DNA of 64,000 nucleotides. Origin: an uncultured Aliarcobacter sp. (GTDB lineage: Bacteria > Campylobacterota > Campylobacteria > Campylobacterales > Arcobacteraceae). A program made the translations under genes and the position numbers. The notes under the pieces are model-generated. The model did not search any database, was not told the origin of the DNA, and was given only the letters and a program-made list of their open reading frames with translations. The DNA lies in contig CAXXLV010000002.1 in assembly GCA_963664305.2 (NCBI GenBank), forward strand, positions 896,001 through 960,000, in the 5' to 3' direction. Below are positions 1-64,000 of this stretch, piece by piece (position 1 is the stretch's first letter; each line of letters starts with the position of its first letter).

Positions 1-2789
1 AAGTTATCAGAAATACCCATAACTTCACCAGTAGATTTCATTTCTGGACTTAAAAGTAAATCTGCACCATTTAATTTATTGAATGGGAAAACAGCTTCTT
101 TTACTGCAACGTGATTTTTTAATTTTGGTTTTAATACACCATTATTTTCAGTAACAATATCTTTATCATATACTTTTAAAGCATCTCTTAAAGTTTCACC
201 CCACATAACTCTAGTTGCAACTTTAGCAAGTGGCATTCCTGTTGCTTTTGATACAAATGGAACTGTTCTAGAAGCTCTTGGATTTACTTCAATTAGATAA
301 ATTTGTCCTTTATGAATTGCATATTGAGTATTCATTAAACCTACAACACCAAGACCTAAAGCCATCTCTTTTGTTTTAGTTTCTAATTCTTTAATTAAAT
401 CATCACTAATAGAAACAGGAGGTAATGAACAAGCAGAGTCACCTGAGTGAATTCCAGCCTCTTCAATATGTTGCATAATTCCACCAATATAAACTTCTTT
501 TCCATCACAAATACAATCAACATCAAGCTCAATTGCTCTATCAAGGAATTTATCAATTAATACAGGTGCATCATTTGAAACAGAAACTGCTTCATCCATA
601 TATTGTTTTAATTCATCAGTTGAATAAACAATTCTCATACCTCTTCCACCAAGAACGAATGAAGGACGAACTAGAACTGGATATCCAATCTTTTCAGCAA
701 TTTCTATTGCTTCTTCAACTTCAACAGCTGTTCCATTATCTGGTTGTAATAATCCAATATTTTCAACAAATGCTGAGAATTTTTTTCTATCTTCTGCTAA
801 ATCAATAACTTCAGCAGTTGTTCCAATGATTTTTGCTCCTGCTTTTGTTAAAGCATTTGCTAATTTTAATGGAGTTTGTCCACCAAAATGAACGATAACA
901 CCATCTGGATTTTCTTTTTCAACAACACTTCTTACATGTTCAAAATCAATTGGTTCAAAGTATAAAATATCTGATGTATCATAATCTGTCGAAACTGTTT
1001 CAGGATTACAGTTATACATAATTGTTTTTACACCCATTTCATTTAAAGCAAATGATGCATGTACACAACAATAGTCAAACTCAATACCTTGTCCAATTCT
1101 ATTTGGTCCACCACCAATAATCATAACTTTTTTCTCGTCAGATTCAATTTTAGCTACTTTTGGTAATTTTGTAATATTTGTTGTAGAGTATAAATATGGT
1201 GTTAAAGCTTTAAATTCAGCCGCACAAGTATCAACTTCATTGTATTCAAAATCAACATCTAAAGCTTTTCTTGCAAGATAAACATCTTCTTCAGTTTTTC
1301 CAATTAATTTAGCAATCATTTTATCGCTAAATCCATTTGTTTTAATTTTTCTCATGAAAGTTGCATCAGTTAATATTGATTCATTAATTGATTTTTCTAA
1401 ATCATGAATTTCTCTAAATTTAGTTAAGAACCAAGGATCAATTTTTGATAATTCAAAAATATCTTCATTTGATAAACCTTGTCTCATACCTTCCATTAGA
1501 TATAAAAGTCTTTTATCATTTGGTCTTCTAATCTCTTTTTTAATAAAATCTAAATCTTTATCTTCAATTCTATCAAATCCAACAAGACCTGTTTCCATTG
1601 AACAAAGAGCTTTTTGAATAGATTCATTAAATGTTCTTCCAATTGCCATTGCTTCACCAACAGATTTCATAGAAGTTGTTAAAGTAGACTCTGCTTTAGG
1701 GAATTTTTCAAAAGTAAATCTTGGAACTTTAGTAACGATATAATCAATTACTGGCTCAAATGAAGCAGCAGTTCCAGTGATATCATTTGTAATTTCATCA
1801 AGTGTAAATCCTACAGCTAATAAAGTTGCTACTTTTGCAATTGGATAACCAGTTGCTTTTGATGCAAGTGCAGAAGATCTTGAAACTCTTGGGTTCATTT
1901 CAATTACAATCATTCTTCCAGTATTTGGACAAATTGAGAACTGAACATTTGAACCACCAGTGTCAACTCCAATTTCTCTTAAAATTGCAAAAGATGCATT
2001 TCTCATATCTTGATACTCTTTATCTGTAAGAGTAAGAGCAGGTGCGATTGTAATAGAGTCTCCTGTATGAACTCCCATTGGGTCTAAGTTTTCAATAGAA
2101 CATACGATAATACAGTTATCTTTATGGTCTCTGATAACTTCCATCTCATATTCTTTCCATCCAAGCATAGATTCCATAATTTCGATTTCATTAATAGGAG
2201 ATGCTTCTAAACCTGAAGCTGCTAGTTTTTTAAATTCATCCATGTTATAAGCAACACCAGAACCACCACCAGCAAGTGTAAATGAAGCTCTTGAAATTAC
2301 TGGAAATCCAATCTCTTTTACAACTTTGATAGCTTCTTCTAAATTATATGCATTTGCACTTTTTGGTAAATCCATACCAATTTTTTTCATTGCTTCATTA
2401 AAAAGATGTCTATCTTCACCTTTTTTAATAGCTGCAGGATTAGCTCCTAAAAAATGAATACCTTCTAACATACCTTTATCATACATTGAAGTTGCAACAT
2501 TAAGTGCAGTTTGTCCACCCATAGTTGGTAAAATAGCATCAATATTTTCTTTTTTAATTATTTTTGCAACAACTTCTTCTGTAATTGGTTCAATATATGT
2601 TTTATCAGCGAACTCAGGATCAGTCATAATCGTAGCTGGATTTGAATTTATTAAAACAACTCTATATCCAAGTTCTTTTAGCGTTTTAGTAGCTTGAGTT
2701 CCTGAATAATCGAACTCACACGCTTGACCAATTACAATTGGTCCAGAACCAATAAGTAAAATAGACTTTATATCTTCTCTTTTTGGCAT
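1..2789 (-). CDS. carB: Carbamoyl-phosphate synthase large subunit (3' end outside window)
   Basis: Not in the ORF track because it runs off the left edge. The minus strand from ATG at 2789 reads [33 protein letters not shown]; later [20 protein letters not shown] and [14 protein letters not shown]. Confidence 0.97.
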
Positions 2790-2862
2790 AAAAAATTCCC
2801 CATATCTTTTGTATAAAATTTGGATAGTGTATCTAAAAAGGGCTTAAGATTGGGTTATGCTG

Positions 2863-3489
2863 TTACTGTTTTGTAACTAAGAGTTTTATTGCCAAAATAA
2901 AAAATATTAAACTTGCAAGCTTGTTTAAAATAGTTTGAGAATTTTTTGATTTATTAAAAAAATAGGCTAACTTTTCTGAAAAAAAGGCAATTAACCCAAA
3001 AACTAATATTGCTGAAAATATAAATAATATCCCTAAAACTAGCATTTGAAGAGATAAATTTCCTGAATTTATATTTGTAAATTGTGGTAAAAATGCTAAA
3101 AAAAACAAAGATACTTTTGGATTTGTAATATTCATAAAAATCCCTTTTAAATAGAGTTTTTTATAATCTATTGAATTTGTTTCTTTTAAATTAATTTTTG
3201 AATTTGAGCTTTTAAATAGTTGCCAAGCAAGATATAAAAGATAAATCGCTCCTATGATTTTTAAAGTTGTAAAAGCAATTATTGAAGTTTGAAAAATCAC
3301 AGAAACTCCAATAACTACCATAAAAGTGTGAAATAACAACCCTGTACAAAGTCCTAAGATTATCATAAATCCAGCTTTTTTACCTTGCAATATTGATTGA
3401 GTTAATACAAATAGATTATCAGGTCCAGGAACAAGTGCAAGTAAAACTGAAGCTGAAAAAAAAGCTATTAAAGTCTGATAATCTAACAC
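2863..3489 (-). CDS. LysE/RhtB family amino acid exporter
   Basis: PGPDNLFV and NITNPKVSLFFLAFLPQF motifs, hydrophobic 208 aa. Confidence 0.92.
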   Translation of the reverse strand: MLDYQTLIAFFSASVLLALVPGPDNLFVLTQSILQGKKAGFMIILGLCTGLLFHTFMVVIGVSVIFQTSIIAFTTLKIIGAIYLLYLAWQLFKSSNSKINLKETNSIDYKKLYLKGIFMNITNPKVSLFFLAFLPQFTNINSGNLSLQMLVLGILFIFSAILVFGLIAFFSEKLAYFFNKSKNSQTILNKLASLIFFILAIKLLVTKQ

Positions 3490-3493
3490 TTAC

Positions 3494-4177
3494 TTATGCT
3501 TTTGGAAGATTAAACTTTTTAGTATTTAAAATACCTTCATTATCAAAAGATAGATAATATAAAACATCTTTTTTAACTTCTAAACCAGCTAAATATCTTA
3601 AAGCTAAATTTGCTTGAAGTGAACCTATATGCATAACAATAGGACAAGCTATTCCGTTTGGTTTTCTATCATTTATTTGAAAAACTGCTTCATATGAGGC
3701 TTTTTCAAAAAAACAAACTTGACCATGAAACTCTTCAACACTTCCATAAATCCAAGGTTGATTTTTTTTCATGCAATATTCATTAATAGCAGCTCTTGTT
3801 GGAAGATTATCTGTTGCATCAATGATTAAATCAAATTCTAAATCTCTTTTTGCAAAATCATCAAAACTCTCTTTATAAGCTGTAACTTTAGTATATGGAC
3901 ATCTTGATTCAATTAATTCTTTTAAAACTTCAGCTTTATATTTTCCGTCATCCCCTACTTTAAAACCTATTTGTCTATGAATATTATGAACACCAACAGT
4001 ATCAAAATCTACAAATGTAAACTCTCCAATTCCAGATGCTCCAAGTGCAATCCCAAGAGTACATCCTAGACCTCCACTTCCAATAATTGCAATTTTTTTA
4101 TTTTGAAGTGAATTTTGTACCTCTTCTCCCCAAAGTTTTATTTGTCTATTAAAATATTCATTAAATTCATTTTGCAT
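3494..4177 (-). CDS. ThiF/MoeB/HesA family adenylyltransferase (E1-like)
   Basis: YFNRQI, GSGGLG, DFDTVGVHNIHRQ, DATDN motifs. Confidence 0.9.
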   Translation of the reverse strand: MQNEFNEYFNRQIKLWGEEVQNSLQNKKIAIIGSGGLGCTLGIALGASGIGEFTFVDFDTVGVHNIHRQIGFKVGDDGKYKAEVLKELIESRCPYTKVTAYKESFDDFAKRDLEFDLIIDATDNLPTRAAINEYCMKKNQPWIYGSVEEFHGQVCFFEKASYEAVFQINDRKPNGIACPIVMHIGSLQANLALRYLAGLEVKKDVLYYLSFDNEGILNTKKFNLPKA

Positions 4178-4325
4178 AATTTATTCCTTAGTTTATTAGT
4201 AAAGATTATTATTTTTATATCGTTTTGTAATAATATCAAATTATAATTAAAATACTATGACTAAAATCAAGTATTACTAATCTATAATTGCATATTATAA
4301 AAAAGAAATCAATACAAGGCTACAA

Positions 4326-5120
4326 ATGAAAAAATTCTCAATTTTTTTATCATTATCTCTTTTAGCATTAAGTGCTAACTCTGCTTCTACTAATCCTCAA
4401 GATGATTATGAAAAATTAAAACAATCTATTGAGAAAAAATATGAAAAACAAACTCCTAAAGAATGGGGAGAAAATGTAAAAGGTGTAAAAACAAAATTAA
4501 ACACTAATAAAAAAGTTATTGCACTTACAATGGATGCTTGTGGAACTGAAGGTGGAATGGGATATGACAATCACTTAATTGCATATTTAGAAAAAGAAAA
4601 AATTCCAGCAACTCTATTTATAAATGGGAAATGGATAGATAAAAATTTAGAAAACTTTAAACATTTAGCATCAAATCCTCAATTTGAAATAGGAAATCAT
4701 GGGTATTTACATAAACCAGCTTCTGTTGAAGGAAAATCTGTTTATGGAATAAATGGAACAGCAAATATTTCAGAACTTGTTGACGAAATAGAATTAAATG
4801 CAAGAAAAATAGAAGAATTAACAAATAAAAGACCAAAATACTTCCGTTCTGGAACTGCATATTATGATGAAGTTGCAGTTAAAGTTGCAAACAGTTTAAA
4901 ACAAGAAGTTGTAGGTTTTTCTGTTTTAGGTGATGCAGGAGCAACTTATAGTGCTAAAAAAATTGAAAAAGCTTTTGAAAATGTAAAAGGTGGAGAAATT
5001 GGAATAATTCATTTTAATCATCCTGAATCTCATACAAGAGAAGGAATTATTAGAGTTATTAAAAAATTAAAAGCAGAAGGTTTTACATTTGTTAAATTAT
5101 CTGATTATTCTTTAAAATAA
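4326..5120 (+). CDS. Secreted polysaccharide deacetylase (NodB/CE4 family)
   Basis: Signal peptide; ALTMDACG, EIGNHGYLH, YFRSG, IIHFNHP motifs. Confidence 0.88.
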   Translation: MKKFSIFLSLSLLALSANSASTNPQDDYEKLKQSIEKKYEKQTPKEWGENVKGVKTKLNTNKKVIALTMDACGTEGGMGYDNHLIAYLEKEKIPATLFINGKWIDKNLENFKHLASNPQFEIGNHGYLHKPASVEGKSVYGINGTANISELVDEIELNARKIEELTNKRPKYFRSGTAYYDEVAVKVANSLKQEVVGFSVLGDAGATYSAKKIEKAFENVKGGEIGIIHFNHPESHTREGIIRVIKKLKAEGFTFVKLSDYSLK

Positions 5121-5125
5121 TCAGA
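5100..5125. terminator. Hairpin between convergent genes, probable terminator
   Basis: TCTGATTATT-ctttaa-AATAATCAGA, a 10-bp stem overlapping the deacetylase stop. Confidence 0.5.
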
Positions 5126-5314
5126 CTAATTTTTATTTTCAACAGAGAAGATAAGCTTAGCTTCATCAAGAAGTTTTTGAGCTTCTTCTAACTCTTTTAT
5201 ACCTGTTTTATATAATTTAATTGAATCGCTAAGTGTTATTTGTGGATTTGATAATTTTTCTAATAGTTCTTTTGCTTTTAAAACTTTTTCTTCAAAACTA
5301 ATCTCTTCATTCAT
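5126..5314 (-). CDS. xseB: Exodeoxyribonuclease VII small subunit
   Basis: 62 aa: SFEEK...LEKL...ITLSDSIKLYKTG...LDEAKL; GAGGA RBS. Confidence 0.9.
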   Translation of the reverse strand: MNEEISFEEKVLKAKELLEKLSNPQITLSDSIKLYKTGIKELEEAQKLLDEAKLIFSVENKN

Positions 5315-5403
5315 ATAATGTCCTCATTATTGTTTATATAAGTCTCTATTATATCAATAATTAATAAAAGAACATGTAAACTAAAAAAAACATTGGTGTT
5401 AAC

Positions 5404-7008
5404 ATGATAGATTTTTCAAAGTTAATTATTATTGTTACTCTTCTTGGTGGACTTGGTATATTTTTGATTGGTTTAATAATCATGACAAAAGGTTTACAGT
5501 CACTTGCTGGTGATAAATTAAGAAATGCCATGTTACATTTTACAAAAAGTCCTTATAGTGGTGCTTTAAGTGGTGCTATTATGACTTCTTTATTACAATC
5601 TTCAAGTGCTACAACAGTTGCTGCTGTTGGTTTTGTGGGTGCTGGAATTATCAACTTTTCTCAATCTTTAGGTATTATTTTTGGTGCAAATATTGGAAGT
5701 ACATTTACAGGTTGGATAGTTGCTATATTTGGATTTAAATTTAATTTAGGAATAGCTGTTTTACCTTTTATATTTTTAGGAGCAATTTTAAAACTTTTTG
5801 CAAAAGAAAATATTGCTTCAATGGGTTTTGCAATAGCTGGTTTTGGACTTATCTTTGTAGGAATTGACACTATGCAAGGAGCAGTTAAAGGTTTTGAAAA
5901 TATATTAACTCCAGACATTTTACCAAATGATTCTTTTACAGGAAGATTACTACTTATAAGTATTGGTATTATAATTACCATGATTACACAAGCTTCTAGT
6001 GCTGGAATTGCAATGACTTTGACTCTTCTTTATGGTGGTGCTGTTAATTTTGAACAAGCAGCTGCTTTAGTAATTGGAATGGATGTTGGAACAACAATAA
6101 CAGCAGCAATGGCCACAATAGGTGGAAATATAAATGCTAAAAGAACTGGATTTTCTCATGTAATTTACAATTTTTTAAGTGCCACATTAGCTTTTTTATT
6201 TATCACACCTTTTATAACTATATTAGAATATATAAAACCTGGATTTATTTTAGAAAATTCACAACTTTCATTGGTAGCATTTCATAGTTCATTTAATATT
6301 TTAAGTGTTTTACTTATCTTACCATTTACAAATATATTTGCAAATTTCATTAAAAAGCTTATAAAAGAAAAATCTAACAATTTTATTAATAATCTTGATG
6401 AAGAATTTCTAAAAGAGCCTAAAATTGCCTTAAATGTTACTTTACAAAGTATTATTAAAGAGTACATAATCATATTAAAACATATAAAAACTTTATTAAA
6501 TGATAAATCAGAATTCCAAAGAATGGATATAAAAGAGGTTCAAAATATCTTAAATATCACCCATGAATTTTTAGATAAAATCCACATTAAACAAAAAGAT
6601 AGCCCTGATTGGGCCTATTTAGTTGATTTAATTCATTCTATTGATCATCTTCAAAGACTACATGAAAGATGTGAAGAGGAAGAAGATAGAATTATTTGTG
6701 CTAAAGATATTTTAGAATTAGAAGATATTTTAAAACAATTCTATTCAAATATTTCAAATAGCATACTAGCTTATGAAACAAATAACTGGAATAATATAAT
6801 TAAAAATAGTGAAAAATTAACTATTGATATAGAAAAAATGAATCAAAAATATAGAGAAGATATTGCAAATAAAATTGCAACAGGAGAACTTGATGTTCCA
6901 GATGGTTCAGATAGATTAGAAGCTATTAGATGGTTACATCGTGTAAGCATTCATATCTATCGAATAAACTATTATATTCATAAAGCTATTCTCTCATCTG
7001 GTAAATAA
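5404..7008 (+). CDS. Na+/Pi cotransporter family protein with PhoU-like C-terminus
   Basis: QSSSATT and GANIGSTFT repeat 1; QASSAG and GMDVGTTIT repeat 2. Confidence 0.92.
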   Translation: MIDFSKLIIIVTLLGGLGIFLIGLIIMTKGLQSLAGDKLRNAMLHFTKSPYSGALSGAIMTSLLQSSSATTVAAVGFVGAGIINFSQSLGIIFGANIGSTFTGWIVAIFGFKFNLGIAVLPFIFLGAILKLFAKENIASMGFAIAGFGLIFVGIDTMQGAVKGFENILTPDILPNDSFTGRLLLISIGIIITMITQASSAGIAMTLTLLYGGAVNFEQAAALVIGMDVGTTITAAMATIGGNINAKRTGFSHVIYNFLSATLAFLFITPFITILEYIKPGFILENSQLSLVAFHSSFNILSVLLILPFTNIFANFIKKLIKEKSNNFINNLDEEFLKEPKIALNVTLQSIIKEYIIILKHIKTLLNDKSEFQRMDIKEVQNILNITHEFLDKIHIKQKDSPDWAYLVDLIHSIDHLQRLHERCEEEEDRIICAKDILELEDILKQFYSNISNSILAYETNNWNNIIKNSEKLTIDIEKMNQKYREDIANKIATGELDVPDGSDRLEAIRWLHRVSIHIYRINYYIHKAILSSGK

Positions 7009-7014
7009 TAAAAA

Positions 7015-8121
7015 CTATTTATCTTTTAATATTTCTCTAACATGGTCTTCAAATTTCTCAACTTCAACTAAAAATGAATCATGCCCTGATTGACTCTCTA
7101 TTAATTTATAAGTAACTTGATTTTCTCGTCCAAGTTTTATCATAATATCTCTAATTTCTTCCATTTCTTCAGGGAAAAATAGCATATCATCACTAAAAGC
7201 AATTAAATGTAAATTTGCTTGAACTTTATCAAAAGAGTCTTCTATTTTATCTTTATTTCTTCCAGCATCAAATATATTCATCGTTTTACAAATATATAAA
7301 TATGAAAGTGGGTCAAAATATTTTGGAAAACTATAAGCATTATACTCTAAATACTTTTCTACTTCAAATCTTCCAAAAAGCTCATATAATCCATCTGTTG
7401 AAGAATAATCTCTTCCAAATTTTTTATTAAATAAGTTTGGACTTAAATAACAGATTAATCCTGCCATTCTTCCAATAGCAAGTCCAGGAAGTCCTAAAGC
7501 TTTTAAATCATCTTTCGCATAATTTCCATTTTTAAAAATTGGGTCATGTCTTATTGCTTCAATTCCTATTTTATTAAAAGCAATTGCCCAAGGTCTTGTA
7601 TATGCAGTTGTTGCAAGAGCTATTATTTCTTTAGCAAAAGTTGGATATTCTATTGCATAACAAAGTGCTTGCATTCCTCCCATACTTCCACCAATAACTG
7701 CAACTGCATTTGAAATGCCTAATCTTTTATATAGTTTCATTTGAGCTTTAACAATATCAGAAATTGCTAAAACAGGGAATTTTAATCTGTACTCTTTTTT
7801 TGTTGAAGGGTCAATACTCATAGGATTTGTCGAACCATAAGAACTTCCAATATTATTTGAACAAATTACAAAATATTTTTTAGTATCTATTGCTTTTCCA
7901 TCACCAATGAATTTATCCCACCAACCTGGCTTTGCTTCATCAGCATATCGACCAGCTGCATGGTGGCTTCCAGAAAGTGCATGACAAATAACAATTACAT
8001 TTGATTTATCTTCATTTAATTCACCATAAGTTTCATATATGATTTCAAAAGACTCTAAAAGTCTTCCACTTTCTAAATATAAAGGTTCATTAAATTTTTC
8101 TACTTTTGTCTCTATTCTCAA
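7015..8121 (-). CDS. metX: Homoserine O-acetyltransferase
   Basis: CHALSGSHH, GWWD, GGSMGGMQ, GHDSFL. TTG at 8121 has GGGA 6 nt upstream, so preferred over 8133. Confidence 0.95.
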   Translation of the reverse strand: MRIETKVEKFNEPLYLESGRLLESFEIIYETYGELNEDKSNVIVICHALSGSHHAAGRYADEAKPGWWDKFIGDGKAIDTKKYFVICSNNIGSSYGSTNPMSIDPSTKKEYRLKFPVLAISDIVKAQMKLYKRLGISNAVAVIGGSMGGMQALCYAIEYPTFAKEIIALATTAYTRPWAIAFNKIGIEAIRHDPIFKNGNYAKDDLKALGLPGLAIGRMAGLICYLSPNLFNKKFGRDYSSTDGLYELFGRFEVEKYLEYNAYSFPKYFDPLSYLYICKTMNIFDAGRNKDKIEDSFDKVQANLHLIAFSDDMLFFPEEMEEIRDIMIKLGRENQVTYKLIESQSGHDSFLVEVEKFEDHVREILKDK

Positions 8122-8151
8122 AATTAATCCCAACTACAATGTTTTTAAGCT

Positions 8152-8173
8152 TGATAGTCTAGCTAAACTATCA
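8152..8173. promoter_or_regulatory. 22-bp near-perfect palindrome over the putative metX -10 box
   Basis: TGATAGTCTAG|CTAAACTATCA (one mismatch); contains minus-strand TAGACT at 8161-8156. Confidence 0.5.
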
Positions 8174-8188
8174 TAAGAAAGTTATTTA

Positions 8189-8638
8189 TTAAGCTTTATA
8201 TAATTCTTCAAAGCTTATTTTCATCAACTCTTGCCAAGTTTTATCTGGACTCCAAATATTAAACATTGACAAATCAATCTCTTCAAATGGAGTTTTTAAA
8301 ATATATTTATGATAAACATACATAAACGCACTAACTCTATAATTTTTAGCACAATGCACCCAAACTTTATTTGCTACAAGGGCTTGCATAGTATTTAAAA
8401 AAAGTTTTAAATCACTTGGCTTTGGATTTTCAAAATCTACAGGAATATGAAAATAACTCATTCCAAGATTTGTTACAACTTTATCTTCATTTTCAATAGC
8501 ATTAGAAGCATCACATAAAGCTAAATTTATTACTATTTCAAAACCTTCATTTTTAATCAATTCAAACTCTTCAATTTTAGGTTGACCTGAAGTTGAAATA
8601 AGTTCATTGATTTTGATGTAATTCAAAATATTTTTCAT
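8189..8638 (-). CDS. DUF442 / protein-tyrosine-phosphatase-like (putative sulfur transferase) protein
   Basis: TSGQP, VINL, YFHIPV and VHCAKNYR (Cx5R-like) motifs. Confidence 0.8.
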   Translation of the reverse strand: MKNILNYIKINELISTSGQPKIEEFELIKNEGFEIVINLALCDASNAIENEDKVVTNLGMSYFHIPVDFENPKPSDLKLFLNTMQALVANKVWVHCAKNYRVSAFMYVYHKYILKTPFEEIDLSMFNIWSPDKTWQELMKISFEELYKA

Positions 8639-8712
8639 ATTCGCTCCTTTGCTTTTTTATCATTGTAAGATTTTCTTTCTTATTCATAAGTAAATTTATA
8701 TATAATTAGCCC

Positions 8713-9210
8713 ATGAAAAAGATATATATAGCAGGATTTGATGTTTTTGAAAGTAATTCCATAGAGATTGGCAAAAAGTATGTACAACTTTGCAAAAACT
8801 ATGGATTTGAAGGTTTATATCCACTAGATAATATCGTAGATTTCAATCAAGAAAAAAGAAAAATTGCACAAGATATTTATAAAGCTAATGTAAACTTGAT
8901 AAATCAATGCGATATTGTTATTGCAAATTTAAACTCATTTAGAGGAAAAGAAGCAGATAGTGGAACAATTTGGGAATGTGGTTATGCAACTGCATTAGGA
9001 AAAAAAGTATTTGGTTATATGAAAAAAGAGCAAAATTATATAGATAGTTTTTCAAAAGATGAAAAAAATGTTATAGATGATGTAACTTATGATTTAGAAA
9101 ATAGAGTTATTGAGGATTTTGATTATTCTATAAATTTAATGATTGCTTGTAGTATAGAAAAGATGATATTTGGAGATTTTGAAGATTGTTTAAAGGAGAT
9201 TTGTAAATGA
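8713..9210 (+). CDS. Nucleoside 2-deoxyribosyltransferase family protein
   Basis: KIYIAGFDVF, DSGTIWECGYA, NLMI motifs. Confidence 0.9.
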   Translation: MKKIYIAGFDVFESNSIEIGKKYVQLCKNYGFEGLYPLDNIVDFNQEKRKIAQDIYKANVNLINQCDIVIANLNSFRGKEADSGTIWECGYATALGKKVFGYMKKEQNYIDSFSKDEKNVIDDVTYDLENRVIEDFDYSINLMIACSIEKMIFGDFEDCLKEICK

Positions 9211-10241
9211 ATTTGATTTTTGCTAAATCACAAGATGCTAAAAAAGCTTATGAATTAGTTAGAAGTTTACAAACAAGATTTGTAGAAAAACTAAATGATT
9301 TAAGTGAAAAATTTGGAGAAGATAAAAAATTTGAAGAAGTTATTTGGTTAAGAAATGGTGGAACTTTTGGTGGTGGAAGTAGATTTGAAGCAAAAGATGA
9401 AATATTTTTTAATAGAGCAAGCGTTAATGTATCACAAGTTCATTATGAAAATGATGAAACAAAAAGTTTAGATAGTGCAACAGCTATTTCAACTATAATT
9501 CATCCAAAAAATCCAAACTTGCCATCTATTCATATTCATATTAGTTTAACTATTTTAAAAGATGGAAATTCATATTGGCGAATTATGGCTGATTTAAATC
9601 CAAGTATTGAAAATATTGAGGATAAAAAAGTTTTTGAAAAAGCTATAAAAGAGGCTTCTAAAGAGACTTTTGAAGAAGGAGTAAAACAAGGTGAAAAATA
9701 CTTTTTTATTCCAGCATTAAATAGACATAGAGGAATTTCTCACTTCTATTTAGAAAACTATAAAACAGAAAATAAAGAAAAAGATTTTTCATTTGCTTTA
9801 AATTTTGGTGAAATTGTAATTGATAGATATATTTTGATTTTAAAAAATGCTTATTTAAATAGACAAACATTTAGTGTTCAAGATATTAAAAAACAACTTG
9901 ATTATCACACTTTATATCTATTTCAAGTTTTAACTTTGGATAGAGGTACAACATCTGGACTTTTAGTTCATAATGAAAATGATATTGGAATTATGGGCTC
10001 ACTTCCAAAATTTGTAAATAAAAAATTATTAGAGTCTTGGGTAGAAAAACTCCCTTTCCCTCAAGATAAATTACTTATAAAAATTGTTGAAACAATAAAT
10101 GATAATGGCTTAATTGATACAATAACAAAAGAAAAATTAGCAAATGTAGTAAGAAATCACTATAAAGAGTTTCCAGATTCGTTAAAATATCAAGCAAGTG
10201 GAAATAGTATTCCAACAACTGTTAATAATCATATAAAATAA
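9207..10241 (+). CDS. hemF: Oxygen-dependent coproporphyrinogen III oxidase-like protein
   Basis: GGGSR, ASVNVSQVH, IHPKNP..PSIH, ADLNP, YFFIP...RHRG, DRGT..GL, SLP motifs. Confidence 0.82.
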   Translation: MNLIFAKSQDAKKAYELVRSLQTRFVEKLNDLSEKFGEDKKFEEVIWLRNGGTFGGGSRFEAKDEIFFNRASVNVSQVHYENDETKSLDSATAISTIIHPKNPNLPSIHIHISLTILKDGNSYWRIMADLNPSIENIEDKKVFEKAIKEASKETFEEGVKQGEKYFFIPALNRHRGISHFYLENYKTENKEKDFSFALNFGEIVIDRYILILKNAYLNRQTFSVQDIKKQLDYHTLYLFQVLTLDRGTTSGLLVHNENDIGIMGSLPKFVNKKLLESWVEKLPFPQDKLLIKIVETINDNGLIDTITKEKLANVVRNHYKEFPDSLKYQASGNSIPTTVNNHIK

Positions 10242-10253
10242 AAGGAATAGAAA

Positions 10254-10517
10254 ATGAATAAAATAGAAGAATTAGAAAAACTTTTAAAAACAGATGTTTT
10301 AATTGAAGTAAATGAAGAGATAAAAGCTTTAGATAAATTAATTTCAAAAAATAAAGATAATGAAGATTATAAAATCGAGTTAGATTATATGTTAGATGTT
10401 AAAAAGTTTTATGATGAAGTATTACTTCATATTGAAAGAAATCAATTATCTTTAGAAGATGCTGTAAATATTCTTCAAGATTTAGAAGATATGAGAGCAG
10501 AAGATGACGAGGTATAA
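10254..10517 (+). CDS. Hypothetical acidic helical protein
   Basis: 87-aa ORF with AAGGA RBS, inside an operon. Confidence 0.75.
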   Translation: MNKIEELEKLLKTDVLIEVNEEIKALDKLISKNKDNEDYKIELDYMLDVKKFYDEVLLHIERNQLSLEDAVNILQDLEDMRAEDDEV

Positions 10518-10519
10518 GA

Positions 10520-11614
10520 ATGTTTGATTTAGAAATTTATGAAATAGTCAATATTTTAGGATTAATTATTGGTATTGCCTTTGGAATAATCGCACAAAAA
10601 AATCAATTTTGTTTTAGTGGTTCAATAAAGGATTATATTTTAATTAAATCTACTAAAAGAGCGGCTTCTGTTATTATGGCAATGATTGTAGCAATAATAT
10701 CTACAACTTTAATATCAAATCATTTTGAATTAGATTTAACACAAACAAATTATTTTAAAAGTAACATTAACTATTTTGCAATAATTTTAGGTGGATTATT
10801 ATTTGGTAGTGGAATGATGATAGCAGATGGTTGTAGTAGTAGAAGTTTAGTAAAATATGGTCAAGGTGATACAAATGCCTTAATTACACTTATTTTTATT
10901 GCTATTTTTGCATATGCAACAACAAAAGGACTATTATTTGATATATTTAATCCTTTTATTAATAATGAATTTTTAATAAGTATATCTTCATATATTTCAA
11001 ATACTCAAATGAATATTTATGTTGTTTTAGCAATTTTATTTATCATTTTATTTTTTACTGTAAACAAAAAACTAAAAAGAGTATTTACTTTAATAGATGG
11101 TGTATTAATAGGTCTTCTTGTTAGTGCTGCTTGGTTTGTAAGTGGTCATATTGGACAAGAAAGCATGGAAAGACAAATAGAATTAGTAGGAATTAGTTTT
11201 GTATATCCAACTGCAAAAACATTAGAATTATTTACTTATTATCAAGTAAATGAAGTAACTTTTGGTATTAGTATGGTTGTTGGTGTATTAGCTGGAACTT
11301 TTATTATGTCATTTTTTAACAAAAAATATAGCTTTGGATGTACTGCAAATAAAAATATCAATAAAGTTAAATACAATATGATTGGTGGTGCTTTAATGGG
11401 AACAGGTGGAATAATGGCTATAGGTTGTACAGTTGGACAAGGTTTAACTGGACTTTCTACACTTGCTTTTGCTTCAGCTTTAGCAATTATATCTATTTTT
11501 ATTTCAGCATTAATCACTGCAAAAATATTAAATAAATATGAAAAACTTCCTATGTGTTTCATTTTTGAATGGAATGATGAAAAAGGAAATAAACCTGTTG
11601 ATTTCCAAATCTAA
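10520..11614 (+). CDS. YeeE/YedE family sulfur-compound (thiosulfate) transporter
   Basis: FCFSGS, GGLLFGSGMMIADGC, GGALMGTGGIMAIGCTVGQG motifs. Confidence 0.9.
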   Translation: MFDLEIYEIVNILGLIIGIAFGIIAQKNQFCFSGSIKDYILIKSTKRAASVIMAMIVAIISTTLISNHFELDLTQTNYFKSNINYFAIILGGLLFGSGMMIADGCSSRSLVKYGQGDTNALITLIFIAIFAYATTKGLLFDIFNPFINNEFLISISSYISNTQMNIYVVLAILFIILFFTVNKKLKRVFTLIDGVLIGLLVSAAWFVSGHIGQESMERQIELVGISFVYPTAKTLELFTYYQVNEVTFGISMVVGVLAGTFIMSFFNKKYSFGCTANKNINKVKYNMIGGALMGTGGIMAIGCTVGQGLTGLSTLAFASALAIISIFISALITAKILNKYEKLPMCFIFEWNDEKGNKPVDFQI

Positions 11615-11621
11615 TAGGCAC

Positions 11622-11661
11622 AAAAAAAGGGTTTAAACTTATAATTTAAACCCTTTTTTTT
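11622..11661. terminator. Bidirectional intrinsic terminator between yeeE and ftsZ
   Basis: AAAAAAAGGGTTTAAA-cttataa-TTTAAACCCTTTTTTTT. Confidence 0.88.
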
Positions 11662-11679
11662 ATCTTTTATAATTTTATA

Positions 11680-12816
11680 TTAATTCAATTGATATTGAAC
11701 AATATAATCTCTCATTAAAGGTGGAATATCTAAATAGTTTTCACTATCAGCTACTACAGCATTATTTTGTTCTTGGTCTTCACTTACTTCTTGTGGTTCA
11801 TCAAATTCTTCATTTCTTGATTCAAATCCAGTTGCAACAATAGTAATTTTTACTTCATCTTTTTCTAAAGTGCTATCAGATGTTGTACCAAAAATAATCT
11901 CTGCATTTGAGTCCATTCTTTCATTAATAGTTCCCATAACATCATTAATTGCAAATAATGAAACTTGTGGATGAATATTAAAGTGAATTAAAATACCTTT
12001 TGCACCATTTAAAGAAACTTTATCTAAAAGTGGAGAATCGATAGCATCTTCTAATGCTCTTTGAGCTGCATTTTCACCTTTTGCTCGCCCTATTCCCATT
12101 AATGCCATACCTTTATGTTGCATAATAGTTTTAACGTCAGCAAAGTCTGTATTAATATCTGAATTACCTGGATTTAAAATAACTTCAGACATACCATTTA
12201 CAGCTTGATATAAAATATTATCAATGATTTTAAATGCATCTTTCATACCAACATTTTCATCAATAATCTCTAATAATCTATCATTTGGAACAATAATGAT
12301 TGAATCACTTACTTTTTTAAGTTCTTCAAGTCCAAGATTTGCTAAACCTGCTCTTTTTTTACCTTCCCACGTAAATGGTTTTGTAACAACAGAAACAGTT
12401 AAAGCTCCAATCTCTTTTGCAGCTTTTGCTATTATTGCAGCAGCACCTGTTCCTGTACCTCCTCCAAGACCAGCAGCGATGAAAACAATATCAGCACCTT
12501 TTAAAGAACCTTTAATCTCTTCATAACTTTCAACTGCAGAATCTCTACCAATTTCTGGTTTCATACCAGCACCTAAACCTTTAGTAAGTTTAAGTCCTAA
12601 TTGAATTTTCTTTGGAGCTTTAGAAATATGTAATACTTGTAAATCAGTATTTGCAGCAATTAAATCAATTTTATGAGAACCTTCGTTTATCATGTGGTTA
12701 ATCATATTACAACCACCACCACCAACTCCAATAACTGCAATTTTAGCTACATTATCAGATAAAACTTTACTTGGCATATCCACTTTTATATCATCAACTC
12801 TAAATAAATTTTCCAT
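11680..12816 (-). CDS. ftsZ: Cell division protein FtsZ
   Basis: GVGGGGCN, GLGAG, GGGTGTG, NTDFADV. The ATG at 12816 overlaps the ftsA stop (TAATG). Confidence 0.97.
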   Translation of the reverse strand: MENLFRVDDIKVDMPSKVLSDNVAKIAVIGVGGGGCNMINHMINEGSHKIDLIAANTDLQVLHISKAPKKIQLGLKLTKGLGAGMKPEIGRDSAVESYEEIKGSLKGADIVFIAAGLGGGTGTGAAAIIAKAAKEIGALTVSVVTKPFTWEGKKRAGLANLGLEELKKVSDSIIIVPNDRLLEIIDENVGMKDAFKIIDNILYQAVNGMSEVILNPGNSDINTDFADVKTIMQHKGMALMGIGRAKGENAAQRALEDAIDSPLLDKVSLNGAKGILIHFNIHPQVSLFAINDVMGTINERMDSNAEIIFGTTSDSTLEKDEVKITIVATGFESRNEEFDEPQEVSEDQEQNNAVVADSENYLDIPPLMRDYIVQYQLN

Positions 12817-14210
12817 TAAAACCACTCCGATACTTTACTCCAGAACTTAGAAACACCTTTTTTCTTATCTTTGATTAAAGGTGTTAAAATTGCTCCGTTA
12901 TCTTTTATTTGAATATGTTCTTTATTATTCATATTCATTTCCATTGTAGGCTTTTCAGAAGGCATTTGATTTGTAACTGAAATTTTTGGTTCTACAACTC
13001 TATCTTTTCTTAAAGGTTTAATTAGTTTCTTACTTGAATCTAATTGGTAACTTCTATTTGTTCCTAATGCGTAAAATAACAATCCAACAATTGTTGCCAT
13101 ATTAGCTTCATCAAAACTCATAAATCCATTTTTAATATTTTTTGGATTTGATATACTAATTGGAATACCATCAAAAATCTTTTCAGTTAATTTTTTGATT
13201 CCATCTAAATAACTCATTCCACCAGTTATTACAATTCCTGAACCAGTATTGTCTAATAAACCACTTTTTTTAAGTTTATTTTTTACTAAAACTAAAACTT
13301 CTTCAACACGTGCATGAATAATAGTTTGAATATAATCAAGTGCAACTTCAGAAATGCTCTCTTCATCACCAATTCTAGGAATTTTAACTTTTGTTACACC
13401 TAATTCGTTGTTTGGAGAGTAGTTTCTTGTTAGTGAACCATATTCAAGTTTTATTTTTTCAGCTGCTGTTGGAGGAGTATGAAGCATTACTGATAAGTCA
13501 TTTGTGATGTGGTTTGAACCAACAGGAATAAATCCATTAAAAATTATTGAATTCCCTTTATAATAAACAAATTCAGTTGTTGTTGAACCTAAATTTATTA
13601 CTATTGCTCCAAATTTTCTTTGCTGTTCATCAAGTACTGCAAGTGCACTTGCATATGAATCTAAAACAAATTTAACAACTTCTATTCCAGAAATTTTTAA
13701 AGCAGATTTGATATTTGTTAAAGCTGTTCTTTTAGCTGTTACGATATAAACTGAAACTTCAAGTCTTGAACCATTCATATTTAAAGGATTATCAACTTCA
13801 ACAGAATCATCAACTTTAAAGAAGATCGGTACAACATGAACAACTTCATATTCAGGAACAATAGTAGCATTATATAATGCCATTTGCATAACTTGATTTA
13901 TTTCTGTTTCTGTTATTAAACCATTTGGAACATTTACTGAACCAGAACTTCTAATACTTTTTGAATAACTTCCTGAAATTGAAACAACAGTTGTGTCAAT
14001 CATTTCAGTTGTACTTCTTTTTGCTACTGAAACTGCATCTTTTATTGCTTTTGAAGCCTCTTCAATATTAATAATAAGACCTTTATTAATACCATTACTT
14101 TTTTGAATACCCGTACCTAAAATATTTATATTATTATCTAAATCATGTTTTGCAATAACTGCAGTTACAGCTGAAGAACCTATATCTATTGCTAAAAAAG
14201 TATTATTCAA
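12816..14210 (-). CDS. ftsA: Cell division protein FtsA
   Basis: AIDIGSS, GSRLE, GSNHITNDL, AEKIK, VITGGMS; directly upstream of ftsZ. Confidence 0.96.
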   Translation of the reverse strand: MNNTFLAIDIGSSAVTAVIAKHDLDNNINILGTGIQKSNGINKGLIINIEEASKAIKDAVSVAKRSTTEMIDTTVVSISGSYSKSIRSSGSVNVPNGLITETEINQVMQMALYNATIVPEYEVVHVVPIFFKVDDSVEVDNPLNMNGSRLEVSVYIVTAKRTALTNIKSALKISGIEVVKFVLDSYASALAVLDEQQRKFGAIVINLGSTTTEFVYYKGNSIIFNGFIPVGSNHITNDLSVMLHTPPTAAEKIKLEYGSLTRNYSPNNELGVTKVKIPRIGDEESISEVALDYIQTIIHARVEEVLVLVKNKLKKSGLLDNTGSGIVITGGMSYLDGIKKLTEKIFDGIPISISNPKNIKNGFMSFDEANMATIVGLLFYALGTNRSYQLDSSKKLIKPLRKDRVVEPKISVTNQMPSEKPTMEMNMNNKEHIQIKDNGAILTPLIKDKKKGVSKFWSKVSEWF

Positions 14211-14213
14211 TTA

Positions 14214-15677
14214 TTACTCCTTCTCTTGGATTGAAGATTGAATTGCAAAAGTATTTTCTAATTTTTTTAATAGATTTAACATTAATTCTTCTTCTTGAAG
14301 TTGAATTATTGTTCCTTTTACAACGTCATCTTTAGTTTTATTATAATCAGCCATTTTTGAATTGTTTATTCTATAAAGTACAACTTTATTATCTAATTTA
14401 ATTATTCCCTCTTTAGTCGTTGCTGAGAATAATTGATTTAAAAATTTAGCTGCTTCTTGTTGTTCTAAACCAGAAATTTTATTAACTGATTCTCTAGTAA
14501 TTCCAGAAATCTCTTCACCTTTAAAATCAGTTAATGATGCATTCGCTGTTTCTTCTAATTTTTTAGTTTTTAAAACTTTTTCAAAATCTATTTTTACTTG
14601 TGATAAAGCTTTTTCATAAGTTAAAACAGAAGAAGGATTTTTCTTAACTAATTTAACTACGTAATATTTATTGTTTTCAAAAAATGGTTTTACTATTTCT
14701 GATTCTTTTAATTCTTCAATTTTTGTATTATTCTCTGATGAATATGGAAGAGCTGATTCTACAAAAGTTTGTGTATTTTCAAATTTCTCTTCATCTTTTT
14801 TAAGTTTTAAATAAATTTTTAAAGCTTCTGTTTTAGTGAATTTTTCATCTAAATCTTTGATTATTTGCTCTCTTGCTTCTTCTAAAGATTTGATTTTCCC
14901 ATCTTCATGTTTATAATCAATTTTAAACTTTTCATAATGAACTTTAATATCATCTTCTGTTGAGTTTGAATTCATTAAAGGGATTTCTTTAATTTGTAAA
15001 TCATAAGAAACTTCAGACATATAAGAGTTTTTATTCTCTTCCCAATATTTTTTTAATTCATCTTCTTGTAATTCAACTTTAATGTCATTGATTGATAATA
15101 TTTTAATTGTAATATCATCTTCTAAAAATAGTAATTTGCTGATATTCTCTATTTCACTTGAAGTAGGATTTACTTGGAATAGAGTTTGAACTTTTTGTAA
15201 TAAAAGATTTCTTTTTAATGATGCTTCAAAATCTTTTGGTGTCATTCTATTTTGAGCTAAAACTTTGATATAAGTCTCTTTATCAAACTTTCCATCTTTT
15301 GTAAAAGCTTGGTATTTTATTAATTCTTTTGCCACTTCTTCATCAGTTACATCTAATCCTAAAGAATCACCATAAGCCATAATAAGATTTTTTTGTAAAA
15401 CTTGTCTGTAAGCAACATCTTTTAATTTTAATTGTTCAGCTAATTCTTTATTGAACATAGAGCCAAACATTCTTGAATATTGGTCATAAAGGTTTGAATA
15501 CTCTTGTTGATATTCTTCAACAGAAACTTCTCTATCTCCAACAACAGCTACTGCACCACCTTGTTTCCCATACTCGTAAGAACCCCAACCAACAAATCCA
15601 GCTCCAACGAATGCAATTGTACTTATCCAAATAGTAATTACTAACCACTTTTTATGTCTTTGCATCCAAGTAATCAT
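14214..15677 (-). CDS. PpiD-like membrane-anchored periplasmic chaperone (SurA N-terminal domain)
   Basis: MITWMQRHKK...IAFVGAGFVGWG anchor, GKFDKETY motif; position upstream of ftsA. Confidence 0.85.
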   Translation of the reverse strand: MITWMQRHKKWLVITIWISTIAFVGAGFVGWGSYEYGKQGGAVAVVGDREVSVEEYQQEYSNLYDQYSRMFGSMFNKELAEQLKLKDVAYRQVLQKNLIMAYGDSLGLDVTDEEVAKELIKYQAFTKDGKFDKETYIKVLAQNRMTPKDFEASLKRNLLLQKVQTLFQVNPTSSEIENISKLLFLEDDITIKILSINDIKVELQEDELKKYWEENKNSYMSEVSYDLQIKEIPLMNSNSTEDDIKVHYEKFKIDYKHEDGKIKSLEEAREQIIKDLDEKFTKTEALKIYLKLKKDEEKFENTQTFVESALPYSSENNTKIEELKESEIVKPFFENNKYYVVKLVKKNPSSVLTYEKALSQVKIDFEKVLKTKKLEETANASLTDFKGEEISGITRESVNKISGLEQQEAAKFLNQLFSATTKEGIIKLDNKVVLYRINNSKMADYNKTKDDVVKGTIIQLQEEELMLNLLKKLENTFAIQSSIQEKE

Positions 15678-15735
15678 AAAATATAATCCTCTTAAAAATT
15701 TTAGAGATAATACAAAAAAGTTGCTTTTATGTTTG

Positions 15736-18066
15736 TTAAATAATAATCATTTCATTATCATAAGAGTCAATATTTGGCTCTTTTTTACTTAATAAGTCAT
15801 TTATAACTGATTCTCTAATTGTTATTTCTAGTTTTTTACAAGCACTTTTAAAAGCTTCTTCTTCTCCAACAATAAAACACATTTTTTTTGCTCGTGTAAT
15901 TGCTGTATATAAAAGTTTTGTATTATGCATAATATAATGGGAAAAACTCATAGGAATTAAAGCATTATCATATTCCATTCCTTGAGTTTTATGAATAGTT
16001 AAACAATAAGCTAAAGATAATAAACTATGAACATTCTCAAAGTCATAAAATACGACCATATCATCATTTGGATATAAAACTATACATTTTTCTTCATCGA
16101 AATCAAGTTTTATTATAAGTCCTAATTGACCGTTATAAACTCTTCTTTCTAAAAAATCTGTTGAGCCACTTTTGTACATACTCATAGTTTGAGCTCTCAT
16201 ATTTTCATTTTTTATATGAATTACTTTATCAGTTAACTTATATTCATAAACTTTTGAAACAAAAGATTTTCCTTTTGTATGATTAAAAAGTTTTTGAAGT
16301 TGTATATTTAGATTATCAACTCCTAAGATTCCACCTTTCATTGGTGTAATTACTTGAAAAAGTGTAAGAGCATTTGATATTTTTTTCTTTTTTATAAAAT
16401 CATAATAATCTTGTATATAAGTAGAAGAGATATTTAAAATATTATTTAAAATATATTCACTATTTTCTCCCCTTAAATCAGCAAAATCATTTGAAGAAAC
16501 AGAATTCTTTTTTGAATAATAATTTGAAATAGAAACATCAATGAATTTAAAATCTTCATACTCTTGTTTATAATCTGGTAATTCACCTTTTCTAATATCA
16601 TTTGCAATAACTGCAATTGCTTGATTTTCATTTTGTCTATAAATTTTTGTAAGTTTACAAATTGGAGCTAGTTCATATTTAATTGCATCTGATAAAACAT
16701 TTCCAGCACCAATTGCTGGTAATTGACCATCATCTCCAACAATTATAAAAATCGTGTCATCATCAATTTTTGAAATAATTTGATAAAAAGTAACCGAATT
16801 TACCATCGAAGCTTCATCTAGTAAAATAGCTTTATATGGGAAAAAATCTTTCTCTTTATGTTTTACGAGTAAACTTTGAATAGTTGAAGAGTTATAACCT
16901 GTTGTATCACTTATTCTTTGACTTGCAATTCCTGAAAGTGCAATAGTCATAATATCATCATAACTCATTATTTCTTCAAGAAGTTCAAGTATTGCTCTAC
17001 TTGAAGTTGACTTTCCCGTTCCTGCGTAACCAATCAAAAATAGAGTTTTTTCACCATTATTTATAAGTTCAACTGCTTTTTTTTGTTCTTCACTTAACTC
17101 AAAACCTAAAGTTTGTTGTTTTTTTACTAAATATTCATCAAAAGTAGCAATAATTTTTCTATTTTTTTCATCTTTTCGTCTACTAAAAAAATCTAAAATT
17201 CTTTTTTCAGAATAATAAAGCATTGAAAGAGCTAGTCTATTTTCACTTGTTACAAAAATATTTTCTTCAACTAACATTTTTGAAATAGCTTGTTCATATA
17301 AAAGTTCTTCATTTGAAAATCTTAAACTTTCATCTAAAAGTTTATATAAATGAAATTTATCTATCGAAGAGTTTCCATTGTTATCGCAATATTCTCTTAA
17401 AGTATAATTTAAACAAGCCATTATTCTAAACTCTGATTTTGGGTCGATTCCCAAAGATTTAGCTATTTCATCGGCTCTTTTAAAACCAATTCCTTTTATA
17501 TTTATCAAAATGTATGGATTTTCTTTGATTTTATCTATTAGATTTTCAACTTCGCCTAAACTTGAATATATTTTTGTAATAAGATTTGAAGTAACCCCAA
17601 ACTTTCCTAAAAAAGAACCAAGTTCTCTTAAGTGTTTAAATTTTTGCCAAGAAGTAACTATGGTTTCAAGTTTTTTATCTTTTATTCCTTTAAAATCCAA
17701 AAGTTCATTTGGTCTTTCATTTAAAATTTCAACTAACTCTTCTTCACTATATTTTTCTAAAAGTTCTGAAGCAAATTTTTTCCCTACTCCTTTTACAATT
17801 TTTGTAAGAAAAAAGAATATTTCAGCCTCTTTTAGTTCCAATGTATCAAACTCAAATTGAACGCCATATTTTTTATGAGTTGTCCAATTTCCTTTTAAAA
17901 CAACTTCTTCACCAACTATTTTTTCAATATCTGTATCAAAATATGTTCCACAAACCTTTTGATTATTTTCTAAAACGGCAATTATGTATTTTGTTTCATC
18001 ATTTTTATATAATACTTTTTTTATTATTCCTGATAATTTAAAACTTTTATACTCAACTTCTTCCAT
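15736..18066 (-). CDS. recD2: ATP-dependent RecD-like DNA helicase (RecD2)
   Basis: HhH motifs (KGVGKK, IKGIGFKRADEIA), Walker A GYAGTGKST, DEASMV, VGDDGQLPAIGAG, YCLTIHKTQG, LLYTAITRAK. Confidence 0.92.
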   Translation of the reverse strand: MEEVEYKSFKLSGIIKKVLYKNDETKYIIAVLENNQKVCGTYFDTDIEKIVGEEVVLKGNWTTHKKYGVQFEFDTLELKEAEIFFFLTKIVKGVGKKFASELLEKYSEEELVEILNERPNELLDFKGIKDKKLETIVTSWQKFKHLRELGSFLGKFGVTSNLITKIYSSLGEVENLIDKIKENPYILINIKGIGFKRADEIAKSLGIDPKSEFRIMACLNYTLREYCDNNGNSSIDKFHLYKLLDESLRFSNEELLYEQAISKMLVEENIFVTSENRLALSMLYYSEKRILDFFSRRKDEKNRKIIATFDEYLVKKQQTLGFELSEEQKKAVELINNGEKTLFLIGYAGTGKSTSSRAILELLEEIMSYDDIMTIALSGIASQRISDTTGYNSSTIQSLLVKHKEKDFFPYKAILLDEASMVNSVTFYQIISKIDDDTIFIIVGDDGQLPAIGAGNVLSDAIKYELAPICKLTKIYRQNENQAIAVIANDIRKGELPDYKQEYEDFKFIDVSISNYYSKKNSVSSNDFADLRGENSEYILNNILNISSTYIQDYYDFIKKKKISNALTLFQVITPMKGGILGVDNLNIQLQKLFNHTKGKSFVSKVYEYKLTDKVIHIKNENMRAQTMSMYKSGSTDFLERRVYNGQLGLIIKLDFDEEKCIVLYPNDDMVVFYDFENVHSLLSLAYCLTIHKTQGMEYDNALIPMSFSHYIMHNTKLLYTAITRAKKMCFIVGEEEAFKSACKKLEITIRESVINDLLSKKEPNIDSYDNEMIII

Positions 18067-18431
18067 TAATAGCCATCATTAAATGTTTGTTTTTTATGTT
18101 TATCTTTTTTATAGTTACTTTTATTTTTTTCTTTTTGAAGTAAATTTGCATCTTTAAGAAGATTTGCTCTTTCTTCTTCAAAAGATTCTGTATGTGTTTC
18201 AACATAAAACATTGTTTTATTTATGAAATCTTTTAAACCTGAATAATATTCTGAATATAAATCAACTTCTTGCGTTTTCTTCATATCATCATAATTTTTT
18301 TTAGTTCTTTGTTTAAATAAATCTTTATCAAAATTTTCTAATTTTAATAAAGATATTGTTCTTGTAAAAAATTTTTCTAAAACTCTGATATATTTAATTC
18401 TTTGTTGTTTTTCATTTACTTCATATATCAT
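18066..18431 (-). CDS. Hypothetical protein
   Basis: 121-aa ORF overlapping both neighbours (translational coupling). Confidence 0.75.
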   Translation of the reverse strand: MIYEVNEKQQRIKYIRVLEKFFTRTISLLKLENFDKDLFKQRTKKNYDDMKKTQEVDLYSEYYSGLKDFINKTMFYVETHTESFEEERANLLKDANLLQKEKNKSNYKKDKHKKQTFNDGY

Positions 18432-18778
18432 TTAAGTAATTCTTCCAAATTTTCAATAGGTCTAGCAATAACTGCATTTTCACCTTTTATAATAATAGGT
18501 CTTTCAATTAAAATAGGATTTTGAACCATTATTTCAATTAATTTTTCTTCATCATTTTCATTTTTTAGATTTAACTCTTTATAAATATCTTCACCAGTTC
18601 TTAAAAGTTCACTTGCTTTCATATTTAATTTTTTTAGTACATTTTTTAATTGTTCTTTTGAAGGTGATATTTCTAGATATTTTACAACGTCAGCATTTAT
18701 ACCTTTTTCTTCTAAAAGTGTCATTGCATTTCTTGATTTTGAACATTTTGGATTATGCCAGATTTGAATGTTTTGCAT
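18428..18778 (-). CDS. arsC: ArsC family arsenate reductase (glutaredoxin type)
   Basis: HNPKCSKSR, PILIERPI, IARP motifs. Confidence 0.88.
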   Translation of the reverse strand: MQNIQIWHNPKCSKSRNAMTLLEEKGINADVVKYLEISPSKEQLKNVLKKLNMKASELLRTGEDIYKELNLKNENDEEKLIEIMVQNPILIERPIIIKGENAVIARPIENLEELLK

Positions 18779-18866
18779 ATTTTAAACCTCTTACTATAGT
18801 TGTGTTTATTATATCCAAAACTTTTTTTACAGAAGATAAATATTACATTTTGTAATATTGTATAGT

Positions 18867-19754
18867 CTAAAATGTTCCACCTAGAGTAAGAGTTGGACCT
18901 TTATATTGGAATTTTACACCATCAATTTCAATAGTTTTATTTTTATACCCTGCACTAACTATTAAATTATCTCCAAATAGCTTATATCCTAAATTAAGAT
19001 AATACTCATATGAATAATCTATATTATTGTTTTTACCATAAGAAGCTCCATATTCTGCTTGAAGATTATTCTCTTCATTTTTTAAATGTACTTCTAAAGA
19101 AGGAAACTCTTCCTTATCTTCTCCATAAAAGTTCAAATCATATTGATTAAAAATAAAGTTACCTTTTAATGTATAAACATTGTATCCTAAACCCATATTA
19201 ACATTTTGATATTTGTACAAATAACTTAATTTATCCCACGAACTATCTGTCGATAAATCTCCACCACCAATTAAAACTCCTTCAAAATATGCTTTTGAAT
19301 TCATTGTTTCCGCTTTTAATATATGATTTTTATATGAAATAGATAATTCAGGAATTAATGTTCCTCTTTCTTCTACAACACTAACTTTACCTGTCATAAA
19401 AACATCTGTTTTCAAAAAAGAATATGTTAATTTTGGGGTTATTGAAAAATCTTCACTAAAACTATTTTGACTTATTTTTCTTTCATCTTTTAAAATATTA
19501 TCTTTTTTATATTCTTTAACAAATTCATTATTTATTGGTTTTGATAGTTCTTGTTTTTCTTCTTTAATTTCATTACTTAAAATCTTTACATCTTTAACTT
19601 TTTTATAACTATCTTCATCTATTTTTTCTACACTTTTTTTATTTATAAAGTTGTATTCTTCTTTTTGTTTATCTGATAAATTACTTAATGGAACATAATC
19701 ATCACTAAATAAACTTAAAACTAAACTTGATAATACTATTATTATTTTCTTCAC
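18867..19754 (-). CDS. Hypothetical exported protein, probable outer-membrane beta-barrel
   Basis: Signal peptide, charged linker, alternating Tyr/Gly-rich strands, C-terminal GPTLTLGGTF. Confidence 0.65.
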   Translation of the reverse strand: MKKIIIVLSSLVLSLFSDDYVPLSNLSDKQKEEYNFINKKSVEKIDEDSYKKVKDVKILSNEIKEEKQELSKPINNEFVKEYKKDNILKDERKISQNSFSEDFSITPKLTYSFLKTDVFMTGKVSVVEERGTLIPELSISYKNHILKAETMNSKAYFEGVLIGGGDLSTDSSWDKLSYLYKYQNVNMGLGYNVYTLKGNFIFNQYDLNFYGEDKEEFPSLEVHLKNEENNLQAEYGASYGKNNNIDYSYEYYLNLGYKLFGDNLIVSAGYKNKTIEIDGVKFQYKGPTLTLGGTF

Positions 19755-19814
19755 TAAAATTCCCTATTTATAATTAAAAAAGGCAATTTAGCGAACTTTT
19801 GATTAAAAAATGTT

Positions 19815-21470
19815 TTAATTTATTATCTTATTATAATTATTTTTCAAAAACTCAGCAACTCTAAACGAATTTGCATAAATTGTAAATGTATAAGGAACAC
19901 TTCCACCAGTTGGCATAAAACTTCCATCTGTTACAAATAGATTTGAAACTTCATGGGCTTGGCAATTTTTATTTAAAACTGAAGTTTTTGGATTATCTCC
20001 AAATCTACAACCACCAGCTTGTAAATTTGAAGATGGAAGTGCTGATATATCAGAAACTATATTTTTACCACCCATTTTTTCAAAAACTTTAACTGCTTTT
20101 TCTTTTATAAAATTAGCAATTTCTAAATCTCTTTCATGAGCGCCTATTCTTATGTTTGCAACAGGAATGCCATATTTATCTTTATATTTTTCATCAACAC
20201 TAATAAAAGCATTATCATTTGGAGTCCAATCAAGAAAAATTTCCATGTTTAAGGTTCTTGTTTTAGTAAAAGTTTCAAATATTGTATTCTGCAACTCTTC
20301 CCCTATTCTTAAATCTCCATTTTCTTTCCATCGTAAACTTGAAGCTCTTCGTATAGGATTTTGATGTTCAAATAATAAATCTATAACTCCACCTTTAAAC
20401 TCTTTTGTATAATACCAATCCATAATTGACCTATTTACAAAAAGTCCAGAAGCATGTAAATCTTTTAAAGGAAGATGTGTTTCATCAAAAGTAGCACTAA
20501 TTATTCCACCACTACTTGAAAGAAAGTTTTTACCTACATTTCCACTATTATTGGCTACTCCATTTGGAAAGTTTTCATCTTTTGAATTAAGTAGCAATCT
20601 TGAAGTTTCAACAGCTTGAGCTGCTATTACAAAAAGTTTTGCTTCAAGCTCTTTTTTTGTTCCATTTTTTGTTAAATAAGTAGCACTTTTTATCTTTTTA
20701 TCTTTTGTTGTATTTAACTTTATAACAAAAGCATTTGCAATTATTTCAACATTATTTGTAAGAAGTGCATCTTTTATCAAACTAGCCCTTGAACTACCTT
20801 TTGCACCACTTGAACATGGATATGAACCACAATAATTTGAGTAATAACAAGGATTTCTAAAATCTTTTTGTTTTGAAATAATTGCTCTTGGAGTTTTTAT
20901 AGAAGTATAATCCAAATCAGAACAAGCTTTATCTATCAAATCAACTATTTTATTTTCATTTAGTGGTGGATATATGAAGTCTTTTGTACTTCTTGGTTCT
21001 AAAAAAGCATATTCTTGAACTTTTCCAGAAACTCCAACAAGCTCTTCAACCTTTGTATAATATGGCTCTAATTCATCATAATTAATAGGCCAATCTACGA
21101 TATTAGAATTTTTTGGAACTCCATAAATTGAAGCTAATTTAAAATCATTTGGTTTAAGTCTATGAAAATATCCACTCATAAAATTTGAAGAACCTCCAAG
21201 AAGTGAGCCATTCCAAAAACTCCAACCACTTTCATAAGTTGGAAACTTAGTCCAAGAACCATCAATAAACTCTTCAACAGTATGATATTCTTCTTTTAAA
21301 TTTGGTGTATAAATATCACGGCGTACTACAATTTCATCTTTTGAAAAATCTTTTTCATTGTAAATATCACCTTTTTCTAAAACACAAACTTTTAAACCTA
21401 CTTTACTTAATTCATAGATTATGGGACCAGCGCCTGCTCCACTTCCAACTACGCAAACATCATATATCAT
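19815..21470 (-). CDS. GMC family FAD oxidoreductase (sugar/gluconate dehydrogenase large-subunit-like)
   Basis: VVGSGAGAG, Cys cluster CYYSNYCGSYPC, GGCRFG, NLFVTDGSFMPT. Confidence 0.9.
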   Translation of the reverse strand: MIYDVCVVGSGAGAGPIIYELSKVGLKVCVLEKGDIYNEKDFSKDEIVVRRDIYTPNLKEEYHTVEEFIDGSWTKFPTYESGWSFWNGSLLGGSSNFMSGYFHRLKPNDFKLASIYGVPKNSNIVDWPINYDELEPYYTKVEELVGVSGKVQEYAFLEPRSTKDFIYPPLNENKIVDLIDKACSDLDYTSIKTPRAIISKQKDFRNPCYYSNYCGSYPCSSGAKGSSRASLIKDALLTNNVEIIANAFVIKLNTTKDKKIKSATYLTKNGTKKELEAKLFVIAAQAVETSRLLLNSKDENFPNGVANNSGNVGKNFLSSSGGIISATFDETHLPLKDLHASGLFVNRSIMDWYYTKEFKGGVIDLLFEHQNPIRRASSLRWKENGDLRIGEELQNTIFETFTKTRTLNMEIFLDWTPNDNAFISVDEKYKDKYGIPVANIRIGAHERDLEIANFIKEKAVKVFEKMGGKNIVSDISALPSSNLQAGGCRFGDNPKTSVLNKNCQAHEVSNLFVTDGSFMPTGGSVPYTFTIYANSFRVAEFLKNNYNKIIN

Positions 21471-21961
21471 ATTTTTTGTCCGTAAGTTTTTAAAGGTCTT
21501 GGATAGCCAATATTATGTTTTACACTATTCCAGCCAATTTGTTCAAAATTTCCACCATAAATTGGGTCACTAAACATAGCTTCAACACCATAATATGTAA
21601 GTTTTGAAATCCATGATTTTGCATACGAGCTATTTTTTATTATTCTAAAAATCAACTCTTTTTTTTCATCTTCTTTTAAAGTTAAAAACTCTGGAAAACT
21701 CTCACTAAAATCTTTTGTTCCATCGACAATCAAAATCTTGTCATCATCATTAAAAGTTTTATGTGAAATATTTTGAACTAAATAATTTAAAGCTTTAAAC
21801 TCTTTTGCACTTGACATTGTTGAAGTTTTTGGGAAAATAATATTAAAAATTTCATCTAAGATTATTAAATTTTCTTTTGAAATAGTTCTTGCAACTACAA
21901 CATTTGATGAGAATAAAAGCGCTAAAGTAACACTAAATTTTATAAAGTTTCTTCTTTTCAT
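21467..21961 (-). CDS. Gluconate 2-dehydrogenase subunit 3 family protein with Tat signal
   Basis: MKRRNFIK twin-arginine motif; EAMFSDPIYGGN...GW motif. Confidence 0.88.
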   Translation of the reverse strand: MKRRNFIKFSVTLALLFSSNVVVARTISKENLIILDEIFNIIFPKTSTMSSAKEFKALNYLVQNISHKTFNDDDKILIVDGTKDFSESFPEFLTLKEDEKKELIFRIIKNSSYAKSWISKLTYYGVEAMFSDPIYGGNFEQIGWNSVKHNIGYPRPLKTYGQKI

Positions 21962-22018
21962 AAAAAAAGTATAACTAAAAAAATGTGTAGATAATATGTA
22001 GATATGTTATACTTTTGT

Positions 22019-23713
22019 ATGATAGTTTCAAATAACACTTTATTAAATATACTTTTACCAAATGATAATAAGGTTTTAAAAGATGTTCTAAAAGAGGCTG
22101 ATACAAAAAGCTTGGAACAGATGATTAAAAACAATTCAACATCAGTAAATGATGTATTGAAAGAATTATTTGACAATATAAAAAATGGAACGAAATCAAA
22201 CACAACTATTGAAAATATTTTAAAAAACTCAAATATTTTTAAAGATTTAGGTAATGTTTCAAACAACTTATCAAATTTACTTGAAAATATTTCAGGAGAT
22301 GAAAACTTACAAAAATTCAAACCTTTAATTGAAAATTTTCTAAAAAATATAAAAGATATGGATGCAAACACTTTAAAAGAACAGTTGAAAAATTCAGGTG
22401 TTTTTTTAGAAGCTAAACTTTCTTTAAATACAAATAATAAAGTTGAAAATATATTAACTCAAATCCAAAATTTAGTAAAAGATTTAAATACTCCTCAAGC
22501 AAAACAAGTAAATGAACTTTTAAATAAACTTTTACAAACACCAATAACAACTCAAAATACAACAAATAACCAAGAGTTTACAAATAATCTAAAATCTTTA
22601 ACAACTGCTTTACAAAATTTAAATAATTCTTTAACACCAAATCAAACACAAAATTTGTCAAATCTTACAACTCAGTTAAAAGATTTTATAAATAGTGGTA
22701 GTTTAGTTGAATCAAAAATAGAAAATACAACATTAAACACAAATCAAACTACTACAACAACACAAAATAATACAACTTCTCAAAATATACCTTTAAAAGA
22801 GACAACAGCTCCTTTGCAAAATCTACAACTAAGAGATAATATAAATGTGCAAACAAAAGAGTTATTAGTTCAAATAAAAAATGAAATAATTCAAAATCCA
22901 GTTTTACAAAATAAAAATCTTTTACCAATGATTGATAATCTTTTAAAAATGGATAATCTATTTTTAAAAGCTGAAAATGTACAAAATATTCTTTCATCAA
23001 ATAATTTAACTACTTTTTCAAATAACTTTGCATCAAACTTAACTCCTCTTTTGAATAATTTAAAAGAAAACTTAGAAAATCTAAATCCACATAATTCAAA
23101 TATTCAAAATCATCTGACAAAGTTGGTTGATAAGGTTGAACATCTAATTCAAGATATGATAAATAATCCAAAAAGTGAAACAAAAGTAAGTGATGATATG
23201 AAATCTGTTTTATTACAAATGCAAGATGAATTAGCTTCTAAAACTGACCCAAAATCACAAGACTTAGCAAAACAGGTGGATAAATTATTAACTCAAATTG
23301 AGTATCAACAACTAACTTCTTTAACATCTAATTCAAACTATGTTTATCTTCCATTCTTTTGGGAAATGTTAGAAGATGGAAATATAAGTATGAAAAAAAC
23401 AGAAGAAGAAAAGTTTTTCTGTCAAATAAATCTAACTTTGAAAGATTTTGGTAAAGTTGATTTAATGCTTGCTTTATATGATAAAAATAAACTTGATTTG
23501 ACAGTTTATGCACAAAGAGAGCATTTCAAAGTTGCAATTAGAGATAACATGCAAAAACTAAAAATTGCACTTAATGGTGTAGATTTAATTCCTGTAAATA
23601 TTAAACTTCTTGATATGAAAGAGGATAATAAAGAAGAAAATAAACCAACACAAGTTTATATGAACAATGCCTATAATCAGAATATTAGTTCAGGTATCGA
23701 TATAAGAGTATAA
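22019..23713 (+). CDS. Flagellar hook-length control protein FliK-like
   Basis: N/Q/T-rich body, SGVFLEAKL, C-terminal CQINLTLKDFGKV domain; adjacent to an FlhB-like gene. Start placed at ATG 22019 (track gives 22004). Confidence 0.75.
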   Translation: MIVSNNTLLNILLPNDNKVLKDVLKEADTKSLEQMIKNNSTSVNDVLKELFDNIKNGTKSNTTIENILKNSNIFKDLGNVSNNLSNLLENISGDENLQKFKPLIENFLKNIKDMDANTLKEQLKNSGVFLEAKLSLNTNNKVENILTQIQNLVKDLNTPQAKQVNELLNKLLQTPITTQNTTNNQEFTNNLKSLTTALQNLNNSLTPNQTQNLSNLTTQLKDFINSGSLVESKIENTTLNTNQTTTTTQNNTTSQNIPLKETTAPLQNLQLRDNINVQTKELLVQIKNEIIQNPVLQNKNLLPMIDNLLKMDNLFLKAENVQNILSSNNLTTFSNNFASNLTPLLNNLKENLENLNPHNSNIQNHLTKLVDKVEHLIQDMINNPKSETKVSDDMKSVLLQMQDELASKTDPKSQDLAKQVDKLLTQIEYQQLTSLTSNSNYVYLPFFWEMLEDGNISMKKTEEEKFFCQINLTLKDFGKVDLMLALYDKNKLDLTVYAQREHFKVAIRDNMQKLKIALNGVDLIPVNIKLLDMKEDNKEENKPTQVYMNNAYNQNISSGIDIRV

Positions 23714-23714
23714 A

Positions 23715-24038
23715 ATGCAAGAAAATATAAATAAAAATTTAACTCAAAAAGCTGTTGCACTTAAATATGATATAGAAAAAGATAATGCTCCAAAAGTAAC
23801 TGCAAAAGGAAAAGGTGAAACAGCATCAAATATCATAAAAATTGCAAAAGAAAATAATATACCAATAAAAAAAGATGAAGATTTGATTGAACTTTTATCT
23901 CAAATTGATATTGATAAAGAGATTCCAAGTTCAATGTATAGAGCTGTTGCTGAGATATTTTCTTTCATTTATGATTTATCAAATAACAAAAATGATATTG
24001 ATGAAAAACTAAAAGATAAAACGCAAAATAAACTTTGA
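23715..24038 (+). CDS. Stand-alone FlhB C-terminal domain protein (FlhX/EscU-YscU-like)
   Basis: KAVALKY...APKVTAKG...IIKIAKENNIPI...EIP..MYRAVAEI. Confidence 0.9.
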   Translation: MQENINKNLTQKAVALKYDIEKDNAPKVTAKGKGETASNIIKIAKENNIPIKKDEDLIELLSQIDIDKEIPSSMYRAVAEIFSFIYDLSNNKNDIDEKLKDKTQNKL

Positions 24039-24099
24039 GATTTGTATAAGAGTTTTTATAATATAATCCTGACTCAATCAAAACTAAAGCACAAATTAT

Positions 24100-24540
24100 A
24101 TGACAAGAAACAATTTAGATAATCCACTTTTTTTATTTATTGTATTAGTTATTGCAATTACTATGAATACAATTGCTTCTATACACTTTTTATTAATTAT
24201 GCTTGCTGGTGTTATATTTACCGCCTTTTATAGGTCTTTACGAAAAAGATATTTATATTCACTTGCTTTAGTTATTTTGGCTTTTTTATTTATTGAAGTT
24301 AATAGTGGTTTAAAACCTTTTTCATTAAGCCTTTTGTCACTATTTATATATATTTTTATTCTTCCAAAAGTTGATAATTCAACTTCATTTAATCTAATAA
24401 ACAGCTACATATATATTATATTTTTTTATATAGGTTTGACGATTATGTGGGCTTTATCATTTGGAATGGATGAAAGAATATTTTTATCTTTAGTTGTAAA
24501 TTTAATAATAGATTTAATATTTTTTGGAGTATTTCTTTGA
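24100..24540 (+). CDS. Membrane protein, probable divergent MreD
   Basis: 146-aa hydrophobic ORF overlapping the mrdA start; MreD call is positional. Confidence 0.55.
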   Translation: MTRNNLDNPLFLFIVLVIAITMNTIASIHFLLIMLAGVIFTAFYRSLRKRYLYSLALVILAFLFIEVNSGLKPFSLSLLSLFIYIFILPKVDNSTSFNLINSYIYIIFFYIGLTIMWALSFGMDERIFLSLVVNLIIDLIFFGVFL

Positions 24541-26339
24541 ACATAAGATTGAATATTGTTTTTTTAATTATTTTAGGTATAGGAATTACTCTACTTTCAA
24601 GAGTATATTTTTTAAGTATAAAATCAAATACTTATTATGAAGAATTATCGAAAAATAATTATATTAGTAGAGTAAACAAAATTCCTATTCGTGGAGTTAT
24701 TGAAGATAGGAATGGTGAAAAACTTGCCATCAATGAAATGGGTTTTTCTGTTTTAGTAAGACCTCATTTAAGTTCTTATAAAAATAAAGAACATTTAGAA
24801 AAAATCATTGATACAATAGTAAAATATCTTCCTGAATATGAAAAAGATAAATTAATCAAAGAATACAAAAAAAATGATTCATCTTATAATCATAATTATA
24901 TTGAAGTTATTGATTATATTCCTTATGATGAATTTTTTCCAAAATATACAATCTTAGCGTCACAAGATGACATAAAAATTGAATCTTCATCAAAAAGAGC
25001 TTATCCTCAAAAAGAAGTTGCATCACATATTATTGGATATGTAGGGAAAGCTTCAAAACTTGATATTTTAAATAATGAATTATCTACTTACAATGGTATC
25101 ATTGGAAAAAATGGTTTAGAAAAAGTTTATAACTCAAAACTGCAAGGTGAAATGGGTTTTAAAGATGTAAAAGTTAATGCCTTAAATAAAGAGATAGAAG
25201 TTCTTTACGAAAAAGAAGCTTCAATTGATAATAATATTCGAATTTCTCTTGATGTAAAACTACAAAAATATATTCAAGAAATATTCACAGGAAAAAGTGG
25301 TGCTGTAATTGTTATGGATGCTAGAAATGGAGAGATGTTAGCAGCAGCATCTTTCCCTGAGTTCGATAATAACATCTTTGCAAGAGGTATTTCTGTAAAA
25401 GAGTGGAATGAAATGAGAAATGATTTTAATCATCCTTTTACAAATAAAATCATAAATGGTTTATATCCTCCTGGTTCTGTTATAAAAATGGGAGTTGGAT
25501 TATCATTTTTAGAAAATGGTATTGGTGAAAACTATACGGTTAATTGTAGTGGTTCACTACCTATTGGAAATAGAAATTTTAGATGTTGGAAATCAACTGG
25601 ACATGGAAGTGTAAATTTTAGAAAAGCAATTGCCGAAAGTTGTGATGACTTCTTTTACAAAGGAAGTTTAAAAATGGGAATAAATAAAATTTCTCACACT
25701 TTAGACAAATTAGGATTTGGACAATTAACTGGAATTGATCAAATAAATGAGTTTGTAGGAGTAAATCCAAATAAAGAGTGGAAAGAAAAAAGATTTAATC
25801 AACCTTGGTATGTTGGAGAAACTGTTATTACATCAATTGGTCAAGGAAATATGCTTGTAACACCATTACAAGTAGCAAGATATACAGCATATATAGCAAC
25901 AGGAAAACTTCCAAAACCACACTTTTTTAAAGCAAATTATGAAGAACCAAAAGAACTTGATATTCCAACTAGATATTTAGATATTATGAGAAAAGGTATG
26001 TATGATGTTTCTTATGCTACAAAAGGAACTGCAAGTAGACATATAAATTCAAAAATTGCAATTGCCTCTAAAACAGGAACTGCACAAGTTGTATCTATTC
26101 CCCAATCTGAAAAAGTTAGGATGAAAGAGAGTGAACTAAAATATTTCCAAAGATCTCATGCTTGGATTACAACTTATGGACCTTTTGAAAATCCACAATA
26201 TGTTGTTACTTTAATTGAAGAGCATGGAGGACATGGAGGAGAAGCTGGAGGAGATATCGCTAGTAAAATCTATGATAAATTATATGATTTAGGATATATA
26301 ACTCTTCCTAACCAAAATCAAACACAAACTCAAAAATGA
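24537..26339 (+). CDS. mrdA: Penicillin-binding protein 2
   Basis: RGVIEDRNG, YPPGSVIK (SxxK), SCD, KTGTAQV. Confidence 0.95.
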   Translation: MNIRLNIVFLIILGIGITLLSRVYFLSIKSNTYYEELSKNNYISRVNKIPIRGVIEDRNGEKLAINEMGFSVLVRPHLSSYKNKEHLEKIIDTIVKYLPEYEKDKLIKEYKKNDSSYNHNYIEVIDYIPYDEFFPKYTILASQDDIKIESSSKRAYPQKEVASHIIGYVGKASKLDILNNELSTYNGIIGKNGLEKVYNSKLQGEMGFKDVKVNALNKEIEVLYEKEASIDNNIRISLDVKLQKYIQEIFTGKSGAVIVMDARNGEMLAAASFPEFDNNIFARGISVKEWNEMRNDFNHPFTNKIINGLYPPGSVIKMGVGLSFLENGIGENYTVNCSGSLPIGNRNFRCWKSTGHGSVNFRKAIAESCDDFFYKGSLKMGINKISHTLDKLGFGQLTGIDQINEFVGVNPNKEWKEKRFNQPWYVGETVITSIGQGNMLVTPLQVARYTAYIATGKLPKPHFFKANYEEPKELDIPTRYLDIMRKGMYDVSYATKGTASRHINSKIAIASKTGTAQVVSIPQSEKVRMKESELKYFQRSHAWITTYGPFENPQYVVTLIEEHGGHGGEAGGDIASKIYDKLYDLGYITLPNQNQTQTQK

Positions 26340-26394
26340 TAACATTAAAGCTTTTTTTGATAATATTGGCTTCATTTTTTAAATAGGATTTTTT

Positions 26395-27123
26395 TTGAAA
26401 ATTATTATTTCGTTTTTGCTTTTTTCTATTTTCGCTTTTGCAGAAGATACAGCACCTATTGTAAATCTTTCTGTTGCAGCATTAAATGAACCAGCGCAAT
26501 TTGTTAAAACTATAAATATCGCTATTATTTTGACTTTAATGGTGCTTGCACCAACACTAATACTTATGGTTACATCTTTTACAAGAATTGTAATTGTATT
26601 TTCCCTTTTAAAACAAGCTATGGGTTTACAACAAACTCCGCCTTCTCAAGTTATAATTTCATTATCATTAATTTTAACAATTTTTATTATGGAACCTTAT
26701 GCAAAACAAGCTTGGAAAGACGGTGTTGTTCCATATATGGATGAAAAAATTGGATATGAAGAGGCTTTTGAAAAAGGGGTAAAACCTTTTAAAGAGTTTA
26801 TGATAAAAAATACTAGAGAAGCTGATTTAGCACTATTTTATAGAATAAAAAAAGAGCCAAATCCAAAAAGTATAGATGATGTACCATTAACTCTTTTAAT
26901 GCCTGCATTTATCGTAAGTGAATTAAGAACTGCATTTGAAATTGGATTTTTAATATTTTTACCTTTTTTAGTTATTGATATTATTGTTGCTTCAATTTTA
27001 ATGAGTTTAGGTATGATGATGTTACCACCTGTTATGATTTCCCTCCCAATAAAGATTATCTTTTTTATAGTAATTGATGGATGGCAATTAATAATTGGAA
27101 ATTTGGCACAATCCTTTAAATGA
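26395..27123 (+). CDS. fliP: Flagellar export pore protein FliP
   Basis: TSFTRI, QQTPP, PAFIVSELRTAFEIGF, LGMMMLPP. Confidence 0.96.
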   Translation: MKIIISFLLFSIFAFAEDTAPIVNLSVAALNEPAQFVKTINIAIILTLMVLAPTLILMVTSFTRIVIVFSLLKQAMGLQQTPPSQVIISLSLILTIFIMEPYAKQAWKDGVVPYMDEKIGYEEAFEKGVKPFKEFMIKNTREADLALFYRIKKEPNPKSIDDVPLTLLMPAFIVSELRTAFEIGFLIFLPFLVIDIIVASILMSLGMMMLPPVMISLPIKIIFFIVIDGWQLIIGNLAQSFK

Positions 27124-27211
27124 CGAAATTCTCTTACTTGACAAAATATCTCTTTATAATCAATCACATTTTATGTATCATTAGATATAAATAAATAAAA
27201 GATTTAATTAA

Positions 27212-29518
27212 ATGAATATAGAAGAACAAAGACTACATGCAAAAGAAAATGCTTTAAATGAACAATATGCGATAATCTCATTTAAAACTGATGGAACTAT
27301 TCTAGATTGTAATGATAAATTTTTAGAATTATTCAATTATGAAAGAAATGAAATTCTAGGTAAACATCATAAAATTTTTTGTGATAAAAATTATGTATTA
27401 ACAGATGAATATAAAAAGTTTTGGTTCGATTTGGTAAATGGAACTGTACAACAAGGTGAATTTAGAAGAATTAAAAAAAATGCAGAAGATATTTTTATCT
27501 TTGCTTCATATAAACCTTTAATCAATGAAAAAGGTGAGATTTTTGAGATTCTAAAATTTGCACAAGATATAACTTCAAAAAAACTTGAAAATCTAAACTA
27601 TCAACAACAAATAGTAGCTGTTAACAAATCTCTTGCCGTAATCGAGTTTGATATCAATGGATATATTTTAAGAGCTAATGATAATTTTTTAAATATTATG
27701 AATTACAAATTAGAAGATATTTTAGGAAAGCATCATAGTATTTTTATTGAAGATGATTATAAAAAATCTATTGAATATACAAATTTTTGGGAAACGTTAA
27801 AAAGTGGTAAATTTGATAGTGCAGAATATCTAAGATTAGCAAATAACAATAGAAGAGTTTGGATTAGAGCAACATATAATCCTATTTTTGATTTAGACAA
27901 TAATGTAATAAAAATTGTTAAATTCGCTCAAGATGTAACAAATGAAAAACTTTCAAGTTTATATCATTCTGGTCAATTAGAAGCTATAAATAAATCTCAA
28001 GCTGTTATAGAATTTGATTTAAATGGAAATATTTTAAATGTAAATGAACTATTTTTAAAAGCAGTTGGATATGAAAAAAATGAAATCATGGGAAAACATC
28101 ATAGTATTTTTCTTGATGAAAAATATAAGAATTCTCAAGAATATAAAGATTTCTGGAAAAAGTTAAGAACGGGTGAATATCAAGCAGGAAAGTTTTTAAG
28201 ATATGGTAAAAACGACAATGAAGTTTGGATTCAAGCCACATATACACCAATACTTGATATTGATAAAAAACCTGTAAAAATTGTTAAATTTGCTCAAGAT
28301 ATAACTGAATTAGAAAACATAAAAAAAGATAATTTAACAAATTTAGGTAGTAGAGAAAAACTAATTAACGATATCAAAAAGAGTGATTTAAATAATCTAG
28401 CAATTATTGATATAAATAATTTTTCACTAATAAACGATTTTTATGGTTATGAAATTGGTGATGATTTGATTATCAAATTTTCAGAAGTCTTAAAAAAATA
28501 TTTTACAAATGATTTCCAATTATACAGAGTATATGGAGATAAATTTGCAGTTTATAATCCAACAATAGAACATATTGATTTTGTCTATTATTTACAAAAT
28601 ATTATGAATAAAATATTTGAATTAACAATAAAGTTAGATGATAAAGTATTTTCTTTTAGTATTACTTGTGGTATATCTTTTGAAGATAATGAACATATAC
28701 TTAATACATCAGAAATAATCAACAAAGTTGCAAAAAAACAAGGACTAAATCTTATGATTTATTCTAAAGAACTTGCTTTAGAAGATGAATTTGAAAGAAA
28801 TATACTTTGGACAGAAAAGATTAAAAAAGCTATAAAAGATGATAGAATAATCCCTTATTATCAACCTATTTTCAATAATAAAACTAATAAAATTGAAAAA
28901 TATGAAGCATTAGTTAGATTGATTGATGAAGATGGAAAAATCATTTCTCCATACTTCTTTTTAGATATTGCAAAAAAATCAAAACAATATTTAAATATTA
29001 CAAAAATTGTAATTCAAAAAGTTTTTGAAAAATTCCAACATGAAGATTATGAGTTTTCAATCAATTTAACAGTTGAAGATATAACTGACCAAAATTTACA
29101 AGAATTTTTATTTCAAAAAATCGAAGAATTTAATATAACAAATAAACTAGTAATAGAATTAGTTGAATCTGAACATATCGTTTCATATGAGCCTATTTAT
29201 GAATTTATAAATAAAATCAAAAAAATTGGTTGTAAGCTAGCAATTGATGATTTTGGAAGTGGTTATAGTAATTTTGAATATCTTGTAAAAATAAATGCTG
29301 ATTATGTAAAAATAGATGGAAGTATCATAAAACAAATTGTTACAGATGAAAACTCACTTGAAATTGTAAAATCAATTATCTCTTTTTGTAAAAAAATGAA
29401 TATTAAAACAATTGCTGAGTTCATATCTGATGAAAAACTTTTTGAAAAAGTTAAAGAATTAGATATTGATTATTCACAAGGTTTTTATATATCTGAACCA
29501 AAAGAAAATTTAAATTAG
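27212..29518 (+). CDS. Cytoplasmic 3xPAS - degenerate GGDEF - EAL protein (c-di-GMP phosphodiesterase)
   Basis: Three repeats with GKHH(K/S)IF and KFAQD; YGDKF in place of GGDEF; YEALVR and DDFGSGYS. Confidence 0.92.
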   Translation: MNIEEQRLHAKENALNEQYAIISFKTDGTILDCNDKFLELFNYERNEILGKHHKIFCDKNYVLTDEYKKFWFDLVNGTVQQGEFRRIKKNAEDIFIFASYKPLINEKGEIFEILKFAQDITSKKLENLNYQQQIVAVNKSLAVIEFDINGYILRANDNFLNIMNYKLEDILGKHHSIFIEDDYKKSIEYTNFWETLKSGKFDSAEYLRLANNNRRVWIRATYNPIFDLDNNVIKIVKFAQDVTNEKLSSLYHSGQLEAINKSQAVIEFDLNGNILNVNELFLKAVGYEKNEIMGKHHSIFLDEKYKNSQEYKDFWKKLRTGEYQAGKFLRYGKNDNEVWIQATYTPILDIDKKPVKIVKFAQDITELENIKKDNLTNLGSREKLINDIKKSDLNNLAIIDINNFSLINDFYGYEIGDDLIIKFSEVLKKYFTNDFQLYRVYGDKFAVYNPTIEHIDFVYYLQNIMNKIFELTIKLDDKVFSFSITCGISFEDNEHILNTSEIINKVAKKQGLNLMIYSKELALEDEFERNILWTEKIKKAIKDDRIIPYYQPIFNNKTNKIEKYEALVRLIDEDGKIISPYFFLDIAKKSKQYLNITKIVIQKVFEKFQHEDYEFSINLTVEDITDQNLQEFLFQKIEEFNITNKLVIELVESEHIVSYEPIYEFINKIKKIGCKLAIDDFGSGYSNFEYLVKINADYVKIDGSIIKQIVTDENSLEIVKSIISFCKKMNIKTIAEFISDEKLFEKVKELDIDYSQGFYISEPKENLN

Positions 29519-31303
29519 TGGCAAAATAATTTTAAAATTTGCACCTATATAATTTTTTTCTTTAAAAGCAAAAGTTTTATTAGAAACACTTAATTCACCT
29601 TTTGCTTTTGTTACAATAATTTTTGACATATATAAACCAATACCTGTTCCTTTTGATTCATCTTTTGTTGTAAAGTGACTATCAAAAATTTTATCCATAA
29701 TCTCTTCTTTTATTCCACCAGCATTATCTAAAAACTCAATTACTACCCTATTTTCTTCAACTTTTCCATTGATTTTTATAATTCTTGTTTCATCAACAAT
29801 ATTTTCTAATGAATCAATCGCATTGTTTAAAATATTCATATAAACTTGAATAAGTTCATTTTCATAACCTAAAATCAATATATCATCAATATTTTTTACA
29901 ACAATTATGTTATTTCTCATCAATTTAGAGGAAATTAATACTAATGTTTTTTCAATAGAATTTTTAATATTAAACTCTCTTTTTTCTAACTTATCATTAT
30001 AAAAATTTCTAAAATCATCTATTGTTTTTGACATATATTTAACAGAATTTGTTATGTTATTAAGTCCATCTTTCAAGAAGTCATCTGTTAATAAATTTAG
30101 CTCTTTATTTAAAAGTATTCCAGAAGTTAATGTAGTAATAATTGATAACGGTTGTTTCCACTGATGTGCTATATTTTCTAACATTTCTCCCATTGCAGCA
30201 AGTTTTGATTGTTGTAATAATATTTGCTGATTAATTTCAAGCTGATTTTCTATCTCTTTTTGTTTTGTTGTATCTAAAAAAGATGCTACATAATAAATTA
30301 CCTCATTTTTATCATCAAGAACTGATTGGATAATTAAATGTTCATTTATGATAGAGCCATCTTTTCTTAAATTTGTAATTTCACCCATCCAAAAATTATT
30401 CTTTTTTAATGAACAAAACATATTTTTGTAAAAATCTCTATTATGTAATCCAGATTTTAATATTATTGGCGTTTTTCCTATCACTTCATCTGGTCTATAA
30501 CCTGTTATTTTAGAAAATGATTTATTTACTTGTAGAATTTTTTGATTAGAATCGGTAATTATCATTCCACTTTGTGTTTCAAAAGCAACTGATGCAACTT
30601 TTAAAATATAATAAGAGTTTTCAATTCTTTCCAACATTGTATTAACTTCTTGATACAACTTACCAAATTCATTTTTTTCTGTAGTAGTTACTCTTTTACT
30701 TAAAGATTCTGTTTTATCAATTCTTTCCAAAAATGATACAAGTTTTAAAACTGGTTCAGTAAATTTTGTTGCAAATGTTTTTGCAAGAATAAATGAAACT
30801 CCTAAAACATACATAAAAATTAGAATAATTACAAAAATATCTTTTTTTACAATATCACTTAAAGACTCAACTTTAAATTCAAAAAAAACAACTCCCAAAT
30901 CCGTATCTTGATATGTTGCTTTATGAAAAATTGTGATTAAATTACCATCTTTTGAATTTTGTTCTATTGCATTAAAATCGATTTTTGGAACATCAAAACT
31001 TTTGTTTTCAATGTTATATTGCAAAATCGCCTTCCCATCTTTTTTATATAAAACCAGTTTTTGAAGATTTGTAAAAGATTTTAATTGAGTTGAAATATCA
31101 GCTGCAGCAGATACATCATCTAAAAGTATAAGTTTACCTACATCTTGAGAAATAACAATACCAATTGTATTTGATAATTCTATTGTTTTTTTATATTGTT
31201 CATTCATATACCAAGAAACAAATCCAATATATCCAATAGCACTAGTAATCGTTGTTACAGCTAAAATTATAAAAGTTAATTTACTCTTTATAGAACCTTT
31301 CAT
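29510..31303 (-). CDS. Membrane sensor histidine kinase (periplasmic sensor-HAMP-PAS-HisKA-HATPase)
   Basis: Two TM segments; IAHQWKQPL H-box, NILNNAID, DNAGGI, GTGIGLY. Confidence 0.93.
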   Translation of the reverse strand: MKGSIKSKLTFIILAVTTITSAIGYIGFVSWYMNEQYKKTIELSNTIGIVISQDVGKLILLDDVSAAADISTQLKSFTNLQKLVLYKKDGKAILQYNIENKSFDVPKIDFNAIEQNSKDGNLITIFHKATYQDTDLGVVFFEFKVESLSDIVKKDIFVIILIFMYVLGVSFILAKTFATKFTEPVLKLVSFLERIDKTESLSKRVTTTEKNEFGKLYQEVNTMLERIENSYYILKVASVAFETQSGMIITDSNQKILQVNKSFSKITGYRPDEVIGKTPIILKSGLHNRDFYKNMFCSLKKNNFWMGEITNLRKDGSIINEHLIIQSVLDDKNEVIYYVASFLDTTKQKEIENQLEINQQILLQQSKLAAMGEMLENIAHQWKQPLSIITTLTSGILLNKELNLLTDDFLKDGLNNITNSVKYMSKTIDDFRNFYNDKLEKREFNIKNSIEKTLVLISSKLMRNNIIVVKNIDDILILGYENELIQVYMNILNNAIDSLENIVDETRIIKINGKVEENRVVIEFLDNAGGIKEEIMDKIFDSHFTTKDESKGTGIGLYMSKIIVTKAKGELSVSNKTFAFKEKNYIGANFKIILPLI

Positions 31304-31311
31304 TAAAAAAA

Positions 31312-32184
31312 CTACTTATTTGATGGATTTTCAATAGGAACTGATTCATCATTTCCCCATTCTGCCCAAGAACCATCATAAACAGCAGCTTTGTATCCTA
31401 ATTCTTGTAAAACAATATAATTTAAAGCAGCATCAGCCCCACCATCACAATATAAAAGAACTTTTTTATCTTTTGGAATATCTTTGTATATCTCTTTTAA
31501 TTCAGAAAGTTCTCTCATTTTATTTCCAGTTGTATTTACTTGAAAATTTTGAGTACAAGCATAATTTTTTGCTGTTGGAATATGTCCAAATCTTTTTGCT
31601 ATTGATTTTTCACCAAGATAATGTTGTTCTTGTCTTCCATCAATAATTGTTTTATTACCAATTGAAAGTAAAGTACTTAACTTTGTTTCTATCTTTGAAT
31701 TATCAATTCTAGGAACAAATTCACTCTTAATTGCAATGAAATCAAGAGTAGAAACCTCAAAATTTTCTTTTAATTCTTCTCCATAAGCAACTTTTAGAAT
31801 ACCAACATTTTCATGTCCTAAAGTTTGTAATATCCAGTAAAATCTAGCTGCCCAAATAAAATCACCATTATCATAAGCAACAACTAACTTATTAGAATCA
31901 ATTCCTGCATTACTAAATAACTCTTTTAAAATATCAAGTTTTGGCATAAAAAACTTTTCATCAAATAAAGATTTTAAACCTGGAATATTTACTGCATTTT
32001 TTAAATGCCCTTTTTTATAATCTTCATATGGTCTTAAATCAACTATTACTAAGTCTGGATTGTTTATATTTGTTTTTAACCAATCAATTGGTGTTATTGA
32101 AGGTATTTTCTTTTCAATTGAATTTGAAAATAGACAAGAAATCAGAAGAAAAAAAACAAAAGGTATTTTAAATACTTTTTTCAT
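31312..32184 (-). CDS. Exported tandem-domain rhodanese (sulfurtransferase)
   Basis: DLR...GHLKNA, GHIPTA, YCDGG active loop, YDGSWAEW. ATG 32184 follows AAGGA and gives a signal peptide MKKVFKIPFVFFLLISCLFS. Confidence 0.9.
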   Translation of the reverse strand: MKKVFKIPFVFFLLISCLFSNSIEKKIPSITPIDWLKTNINNPDLVIVDLRPYEDYKKGHLKNAVNIPGLKSLFDEKFFMPKLDILKELFSNAGIDSNKLVVAYDNGDFIWAARFYWILQTLGHENVGILKVAYGEELKENFEVSTLDFIAIKSEFVPRIDNSKIETKLSTLLSIGNKTIIDGRQEQHYLGEKSIAKRFGHIPTAKNYACTQNFQVNTTGNKMRELSELKEIYKDIPKDKKVLLYCDGGADAALNYIVLQELGYKAAVYDGSWAEWGNDESVPIENPSNK

Positions 32185-32419
32185 TATAGTCCTTTTAGAC
32201 ATAAAGGTAGAAAATTTTAAGACAAAATGGATAAACATATGTTTAAAATGTATATAAAAAATATAAATTTAATTATATTACTTTATTAGTTTTATAATTA
32301 GTTTTTATAATAATAAAAAATTTAGTTTATATTATAAATTTATTTTATAATTGTTTATTAAAAAGAACCTTTTTTATAGTATAATATTGAAATTTCAAAT
32401 ATATATAGGATTTATTTAT

Positions 32420-33769
32420 ATGCATAAGATTTATTTATCTTTACTCATTGTTTCTTTAACCTATGCTCAAAGTATCAATTTTGATGAAGTTTTAGAAATG
32501 ACTATAAAAAATAGTAAAGATTTAAAACAACAACAACTTAATATTGATTCATCAAAACTTGATTCAAAAATGATTGATTATATAAATTATGGAAAGCTTT
32601 CTATTAGTGAAGAAATTAGTAGAACAAATCATGCAGGATATGTTTTTAATTCAAAACTATCTTCGAGAGAAGCTACATTTAAAGATTTTGGTTTTTCACA
32701 AATGAATGAAGGATTAAATACAGCACCAATAGATTTAAACTATCCAGATGCAAGAAATAATTTCAATACAAAAATCACTTATGATATTCCACTTTTTACA
32801 GGTTTTAAACTCTCAAATCAAAAAGATATTTTAAAACTTCAAGAAAAAGCAAATGAATTAAAATTCAATTTAGATAAAAAAAGTTTAGAATTTGAGGTTT
32901 TAAAAGCTTACAATAGTGCAGTAGTTGCAAAAGATTTTGTTCAAGCTTTAGAAAAAGCAAAAATTGCAATATCGAAAATTGTTGAAAGTGCAGATGCTTT
33001 TCACAAAGAAGGATATGTTACAAAAATTGATGTAAATGAAGCAAAAGTTTATGAGCTTAATATAAACTCAACACTTATTGAAGCAAAAAACAATTTCCAA
33101 TTAGCTTTAGCTTATCTTAAATTTTTAAGTTCAAATGATGAAATAACTGATGTAAAAGAACTTGAAAATATCTATTTTCACTTCCCAAATGAAGAAGAGT
33201 TATATAAAAAAGCTTTAGAAAATAGAGATGAAGTAAAAATGCAAAATATTCAAGTAAATGCAACTAAAAAAAATATAGACATTGCAAATAGTGCGTATTA
33301 TCCATCTGTTTATTCTCATTTAGAATATGGATACAATGATAATAACTTAACAACTGATGATGACAAAGACTATTATATAGCTTTGATTGGAATTTCACTT
33401 ACTTTATTTGATGGAACAAGAGATGTTGAAAAAGAAAAAAATAAAATTGAACATATAAAAGCAACTTTAAATCAAGAAAAATTAAAAGATGGTATTAAAC
33501 TTGAATTAAAAAAAGCAATTTTAAATTTAGAAGCCAAAGATGCTATTTTAAAAGAGAAAATTGAAGCTAAAAATTTAGCAAACAATGTTTTAGAACAAGC
33601 AAAATTACAATATAAAAATAGACTAATCTCTATGACAACTCTTCTTTCTCAAGAAGCAAACTATAGAAAAAATGAATCAATGCTTATCCAAGCAAGATAT
33701 GAAAAATCTCTTGCTTTAGCGAATATAAATCTTATTTTAGGTCAAAATATAAAAGAGGAAAATAACTAA
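32420..33769 (+). CDS. TolC family outer membrane efflux protein
   Basis: Signal peptide from ATG 32420 (AGGA RBS); IPLFTGF, YYPSV, LTLFDG motifs. Confidence 0.9.
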   Translation: MHKIYLSLLIVSLTYAQSINFDEVLEMTIKNSKDLKQQQLNIDSSKLDSKMIDYINYGKLSISEEISRTNHAGYVFNSKLSSREATFKDFGFSQMNEGLNTAPIDLNYPDARNNFNTKITYDIPLFTGFKLSNQKDILKLQEKANELKFNLDKKSLEFEVLKAYNSAVVAKDFVQALEKAKIAISKIVESADAFHKEGYVTKIDVNEAKVYELNINSTLIEAKNNFQLALAYLKFLSSNDEITDVKELENIYFHFPNEEELYKKALENRDEVKMQNIQVNATKKNIDIANSAYYPSVYSHLEYGYNDNNLTTDDDKDYYIALIGISLTLFDGTRDVEKEKNKIEHIKATLNQEKLKDGIKLELKKAILNLEAKDAILKEKIEAKNLANNVLEQAKLQYKNRLISMTTLLSQEANYRKNESMLIQARYEKSLALANINLILGQNIKEENN

Positions 33770-34527
33770 TGATAAAAGCACTATTAACAACACTTTTTTG
33801 TATAAATTTATTTGCAGGAAGCCAAATAGAATTATCAGGAACAGTTGAATCAGATAATGAAAAAATAATAACAAGTAGAAATATGGGCTACATAAAAGAA
33901 GTTTACGCAAAAGAAGGTTCAAACGTAAAAAAAGGTGATATTTTATACGAAATTGATTCATCAAACATGGATTCAAATAAAAAAGAAATAGAATTAAATC
34001 TTCAAATTTTAGAAAATCAAAAAAACAATATAGAAGTAAATTTAAAAAGATATAAAAATCTATTAGCTCAAGATTTAGTTTCACTTTATGAAGTTGAACA
34101 AATGGAGTTAAATTTAACAAATACAAAAAATATGATAGATATCACAAAAGCAAAACTAAAAGAGATAAATGCTCAATATGATTATCTAAAAATAAAAGCT
34201 CCAAATGATGGGTTAATTATAAAAAAATCTATTAAAGCTGGTGAAATGTCAATGCCTGGAATGCCTGCGTTTGTTTTAACAGATTTATCAACACTTTTAA
34301 TTAAAACAAATATTTCTGAATCAAATTTAAATAACATAAAAATTGGTCAAAAAGTAAATATTGAAATAAGTTCACAAAATTTTAAAACAGAAGGAACAAT
34401 TAGTGCTGTTATTCCAAATACAGTTGATTTAACGCACTCTTTTGTATTAAAAATTAGCTTTGATAAAAAGGATTTTAATATCTATCCTGGAATGTACTCA
34501 AAAATTTTAGTTGATTTAAATAATTAG
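33769..34527 (+). CDS. RND periplasmic adaptor (membrane fusion protein)
   Basis: EGSNVKKGDILY, IKAPNDG, YPGMY motifs. Confidence 0.92.
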   Translation: MIKALLTTLFCINLFAGSQIELSGTVESDNEKIITSRNMGYIKEVYAKEGSNVKKGDILYEIDSSNMDSNKKEIELNLQILENQKNNIEVNLKRYKNLLAQDLVSLYEVEQMELNLTNTKNMIDITKAKLKEINAQYDYLKIKAPNDGLIIKKSIKAGEMSMPGMPAFVLTDLSTLLIKTNISESNLNNIKIGQKVNIEISSQNFKTEGTISAVIPNTVDLTHSFVLKISFDKKDFNIYPGMYSKILVDLNN

Positions 34528-34535
34528 GAATTTTA

Positions 34536-36095
34536 ATGAATAATCAAATAGATAAAAACCTAAATATAGCAGGAAAATTATCATTAGCTTTCATAAATCA
34601 TCCACTAACACTAATTTTTGGAATTTTTATTTTAGCATTAGGTTATATCTCATTAGTTTTTATGCCAAGAGAAGAAAATCCACAAATAAAAGTAAGTGGT
34701 GGAGTTGTAATAGTTGCACTTCCAGGAGCTAAACCTAGTGAAGTTCAAAAGGTAATAATCGAACCACTTGAAAAGAAAATTAGAGAAATTCAAGGGGTTG
34801 AACATATATATTCTTTTGCAAAAGATTCTGTTGGTATTGTTCAAGTTCAATATTATATTGGGGAAGATAAAGAAAAATCAAATCTAAAATTATATGACCA
34901 AGTGATGAGAAATATGGATTTGATGCCACAAAATGCAATGCAACCAATTATTAAAACAATGGATATTGATACAGATATTCCAATAGCTACAATTGCATTT
35001 TATAGCGTAAAAGAGAATAATAAAGATTTAGTTTCAAATACTGAACTTTATAATGAAGTTAGTCGTATTTCAAAAGAGATAAATAAAATAAAAAATGTAG
35101 CTCTTGTTGATTTAAAAGGTGAACATAAAGACCAATTTAATGTTTTAGTTGATGCAAATAAACTATCAAGCTATAACTTATCTTTAGGTCAAGTTATGAA
35201 ACAAATTCAAGCATTATCTTATAAAACTCCAAATATCACAACAAATACAACTGATTCTTCTGTTGTTGTTTTTGGTATTAAACAAGCAATTGAAAATGAA
35301 AATGATTTAAAAAATCTAATCATCTCTTATAATTTCCAAACACCTATTTATCTAAAAGATATTGCAACTATTGAAAAATCATATGATATAGAAAATAAAA
35401 AAGAGGCTTTACTTTATTTACCTAATGAAACAAATAATTTTGAAGCTTCTAGTCAAATAACACTAACAGCTTCAAAACTAAAAGGAGCTAATTCAGTTAG
35501 TATAAATGAAGAAATTTTTTCTTACATGAATTCAATAAAAGATGAATTATTAGCAAAAAATATAAAATATATAATAACAAGAGATGATGGATACACTGCA
35601 AATAAAGCTGTAAATGAACTTGTGTTTAGTTTACTTATTTCTATTGTCATTATTGCTATATTACTAATTTTTACTTTAGGATTTAAAGAAGCCATGATTG
35701 TTTCTCTTGCTGTTCCAATGATTTTATCACTTACACTTTTTATTGGCTTTATGTTAGGAGAAACGGTAAATAGAATTACTCTTTTTGCTTTAATTGTATC
35801 ATTAGGAATGTTAGTTGATGCAGCTATTATTGTAATTGAAAATATTCATAGACATAAAAATGAATCACCAATGATGGATATAGTACCATTAACAATAAAT
35901 GCCACAAATGAGATAGGAAATGCTACAAATATAGCTACAATTGCTATTATTATGACTTTTATTCCTATGTTCTTTGTTGGAGGTATGATGGGACAATTCA
36001 TGCATCCACTTCCAGTATTTGTGCCTATTTCTTTAGCTGTTTCTTTATTTGTTGCTTATGCATTCACTCCATATTTTGTAAAAAAATTTTTGTAA
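34536..36095 (+). CDS. RND permease, N-terminal half
   Basis: PREENPQI, LPGA, GMLVDAAIIVIENIHR, FIPMFFVGGMMGQF; only 519 aa. Confidence 0.9.
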   Translation: MNNQIDKNLNIAGKLSLAFINHPLTLIFGIFILALGYISLVFMPREENPQIKVSGGVVIVALPGAKPSEVQKVIIEPLEKKIREIQGVEHIYSFAKDSVGIVQVQYYIGEDKEKSNLKLYDQVMRNMDLMPQNAMQPIIKTMDIDTDIPIATIAFYSVKENNKDLVSNTELYNEVSRISKEINKIKNVALVDLKGEHKDQFNVLVDANKLSSYNLSLGQVMKQIQALSYKTPNITTNTTDSSVVVFGIKQAIENENDLKNLIISYNFQTPIYLKDIATIEKSYDIENKKEALLYLPNETNNFEASSQITLTASKLKGANSVSINEEIFSYMNSIKDELLAKNIKYIITRDDGYTANKAVNELVFSLLISIVIIAILLIFTLGFKEAMIVSLAVPMILSLTLFIGFMLGETVNRITLFALIVSLGMLVDAAIIVIENIHRHKNESPMMDIVPLTINATNEIGNATNIATIAIIMTFIPMFFVGGMMGQFMHPLPVFVPISLAVSLFVAYAFTPYFVKKFL

Positions 36096-36105
36096 GGTAT
36101 TTAAA

Positions 36106-37761
36106 ATGAAATTAGAAAAATTTATATATAGTATTTTACAAAGTAATAAAAAATCATTTTTAGTTTATTTAATTACTTTTATTCTGTTTATTTTAAGTAT
36201 TTTAACTTTCCCAACACATATTACAAAAGCTAAAATGCTTCCAAGTAAAGATTCTGATACATTCTCAATTTATGTTGATTTAAAAGATGGTTCAAGTATA
36301 AATCAAACAAAACAAGTAGTTCAATGTATAGTAGAAAATATTCAAAAAGATGAAAATATTACTAATATTTCAGCTTTTATAGGTGAAGGTCAACCTCTTG
36401 ATTTTGCTGCTTTAGTAAAACTTAGTTCGTTAAAAGACAAAGAATCTCAAGCTGAATTAATGGTAAATATCAAAAAACAAGAGGATAGAGATATCACAAG
36501 TTATAATCTTGTAACAAAACTTCGAGGTGATGTTCAAAAAAATTGTTCACTAAATGAAGCAAATATCAAGTTTATAGAACTTCCTGCTGGTCCTCCTGTA
36601 CTTGCTTCAATAGTAACAGAGATTTATGGAGGGAGAAGTTTTGAAAGTAGAAAAGATTTTGCTTTAAAAATAGCTCAAATTTTAAAACATCAAGCAACTT
36701 TAGTTGATGTAGATGTTTTAGCTGATGATGAGTTTATTATGTATGAATTAGAAGTAAATAATAGCAAAGTTATTATGAGTAAAATTGATTTAGACCAACT
36801 AAAAAATATTTTATATTTAGCATTTGAAGGTATGAAAGTATCAGTTATAAATGATAAAAATGCTCAGAGTCAAATCCCAATTTTTTTAAGACTAAATGAC
36901 TCAAGAAATTTAAATGACTCTTCAAAAGAAGCTTTAAAAGCAAAACTTGAAAACCTAAAACTTATGAATAAAGAAGGAAATATGATAAATATTTCTGAAT
37001 TAGTTACAATAAAAGAGAGTTTAAAAGAACCAACTATTACATCAAAAAACTTAAATCTAATAATAAATGTAATTGCAGAAACTTCTAATGATAGTCAAAT
37101 TTATCCTCTTTTAAATGCAAGAGATGAAATGTTTGATACTTTAAATAATGATTATGAAATAATAAAAACAAATCTTCTAAATCTAGCATTTGTTGATAAA
37201 AAAACTAAAGAGAGATTTGATTTAGTATTTGATGGAGAATTAAAAGTTACAATTGATACATTTATTGATTTAGGTGGAGCATTTATAATTGCACTTGTTT
37301 TAATATTCTTCTTAATGGTTATGTATTATAAAAGTTTTGCAATATCTGCTGGAATTGTATTATCTAGTTTTATTTCAATTATTGGAGTAATTTTTGCTCA
37401 TATAATTATGGATTTATTTACAACCGATACTTTTTATTTAACAGCTACTTCTCTTATTGGATTTATTGGTCTTATTGGAATAAATTCAAGAAACTCTACT
37501 TTGATTATTGATTTTTCAAAACAATTAATAGAAGAAAAAGGATTAGGTATAAATGAAGCTATTGCAAAAGCAACAGCAACAAGGTCAAAACCTATTATTT
37601 TAACTGTTTTAACAATGGTTTTTGCAAGTGCATTGATTGCAAATGATGCAGTATTTGGAGGACTTGGAGTTGCACTAATTGGAGGAACTCTTATCTCTTA
37701 TGTTGTTTCTATGTTTTTTGTTCCTGTTATCATAAAAAATCAGTTAAAAAAGATTTTATAA
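36106..37761 (+). CDS. RND permease, C-terminal half
   Basis: KMLP, PAGPPV, GFIGLIGINSRNS, TRSKPIILT; own AAGG RBS. Confidence 0.9.
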   Translation: MKLEKFIYSILQSNKKSFLVYLITFILFILSILTFPTHITKAKMLPSKDSDTFSIYVDLKDGSSINQTKQVVQCIVENIQKDENITNISAFIGEGQPLDFAALVKLSSLKDKESQAELMVNIKKQEDRDITSYNLVTKLRGDVQKNCSLNEANIKFIELPAGPPVLASIVTEIYGGRSFESRKDFALKIAQILKHQATLVDVDVLADDEFIMYELEVNNSKVIMSKIDLDQLKNILYLAFEGMKVSVINDKNAQSQIPIFLRLNDSRNLNDSSKEALKAKLENLKLMNKEGNMINISELVTIKESLKEPTITSKNLNLIINVIAETSNDSQIYPLLNARDEMFDTLNNDYEIIKTNLLNLAFVDKKTKERFDLVFDGELKVTIDTFIDLGGAFIIALVLIFFLMVMYYKSFAISAGIVLSSFISIIGVIFAHIIMDLFTTDTFYLTATSLIGFIGLIGINSRNSTLIIDFSKQLIEEKGLGINEAIAKATATRSKPIILTVLTMVFASALIANDAVFGGLGVALIGGTLISYVVSMFFVPVIIKNQLKKIL

Positions 37762-37773
37762 TCTTTTTTAACT
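37742..37773. terminator. Hairpin spanning both stop codons of convergent genes, probable bidirectional terminator
   Basis: AGTTAAAAAAGATT-ttat-AATCTTTTTTAACT, perfect 14-bp stem. Confidence 0.7.
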
Positions 37774-38367
37774 AAACAATTTCATCTGTTTTATAGTCTC
37801 ATCATCTATTTGTAAATTTCTGTTTTTTAGCTTTTCCATAACTTTAATTTTTCTATCTTCATTTAAGTTCTGCCCTACTTTTATCTTGCAACTTTGTGTT
37901 TCAATTTTCAACTCAATAATTGCAGTTTTATCAAGCATTTTTGTGTACATTGCTTTATCATAAGCAATTTTTTCAAAACTATCTTCCTTTTGAAACTTTT
38001 TCATCAAAGCATTTAAAACATCAGCTTTTTTATTTCCATCTTCTATAAATTTCAACTTTCCTTCAAACAAAACTGAAGCAAAAAACTGTGTTGCAGGACA
38101 TGCTGCCATCGTATCACTAAAATATGAAGGTATAAAAGAGTATGGTTTTACTACTAAAAAAGCTGCATTGGGATTTGAGTTTATAGCTTCTATTTTTCTT
38201 CCTTCTTTTGCACCATGAAAAAAGATAGAATCTTCAAAAAATACAAAATTTAAAGCAACAACATAAGGTTTACCCTCACTTATCAAACTCAAAGTTCCAT
38301 ATTCACAAACTTTTAATATCTCATTTATGCTATTTTCATCTTTTACATCAAACTCTTTTCTTCTCAT
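37768..38367 (-). CDS. Pyridoxamine 5'-phosphate oxidase / NimA-like flavin-binding protein
   Basis: MRRKE, YGTLSL, PYVVALNF, FHGAKEGRK, KIKVGQN. Confidence 0.88.
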   Translation of the reverse strand: MRRKEFDVKDENSINEILKVCEYGTLSLISEGKPYVVALNFVFFEDSIFFHGAKEGRKIEAINSNPNAAFLVVKPYSFIPSYFSDTMAACPATQFFASVLFEGKLKFIEDGNKKADVLNALMKKFQKEDSFEKIAYDKAMYTKMLDKTAIIELKIETQSCKIKVGQNLNEDRKIKVMEKLKNRNLQIDDETIKQMKLFS

Positions 38368-38409
38368 CTTTTTCCTTTTTAAGTAATTATTCGTATAATA
38401 TCAATATTT

Positions 38410-38454
38410 TGTACCTAATAAAAGATACACTTTTTAGTTTTTTAGTAAGGACAG
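38410..38454. promoter_or_regulatory. Candidate MocR-family binding boxes
   Basis: TGTACC-N8-GATACA imperfect inverted repeat plus GGACAG at 38449, in the divergent intergenic region. Confidence 0.45.
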
Positions 38455-38456
38455 TT

Positions 38457-39824
38457 ATGTATAAATTTGATAACAATTCACCTCTTTATATTCAACTTTA
38501 TGAACAAATGAAAAATAAAATAAATAATGAACTAAAAGCTGGAGTAAAACTTCCTTCCATAAGAAAAATAGCAAATGATTATAAACTTAGTAAAACGACT
38601 GTTCAAACTGCTTATAATCAACTTTGTTGCGAAGGATATATACAAAGTATTGAAAAAAGTGGTTATTATGTTTGTGAAGAGATTTACCAAAAATTCAACT
38701 CTCAAATTGAAAATAAAAAAGATGAAATAAAAGAAGAGAAAAACTATAAAATAAACTTTTTCCCTGCAAGTCTTGATAAAAACTCTTTTCCAAAACAAAT
38801 TTGGTTAAAATTTTATAATAAAGTTGTAAAAGAAGATGTTCATTATGGTGTATATTCAAATTTTCAAGGTGATTATGAGCTAAGAAAAGAGATAAAAAAA
38901 TATCTTCTAAACTCAAGAGCAGTTTTGTGTAATACAGAACAAATTATCATCACAAATGGATTTTCTAATTCTATGTTTCTTCTGGCAAATATTTTAAAAA
39001 AAATTTCAAATAAAGTTGCTATTGAATCTCCTGGATATAAAGTTGCAAGAAAAGTATTTGAGTTATCTTCTTTTGAAATAAATGACATTCCTGTAAATAA
39101 AGATGGTTTAGATTTGGATTTTTTAGAAAAAAGTGATTCAAAGATTTTATATACAACTCCTTCACATCAATTTCCAACTGGAATAACAATGCCAATTGCA
39201 AATAGAATAAAACTTATAAATTGGGCGAAGAACAATGATGCTTTTATCATTGAAGATGATTATGATAGTGAACTAAGCTATTATAATCGCCCTATTCCAT
39301 CTATGCAAAGTTTAGAAAATAGTGATAGAGTTATCTATTTAGGTACTTTTTCAAAAGCTCTTTCTCCTGCTTTGAGAGTATCTTATATTGTTTTGCCAAG
39401 CTGTTTGTTGGATATTTATCATGATGTTTTTGATTTTGTATTTTCACAAGTTCCAATAGATATTCAAAAAACATTGACACTTTTTTTAAAAGAAGGATAT
39501 TGGGAAAAACATCTTAGAAAAATCAGAAATTCAAATAGAAAAAAACATAATTTAATGAAAGAGTATTTAAAAATCTATTTAAAAAATGAGATAAAAATTA
39601 TAAGAGAAGGAAGTGGATTAAATTTTTTGATAAAACCGCTTGTAAATATTGATTTAGAAAAGCTTGAAAAAACAGCCAAAGAAAAAGATGTAAAAATCTA
39701 TTTTAAAGAGTTTTTTAATCTTGAAAAAGTAATAGCTTTAGGATTTGGTGGTTTTGAAGAGTTTGAAATAGAAAATGCAATAAAAACTTTTAGCGAAATT
39801 TGGTTCGAAGTTAAAAGAGTTTAA
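38457..39824 (+). CDS. MocR/PdxR family GntR regulator with PLP-dependent aminotransferase domain
   Basis: PLYIQLY, LPSIRKIA, TPSHQFPTG, IIEDDYDSE, GTFSKALSPALR. ATG 38457 follows AAGGA. Confidence 0.93.
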   Translation: MYKFDNNSPLYIQLYEQMKNKINNELKAGVKLPSIRKIANDYKLSKTTVQTAYNQLCCEGYIQSIEKSGYYVCEEIYQKFNSQIENKKDEIKEEKNYKINFFPASLDKNSFPKQIWLKFYNKVVKEDVHYGVYSNFQGDYELRKEIKKYLLNSRAVLCNTEQIIITNGFSNSMFLLANILKKISNKVAIESPGYKVARKVFELSSFEINDIPVNKDGLDLDFLEKSDSKILYTTPSHQFPTGITMPIANRIKLINWAKNNDAFIIEDDYDSELSYYNRPIPSMQSLENSDRVIYLGTFSKALSPALRVSYIVLPSCLLDIYHDVFDFVFSQVPIDIQKTLTLFLKEGYWEKHLRKIRNSNRKKHNLMKEYLKIYLKNEIKIIREGSGLNFLIKPLVNIDLEKLEKTAKEKDVKIYFKEFFNLEKVIALGFGGFEEFEIENAIKTFSEIWFEVKRV

Positions 39825-39852
39825 AATAATTTTTTAGTAAAAAGGATATTCA

Positions 39853-40374
39853 TTGGAAATCTTAAAATATGAAAAAATAGAAGCTTCTTTTAAACCTTGG
39901 AATGAGGATTATTTTGATGTTGCAAAAGCTTTGATTAACTTTATCTCTACAAAAGAGTTTGAAGTTATACATATTGGTTCAACTTCATTTATGGTTGATG
40001 GAAAAGGAATAATCGATTTATCAATTTTATATAAAAACAATGATTTAAATAAAGCCATAAATCATATAAAATCTTTAGGTTTTCAAGACCAAATAAGCCA
40101 AAATCCTTTTCCAAAAGAACGTCCTAGAAAAGATGGAATGGTTATTTTTAATAATTCAAAATATATTATTCATCTACATGTTATAGAAAACAATTCAATA
40201 GAGCATATAAAACAATTAAAATACAAAGAATATATGCTTTCAAATCCAAGTGCAAGAAAAGAGTATGAAAATAAAAAACTAGAGATTTTGAAAAAAGGAA
40301 TAATTGAACAAGAAGAATATGGAAAAGAGAAATCTCCTTTTGTAAAATCAATTATTACTAAAATTGATATTTAA
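39853..40374 (+). CDS. GrpB family protein (nucleotidyltransferase fold)
   Basis: HIGSTS...GKGIIDL, HLHV, YENKK...Y..EKSPFV. Confidence 0.88.
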   Translation: MEILKYEKIEASFKPWNEDYFDVAKALINFISTKEFEVIHIGSTSFMVDGKGIIDLSILYKNNDLNKAINHIKSLGFQDQISQNPFPKERPRKDGMVIFNNSKYIIHLHVIENNSIEHIKQLKYKEYMLSNPSARKEYENKKLEILKKGIIEQEEYGKEKSPFVKSIITKIDI

Positions 40375-40451
40375 CTACACTTTTAAATCACAAAAAAGAA
40401 CCTTTTAGATAAACTATCAAAAAATTAATTACTATAAATTTTGAGGAAAAA

Positions 40452-41405
40452 ATGAAATATAAAATATTTGTAGATGGACAACACGGAACAACAGGATTAA
40501 AAATCCATGAAATGTTAGATGGACGTGATGAAATAGAACTTTTATCTATAAAAGAAGAAGAAAAAAAAGATTTAAATAAAAGAAAAGAACTTTTAAATAG
40601 TGCTGATTTAGTATTTTTATGTCTTCCTGATGCTGCTTCTATTGAATCAGTTAGTTTAATCACAAATGAAAATGTAAAAGTAATTGATGCAAGTACAGCT
40701 TTTAGAACAAATCCTTCTTGGACTTATGGAATACCTGAAATAACTCCAACTCAAAGAGAAAAAATCAAAAATTCTAAAAGAGTTTGTGTTCCAGGATGTC
40801 ATGCAAGTGGACTAATCATTGCTATGAAACCTTTGATTGTAAATGGTATATTAGCAAATTCTCAGAAATTAATTTGCCATTCAATTACTGGATTTAGTGG
40901 TGGTGGAAAAGCTATGATTGATGATTATGAAAGTGGAAAGCTTGAAGATATTGGAGGTCAAAGACCTTATGCTTTAGGACTTCATCATAAACATCTTCCT
41001 GAAATGAAATATGTTTTAGAGTTAGATGAAGCTCCACTATTTACTCCAAGTGTTGGAAACTTCAAACAAGGTATGCTTGTAATGAGTTATTTAGTAAAAA
41101 AAGATTTCAAAAAAACAGTTTCAAGAGAAGAAATTTTAGAAGTTTATAAAAATTATTATAAAGATGAATTTTTTATAAATATAATAGAGGACAATGAGTC
41201 ATACCTTGATGCAGGCTTATTAAATCCAATGAAATGTAACAATACTAATACTTTAGAGATTTCTGTTTATGAAAATGATACTGATATGGTTGTTATTTCA
41301 AGACTAGATAATCTTGGAAAAGGTGCGAGTGGAGCTGCTGTTCAATGTATGAACATTATGTTAGGACTTGAAGAATCTAAAGGTTTAAACTCAAGAAAAA
41401 ACTAG
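40452..41405 (+). CDS. argC: N-acetyl-gamma-glutamyl-phosphate reductase (short 'uncommon' form)
   Basis: IFVDGQHGTTGLKI, FLCLPDAA, IDASTAFR, PGCHASG, DNLGKGASGAAVQCMN. Confidence 0.94.
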   Translation: MKYKIFVDGQHGTTGLKIHEMLDGRDEIELLSIKEEEKKDLNKRKELLNSADLVFLCLPDAASIESVSLITNENVKVIDASTAFRTNPSWTYGIPEITPTQREKIKNSKRVCVPGCHASGLIIAMKPLIVNGILANSQKLICHSITGFSGGGKAMIDDYESGKLEDIGGQRPYALGLHHKHLPEMKYVLELDEAPLFTPSVGNFKQGMLVMSYLVKKDFKKTVSREEILEVYKNYYKDEFFINIIEDNESYLDAGLLNPMKCNNTNTLEISVYENDTDMVVISRLDNLGKGASGAAVQCMNIMLGLEESKGLNSRKN

Positions 41406-41424
41406 AAGATTAACTTCTAGTTTT
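41398..41424. terminator. Bidirectional terminator between argC and the convergent GNAT gene
   Basis: AAAACTAGAAG-attaa-CTTCTAGTTTT. Confidence 0.75.
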
Positions 41425-41884
41425 ATAAATCAATTACCATTGCAATTTCATCACAAATTGGAAAGTGTTTACATCTAATACAATCTGCCCAAATTTTGTG
41501 TTCAGGTATCTCTTCTTTTGAAATTTCTCTAAAACCACAACTTTCAAAAAAACCTTTTTCATAAGTTAAAGATAAAACTTGTTTTATTCCATATTGTTTT
41601 GCTTCATTAATACAAGCTTCAACTAGTTTTTTACCAAGTTTCAATCCTCTAAACTCTTTTCCAACAACTAAACTTCTTACTTCAGCAAGTCTTGGAGAAT
41701 GAATATGAGTTGCCGTAAATCCTGCTAATTTTCCATCAACTTCTACAACTGTATAAGAACGAATTGTTGTAGCCATCTCATCTTCAGTTCTAAGTAAGAT
41801 TTTTCCTTTTTCAACTTCTTCTTTTACTAATGCTTGCATTAAAGGTATATCAGCAACTGTTGGCTTATAAAATCTAATTTCCAA
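41423..41884 (-). CDS. argA: Short GNAT N-acetyltransferase, probable N-acetylglutamate synthase
   Basis: ILLR, LAEVRSLVV, SLTY...FF...GF, KIWADCIRCKHFPICDE. Confidence 0.8.
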   Translation of the reverse strand: MEIRFYKPTVADIPLMQALVKEEVEKGKILLRTEDEMATTIRSYTVVEVDGKLAGFTATHIHSPRLAEVRSLVVGKEFRGLKLGKKLVEACINEAKQYGIKQVLSLTYEKGFFESCGFREISKEEIPEHKIWADCIRCKHFPICDEIAMVIDL

Positions 41885-42476
41885 ATAAATATCCTGTAAT
41901 TTTATTTTGAAGGTCCATTATACCTCTTTTTTTAAGGTTTGATATAAAAATACCTTCTGGATAAATTCTTTTTAATTGTGCTAAATCGTTTTGTTTTAAT
42001 TTATCAGTTTTTGTAAAAGCATGAACAATAATTTGGTCACCTCTTTTAATTTCATTTAAAAATTCATCAACGTTTTTATCAATTTCAAGTTCTGGATGTC
42101 TTGAATCAATTAAATGTACAAAGATTTGTAAATTAGGTCTTAACTGCAAATATTCAGTTAAATTCTTATTCCACTGAGCTTTTAAACTTTTTGCAACTTT
42201 TGCATAACCAAATCCAGGTAAATCAACAAATCTTGAATAAATATAAGGCATTTCTTCATTTTCAGTTTTGAACTTAATTTCAAAATAGTTTATTAATTGT
42301 GTTTTACCTGGTGTTGAAGATGATTTTGCTAAACCATTTCTATTTGTTAACGTATTTAAAAGTGAAGATTTCCCAACATTAGATCTACCTAAAAATGCCA
42401 CTTCTGCTACATTTGGAGCTGGTGAGTCATTTACACTTTGAGCAGATTGCAAAAATTTTGCATCAACTATTTTCAT
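41874..42476 (-). CDS. engB: Ribosome biogenesis GTPase YihA/YsxC
   Basis: GRSNVGKSS, PGKTQLINYF, DLPGFGYA, TKTDK. Confidence 0.95.
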   Translation of the reverse strand: MKIVDAKFLQSAQSVNDSPAPNVAEVAFLGRSNVGKSSLLNTLTNRNGLAKSSSTPGKTQLINYFEIKFKTENEEMPYIYSRFVDLPGFGYAKVAKSLKAQWNKNLTEYLQLRPNLQIFVHLIDSRHPELEIDKNVDEFLNEIKRGDQIIVHAFTKTDKLKQNDLAQLKRIYPEGIFISNLKKRGIMDLQNKITGYLFGN

Positions 42477-42967
42477 TGATTTGTTCCTTTATTTTCGCCA
42501 CGGTTTACATTAATGATAAATCTAACTGGTTTATTTTCGCTACCTTTTACTTTAGCTTCACCACTTATTTGATTTACATAAATTGTATCACCATATACTT
42601 TTCTATCATCATTTTTTTCTTGTAAAAATCCATTTCCAATAATTGTATACTCTTGTTTTTGTGGAGAATAAATAATTTTATCTCCATTACCAATATAATG
42701 TTTATCTTGAGTAACTATTTCAAAATCAGCTTTTCCTGTAGCTTCATATTTTAATGGTACTTTTTTATTCTCTTTATCTGTTGCAAAATAAACATCTACT
42801 CTATTTGCATTTAATTTATCTTGTCCCATTTTTATTTTTACATCACCTGTAAAAATAGAAATACCTTTTTTATCATCTGCTTGAAAATCTTGAGCATCAA
42901 TTACTAAAGTTTCAGTTTGAGCAAATAAAAGTGTAGAACATAATAGAGTTCCAATTAAATATTTCAT
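42473..42967 (-). CDS. lptA: LPS transport periplasmic protein LptA
   Basis: Signal peptide, beta-jellyroll pattern (FTGDVKI, ATG), follows lptC and kdsC. Confidence 0.88.
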   Translation of the reverse strand: MKYLIGTLLCSTLLFAQTETLVIDAQDFQADDKKGISIFTGDVKIKMGQDKLNANRVDVYFATDKENKKVPLKYEATGKADFEIVTQDKHYIGNGDKIIYSPQKQEYTIIGNGFLQEKNDDRKVYGDTIYVNQISGEAKVKGSENKPVRFIINVNRGENKGTNQ

Positions 42968-43509
42968 TTTTTTCCTTTTAAATTTTTATCAACATCTATT
43001 TCAAAATGTGCATTTTTTGCAGTAATATAATCATTATTTATATCTAAATATAAATTTGTACCTTTAAAAAAATGAGTATTATATATACTTTCAAAAGGTT
43101 TACTGTTTTTTGCTATTTTATTTATATCATCATAAATTAATTCGTTTGTATCTACTTTTATGAAATTATCTCTTTTATATTTTACATTGTTTGTTAAAGT
43201 ATAAACATCGCCTTTTTTAACTATTAAATCAGCTTTTAAATTTTCACTATTAAAATCTTTTGATTTGTCCTGATTTTTCAAAGTAATATTTGCATTAAAC
43301 ATTTCATCTCTTTTTTCATATTTAACAGCTTGATCTGCGATAACAATCCTATGTACGCTTTTATCATCTAAAGTATACATTATTGGTTTTTCAAAAACAA
43401 CTAAAGGTAAATCCTTTTCAGCTGTATTCTTTTTTAAATTATTTACTGGAATAAAATATGAAACTGTTGCTATAAATAAAAGAGCAAATAAAAAAGATTT
43501 TATACCCAT
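42964..43509 (-). CDS. lptC: LPS export protein LptC-like
   Basis: Single N-terminal TM plus beta-rich domain, between kdsC and lptA. Confidence 0.75.
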   Translation of the reverse strand: MGIKSFLFALLFIATVSYFIPVNNLKKNTAEKDLPLVVFEKPIMYTLDDKSVHRIVIADQAVKYEKRDEMFNANITLKNQDKSKDFNSENLKADLIVKKGDVYTLTNNVKYKRDNFIKVDTNELIYDDINKIAKNSKPFESIYNTHFFKGTNLYLDINNDYITAKNAHFEIDVDKNLKGKK

Positions 43510-43997
43510 GCGTTTAAAAAATCCTCTTCTAATCCATCTTCTTTAAATATATATTCAAGCATTTCTCTTACTGCTCCATTTCCACCACTATTTTGACAAA
43601 TTACATGTACAAAATCTTTCAAATAATGTGTTCCATTAGCTGGTGTAAAAGAAAGCCCAGCTTTTTTTAACATATTATAATCATTTAAATCATCACCAAT
43701 AGCTGCAACTTGATTCCAATTTAATCCTTCTTTTTCAAGGATTTTTTCTAAAACTTCTTGTTTATTTTTAATACCTTGATATAAATGAGTAATATTTAGT
43801 TCTTTTGCTCTTTTTTCAACTATTGAAGAGTTTCTTCCTGTTATTATTGCAGCTTTTTTACCAAAGTTTTTTGTCCAAACAGCTATTGCTAAACCATCAG
43901 CAACATCAAATGATTTTGTCTCTTCACCTGTTGAAGTATAAGAGATTTTACCATCTGTTAAAGTTCCATCAACATCTAAAACAATTAATTCAATCAT
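43500..43997 (-). CDS. kdsC: KDO 8-phosphate phosphatase
   Basis: LDVDGTLTDG, IITGR, IGDDLND, GGNGAVRE. Confidence 0.94.
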   Translation of the reverse strand: MIELIVLDVDGTLTDGKISYTSTGEETKSFDVADGLAIAVWTKNFGKKAAIITGRNSSIVEKRAKELNITHLYQGIKNKQEVLEKILEKEGLNWNQVAAIGDDLNDYNMLKKAGLSFTPANGTHYLKDFVHVICQNSGGNGAVREMLEYIFKEDGLEEDFLNAWV

Positions 43998-44566
43998 AAA
44001 ACACCTTTTGTACTAGGAATTCCTAATTTTTCATTTTTAACTAATGCTCGTCTTAAAGCTACCGCAAAAGCTTTAAATGAAGCTTCTAAAATATGATGTT
44101 TATTTCTTCCTCTATCTTGAATAATATGAGCTGTAATTCCTGCATTTCCTACAAGTGCATGAAAAAATTCTTCAACAAGTTCAACATCAAATTCTCCAAC
44201 TTTTCCACTTACATTTACTTCATAAACTAAATATGGTCTATTTGATAAATCTAAAGCACAAGTTGTAGCTGCTTCATCCATAACAACTGTTGCATTTCCA
44301 TATCTTTCAACGGCAGTAATTGGGAAAATTGCTTTTTTTAAAGCTTGACCTAAAACTATTCCACAATCTTCAACTGTATGATGCGCATCAATATGTAAAT
44401 CACCATCACATGATAAATCAATATCAATTCCACTATGTTTTGATAAAGCTTCCAACATATGGTCAAAAAATCCAACACCAGTTTGGATATTAGATTTACC
44501 ACAACCCTCTATTTGTATTTTACATTTAATATCTGTTTCTTTTGTTTTTCTATTAATTTCTACCAT
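43994..44566 (-). CDS. hisB: Imidazoleglycerol-phosphate dehydratase
   Basis: RKTKETDI, FFDHML, DAHHTVED, NKHHILEA, PSTKGVL. Confidence 0.97.
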   Translation of the reverse strand: MVEINRKTKETDIKCKIQIEGCGKSNIQTGVGFFDHMLEALSKHSGIDIDLSCDGDLHIDAHHTVEDCGIVLGQALKKAIFPITAVERYGNATVVMDEAATTCALDLSNRPYLVYEVNVSGKVGEFDVELVEEFFHALVGNAGITAHIIQDRGRNKHHILEASFKAFAVALRRALVKNEKLGIPSTKGVL

Positions 44567-44575
44567 TTTAATTTC

Positions 44576-45577
44576 CTATTTAATAACCATTGCATTAGTT
44601 AAACCATTAGAATTTTTAAATCTTTGAGCCTCTTCATAACTTTTGAAACCTTTGATAAATACTTTATACAAAGTTTTACCATTTACAAAAGCTTTTTCAG
44701 ATTCAACCTTATTTGAACTAAATTTTCTTTGATAATCACTTACAGTTTTTTGAGCACCTTCAATTTTACTAAATGCTCCAACTTGAAGACTATAAATTCC
44801 AGTTGAAATAGGTGCAACTTTTGGTTTATTATTTACAACAACTGGTGCTTTATTTACAGTATTTACAGTTGGCGTTTTTACTGTAGTTTTTGCAACTATT
44901 GGTGTTCCTACTGTTGGAGGAATTGTAACATTTGTTGTTGTAATTTTATCCTCTTTTATATCTAAAGGTTCAAGTGCATCTACTTTTTCTACTTGATTTG
45001 ATGGTTTAACTTCACTTTGAGCCAATTCAGTATATGGTGCATTTTTATTTTCTATTTCACCATTATATCCAAGAACTGTGATTTTTACATTTGCAGTTCC
45101 TCGTCTAACCATATCTATTTCATTGGCTGCTTTATTTGATAAGTCAATGATTCTTCCTTTAACAAAAGGTCCTCTGTCATTTACCCTAACAATTATTGAT
45201 TTACCATTATCTAAGTTATCAACTCTTAATACTGTATTCATTGGTAAAGTTTTATGAGCTGCTGTCATATCATACATATTATAAACTTCACCATTTGAAG
45301 TTCTTTTAGAGTGAAAGTCTGGTCCATACCAAGATGCAATACCTTCAAAATTATCTCCAATATTTGCAATAAAAGGATAATATTTTATACCAAATACACT
45401 ATAAGGTCTCATTGTATATTTATGCATTTCTTTTGAATTATTTATTTTAGAGTTTTTTGTATCTTTATAAAATTTCAAATAATCATCACTATAATTCTTT
45501 TGTGAACATCCTGTAAACAAAAATAGACTTGAAAATCCTAAAAATAAACTATATTTTATACTACTTATAAATTTCAA
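44576..45577 (-). CDS. rlpA: Septal ring lytic transglycosylase RlpA lipoprotein with SPOR domain
   Basis: Lipobox FTGC, GIASWYG, TAAHKTLP, VNDRGPF, LQVGAF. Confidence 0.94.
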   Translation of the reverse strand: MKFISSIKYSLFLGFSSLFLFTGCSQKNYSDDYLKFYKDTKNSKINNSKEMHKYTMRPYSVFGIKYYPFIANIGDNFEGIASWYGPDFHSKRTSNGEVYNMYDMTAAHKTLPMNTVLRVDNLDNGKSIIVRVNDRGPFVKGRIIDLSNKAANEIDMVRRGTANVKITVLGYNGEIENKNAPYTELAQSEVKPSNQVEKVDALEPLDIKEDKITTTNVTIPPTVGTPIVAKTTVKTPTVNTVNKAPVVVNNKPKVAPISTGIYSLQVGAFSKIEGAQKTVSDYQRKFSSNKVESEKAFVNGKTLYKVFIKGFKSYEEAQRFKNSNGLTNAMVIK

Positions 45578-46829
45578 TTTTCTCTCCTACTTTTATCAAA
45601 TTACTGTTTTTGTTATTATCAGCTTTTAATTTTTTTGCATCAATATTGTATTTTTTTGCAATTGATAAAAAAGAATCACCTTTTTTTACAATATAAATTA
45701 TTGGCTCTTTTTTTGTTGTTATTTTTTTTGTTTGAGGTACTTTGTTATTCTCTTTTGAATTTACATTTTTCTTAACATCTTTTTTAACCTCAGTTACAAC
45801 AGGAGCTTTAACTATCATTATTTTTTGATTATAAGCTTCTACTTTATCATGAGGTATATAGATATTATAAAGCTTTGAATCTGTTGGTAAAGACTCTTTT
45901 TTTATGTGTTTGTTTATACTTCTAAATTCATTGTAATTCATACCTACAATATTTGCTAATGATTTTAATTGTAAACCTTTATGAGCTTTTACTTTTTCTA
46001 ATTGATATTTACTTTTTTTATCTATACTTTTAAATAAATCTCTATTTGCAATTATTGAAAATGCTACTATTTTTTGAAGATAAACTAAACTACTGTCTGG
46101 AAGATAATCGTTTGATTTATTGTTTCTAACTATATATGAAAAATCTAAATTCCCATCTCTTTTTCCTAAATGATTATATATTTCATATAAATCACTTAAA
46201 CCAGATTTATTCTTTTTATATTCATCTAAATAACTTTGATAAACCTTTATTCTTGAATCATCAGCTTTAGTTGGATTTTCTTCTAAATATTTATCTAAAG
46301 AAGCTTTAGCCATTCCATAGATAACTCTTCCTTCACCACAATTATATGCTAAAAGAGCCAAATACCATTTGTCTAACTTTTTATAATACTTTCTTAAATA
46401 ACTACTTGCAGCATTTGTTGATTTGATTAAATCCAATCTTTCGTCAATAAATTCATCATTTCTTAACTTAAGATTTGTTGCTGTTTGTGGCATTATTTGC
46501 CAAATTCCTGCAGGATTTTTTTTACCATTTAATTGATTTGAAAAACTTGATTCAAGCATTGGAATAAAAAATATTGCTTGAGGCAAATTTTCATTTTCTA
46601 TTTCTTCACGCACAATTTGAGCATTTAAAGATGATTTTTTTAAGATATTATTGTAATAATTTATATTTTGACTTGATGAATATTCTTTGAATATTGATTG
46701 AAAAGATGATTCATTTATAAAAGAAGTTTCAATATCTAAATCTTTTAAAACTTTTAAATCACTCTCATCTGTAATATTAGCTAATAAACTATTTACTAAA
46801 ATAAGTATTATAAAAAAAATTTTATTCAA
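45561..46829 (-). CDS. mltD: Lytic transglycosylase with LysM domain (MltD-like)
   Basis: MLESSF, AGIWQIMP, DERLD, AYNCGEG, YIVKKGDSFLSIAKKY. Confidence 0.88.
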   Translation of the reverse strand: MNKIFFIILILVNSLLANITDESDLKVLKDLDIETSFINESSFQSIFKEYSSSQNINYYNNILKKSSLNAQIVREEIENENLPQAIFFIPMLESSFSNQLNGKKNPAGIWQIMPQTATNLKLRNDEFIDERLDLIKSTNAASSYLRKYYKKLDKWYLALLAYNCGEGRVIYGMAKASLDKYLEENPTKADDSRIKVYQSYLDEYKKNKSGLSDLYEIYNHLGKRDGNLDFSYIVRNNKSNDYLPDSSLVYLQKIVAFSIIANRDLFKSIDKKSKYQLEKVKAHKGLQLKSLANIVGMNYNEFRSINKHIKKESLPTDSKLYNIYIPHDKVEAYNQKIMIVKAPVVTEVKKDVKKNVNSKENNKVPQTKKITTKKEPIIYIVKKGDSFLSIAKKYNIDAKKLKADNNKNSNLIKVGEKIEIYK

Positions 46830-46864
46830 AAAGTCCTCTTTTCTTAATATAGTCTAGATTATAT

Positions 46865-47653
46865 CTAAGAAAGACTAGAAAACTCTTTAAATAATTTTTT
46901 TGCATTATTTGTTGTTAATTCTTGAATATCTTCATCACTAATTTCTAATAATTCTGACATCTTTTTAGAAACAAAAACTGTATAAAAAGGCTCATTTCTT
47001 TCACCTCTATGAGGATGTGGTGTTAAATAAGGTGCATCTGTTTCAATCAATAATTTATCTTTAGGAATTTTTGGCAAAATTTCAACTAATTTTTTTGCAT
47101 TTTTAAAAGTTAATACTCCACCTATTCCAAAATAAAAATTATGTTCAGCTAAAGGAAGTAAATGTTCACTTGCATTAAAACAGTGTAAAACTCCACCAAC
47201 CTCTTTTGCATTATAATCTATCAAAATTTGTCGTGAATCATTTGAAGCATCTCTAATATGAATAATTAAAGGTTTTTTTACTTTTTTTGCAAATTCTATT
47301 TGAGAAATAAAAACTTCTTTTTGTTTTTTTATATTCTCAATTTTTTCTTCTTCATTTTCAGGTAATCTAAAATAATCTAGTCCACATTCACCAATAGCGA
47401 TACATTTAGGATGATTTACATACTTTTCCATCATTTCTTCATTGTACATATCTATATCATATGGATGAATTCCAACTGCAAAATATACTTCATCATATTT
47501 TTCAGCTAACTCAACTGCTTTTGGTAAATCATTAAAATCAGCTCCAGGGATTAAAAATCCCTTTACACCATGACTTAGTGCATTAGAAATAACACTATCT
47601 ATGTCTTCGTAGTATTGTTTGTTGTCTAAATGACAATGAGTATCTATAATTAT
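46865..47653 (-). CDS. tatD: TatD family hydrolase/DNase; conserved N-terminus starts at a non-canonical ATA
   Basis: The frame stays open 68 codons upstream of the track's start: ATA ATT ATA GAT ACT CAT TGT CAT = (M)IIDTHCHLD, AAGGA 7 nt upstream. Also GIHP, IGECGLDY, IHIRDA, LHCF, ETDAPYL. Confidence 0.92.
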   Translation of the reverse strand: MIIDTHCHLDNKQYYEDIDSVISNALSHGVKGFLIPGADFNDLPKAVELAEKYDEVYFAVGIHPYDIDMYNEEMMEKYVNHPKCIAIGECGLDYFRLPENEEEKIENIKKQKEVFISQIEFAKKVKKPLIIHIRDASNDSRQILIDYNAKEVGGVLHCFNASEHLLPLAEHNFYFGIGGVLTFKNAKKLVEILPKIPKDKLLIETDAPYLTPHPHRGERNEPFYTVFVSKKMSELLEISDEDIQELTTNNAKKLFKEFSSLS

Positions 47654-47667
47654 TTTTTAATCCTTAA

Positions 47668-47973
47668 TTACGATAAAAATCTTTTATTTACTAAGTTAAT
47701 AATATTGTTAATTTGTGAAATGTCTCCAGCTTTAATCCAAGCACTAATTCCAAAATTTTTAAAAGCATCATAATCACTGTCATCTTCGATTACAGCAATA
47801 GATACAAATTTTTCTTTACAAACACTGTGTTTATTTTCTTCAAATTCAAATATTGAATCAATATTTATAATTGCAATATCTGCTTCTCCACTTGTACCTG
47901 ATTGAAAATGTTCAACAGTAAACTCTGGACTAAATAAAGACTCATCAATATCACAAAATGTTACAATTTTCAT
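47668..47973 (-). CDS. Hypothetical protein, possibly a degenerate receiver domain
   Basis: 101 aa, GGTGG RBS, alternating beta/alpha pattern. Confidence 0.7.
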   Translation of the reverse strand: MKIVTFCDIDESLFSPEFTVEHFQSGTSGEADIAIINIDSIFEFEENKHSVCKEKFVSIAVIEDDSDYDAFKNFGISAWIKAGDISQINNIINLVNKRFLS

Positions 47974-48023
47974 ATTACCACCTTTGTATTTTTATTAATT
48001 ATTCTATCTAAAAGATTATTAAA

Positions 48024-49352
48024 TTATAAGATATACCTTGCTGTATCAACATTTTCAACAATATCATCTAATTTTTCTGAAACAAGTTCTTTTGTAACAA
48101 TAACTTTTGTTCCTTTTTTTTCATCTGCTTCAAAAGAGATATCTTCAATAACTTTTTCAATAACAGTATGTAATCTTCTAGCACCAATATCTTCTGTTTT
48201 TTCATTTGCTGTAACAGAATATTTTGCAAACGCTCTTATTGCTTCATCATCAAATTCTAAATCAACACCTTCAACTTCTAGAAGTGCTTGGTATTGTCTT
48301 AAAAGTGAATTTTTTGTATTTGTTAATATTCTATATAAAGCATCTTCATCTAAAGACTCTAACTCAACTCTTAGAGGAAATCTTCCTTGAAGTTCTGGAA
48401 TTAAATCACTTGGTTTTGAAACATGGAATGCACCAGCAGCTATAAATAAAATATGATCTGTTTTTATTTGTCCAAATTTTGTTTGAACACTACTTCCTTC
48501 AACTATAGGAAGTAAATCTCTTTGTACTCCCTCTTTTGATGGATCTTGTCCATTATTTTTCTTACCTGAAGCAATTTTATCAATTTCATCTAAGAAAATA
48601 ATTCCACCATTTTCACATCTTTTTAAAGCTTCAACTTTTATAGCTTCAGTATCAAGTAAACTTTCACTTGCAACACTTCTTAATAAAACTTTTGCATCTT
48701 TGATTAAAACTTCTTTTTTAATTGTATCTTTATTTAATCCACCTAACATTTTGTTTAGGCTTTCTTGCATAGAACTCATATCAAAAGGCATTGATGAATC
48801 TAAAATTTCTATATGTGCTTTTTTAGGAATTTCTATCTCTATTTTTTTATCATCTAAAGAACCATCAAGAAGTTTCTTTTCCATTGTGTTATAAGTTTTA
48901 ATAAATGACTCTTTTGCACTTTCACTTGCAGTTTCAGGAAGCGGAGGAACTAATTTTTCAATAATTTTTCTATTTACTTCATCATCTATTTTGTCTTTGA
49001 TTTTTTCTTCAAACTCTCTTGTAACTAGATTTATACCTTCATAAACTAAATCTCTAATCATTGATTCAACATCACGACCTACAAATCCAACTTCAGTATA
49101 TTTACTTGCTTCCACTTTAACAAAAGGCAGTCCCATCATTTTTGCAAGTCTTCTTGCAATTTCAGTTTTACCAACTCCAGTGCTTCCTATCATTAAAATA
49201 TTTTTAGGCATTATCTCTTCTTGAAGTTTTGGTTCAACCATCATTCTTCTATATCTATTTCTTAAAGCTAATGCAATTGTTTTTTTTGCATTTTTTTGCC
49301 CAATGATATAATCATCTAAATAAGCAACTATTTGCTTTGGTGTCATATCCAT
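48024..49352 (-). CDS. hslU: ATP-dependent protease ATPase subunit HslU
   Basis: GSTGVGKTEIARR, GFVGRDVES, FLDEIDK, PELQGRFP, IGARRL. Confidence 0.97.
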   Translation of the reverse strand: MDMTPKQIVAYLDDYIIGQKNAKKTIALALRNRYRRMMVEPKLQEEIMPKNILMIGSTGVGKTEIARRLAKMMGLPFVKVEASKYTEVGFVGRDVESMIRDLVYEGINLVTREFEEKIKDKIDDEVNRKIIEKLVPPLPETASESAKESFIKTYNTMEKKLLDGSLDDKKIEIEIPKKAHIEILDSSMPFDMSSMQESLNKMLGGLNKDTIKKEVLIKDAKVLLRSVASESLLDTEAIKVEALKRCENGGIIFLDEIDKIASGKKNNGQDPSKEGVQRDLLPIVEGSSVQTKFGQIKTDHILFIAAGAFHVSKPSDLIPELQGRFPLRVELESLDEDALYRILTNTKNSLLRQYQALLEVEGVDLEFDDEAIRAFAKYSVTANEKTEDIGARRLHTVIEKVIEDISFEADEKKGTKVIVTKELVSEKLDDIVENVDTARYIL

Positions 49353-49358
49353 ATTTTA

Positions 49359-49895
49359 TTAATCCTCTAACTTCAATATTTTTATATTTTGATTTGTATA
49401 AATACAAAGTTCACCAGCAATCATAAGTGATTCTCTTACAAGTTCTTCTTCATCTAAAGTAGAATGCTTTGCAAGTGCTCGTGCAGCTGAAATAGCAAAA
49501 TTTCCACCACTTCCAATTGAAGCAATTGCTCCATCTTCTGGTTCAACAACATCACCATTTCCACTTAAAATAAATATTTTCTCTTTATTTAAAACTATCA
49601 TCATAGCTTCTAATCTTCTTAAAACTTTATCTTTTCTCCACTCTTTTGAAAAAGCGATTACTGATTTTAATAAATCACCTTTACAAGCTTCTAAATGTCC
49701 TTCAAACATATCAAAAAGATTAAAAGCATCTGCTGTACTTCCTGCAAATCCTGCAAGAATTTGGTCTTTATATAAAGTTCTAATTTTTGTTGCATTTCCT
49801 TTTAAAACTGTATTTCCAAAAGTAACTTGACCATCACCACCAATTACAGCTTTATTTTTACCTTTATAGGCAAGTATAGTTGTAGCATCAAACAT
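49359..49895 (-). CDS. hslV: ATP-dependent protease subunit HslV
   Basis: [28 protein letters not shown]. Confidence 0.97.
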
Positions 49896-49898
49896 ATA

Positions 49899-50345
49899 CT
49901 ATTCTCCAATTATATCAACTTTTAAAGTTGCATGAATAGCATGTCCTAATTTACAATCAATTTCATAAATCCCGATAGATTTAATTTTTTTATCTAATGA
50001 AATATTCTTTTTATCTAAAATTATAGAAAATTGTTTTTCTAATTCTTCACTTACTTCTTTGTTTGTAACTGAACCAATTAAATGTCCATTTGCTCCAATT
50101 TTATGTTTAATAGTTAATTTAGTTGCATTTAATTTTTCAGCTAATTCTTTAGCATCAGCTATTTCTTGTTCTTCTTTTAGAGCTAATTTTTTTTGTTCTG
50201 ATTTCCATCTATTTAGTACTTCTGTTGTTGCATGTAAAGCTAAGCCTTTTCCAATTAAAAAATTTTTTCCATATCCATCAGCTACTTCTTTAATCTCTCC
50301 AGCTTTTCCTAAACTTTTTACATCTTTTGTTAATAATACTTTCAC
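49899..50345 (-). CDS. rplI: 50S ribosomal protein L9
   Basis: [31 protein letters not shown] start. Confidence 0.97.
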
Positions 50346-50415
50346 AATAACTCCATTCTATTTTAATTAAATTTATTTTACTATATTTTTTTTAAATGCT
50401 TCTAAAGAACAATTC

Positions 50416-51048
50416 TTACAGCTCTTTAGCTTTTAAATTTGTTTTTATTTTTCTTTTTTTAACATAATTATTCAATCCTATATGATTGTTATAACCTAAT
50501 AATTTTGAAATTTTACGTACACTTAATCCAACACTTAAAAGCTCTTCAATTTTATCTCTTTGTAAATCAAATTTAGATTTTTGAATAGTTCCTTTTGGTT
50601 TTCCTAAAGCCATACCATCAAGTTTTTTTGCAGTCAAAGCTTCTTTTGTTCTTAAACTCATCAACTCTTTTTCAAGACTTACTGTCATTGAAATAACACC
50701 TAAAATCATTTGAGTTAACATATCTTTATCATCTAATAAATCAAGATTTTGTTCAACAATTATAATTCTTATTTTATTTGTTAATAAAAATTTTACAATT
50801 TCTAATATAGTTTCAATTGTTCTTCCAAAAACATTTAAATTTGATACAATTATTGTTGAATTTTTTTCACAATTTTTAAGTAATTCTAAAATATTTTTCT
50901 CTTCACTTGGAGTACTAATTGTTATTTCAATATTCTTAGAAACTTGTATATTTTGTTTAGTTACGTATTTGTTTATTAGTTCAATTTGTTCTTGAGTATA
51001 TTTTTCATTATTTTCATTTTTTCTTACATAAGTAAAAATTTTTGACAT
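50416..51048 (-). CDS. Serine recombinase (resolvase/invertase) family protein with degenerate catalytic motifs
   Basis: FTYVR, TIIVSNLNVFGR, EKELMSLRTKEAL..KKLDG..LGKPKG, C-terminal HTH. Confidence 0.85.
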   Translation of the reverse strand: MSKIFTYVRKNENNEKYTQEQIELINKYVTKQNIQVSKNIEITISTPSEEKNILELLKNCEKNSTIIVSNLNVFGRTIETILEIVKFLLTNKIRIIIVEQNLDLLDDKDMLTQMILGVISMTVSLEKELMSLRTKEALTAKKLDGMALGKPKGTIQKSKFDLQRDKIEELLSVGLSVRKISKLLGYNNHIGLNNYVKKRKIKTNLKAKEL

Positions 51049-51088
51049 AAAAAATCCTTTTACATAAAGTAAATTAAAAATATTTTAT

Positions 51089-51107
51089 ATTAAACAATAT
51101 GTTTAAT
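51089..51107. promoter_or_regulatory. Inverted repeat upstream of the resolvase-like gene
   Basis: ATTAAACA-ata-TGTTTAAT. Confidence 0.45.
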
Positions 51108-51259
51108 TTTTATATATTATATTTATACAAAATGTTATCACTTCTAAAATTAATTTCAACTTACAAATAACGACAAGAATCAACTATTAGAAGTACGATT
51201 GAATTAAAAGTTTTTTTTTGCTATTATCAATCTTCATATATTAAAATTAAAGGTTTTTC

Positions 51260-51814
51260 TTGAGAATAACTGTAGCTATTTCTGGTGCTAGTGGTACAAA
51301 TCTTGGTTTAAATTTCATTAAATATTTACCCAAAGAGATTGAAGTGTTTGTTGTGTTCTCTAAAAGTGCAAAAAAAGCTTTAAAATTAGAAAATAATATC
51401 TCAATAAATGAATTATTTAAAGACAATGAAAATATAACTGTTTTTAAAGATTCAAACATTGGTGCAAGTATTGCATCAGGCTCATTCAAAGTTGATAAAA
51501 TGATCATTCTTCCTTGTTCTATGAATACATTAGCAAAATGTGCTGTTGGAATTTCTGATTCACTAATTACTAGAGCTTTTACCGTAATGTTAAAAGAGAA
51601 AAGAGATATTGTAATAGCTCCAAGAGAGATGCCTTTAAGCACTATAGCACTAAAAAACATGTTAACTCTTTCTAAACTAGGTGTTACTATTGCACCTCCT
51701 ATTTTAGGTTATTATAGTAGTCAACAAAGTTTAGAAGAAATGGAAAAATTTTTAATTGGAAAATGGTTTGATTTATTAAAAATTGATAATAATTTATATA
51801 AAAGATGGGAATAA
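51260..51814 (+). CDS. ubiX: Flavin prenyltransferase
   Basis: AISGASG, IASGS, PCSMNTLAK, PREMP. Confidence 0.94.
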   Translation: MRITVAISGASGTNLGLNFIKYLPKEIEVFVVFSKSAKKALKLENNISINELFKDNENITVFKDSNIGASIASGSFKVDKMIILPCSMNTLAKCAVGISDSLITRAFTVMLKEKRDIVIAPREMPLSTIALKNMLTLSKLGVTIAPPILGYYSSQQSLEEMEKFLIGKWFDLLKIDNNLYKRWE

Positions 51815-51817
51815 GAT

Positions 51818-52309
51818 ATGTCAAATTGCAATATAAATTCATATAGAAAGGCCATATACAGTGGTACTTTTGACCCTATAACAAATGGTCATTTGGATAT
51901 TATAAAACGAGCAGCAAATATTTTTGATGAAGTAATAATTGCTGTTGCAAAAAGTGAAGCTAAAAAACCTATGTTCACTCATGAACAAAGAGTTTTATTT
52001 GCAAAAGCTGCTACGGAAGGGATTGAAGGAGTAAGAGTTTTAGGCTTTGATACTCTACTTGTTGATTTAGCTTTAAATTTAGAAGTTAATACAATTATTA
52101 GAGGATTAAGAGCTGTTTCTGACTTTGAATTTGAGTTACAAATGGGTTATGCAAACTCTTCTATAAATAAAAAAATTGAGACTTTATATCTTATGCCAAC
52201 TTTACAAAATGCCTTTGTAAGTTCAACGATAGTAAGAGAAATAATTAGATTTAATGGTAAATTTGAGCATTTAGTTCCACCAAGAGTTGTAGAATGTATG
52301 TCGTTATAG
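51818..52309 (+). CDS. coaD: Phosphopantetheine adenylyltransferase
   Basis: GTFDPITNGHLDII, RGLRAVSDFEFE, VSSTIVREI. Confidence 0.97.
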   Translation: MSNCNINSYRKAIYSGTFDPITNGHLDIIKRAANIFDEVIIAVAKSEAKKPMFTHEQRVLFAKAATEGIEGVRVLGFDTLLVDLALNLEVNTIIRGLRAVSDFEFELQMGYANSSINKKIETLYLMPTLQNAFVSSTIVREIIRFNGKFEHLVPPRVVECMSL

Positions 52310-52863
52310 AAGGTATTGATACAGCTGGGAAATCTACACAATTAGAATTACTAAAAAAGAAATTTCCAAACGCAACTTTTACAAAAGAACCAGGTGGAAC
52401 ACCAATTGGAATAAAACTAAGAGAAATGGCACTTGGTGGTGAAGCAAAATCAAAAATTGCAGAGATGTTTTTATTTTTAGCAGATCGTGCAGAGCATATT
52501 GAAGAAGTTATAAAAAGCAATGAAAATAAAATAGTAATTTCTGATAGATCAATGATTTCAGGAATTGCCTATGCAAATCAACTTGATATTGATAAATTAG
52601 TAGAATTAAATTTAATAGCAACAAATAATACACTACCTACTCATGTTATTTTACTTGAATTAACACCTGAAGAGTTAAAATTTAGATTATCACAAAAAGA
52701 TAATGATTCAATTGAATTAAGAGGTATTGATTATTTAATAAATATTCAAAATAGAATGAAAGAAACAATAAAAAAACTAAATATAAATCATATTTTTATA
52801 GATGCAAGTTTAAAAATTGAAGAGATAGAAAAAAAGATAGAGGATTTTATAAATGCCAAATAA
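52294..52863 (+). CDS. tmk: Thymidylate kinase
   Basis: IEGIDTAGKSTQ, EPGGT, LADRAEH, ISDR. Confidence 0.96.
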   Translation: MYVVIEGIDTAGKSTQLELLKKKFPNATFTKEPGGTPIGIKLREMALGGEAKSKIAEMFLFLADRAEHIEEVIKSNENKIVISDRSMISGIAYANQLDIDKLVELNLIATNNTLPTHVILLELTPEELKFRLSQKDNDSIELRGIDYLINIQNRMKETIKKLNINHIFIDASLKIEEIEKKIEDFINAK

Positions 52864-54094
52864 TGAAACAAAAAATATCAAAACGATACAAAGCCTAAGA
52901 GGTATGAAAGATATTGTAAATGAAGAGAGTGCTTTATTTACTTATTTTGTTGAAAATGCTTCTAGAATTGCAAAAAATTATGGCTTTTCGTATATTGAAA
53001 CTCCCCTTTTAGAAGAAACAGCTTTATTTAAAAGAAGTGTTGGAGAAAGTTCTGATATTGTAAATAAAGAGATGTATCAATTCATCGATAAAGGTGAAAA
53101 TGACGTTTGTTTAAGACCTGAAGGAACAGCAGGAGTTGTAAGACATTTTGTTGAGAAAAAACTTGACCGTGCAGGTGGAAACTATAAATGGTATTATTAT
53201 GGTCCAATGTTTAGATATGAAAGACCTCAAAAAGGAAGACTTAGAGAATTTCACCAATTTGGTTGCGAAGTATTTGGTATTGATTCAGTTTATGAAGATG
53301 CAAATATTATCATTATGATAAAAGAAATACTTGAATTTTTTGGAATAGGATTTACTTTAAAACTTAATTCTTTAGGTTGTAAAGAGTGTATGCCTCCGTA
53401 TAAAGAAAATCTAGTTAAGCATTTAACAAGTTTCAAAGAAGAACTTTGTGAAGATTGTAATAGAAGGATTTTAACTAATCCTATTAGAGTTTTAGATTGT
53501 AAAAATGAAAAATGCCAATTATTATTACACAATGCTCCAAAAATCACAACAAGTTTATGTAACTCTTGTGACAGTGATTTTGAAAAATTAAAAGAGATTT
53601 TAGATTTTAACAATATTTCTTATGAAGTTGATTCAAATTTAGTTAGAGGATTAGATTATTATAATAAAACTGCATTTGAATTTGTAAGTAATGAAATTGG
53701 TGCTCAAAGTGCAATAGCTGGTGGTGGAAGATACGATAGATTAGTTGAATTTTTAGGTGGAAAATCAACTGCAGGAATTGGATTTGCTATAGGAATTGAA
53801 AGATTATTAGAACTTGTAAAAATGCCAGAATGTAACCAAGATGTGATATACATTGGTGCTTTAGATGAAAATTCTTTAAATACAGTACTAAAAGTTGCAA
53901 ATCAAAAGAGAAAAACAACAAAAACTTTAGTAGAATACGCGCCTAGAAGTTTTGGAAAACATTTTGGAATAGCTGAAAAATTAGGAGCTAATATTGTTGC
54001 GCTAATTGGCGAAAATGAGTTAAAAAATGGAACAATTTATATAAAAAATTTAAAAACTAAAGAAGAATCAAATTTAAAATTAGAGGAATTTTAA
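52853..54094 (+). CDS. hisS: Histidine--tRNA ligase
   Basis: RGMKD, LRPEGTA, FRYERPQKGRLREFHQ, LVRGLDYY, GGGRYD. Confidence 0.98.
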   Translation: MPNNETKNIKTIQSLRGMKDIVNEESALFTYFVENASRIAKNYGFSYIETPLLEETALFKRSVGESSDIVNKEMYQFIDKGENDVCLRPEGTAGVVRHFVEKKLDRAGGNYKWYYYGPMFRYERPQKGRLREFHQFGCEVFGIDSVYEDANIIIMIKEILEFFGIGFTLKLNSLGCKECMPPYKENLVKHLTSFKEELCEDCNRRILTNPIRVLDCKNEKCQLLLHNAPKITTSLCNSCDSDFEKLKEILDFNNISYEVDSNLVRGLDYYNKTAFEFVSNEIGAQSAIAGGGRYDRLVEFLGGKSTAGIGFAIGIERLLELVKMPECNQDVIYIGALDENSLNTVLKVANQKRKTTKTLVEYAPRSFGKHFGIAEKLGANIVALIGENELKNGTIYIKNLKTKEESNLKLEEF

Positions 54095-54096
54095 CA

Positions 54097-55908
54097 GTGA
54101 AAAACAATTATGGTATAGATATTTGGAGTGATGGTAATTTTATTATTGAAAATGGTGTAGCAAAAGTTAATTTTGATTGTAAGCCTTCATTAATCTCTAT
54201 TGTAAAAGATATAAGAAAACAAGATTTTAAAGGACCTTTACTATTAAGATTTCCTCATATCACAAAAAAACAAATTAAAACACTCTTTAATACATTTAAT
54301 GCGAGTATTAAAGAGTATGACTATAAAGGAAAATTCAATGCAGTTTTTCCTTTAAAAGTTAATCAATTACCAAACTTTATTCATCCCTTAGTAAGTGCAG
54401 GAAAAAAATATAATTATGGATTAGAAGCTGGAAGTAAAGCTGAACTTATTATTGCTATGACATATAACAATATGGGAAGTCCTATTACTATTAATGGATT
54501 TAAAGATAAAGAAATGATTCATTTATGTTTCATTGCAAAAAGTATGGGACATAATATTACAATTATTATTGAAGGTTTAAATGAACTTGAGATGATTATT
54601 GAAGTTGCAAAAGAGACAAAATTAGAATCTCCAAACATTGGATTAAGAGTAAGACTTCACAGTGGAGGAAGTGGATTATGGGCAAAAAGTGGAGGGATTA
54701 ACTCTAAATTTGGTCTAACATCTACTGAAATTTTAGAAGCTTATGAATTAATGGAAGAGCATGATTTAGTAAAATATTTAACAATGATTCACTTCCATAT
54801 TGGTTCAGCTATGAATTCAATCAAACCTTTGAAAAAAGCTTTAAGAGAATCTGGACATATTTATGCAGAGTTAAAAAATCTTGGAGCAATGAATTTAACA
54901 TCAATTAATATTGGTGGAGGATTAGCTGTTGAATATAGTGCTTATGAAAGAACAAGATTCTATTCACTTTCAGAATTTGCAAATGATGTTGTGTTTACAT
55001 TAAAAGAGATTGCAAAACAAAAAGGTGTTGATGAACCAAATATTTTCACTGAATCAGGAAGATTTATTAGTGCTGCTTCAACTGTTTTAATTACTCCAGT
55101 TCTTGAACTATTCTCTGCTGAATATGAACTTGACCATTTAAAATTAAAAGAGAAAAATCCACCTTTAATTCAAGAATTATTTGACTTATTTAGAGATATG
55201 ACTAAAAAAACAGCTTATGAGTTTATGCACGATAGTATTGACCATATGGAATCTTTATTAACTCTATTTGATTTAGGTTATATTGATTTACAAGATAGAT
55301 CAAATGCTGAGATTTTAACACATCAAATTATCAAAAAAGCTATTTCATTACTTCAAATTGATGATTATGAAGAGTTAAAAAAACTTGATGAGAATATTCA
55401 AGAAAAATATTTATTAAACTTCTCATTATTCCAATCATTACCAGATTATTGGGGAATTGACCAAGAATTTCCAATCATGCCAATAACACATCTTGATAGA
55501 AATCCTACAAGAAGTGCATCATTATGGGATATTACTTGTGATAGTGATGGTGAATTACCATTTGATATCAAAAAACCTTTATATTTACATGATGTAAATT
55601 TAAATAAAGAGGATTATTTTATTGGTTTCTTTAATGTTGGAGCTTATCAAGATACATTAGGAATGAAACATAATCTTTTCTCTCATCCAACAGAAGTAAA
55701 TGTTGTATTTAAAGATGATGAAGTTATTTTAGAAAAAGTATTAGAATCTCAAAAAATTATAGATATATTAGAAGATATTGATTATGATACAGATGAAATT
55801 AGAAAAATTTTAAGTAAACACTTATCAAAAGATATTTATCAAGTATTAGAAAAATATCTAAATGAAAATAGTTACTTAAAAACTATATGGAGTTATTATG
55901 ACGAATGA
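54097..55908 (+). CDS. speA: Biosynthetic arginine decarboxylase
   Basis: FPLKVNQ, GLEAGSKAE, HFHIGS, ESGRF, DITCDSDG. Confidence 0.95.
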   Translation: MKNNYGIDIWSDGNFIIENGVAKVNFDCKPSLISIVKDIRKQDFKGPLLLRFPHITKKQIKTLFNTFNASIKEYDYKGKFNAVFPLKVNQLPNFIHPLVSAGKKYNYGLEAGSKAELIIAMTYNNMGSPITINGFKDKEMIHLCFIAKSMGHNITIIIEGLNELEMIIEVAKETKLESPNIGLRVRLHSGGSGLWAKSGGINSKFGLTSTEILEAYELMEEHDLVKYLTMIHFHIGSAMNSIKPLKKALRESGHIYAELKNLGAMNLTSINIGGGLAVEYSAYERTRFYSLSEFANDVVFTLKEIAKQKGVDEPNIFTESGRFISAASTVLITPVLELFSAEYELDHLKLKEKNPPLIQELFDLFRDMTKKTAYEFMHDSIDHMESLLTLFDLGYIDLQDRSNAEILTHQIIKKAISLLQIDDYEELKKLDENIQEKYLLNFSLFQSLPDYWGIDQEFPIMPITHLDRNPTRSASLWDITCDSDGELPFDIKKPLYLHDVNLNKEDYFIGFFNVGAYQDTLGMKHNLFSHPTEVNVVFKDDEVILEKVLESQKIIDILEDIDYDTDEIRKILSKHLSKDIYQVLEKYLNENSYLKTIWSYYDE

Positions 55909-56647
55909 TGAAATAAATAATAAAGAAAATATCTCTTTATGGCAACAGATAAAAGAGGATTTTTCTGTTCCAAAATTAAATGACCCAGCATTAGATTCAA
56001 ATATTGAACTATTTTTCAACTATCCAGGTGTTTGGGCAATTGCAAATCATAGAATTGCACATAAATTATATAATAGCGGTTGGAAAAAACTAGCTCGAGC
56101 TCTTGTAGGAATTGGTTCAATTTTTACTAAAACAGATATTCATCCAGCTGCAACTATTGGAAGAAGAGTATTTATCGACCATGCAATTGGAGTTGTAATT
56201 GGTGCAACTGCTATTGTTGAAGATGATGTTTTAATCTATCAAGGTGTAACACTTGGTGGAGTAAGTCTTAACAAAGGGAAAAGACATCCAACAATTAAAT
56301 CAAATGTGGTAATTGGAAGTGGAGCAAAAGTTTTAGGAAATATAACTATTGGTCAAAACTCAAAAATTGGAGCAAATTCAGTTGTAGTTTGTGATGTTCC
56401 TGAAAATTCAACTGCTGTTGGTGTTCCTGCAAAAATTATAAAAAGAGATAATAAAAATTGTAAATTAGCCCATGGTGATTTACCTGATATCAACAAAGAG
56501 ATGTTTAAATATCTACTTGAAAGAATCCATGTTCTTGAAGTTGCTTTAAAAGAAGAAGATGGAATTGATGTTAGTGAAAAAGATGAAAAATTAGAATCAG
56601 ATTATAATAATTTTATAGAGGCAATGAACTCAATCAAAAAGGCTTAA
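55898..56647 (+). CDS. cysE: Serine O-acetyltransferase
   Basis: YPGVWA, DIHPAA, FIDH, QGVTLGG, KRHPT hexapeptide repeats. Confidence 0.95.
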   Translation: MTNDEINNKENISLWQQIKEDFSVPKLNDPALDSNIELFFNYPGVWAIANHRIAHKLYNSGWKKLARALVGIGSIFTKTDIHPAATIGRRVFIDHAIGVVIGATAIVEDDVLIYQGVTLGGVSLNKGKRHPTIKSNVVIGSGAKVLGNITIGQNSKIGANSVVVCDVPENSTAVGVPAKIIKRDNKNCKLAHGDLPDINKEMFKYLLERIHVLEVALKEEDGIDVSEKDEKLESDYNNFIEAMNSIKKA

Positions 56648-56648
56648 T

Positions 56649-57386
56649 TTGATTTTTGAATTATTAGCTTTTGGTTTAATTGCTGGTTTTATGTCTGGTT
56701 TTTTTGGAATTGGAGGAGGAACTATCCTTGTTCCAATTTTAGTTCTTGCTGGATTTATGATGAAAGAAGCCGTTGCAATATCTATCATGCAAATGGTTTT
56801 TTCTTCAATTTACGGCTCATTCTTAAATGTAAAAAAAGCTCAATATGTTTTAAAAGATGGTTTAATAATTGGCTTTGGAGGTTTCGTTGGTGGACTTCAA
56901 AGTGGATTTATTGTAAAAAATGTTTCAAATGAATTTTTACAATATATCTTTATAGCTGTTTTAGTTTTTTCTATAGTTAAAATCTTTTATTCTCCAGCTC
57001 AAAGAATAGATGAAGAGACGAAAAGTCAAAATAAATTTATCTTATTTGTAATTGGTTTTTTCATTGGAGCAGTTGCAATGAGTATTGGAATTGGTGGTTC
57101 TATAATTTTAGCTCCAATTTTAGTAGGTTTTTTAAGATATGATTTAAAAGTAGCAACAGCACTTGGACTATTTTTTGTAATTTTTTCTTCTGTTGCAGGA
57201 TTTATTTCTCAATCTTTACAAGGATTAATGCTTTATTATGAAGGTTCTATTATAGGTATTGCTTCATTAGTTGGAGTATATTTTGGAATAAAAGTAAAAA
57301 ACATGGTTCATTCTACTTCATATAAAAAGTACGTTTTACTTTTAAGTATAGTAGTTCTTATTATTATGATTTATAAGACTTTTTAG
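56649..57386 (+). CDS. TauE/SafE family sulfite exporter
   Basis: GFFGIGGG and SIGIGGS repeats, multiple TM segments. Confidence 0.9.
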   Translation: MIFELLAFGLIAGFMSGFFGIGGGTILVPILVLAGFMMKEAVAISIMQMVFSSIYGSFLNVKKAQYVLKDGLIIGFGGFVGGLQSGFIVKNVSNEFLQYIFIAVLVFSIVKIFYSPAQRIDEETKSQNKFILFVIGFFIGAVAMSIGIGGSIILAPILVGFLRYDLKVATALGLFFVIFSSVAGFISQSLQGLMLYYEGSIIGIASLVGVYFGIKVKNMVHSTSYKKYVLLLSIVVLIIMIYKTF

Positions 57387-57396
57387 TCTTATAAAT
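57369..57396. terminator. Hairpin spanning the stops of the convergent tauE-like and helicase genes
   Basis: ATTTATAAGACT-tttt-AGTCTTATAAAT, 12-bp stem. Confidence 0.65.
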
Positions 57397-58615
57397 TTTT
57401 TTGCTCTCTTAATTTATCTTTTTTACTTTTTCTTTTACCTTTTACAGGCGCATTTCCTTTTTCTTTTTTTATTGGTTTTCCAATTAATTCAAAACTTTCT
57501 ATCTCTTCTTTTTCTAATTTTATGTCGCATCTCTTTTCTATCAAAGAAAAATGTTCAAAATCTTCTAATCCTATAAATGATATAGCAATTCCACTTTTTC
57601 CAGCTCGTCCAGTTCTTCCAATTCTATGTATATAATCAGCTGTTGCTCTTGGTAAATCATAATTTACAACACAACTTATATCATCCACATGAAGTCCACG
57701 TGCTGCAATATCTGTGGCAAATAAAATCTTTATTTTTTTATTTTTAAAATCCTCAATTGTTTTATTTCTTTCATCTTGAGTTAAATCAGCATGAAAAGAA
57801 GAGGCATTAAATCCATATTTTCTAAATTTTGAAGCTATATTGTCACAAGCTCTTTTATTTGCCATAAAAACTAAAATTTGTTCCCAATTATTTGTAGATA
57901 CAAGATGTCTTAAAAGTGGGCTTCGATTTTCTATATTTACAGTTATTGCTCTTTGTTTGATACTTTGTACTGTTGGTGTTTCATCAATAGAAACTTCGAT
58001 AGCATTTTTTGTAATTTTTGAAATAATATTTTTTACTTTTAAAGGATAAGTTGCAGAAAAAAGAAGATTTTGTCTAGTTTTTGGAATCATTTCTAAAAGT
58101 GTATCTAACTCTTGTTCAAATCCTAAATCAAGCATTTTATCAGCTTCATCTAAAACCAAAAATTCTAACTTCGATAAATCTAATTGTTTTTTATCTAATA
58201 TATCAACTAATCTTCCAGTAGTTGCAACAACTATATCACAACCTTTTTGAATATCTAAAAGTTGAGTTGAAATACTTTCTCCACCAATAACACTCACTAT
58301 CTTTGGTTTTTTATCTAAGTATTTAGAAAATAAAGAAAAAGTATGAGAAATTTGTAAAGCTAATTCTCTTGTAGGAGTTAAAACTAAAACTTTTACTTTA
58401 GCTTTTCCTTCATAATTTTGTTTTGAAAAAAGTTCTAAAATAGGCAAAACAAAACTTGCTGTTTTTCCACTTCCTGTTTGAGCTTTTGCCATAATATCTT
58501 TTTTTTCTAAAATAAGTGGGATTACTTTTTCTTGAATTGGTGTTGGATTTTTATAATTACTCTCTTTTAAACTTTTATTTAAATCTTGAGAAATGATTAG
58601 TTTTGAAAATGGCAT
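57389..58615 (-). CDS. DEAD-box RNA helicase (RhlE-like)
   Basis: PTPIQ, AQTGSGKT, PTRELA, DEAD, FSAT, ARGL, HRIGRTGRAG. Confidence 0.95.
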   Translation of the reverse strand: MPFSKLIISQDLNKSLKESNYKNPTPIQEKVIPLILEKKDIMAKAQTGSGKTASFVLPILELFSKQNYEGKAKVKVLVLTPTRELALQISHTFSLFSKYLDKKPKIVSVIGGESISTQLLDIQKGCDIVVATTGRLVDILDKKQLDLSKLEFLVLDEADKMLDLGFEQELDTLLEMIPKTRQNLLFSATYPLKVKNIISKITKNAIEVSIDETPTVQSIKQRAITVNIENRSPLLRHLVSTNNWEQILVFMANKRACDNIASKFRKYGFNASSFHADLTQDERNKTIEDFKNKKIKILFATDIAARGLHVDDISCVVNYDLPRATADYIHRIGRTGRAGKSGIAISFIGLEDFEHFSLIEKRCDIKLEKEEIESFELIGKPIKKEKGNAPVKGKRKSKKDKLREQKNL

Positions 58616-58788
58616 ATAAAAAATCCTTTTTTTTGATTTTGTATTTTATGATTATTTACCTTTGTTTGAAGATAGATTATCAAATCTCTATTTTTACTTT
58701 TAGTTTCTATACTATATAATTCCAAAAAATTTTCACTAAAGGCTTACAAATCGAAAACTCCATTTTACAAATAAAACTTACTTTAGTT

Positions 58789-59217
58789 TTGATATATGAA
58801 TTTTTGTTATCTTCTTACGATGTTCCTGTTTGGCTATTACTGATTATCTCTATTTTAGCTTTAACTTCAATTTTTAAATTTTTTATCTATCTTCAAAATC
58901 GTTCAAAAATAGAATATTTAAAATATATTGAAGATAATATTTATAATGCAAAATGGAAATGGAAATGGTCAAAAAATAAAATTGTAGATTTACAATGTTA
59001 CTGTCCAACTTGTGATGCAGTTTTAGTTTATGATGATACATCTCACATAAAACCAACTGAACTATTAAAAACTGAATTTATATGTGAAAATTGTAATTCT
59101 CAAATTATTGCAACTATTCGTGGAGGAAATAAAAACTACGCTATAAATGCTGTAAAACGAGAAATAGAAAGACGTGTTAGAACTGAAGAGTACAAAACAA
59201 GTATTAAAGATAATTAA
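58789..59217 (+). CDS. Hypothetical membrane-anchored zinc-ribbon protein (start uncertain)
   Basis: N-terminal TM, then CPTC...CENC. Confidence 0.65.
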   Translation: MIYEFLLSSYDVPVWLLLIISILALTSIFKFFIYLQNRSKIEYLKYIEDNIYNAKWKWKWSKNKIVDLQCYCPTCDAVLVYDDTSHIKPTELLKTEFICENCNSQIIATIRGGNKNYAINAVKREIERRVRTEEYKTSIKDN

Positions 59218-59226
59218 TACTTGTTT
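59195..59226. terminator. Probable bidirectional terminator
   Basis: AAACAAGTATTAA-agataa-TTAATACTTGTTT, 13-bp stem between convergent genes. Confidence 0.7.
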
Positions 59227-59231
59227 CTTCT

Positions 59232-59741
59232 TTAAAACCAATATTGTGGATAATTTCTATTTTTATGTAAATTATTATAAAAAAGTGCCACAATTACTAA
59301 AATAATAGACCCCAATAAAGTTGGAAAAATCAAATAATCCCAATTTGCACCAAGTAAAAAAACTATCAAAGGATTCGAACCTGCTGGTGGATGAACTGTA
59401 TTTGTTGCAAGCATAACAGCAATTGCAGTAGCAAGTGCTAAGGCCATACTCCAATATTCATTTCCTAAAAAATGTAAAAAAGCTAATCCAATAAATGTAG
59501 ATAAAAAATGCCCTAAGATTACATTTCTTGGTTGTGAAAATGGACTTTTTGGAAATCCAAATAATAATACACATGAGGCTCCAAAAGAACCCATAACTAA
59601 AAGATTATCATAAGATTTTGTAAGATAACCAATAATAAATATAGAAATAAATCCACCAAACCAAGCAAAGGCTATTTCACTAATTGACGATTTTGTTGGA
59701 AGTGCTTCGCCCTGCCCTTTAAATTTTTTAAAATAATTCAT
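59232..59741 (-). CDS. HPP family membrane protein
   Basis: SFGASCVLLFG.P.SPFSQPRN, HPPAG, YPQYW. Confidence 0.94.
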   Translation of the reverse strand: MNYFKKFKGQGEALPTKSSISEIAFAWFGGFISIFIIGYLTKSYDNLLVMGSFGASCVLLFGFPKSPFSQPRNVILGHFLSTFIGLAFLHFLGNEYWSMALALATAIAVMLATNTVHPPAGSNPLIVFLLGANWDYLIFPTLLGSIILVIVALFYNNLHKNRNYPQYWF

Positions 59742-59769
59742 ATTTTTCCTTTGTAATATTTTATATCAA

Positions 59770-59784
59770 CCAAACGATTGTTTG
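59770..59784. promoter_or_regulatory. TetR operator, copy upstream of the HPP gene
   Basis: CCAAACGATTGTTTG, identical over 15 bp to the site at 60371. Confidence 0.8.
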
Positions 59785-59807
59785 TTTAAAAAAGGTAAAA
59801 AAAATCA

Positions 59808-60362
59808 TTAGATTAAACTAATGATTTTTTCACCTACTTTTAGATAATTTTGCGATGAATCATATAAATTCATCATCATTATGGTACCTTGAGTTAAAGC
59901 TACATACTCTTTGGCTAGATTTGATGCTTCAGTTTTTGAGTATTTGTTCTCAAAGATTTTTATTAAAGCATTTTCCCAATCTGTAAAATAAAGCTTTATC
60001 TCTTCTTTAAAATCAAGATTTAAACTACTAGCTTCCAAAGCTAAATTTCCAAGTAGACAACCACCTTTACTATGTAAAAAATAGTCATCAGTTTTTTTGA
60101 CTATTAGCTCGATTTTTTGTTTATCACTCAAATCACTTCTATAAGCAATAGAAAAAATCTCTTTTTTAAAATAATCATGAATATACTTCAAAGATTCTAA
60201 ACCTATCTCTTCTTTACTTTTAAAATGATGATAAACACTTCCTTTTATAAGCCCGCAAGCCTCAGCTATATTTGCCATTGAAGTATTTGAATATCCTCGT
60301 ATTTTAAAAAGTTTAATAGATTCTTTTAAAATCTCTTCTTTTGATGTTTTTTTGATTGCCAT
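59808..60362 (-). CDS. TetR/AcrR family regulator (NemR/YxaF-like C-terminus)
   Basis: LF..RGY..TSMANIAEACGLIKGSVYHHFKSKE HTH, GCLLGNLALE. ATG 60362 preferred because the track's TTG lies inside the operator. Confidence 0.93.
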   Translation of the reverse strand: MAIKKTSKEEILKESIKLFKIRGYSNTSMANIAEACGLIKGSVYHHFKSKEEIGLESLKYIHDYFKKEIFSIAYRSDLSDKQKIELIVKKTDDYFLHSKGGCLLGNLALEASSLNLDFKEEIKLYFTDWENALIKIFENKYSKTEASNLAKEYVALTQGTIMMMNLYDSSQNYLKVGEKIISLI

Positions 60363-60370
60363 AATTTTAT

Positions 60371-60386
60371 CCAAACGATTGTTTGG
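60371..60386. promoter_or_regulatory. TetR operator, autoregulatory copy
   Basis: CCAAAC-GATT-GTTTGG palindrome between a minus-strand TAAAGT -10-like box and the ATG. Confidence 0.8.
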
Positions 60387-60430
60387 TAAAACTTTAGCTT
60401 ATGGTAGCTTAAAGAATTATTCATAAAATT

Positions 60431-61111
60431 TTATTTTAATTTATTTTCTAAATTCACCATTTTAAATATGTGAGTATAAATATTAACATCCAAAGCATTT
60501 TCTACCATTTTGTATTTATCATCTTCTGACATTTCATTCCAACCCTTTAATTGTTTATAATCAATACCTTTATATGATAATAATTCTTCAGGTATAATTT
60601 CTTGAATTCTTATTTTTAATTTTTTTATATCTTCATCTAAATTAATTGAAATTGGAGTTATAAAATTATTACTAATAATTTTCAACATTAAATTAAATAA
60701 AATATCTGAAAAATATTCATAAAATTTTGTACAAGTTGCATCTTCAGTTAAAGGGAATAGAAGTTTAGTATCTTCAAATAAAAATATAATATTATATTTT
60801 GATAAATTTGAATGAGCCAATAAATTTCTTATTCTTCTAATTCCATATTCTTCATTGTTCAAAAACTCATATTCAATTTCACTAATATAATTTTTTTCTT
60901 TAAGTTTTTTAATAATATCTACAAAATTAATTTTATCAAATTTTCTTATTTGAGATTTAGCAATATTTTCTAAAATATTAAACAAATATATTAATGAAGC
61001 ATGTCCACTAAAATTCTCAACTTTAATTATTTCTTCACAAGATATTAACAAATTTCCATAATATCGTGAATATTGCCAAATATAACCTATTACTTCTTGT
61101 TTTGTATACAT
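60431..61111 (-). CDS. Hypothetical protein with HEPN-like RxxxxH motif
   Basis: 226 aa, helical; NILE early and IRRIRNLLAHSN centrally. Confidence 0.65.
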   Translation of the reverse strand: MYTKQEVIGYIWQYSRYYGNLLISCEEIIKVENFSGHASLIYLFNILENIAKSQIRKFDKINFVDIIKKLKEKNYISEIEYEFLNNEEYGIRRIRNLLAHSNLSKYNIIFLFEDTKLLFPLTEDATCTKFYEYFSDILFNLMLKIISNNFITPISINLDEDIKKLKIRIQEIIPEELLSYKGIDYKQLKGWNEMSEDDKYKMVENALDVNIYTHIFKMVNLENKLK

Positions 61112-61137
61112 AAAATATAAATTCCCTTATTTCATAT

Positions 61138-61503
61138 TCATAATTTCTTCAAAGCATTATGTTCAAACAAAAACATCAAAGTTTCATTTACATAATATTT
61201 TATAGAATCTCTTGTGATTTTATCTAGCTTATATACTTTTTGTCCTCGAATACTTTTTCCTTTTCCAAAAAGAAAATTGTATTTATCACTTATATATCGA
61301 CCTCTAAACCAACCAATATGAATATAATTTTCTTTGACTTTTATATAACAAAATCCACCCTCTTTGGAATAAAGCGTAGTTATATTTTCACTATATTTTT
61401 CTTTTGCATCATTTACAATACAAATTTTTATAAAATCTCTTACATTCAAAAAAAGTTCAGCATATTCGCCATTGCTATCTTTTTCAAAAGAGGTTCTTTT
61501 CAT
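61138..61503 (-). CDS. Hypothetical protein, DUF1801-like
   Basis: FCYI...YIHIGWFRG...LFGKGKSIR pattern. Confidence 0.6.
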   Translation of the reverse strand: MKRTSFEKDSNGEYAELFLNVRDFIKICIVNDAKEKYSENITTLYSKEGGFCYIKVKENYIHIGWFRGRYISDKYNFLFGKGKSIRGQKVYKLDKITRDSIKYYVNETLMFLFEHNALKKL

Positions 61504-62070
61504 CTATTTTATTTTTAACTCTTTAGAAGTATCATAAACCAGTTCATAATAGTTATTGTTGTTATATGAAAACTCTTTTATAACTTCAAGTCCAATTTTT
61601 CTAGTGTGTGCTTCATACGACCTTTGATTTATTTTATTTATAAAAGTTACAAGGATAGGAAATCTTTTTGCCATATTCTCTCTTGCAAAATCAAAAAGTT
61701 TTTCTAAAACTTGTTTTCCTCTATACTCTTTATCCACACAAACAGGACCATATTGATATGAATTTTTTGTAGTTAATTTTTGTCCTATATACTCCAGATT
61801 TTTTAAGTCTTCTATCATATAAACAAACATTGGCCATCTTGACCAAAAATCCCAAGATGCACTCATTACATAAGCAATTACTCTTTCATCTTCAACTGCT
61901 ATAAATAAACCTTGCTCTAAAGTTATCAAATCAACCATTTGCTCTTTTGTAAAAGCAGTTGTTATAAATCCATCTTTTTTATCTTCTTCATTTATAGTAT
62001 TGATTTGATATTTTGCGTGTAACTCTAAAACTTTTTCTATATCATTTATTTTTGCTATTTTAAAATTCAT
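61504..62070 (-). CDS. GNAT family N-acetyltransferase
   Basis: DGFIT, YQYGPVCVDKEYRG, FINKINQRSYEAHTRK. Confidence 0.85.
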   Translation of the reverse strand: MNFKIAKINDIEKVLELHAKYQINTINEEDKKDGFITTAFTKEQMVDLITLEQGLFIAVEDERVIAYVMSASWDFWSRWPMFVYMIEDLKNLEYIGQKLTTKNSYQYGPVCVDKEYRGKQVLEKLFDFARENMAKRFPILVTFINKINQRSYEAHTRKIGLEVIKEFSYNNNNYYELVYDTSKELKIK

Positions 62071-64000
62071 ATTTTTCCTAATTGTTTTTTTATTAGATAA
62101 TTTAATATACCACCATATTTAAAATATAAAAGCTCTAGTTTATTATCAAGTCTTGATAAAACTTTTAGATATTTTACCTCATCAGCTTTTTTTATTTCTA
62201 TTTCAAATTTCGAATTTATTTTTAAATCTGTTGTTTTGATAGTTATTAATTCATCACCTTTTAACTGCTCTAAATCATCTTCAATTAATTCAAGGGGTAA
62301 AATCCCTACTTTTATCAAATCTTCTTTAAAATTCTTTTCAAATGATTTTGCTACTATTACTTTTATACCTAATAGTTTTAAACCTTTAATTACTTGAATA
62401 TTATTATATGAAGTTGCAAATTTTTTATTTGATAAGATAATCAATGGCTTATTTTGATTTTTCATTTTTTGTGCATATTCATAAATAGTAACTATCTCTT
62501 TATTTTCAAAATCTTTTGTATATCCACCCTCTTTTGGGAATACTATTTTATTTTTTATTTTACTTATTGAAAAAAGACCTCTTTTTAAAACCTCAACATC
62601 ATCATATCTTTTTTCATAAGTTCCAAATTGGTCTGGTTTTAATCCTATTGATTCAAGATAAAATCCAACTTGAGTATATGGTGTTATTTCTCCATAAGGT
62701 ACTATATCTTTTGTTGTTATCTCTTCATCAAAAATTGCCAATATTTTTGCTTCATCTATATTTATATACTCTTCTTCTTTTTCTTCAAACATATCTAATA
62801 CTTTTTTATCAAAAGAGATTTCTTTTAGATTTTCAATAGTCTCTTTTTTCATATAGATATCTTTATACTTATTTTGATAACAAGAAGAATCTATACTTAG
62901 TAACTTACTATTTACTTCATTTGTACTAGGCCATATATCACTTAAACAAATATCTTGATATATAGTATCTTTAGTTATATCAAAATTTATATTTCCTTTT
63001 AAACTATATGCTAATACTAAAGCTGGCGACATAATCCAAGAAGATTTTATTTTATTATTAGAGTTATTCTCATCTAAAGAAGATATTGATACAACATTTA
63101 GATTAAACTCTTCTATCTCTGATATTAGTTCTTGAGTTAATTCTTTTGAACTCTCTATTACTATTTTAATTCCTAGATATTCAAAATATTTTAATAAGTC
63201 TAGTTTTTCTAGATACTCTTTTATCTGTAAAGAGTTTAATTCAAAAAATATTTTTATATTTTTATTTATTTGTACTTTTAGTTCACAAGCCTTTTTTGCA
63301 ACTAAACAAGCTTCTATCAAAAGTGTTAAACTTGAATTTGATGAAATAGTTGCTATTAAAATATCATTGTCTTTTACTACTCTTCCTTTCTTAAAAGAGT
63401 CTAACTTCAATGGTACATCTTTTACTTCAATTCTTTCAAATCCCTTTTTATAAATTATTGATGGTTTAATTGTTGAAAGATTAAATCTTATATATTCATC
63501 ATAAGTTAAATCTTGATTGTCATACATACCTTGTTTGATAAAATACTCTTTTATTAATGATGCATCAACTCCTCTTGTTTTTTCCACATAAGAAAGAGTA
63601 TTTTCATCCATTCCAAAATATCCACAAACTGCACCAAACTCTATAATTGTATTTGATAATGTAACTCTATCTTCTATACTGATATTTTTTAAACCGATTC
63701 CATAAAACTCAACTATCTTATTTTTTATATTACTTATTTTTAATATCTCTATTAAGGCATTTACAATATCACTTATACTTACACCTAATGATATATTTCC
63801 AAATAGCTCTATTCCTACTACACTTGGAAATTCTAAAATTATTGGTGAACCTAATATTGCAGATTTAATATCTATCTCGTTTAGTTTTATTCCTAATATT
63901 CCTATAGAGTTTGTCATACTAACTTGAGTATCAGTTCCAACAAGGGTTTCTGGAAATAAAAATATATCATTAGCTTTTTGTCTTGAATATAACATAGTTG
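62067..64000 (-). CDS. Aconitase A homologue with degenerate catalytic and Fe-S motifs (5' end likely outside window)
   Basis: Collinear with AcnA: PETLVGTD, VVGIEL.G, IVEFYG.GL, MSPALVLAYSLKG, LSDIWPS, GILPL, YGGIL. The frame is open to the window edge. Confidence 0.88.
   Translation of the reverse strand, partial: TMLYSRQKANDIFLFPETLVGTDTQVSMTNSIGILGIKLNEIDIKSAILGSPIILEFPSVVGIELFGNISLGVSISDIVNALIEILKISNIKNKIVEFYGIGLKNISIEDRVTLSNTIIEFGAVCGYFGMDENTLSYVEKTRGVDASLIKEYFIKQGMYDNQDLTYDEYIRFNLSTIKPSIIYKKGFERIEVKDVPLKLDSFKKGRVVKDNDILIATISSNSSLTLLIEACLVAKKACELKVQINKNIKIFFELNSLQIKEYLEKLDLLKYFEYLGIKIVIESSKELTQELISEIEEFNLNVVSISSLDENNSNNKIKSSWIMSPALVLAYSLKGNINFDITKDTIYQDICLSDIWPSTNEVNSKLLSIDSSCYQNKYKDIYMKKETIENLKEISFDKKVLDMFEEKEEEYINIDEAKILAIFDEEITTKDIVPYGEITPYTQVGFYLESIGLKPDQFGTYEKRYDDVEVLKRGLFSISKIKNKIVFPKEGGYTKDFENKEIVTIYEYAQKMKNQNKPLIILSNKKFATSYNNIQVIKGLKLLGIKVIVAKSFEKNFKEDLIKVGILPLELIEDDLEQLKGDELITIKTTDLKINSKFEIEIKKADEVKYLKVLSRLDNKLELLYFKYGGILNYLIKKQLGKI

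Follow-up and report, generated by a model that had tools for sequence, protein, structure and literature searches.

An aconitase A relative of Arcobacteraceae with erased iron-sulfur ligands and catalytic motifs

The gene and its locus

The window analysed here is a stretch of 64,000 nucleotides from the genome of an uncultured Aliarcobacter sp. (genome G000, contig C2). At its end lies a long frame related to aconitase A (AcnA), referred to below as the pseudo-aconitase.

Window 62067..64000, minus strand: pseudo-aconitase A, codons 153-795 plus stop, from the frame and from profile, Pfam and structure-database matches
G000:C2:958067-960454, minus strand: full pseudo-aconitase gene, 795 codons, the first 152 lying past the window end
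Window 61504..62070, minus strand: GNAT-like gene whose start overlaps the pseudo-aconitase stop, a local neighbour rather than a conserved partner

An earlier note on this DNA had described an open frame collinear with AcnA; the frame is indeed uninterrupted and collinear, but the start of the gene does not lie inside the window, as it extends 456 nt beyond the window end to a TTG codon at G000:C2:960454, preceded by an AAGGA ribosome-binding site. The overlap of the stop with the GNAT start, also reported there, is found as ATGA at window 62067-62070. Among curated families the top matches are AcnA models, matched end to end and far under their cut-offs (TIGR01341, 445 bits against 945, that is under half; NF006757, 469 bits against 686). 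The protein carries both aconitase Pfam domains, PF00330 and PF00694, its closest solved structures by sequence are IRP2 (top, E 1.9e-75) and then IRP1, an ESM Atlas search returned aconitase clusters only, and the identity to an intact AcnA from Arcobacteraceae amounts to 32%. Four genes of G000 carry PF00330: the pseudo-aconitase, LeuC, and intact AcnB and AcnD, which are the separate intact aconitases that the earlier note had proposed to look for. The acnD gene sits in a prpB-prpC-acnD-prpF run, far from the pseudo-aconitase gene; the names in this run and of other G000 genes were assigned from motifs and are what we take them to be.

Intact orthologues occur in 52 of 184 Arcobacteraceae genomes from eight genera, a count that includes one copy cut by a contig end (G175) and leaves out fragments under 700-740 aa; the same search gave three short forms and, from draft assemblies, four copies that are partial, broken or split. 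In the host's own genus the gene was found in seven of 43 genomes and not found in the other 36. The mean identity among 67 representatives of the family is 48%. A class-wide search of 285 genomes outside Arcobacteraceae, scoring two candidates per genome, gave no AcnA-type match apart from two AcnD-like ones. In databases the family members go by 'aconitate hydratase AcnA' or 'aconitase family protein', so that an enzyme unable to function is included in metabolic reconstructions.

Among 46 loci that were read, 29 have a divergent uvrA, which is directly adjacent at 19 of them, and 28 have a convergent tauE-cysE-speA-hisS run, these neighbour names being our assumption. No conserved tandem neighbour was found across the 46 loci, and GNAT comes next in three of them only. 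All five inspected genomes without the gene retain the locus with other inserts there; one has GNAT alone and another the 121-aa/HEPN-like/TetR/HPP run alone. The locus is therefore taken as ancestral and the downstream run as a passenger, and the idea that the gene heads a GNAT/DUF1801-like/HEPN-like run is not supported in that form. The GNAT label is itself weak (PF00583 at E 3.5e-4); the downstream 121-aa gene has no Pfam match, and the 226-aa gene matches DUF4145 alone, at E 0.048, below the cut-off.

The region between the pseudo-aconitase and tauE (window 57389-62070) is an insertion hot spot with a gene content that differs between strains, comprising genes for a DEAD-box helicase, HPP, TetR, the 226-aa protein with the weak DUF4145 match and the 121-aa orphan. 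Window 58789-59217 (plus strand) codes for a membrane-anchored, zinc-ribbon-like protein of 142 aa with two CxxC motifs and Pfam matches below cut-off, which recurs at the same locus in G010 and G033; in one contig GNAT is joined directly to this gene. For the tauE-like gene (window 56649-57386 versus L151) the G000-G011 dS is 0.71, compared to 0.16-0.44 for the neighbours and 0.60 for one of them, which suggests replacement by recombination.

Erosion of the active site

The features of the eroded protein are given below; domain boundaries were set by motif after what we take to be the domain layout of IRP1.

Window 63915..63932, minus strand: DTQVSM (residues 175-180), the eroded DSHTTM motif, Asp alone kept (alignment)
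Window 63456..63827, minus strand: domain 2 (about 210-333), with the smallest pooled pN/pS (0.20) in the selection analysis
Window 62865..63455, minus strand: domain 3 (about 334-530), formerly the Fe-S domain; G098, G099, G102 and five database clusters lack it through an in-frame deletion
Window 63330..63353, minus strand: ATISSNSS (368-375), first cluster Cys and IRE-contact Thr/Asn gone (alignment)
Window 63147..63173, minus strand: GIKIVIESS (428-436), 7-residue gap at the CxxC loop, other two cluster Cys gone
Window 63057..63083, minus strand: SSLDENNSN (458-466), the GNRNFEGR motif without both substrate Arg (alignment)
Window 62070..62768, minus strand: domain 4 (about 563-795), best conserved in the domain-3-less lineage
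Window 62598..62615, minus strand: EKRYDD (614-619), structural Arg616 kept (51/52), substrate/IRE Arg replaced by Tyr
Window 62496..62534, minus strand: domain-4 hairpin KEGGYTKDFENKE (641-653) with family-specific K641, D648 and E653
Window 62382..62417, minus strand: ATSYNNIQVIKG (680-691), without the catalytic Ser, the substrate Arg and the Asp/Trp of the C-bulge pocket (alignment)

Only two of 19 scored active-site residues are retained, D175 and the equivalent of IRP1 E302, the assignments of D125/H126 and C503/C506 adjoining gaps and depending on the alignment. All 19 are present in 93 of 93 intact AcnA and 18 in 40 of 40 AcnD, where one position is His instead of Gln. The IRP1 residue numbers (including C437, C503 and C506) were placed by motif and are, together with the catalytic roles, presumed here. 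The alignment with AcnA, AcnD and IRP1 bears out the earlier claim that Fe-S ligands and catalytic motifs are erased; its eight motif replacements and four structural motifs are all in place.

None of the three cluster cysteines remains in the pseudo-aconitase; all three are present in seven and none in 18 of the 52 orthologues. The catalytic Ser has become Tyr and survives in a single orthologue of the 52; the histidines H126, H207 and H679 are kept in 12, 21 and three. The substrate arginines R536, R541, R713 and R780 are lost throughout in the pseudo-aconitase (0/4) and retained in 13, 4, 19 and 15 of the 52 orthologues. A replacement set of Cys and His was looked for in the family, and none was found: the five cysteines of the pseudo-aconitase all lie off the cluster site, and C277, the only conserved one among them, is a non-ligand present in intact AcnA too. 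In the hairpin KEGGYTKDFENKE, K641, D648 and E653 reach 99-100% in the family versus 36-58% for the top residue in intact AcnA, which makes it a candidate partner surface.

Origin and course of decay

In the tree the orthologues group into one clade (support 0.998) inside AcnA, and the pseudo-aconitase goes back to one AcnA present in the ancestor of Arcobacteraceae. Two trees put the clade at different places within AcnA; its nearest intact matches are AT-rich, and their closeness may reflect composition. Across 198 family sequences (52 from genomes and 146 from protein searches, partly redundant), the full set of 15 core residues never occurs, the maximum being 13, and the family spans a graded series from 13/15 down to one, with the host's copy among the most eroded of the 52 orthologues. 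Each of 20 site residues was lost four to 17 times (Dollo count, 64-leaf tree), and 18 of the 20 survive in both basal clades, hence the ancestral protein had lost little of its active site, and the lineages eroded in parallel. Intact AcnA has 259 invariant columns, 78 of which are still conserved in the family, and about 45 further columns are conserved in the family yet different or variable in intact AcnA.

G047 and G044 have both the dead copy and an intact, separately acquired acnA (L039:4136-6784 and L040:4179-6827), situated directly behind what we take to be nitrogenase-like genes and before presumed molybdate-uptake genes. This intact acnA is not sister to the pseudo-aconitase clade.

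In one lineage domain 3 has been wholly deleted, in frame, in three genomes and five further database clusters.

L143:4359-6374, L144:4533-6464, L145:4347-6215 (G098, G099, G102): domain-3-less forms, 620-670 aa, at the ancestral locus
P0243-P0247, P0262: domain-3-less database entries, 620-670 aa

These forms make up one branch (support 0.97), that is, a single deletion; they lie 0.21-0.45 apart in dN, contain no stop and show a dN/dS of 0.37. The identity within the lineage is 65% for domain 4 and 53-56% for domains 1 and 2. Ten family-specific polar residues, largely acidic or mixed, are kept without domain 3 (D19, T153, K163, E169, D319, K641, D648, E653, K703 and D727). Domain 3 is dispensable in this lineage.

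Selection and expression

In 40 of 40 orthologue pairs over 70% identity, which are not independent of one another, dN/dS amounts to 0.06-0.27 (Nei-Gojobori), compared to 0.06-0.18 in 32 matched AcnD pairs; one more distant pseudo-aconitase pair gave 0.34. For the G000-G011 pair the value is 0.113, inside the interval of 0.02-0.27 spanned by 16 frames of the neighbourhood. Neutral simulation at the synonymous distance of this pair (0.2) produced a mean of 34 stops and no open frame in 200, and at distances of 0.05 and above likewise 0/200 frames stayed open. Selection extends across all four domains, with a pooled pN/pS of 0.20-0.24 compared to 0.45 in the linker. In view of the dN/dS values the gene is not a neutral pseudogene, and with 52 intact frames the frameshifted or neutrally evolving orthologues that the earlier note had allowed for are not borne out.

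Among 1727 frames the codon score ranks at the 3rd percentile, that of acnD at the 99th, and the codon use of the pseudo-aconitase resembles that of weakly expressed genes. The median pI of the family is 5.4. In the expression data (four runs, all assembled contigs, two recorded as RNA), the two RNA libraries contain contigs of 150-206 nt over the gene at a depth of 2-3, with DNA carry-over possible. A promoter scan, with 49 sites against 44.8 expected, was uninformative.

Predicted structure and RNA contacts

A template-free AlphaFold model (pLDDT 89, pTM 0.87) predicts the four-domain fold in the order 1-2-3-linker-4, with a Foldseek probability of 1.0 to IRP1. The model superimposes better on the open, IRE-bound IRP1 structure 3SNP (TM 0.81, rmsd 5.0) than on the closed structure 2B3X (TM 0.67, rmsd 8.8); for the control, an intact AcnA modelled from the same 134 alignment rows, the TM values are 0.68 and 0.89, respectively. 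This model pair suggests that the pseudo-aconitase is constitutively open and apo-IRP1-like; the open model may also reflect merely lost inter-domain contacts. The structure prediction called for earlier thus returned a kept fold, predicted open, which fits the apo-IRP1-like shape.

The IRE contacts comprise R269, S371, K379, T438, N439, S681, P682, R713, R780, D781 and W782, as given in PMC3048577 and PMC4184891. Only the Pro of the C-bulge pocket is identical in the pseudo-aconitase, and most contacts are lost family-wide: R713 is retained in 19, R780 in 15, N439 in six and R269 in three of 52 orthologues, with W782 (48/52), P682 (42/52) and S681 (37/52) better kept. Lys or Arg occupies the RNA-facing positions of IRP1 R269 and R728 in 36 and 27 of the 52. 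A scan for canonical IREs with C-bulge, upper and lower stem found none in the G000 genome; two elements had the upper stem only, and control loops gave 0-4.

A second eroded clade

A profile search of 1.84 billion representatives uncovered a second clade of full-length eroded AcnA, apart from that of Arcobacteraceae in the tree and assigned to Alphaproteobacteria where named.

L216:5926-8640; L234-L238, L247, L257: alphaproteobacterial eroded AcnA loci
P0380, P0383, P0386, P0388, P0394, P0395, P0403, P0417, P0418: alphaproteobacterial eroded AcnA entries

Among the best 29 loci in the order around one MAG, the unpublished genome G521 being left out, 21 encode fully intact AcnA, one a form with 13/15 residues and seven forms with 0-2/15; many of the 29 have one shared downstream gene. 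The search for citrate synthase was positive in 19 of the 21 genomes with intact AcnA, in none of the seven eroded-AcnA MAGs and not in the 13/15-residue genome either, and a search of six of these seven MAGs for other aconitases gave LeuC-sized frames only, in three; as the MAGs are kin and of unstated completeness, these absences are not proven. A gene of roughly 300 aa, presumably Clp-like AAA, often follows the eroded AcnA and also intact copies. The AcnA of L240 (G523) is changed at the catalytic Ser and at one His only; its MAG gave no citrate synthase match, and the protein may mark the onset of the same decay.

Both dead clades keep the same 58 of 279 invariant columns, where 29 would be expected if independent, and the same 80 are lost in both, covering the cleft and the IRE contacts. 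The 58 shared columns look structural, so that no common binding site is visible. A genome scan with the alphaproteobacterial alignment retrieved almost only ordinary AcnA; of 71 frames read, one was eroded throughout. Outside both groups, other full-length eroded AcnA with 0-7/15 core residues are P0376, P0330, P0369, P0424 and P0396, the last one named Gammaproteobacteria.

Proposed role

Chemistry has been lost while frame and fold remain under selection, and the gene is dispensable in many genomes. A separate, selected AcnA derivative beside intact AcnB and AcnD agrees with the dedicated non-enzymatic protein that the earlier note had in mind, and we are largely confident that the pseudo-aconitase is non-enzymatic and under selection. 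In Arcobacteraceae the chemistry is carried out by AcnB and AcnD, so that the active site of the pseudo-aconitase decayed piecemeal in many lineages with the fold kept by selection. With the cluster and the cleft contacts gone, the protein probably stays open, apo-like and blind to iron, and it would hold a macromolecular partner via the outer surfaces of domains 1, 2 and 4. A low-abundance binding or scaffold protein is what we tentatively favour, at somewhat below even chances, with a protein more likely than an IRE-type RNA as the partner. The largely acidic or mixed family-specific residues, the median pI of 5.4 and the poor codon score suit this reading, and the binding of FBXL5 by domain 4 of IRP2 is a precedent. 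Against it stand the lack of a conserved tandem neighbour, the structural look of the 58 columns shared by both dead clades, the 36 of 43 genomes of the genus in which the gene was not found and the advanced erosion of the host's copy; the family-specific conserved residues may also be inherited internal contacts.

Two suggestions of the earlier note fare less well. An iron-independent RNA-binding regulator, in the sense of IRP1-type recognition, is unsupported since most IRE contacts have gone, one lineage does without domain 3 and no canonical IRE was found in the genome; a partnership with a true aconitase is unsupported as a general reason since no other aconitase was found in the six MAGs searched from the alphaproteobacterial clade. 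A wider version of the former, in which the RNA side job of AcnA would be frozen open in an iron-blind, constitutive nucleic-acid-binding regulator with non-IRE or co-evolving targets, as in IRP2, appears rather unlikely. The open model as opposed to the closed AcnA control, the low-expression codon usage, Lys or Arg at some RNA-facing positions and the mostly kept W782 and S681/P682 would suit it, as would the apo-AcnA of Mycobacterium, which binds an IRE-like RNA according to PMC7527780. However, the contacts of PMC3048577 and PMC4184891 are mostly gone, domain 3, which makes up half of the loop-binding site, can be dispensed with, no canonical IRE with a lower stem was found in the genome, a change from Arg to Lys is what drift should produce where the genome is AT-rich, and the same basic residues are lost in the alphaproteobacterial clade too.

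Slow decay of a useless yet translated gene, selected only against misfolding and heading for deletion, is improbable. Although outright loss is frequent (the locus is empty in five of five inspected genomes), dN/dS lies above that of AcnD in most pairs, AT drift and a poor codon score are evident and the conserved columns are mostly structural, 52 intact frames extend across a tree whose branches measure 0.4-0.8 substitutions per site, neutral frames fail to stay open (0/200) even at 0.05, the gene survived under selection after the clean deletion of domain 3, and some positions gained conservation; in G177, G089 and G166 the gene is split or broken, and these assemblies are draft or 81-94% complete. 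We give still less credit to a dead paralogue that binds or regulates AcnD (or AcnB) or scaffolds methylcitrate enzymes. All 40 carriers checked (of 52) have intact AcnD, the pseudo-aconitase occurs in none of the 53 family genomes that gave no AcnD-level match, and an AcnA-IDH complex exists as a solved-model entry, judged by its title; on the other hand, the co-occurrence tracks relatedness, AcnD is present in many genomes without the pseudo-aconitase, the pseudo-aconitase gene is remote from the prp operon, and the alphaproteobacterial clade endures, a search of six of its MAGs having found no other aconitase and a search of seven no citrate synthase in 7/7. That the cleft was rebuilt, or alternative metal ligands recruited, in a new enzyme or small-ligand sensor is very improbable: no cleft residue is newly conserved, replacements vary by lineage, no new Cys/His set has arisen and domain 3 can be deleted, even though seven of the 52 members keep three Cys, up to 13/15 core residues survive, and some members may thus still bind a cluster.

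Beyond the favoured binding or scaffold protein, it is conceivable, if doubtful, that bacterial AcnA has a second, ancient function needing neither Fe-S cluster nor active site, IRE residues or domain 3. If so, this function would be exposed where the chemistry is redundant (Arcobacteraceae) or pointless (the alphaproteobacterial clade, citrate synthase not found), and the dead copies would be natural separation-of-function mutants for finding it.

Comparison with known systems

Aconitase is the textbook moonlighting enzyme; the side job known for it is RNA binding, which is switched by iron and relies on the active-site cleft. The two bacterial lineages described here retain the scaffold without cleft or switch, one sub-lineage even dropping the cluster domain, and two groups with the same loss point to a non-enzymatic job of aconitase. 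No description of the family was found in the literature searched, subscription journals lying outside the search, and a pseudoenzyme review (PMC10211241), searched for the term, makes no mention of aconitase. The graded residue series and the minimal three-domain form, with cultivable species, make the non-chemical role of aconitase directly testable.

With AcnA the pseudo-aconitase shares the collinear four-domain fold and its place inside the AcnA trees; it differs in lacking the cluster cysteines, in keeping 2/19 instead of 19/19 site residues, and in its open rather than closed model. The paralogue AcnD (TIGR02333, Fe/S 2-methylisocitrate dehydratase), described for A. butzleri in PMC2147049, occurs in the same genomes, but at 25% identity it belongs to a separate clade and locus and its active site is fully intact. 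The apo form of IRP1, in its IRE-bound open structure, is the best structural match of the model (TM 0.81), yet in contrast to IRP1 and apo-AcnA the pseudo-aconitase has no Fe-S switch, has lost most IRE contacts and can do without domain 3 in one lineage, and no canonical IRE was found in its genome. In animals, IRP2 is an aconitase-derived, AcnA-type scaffold kept without activity; its aligned row retains Cys and nearly all site motifs, in contrast to the wholly erased cleft of the independently derived pseudo-aconitase. With catalytic residues lost and frame and predicted fold kept under purifying selection, the pseudo-aconitase resembles other pseudoenzymes and parallels IRP2; it does not qualify as either an active AcnA or an IRE-binding IRP.
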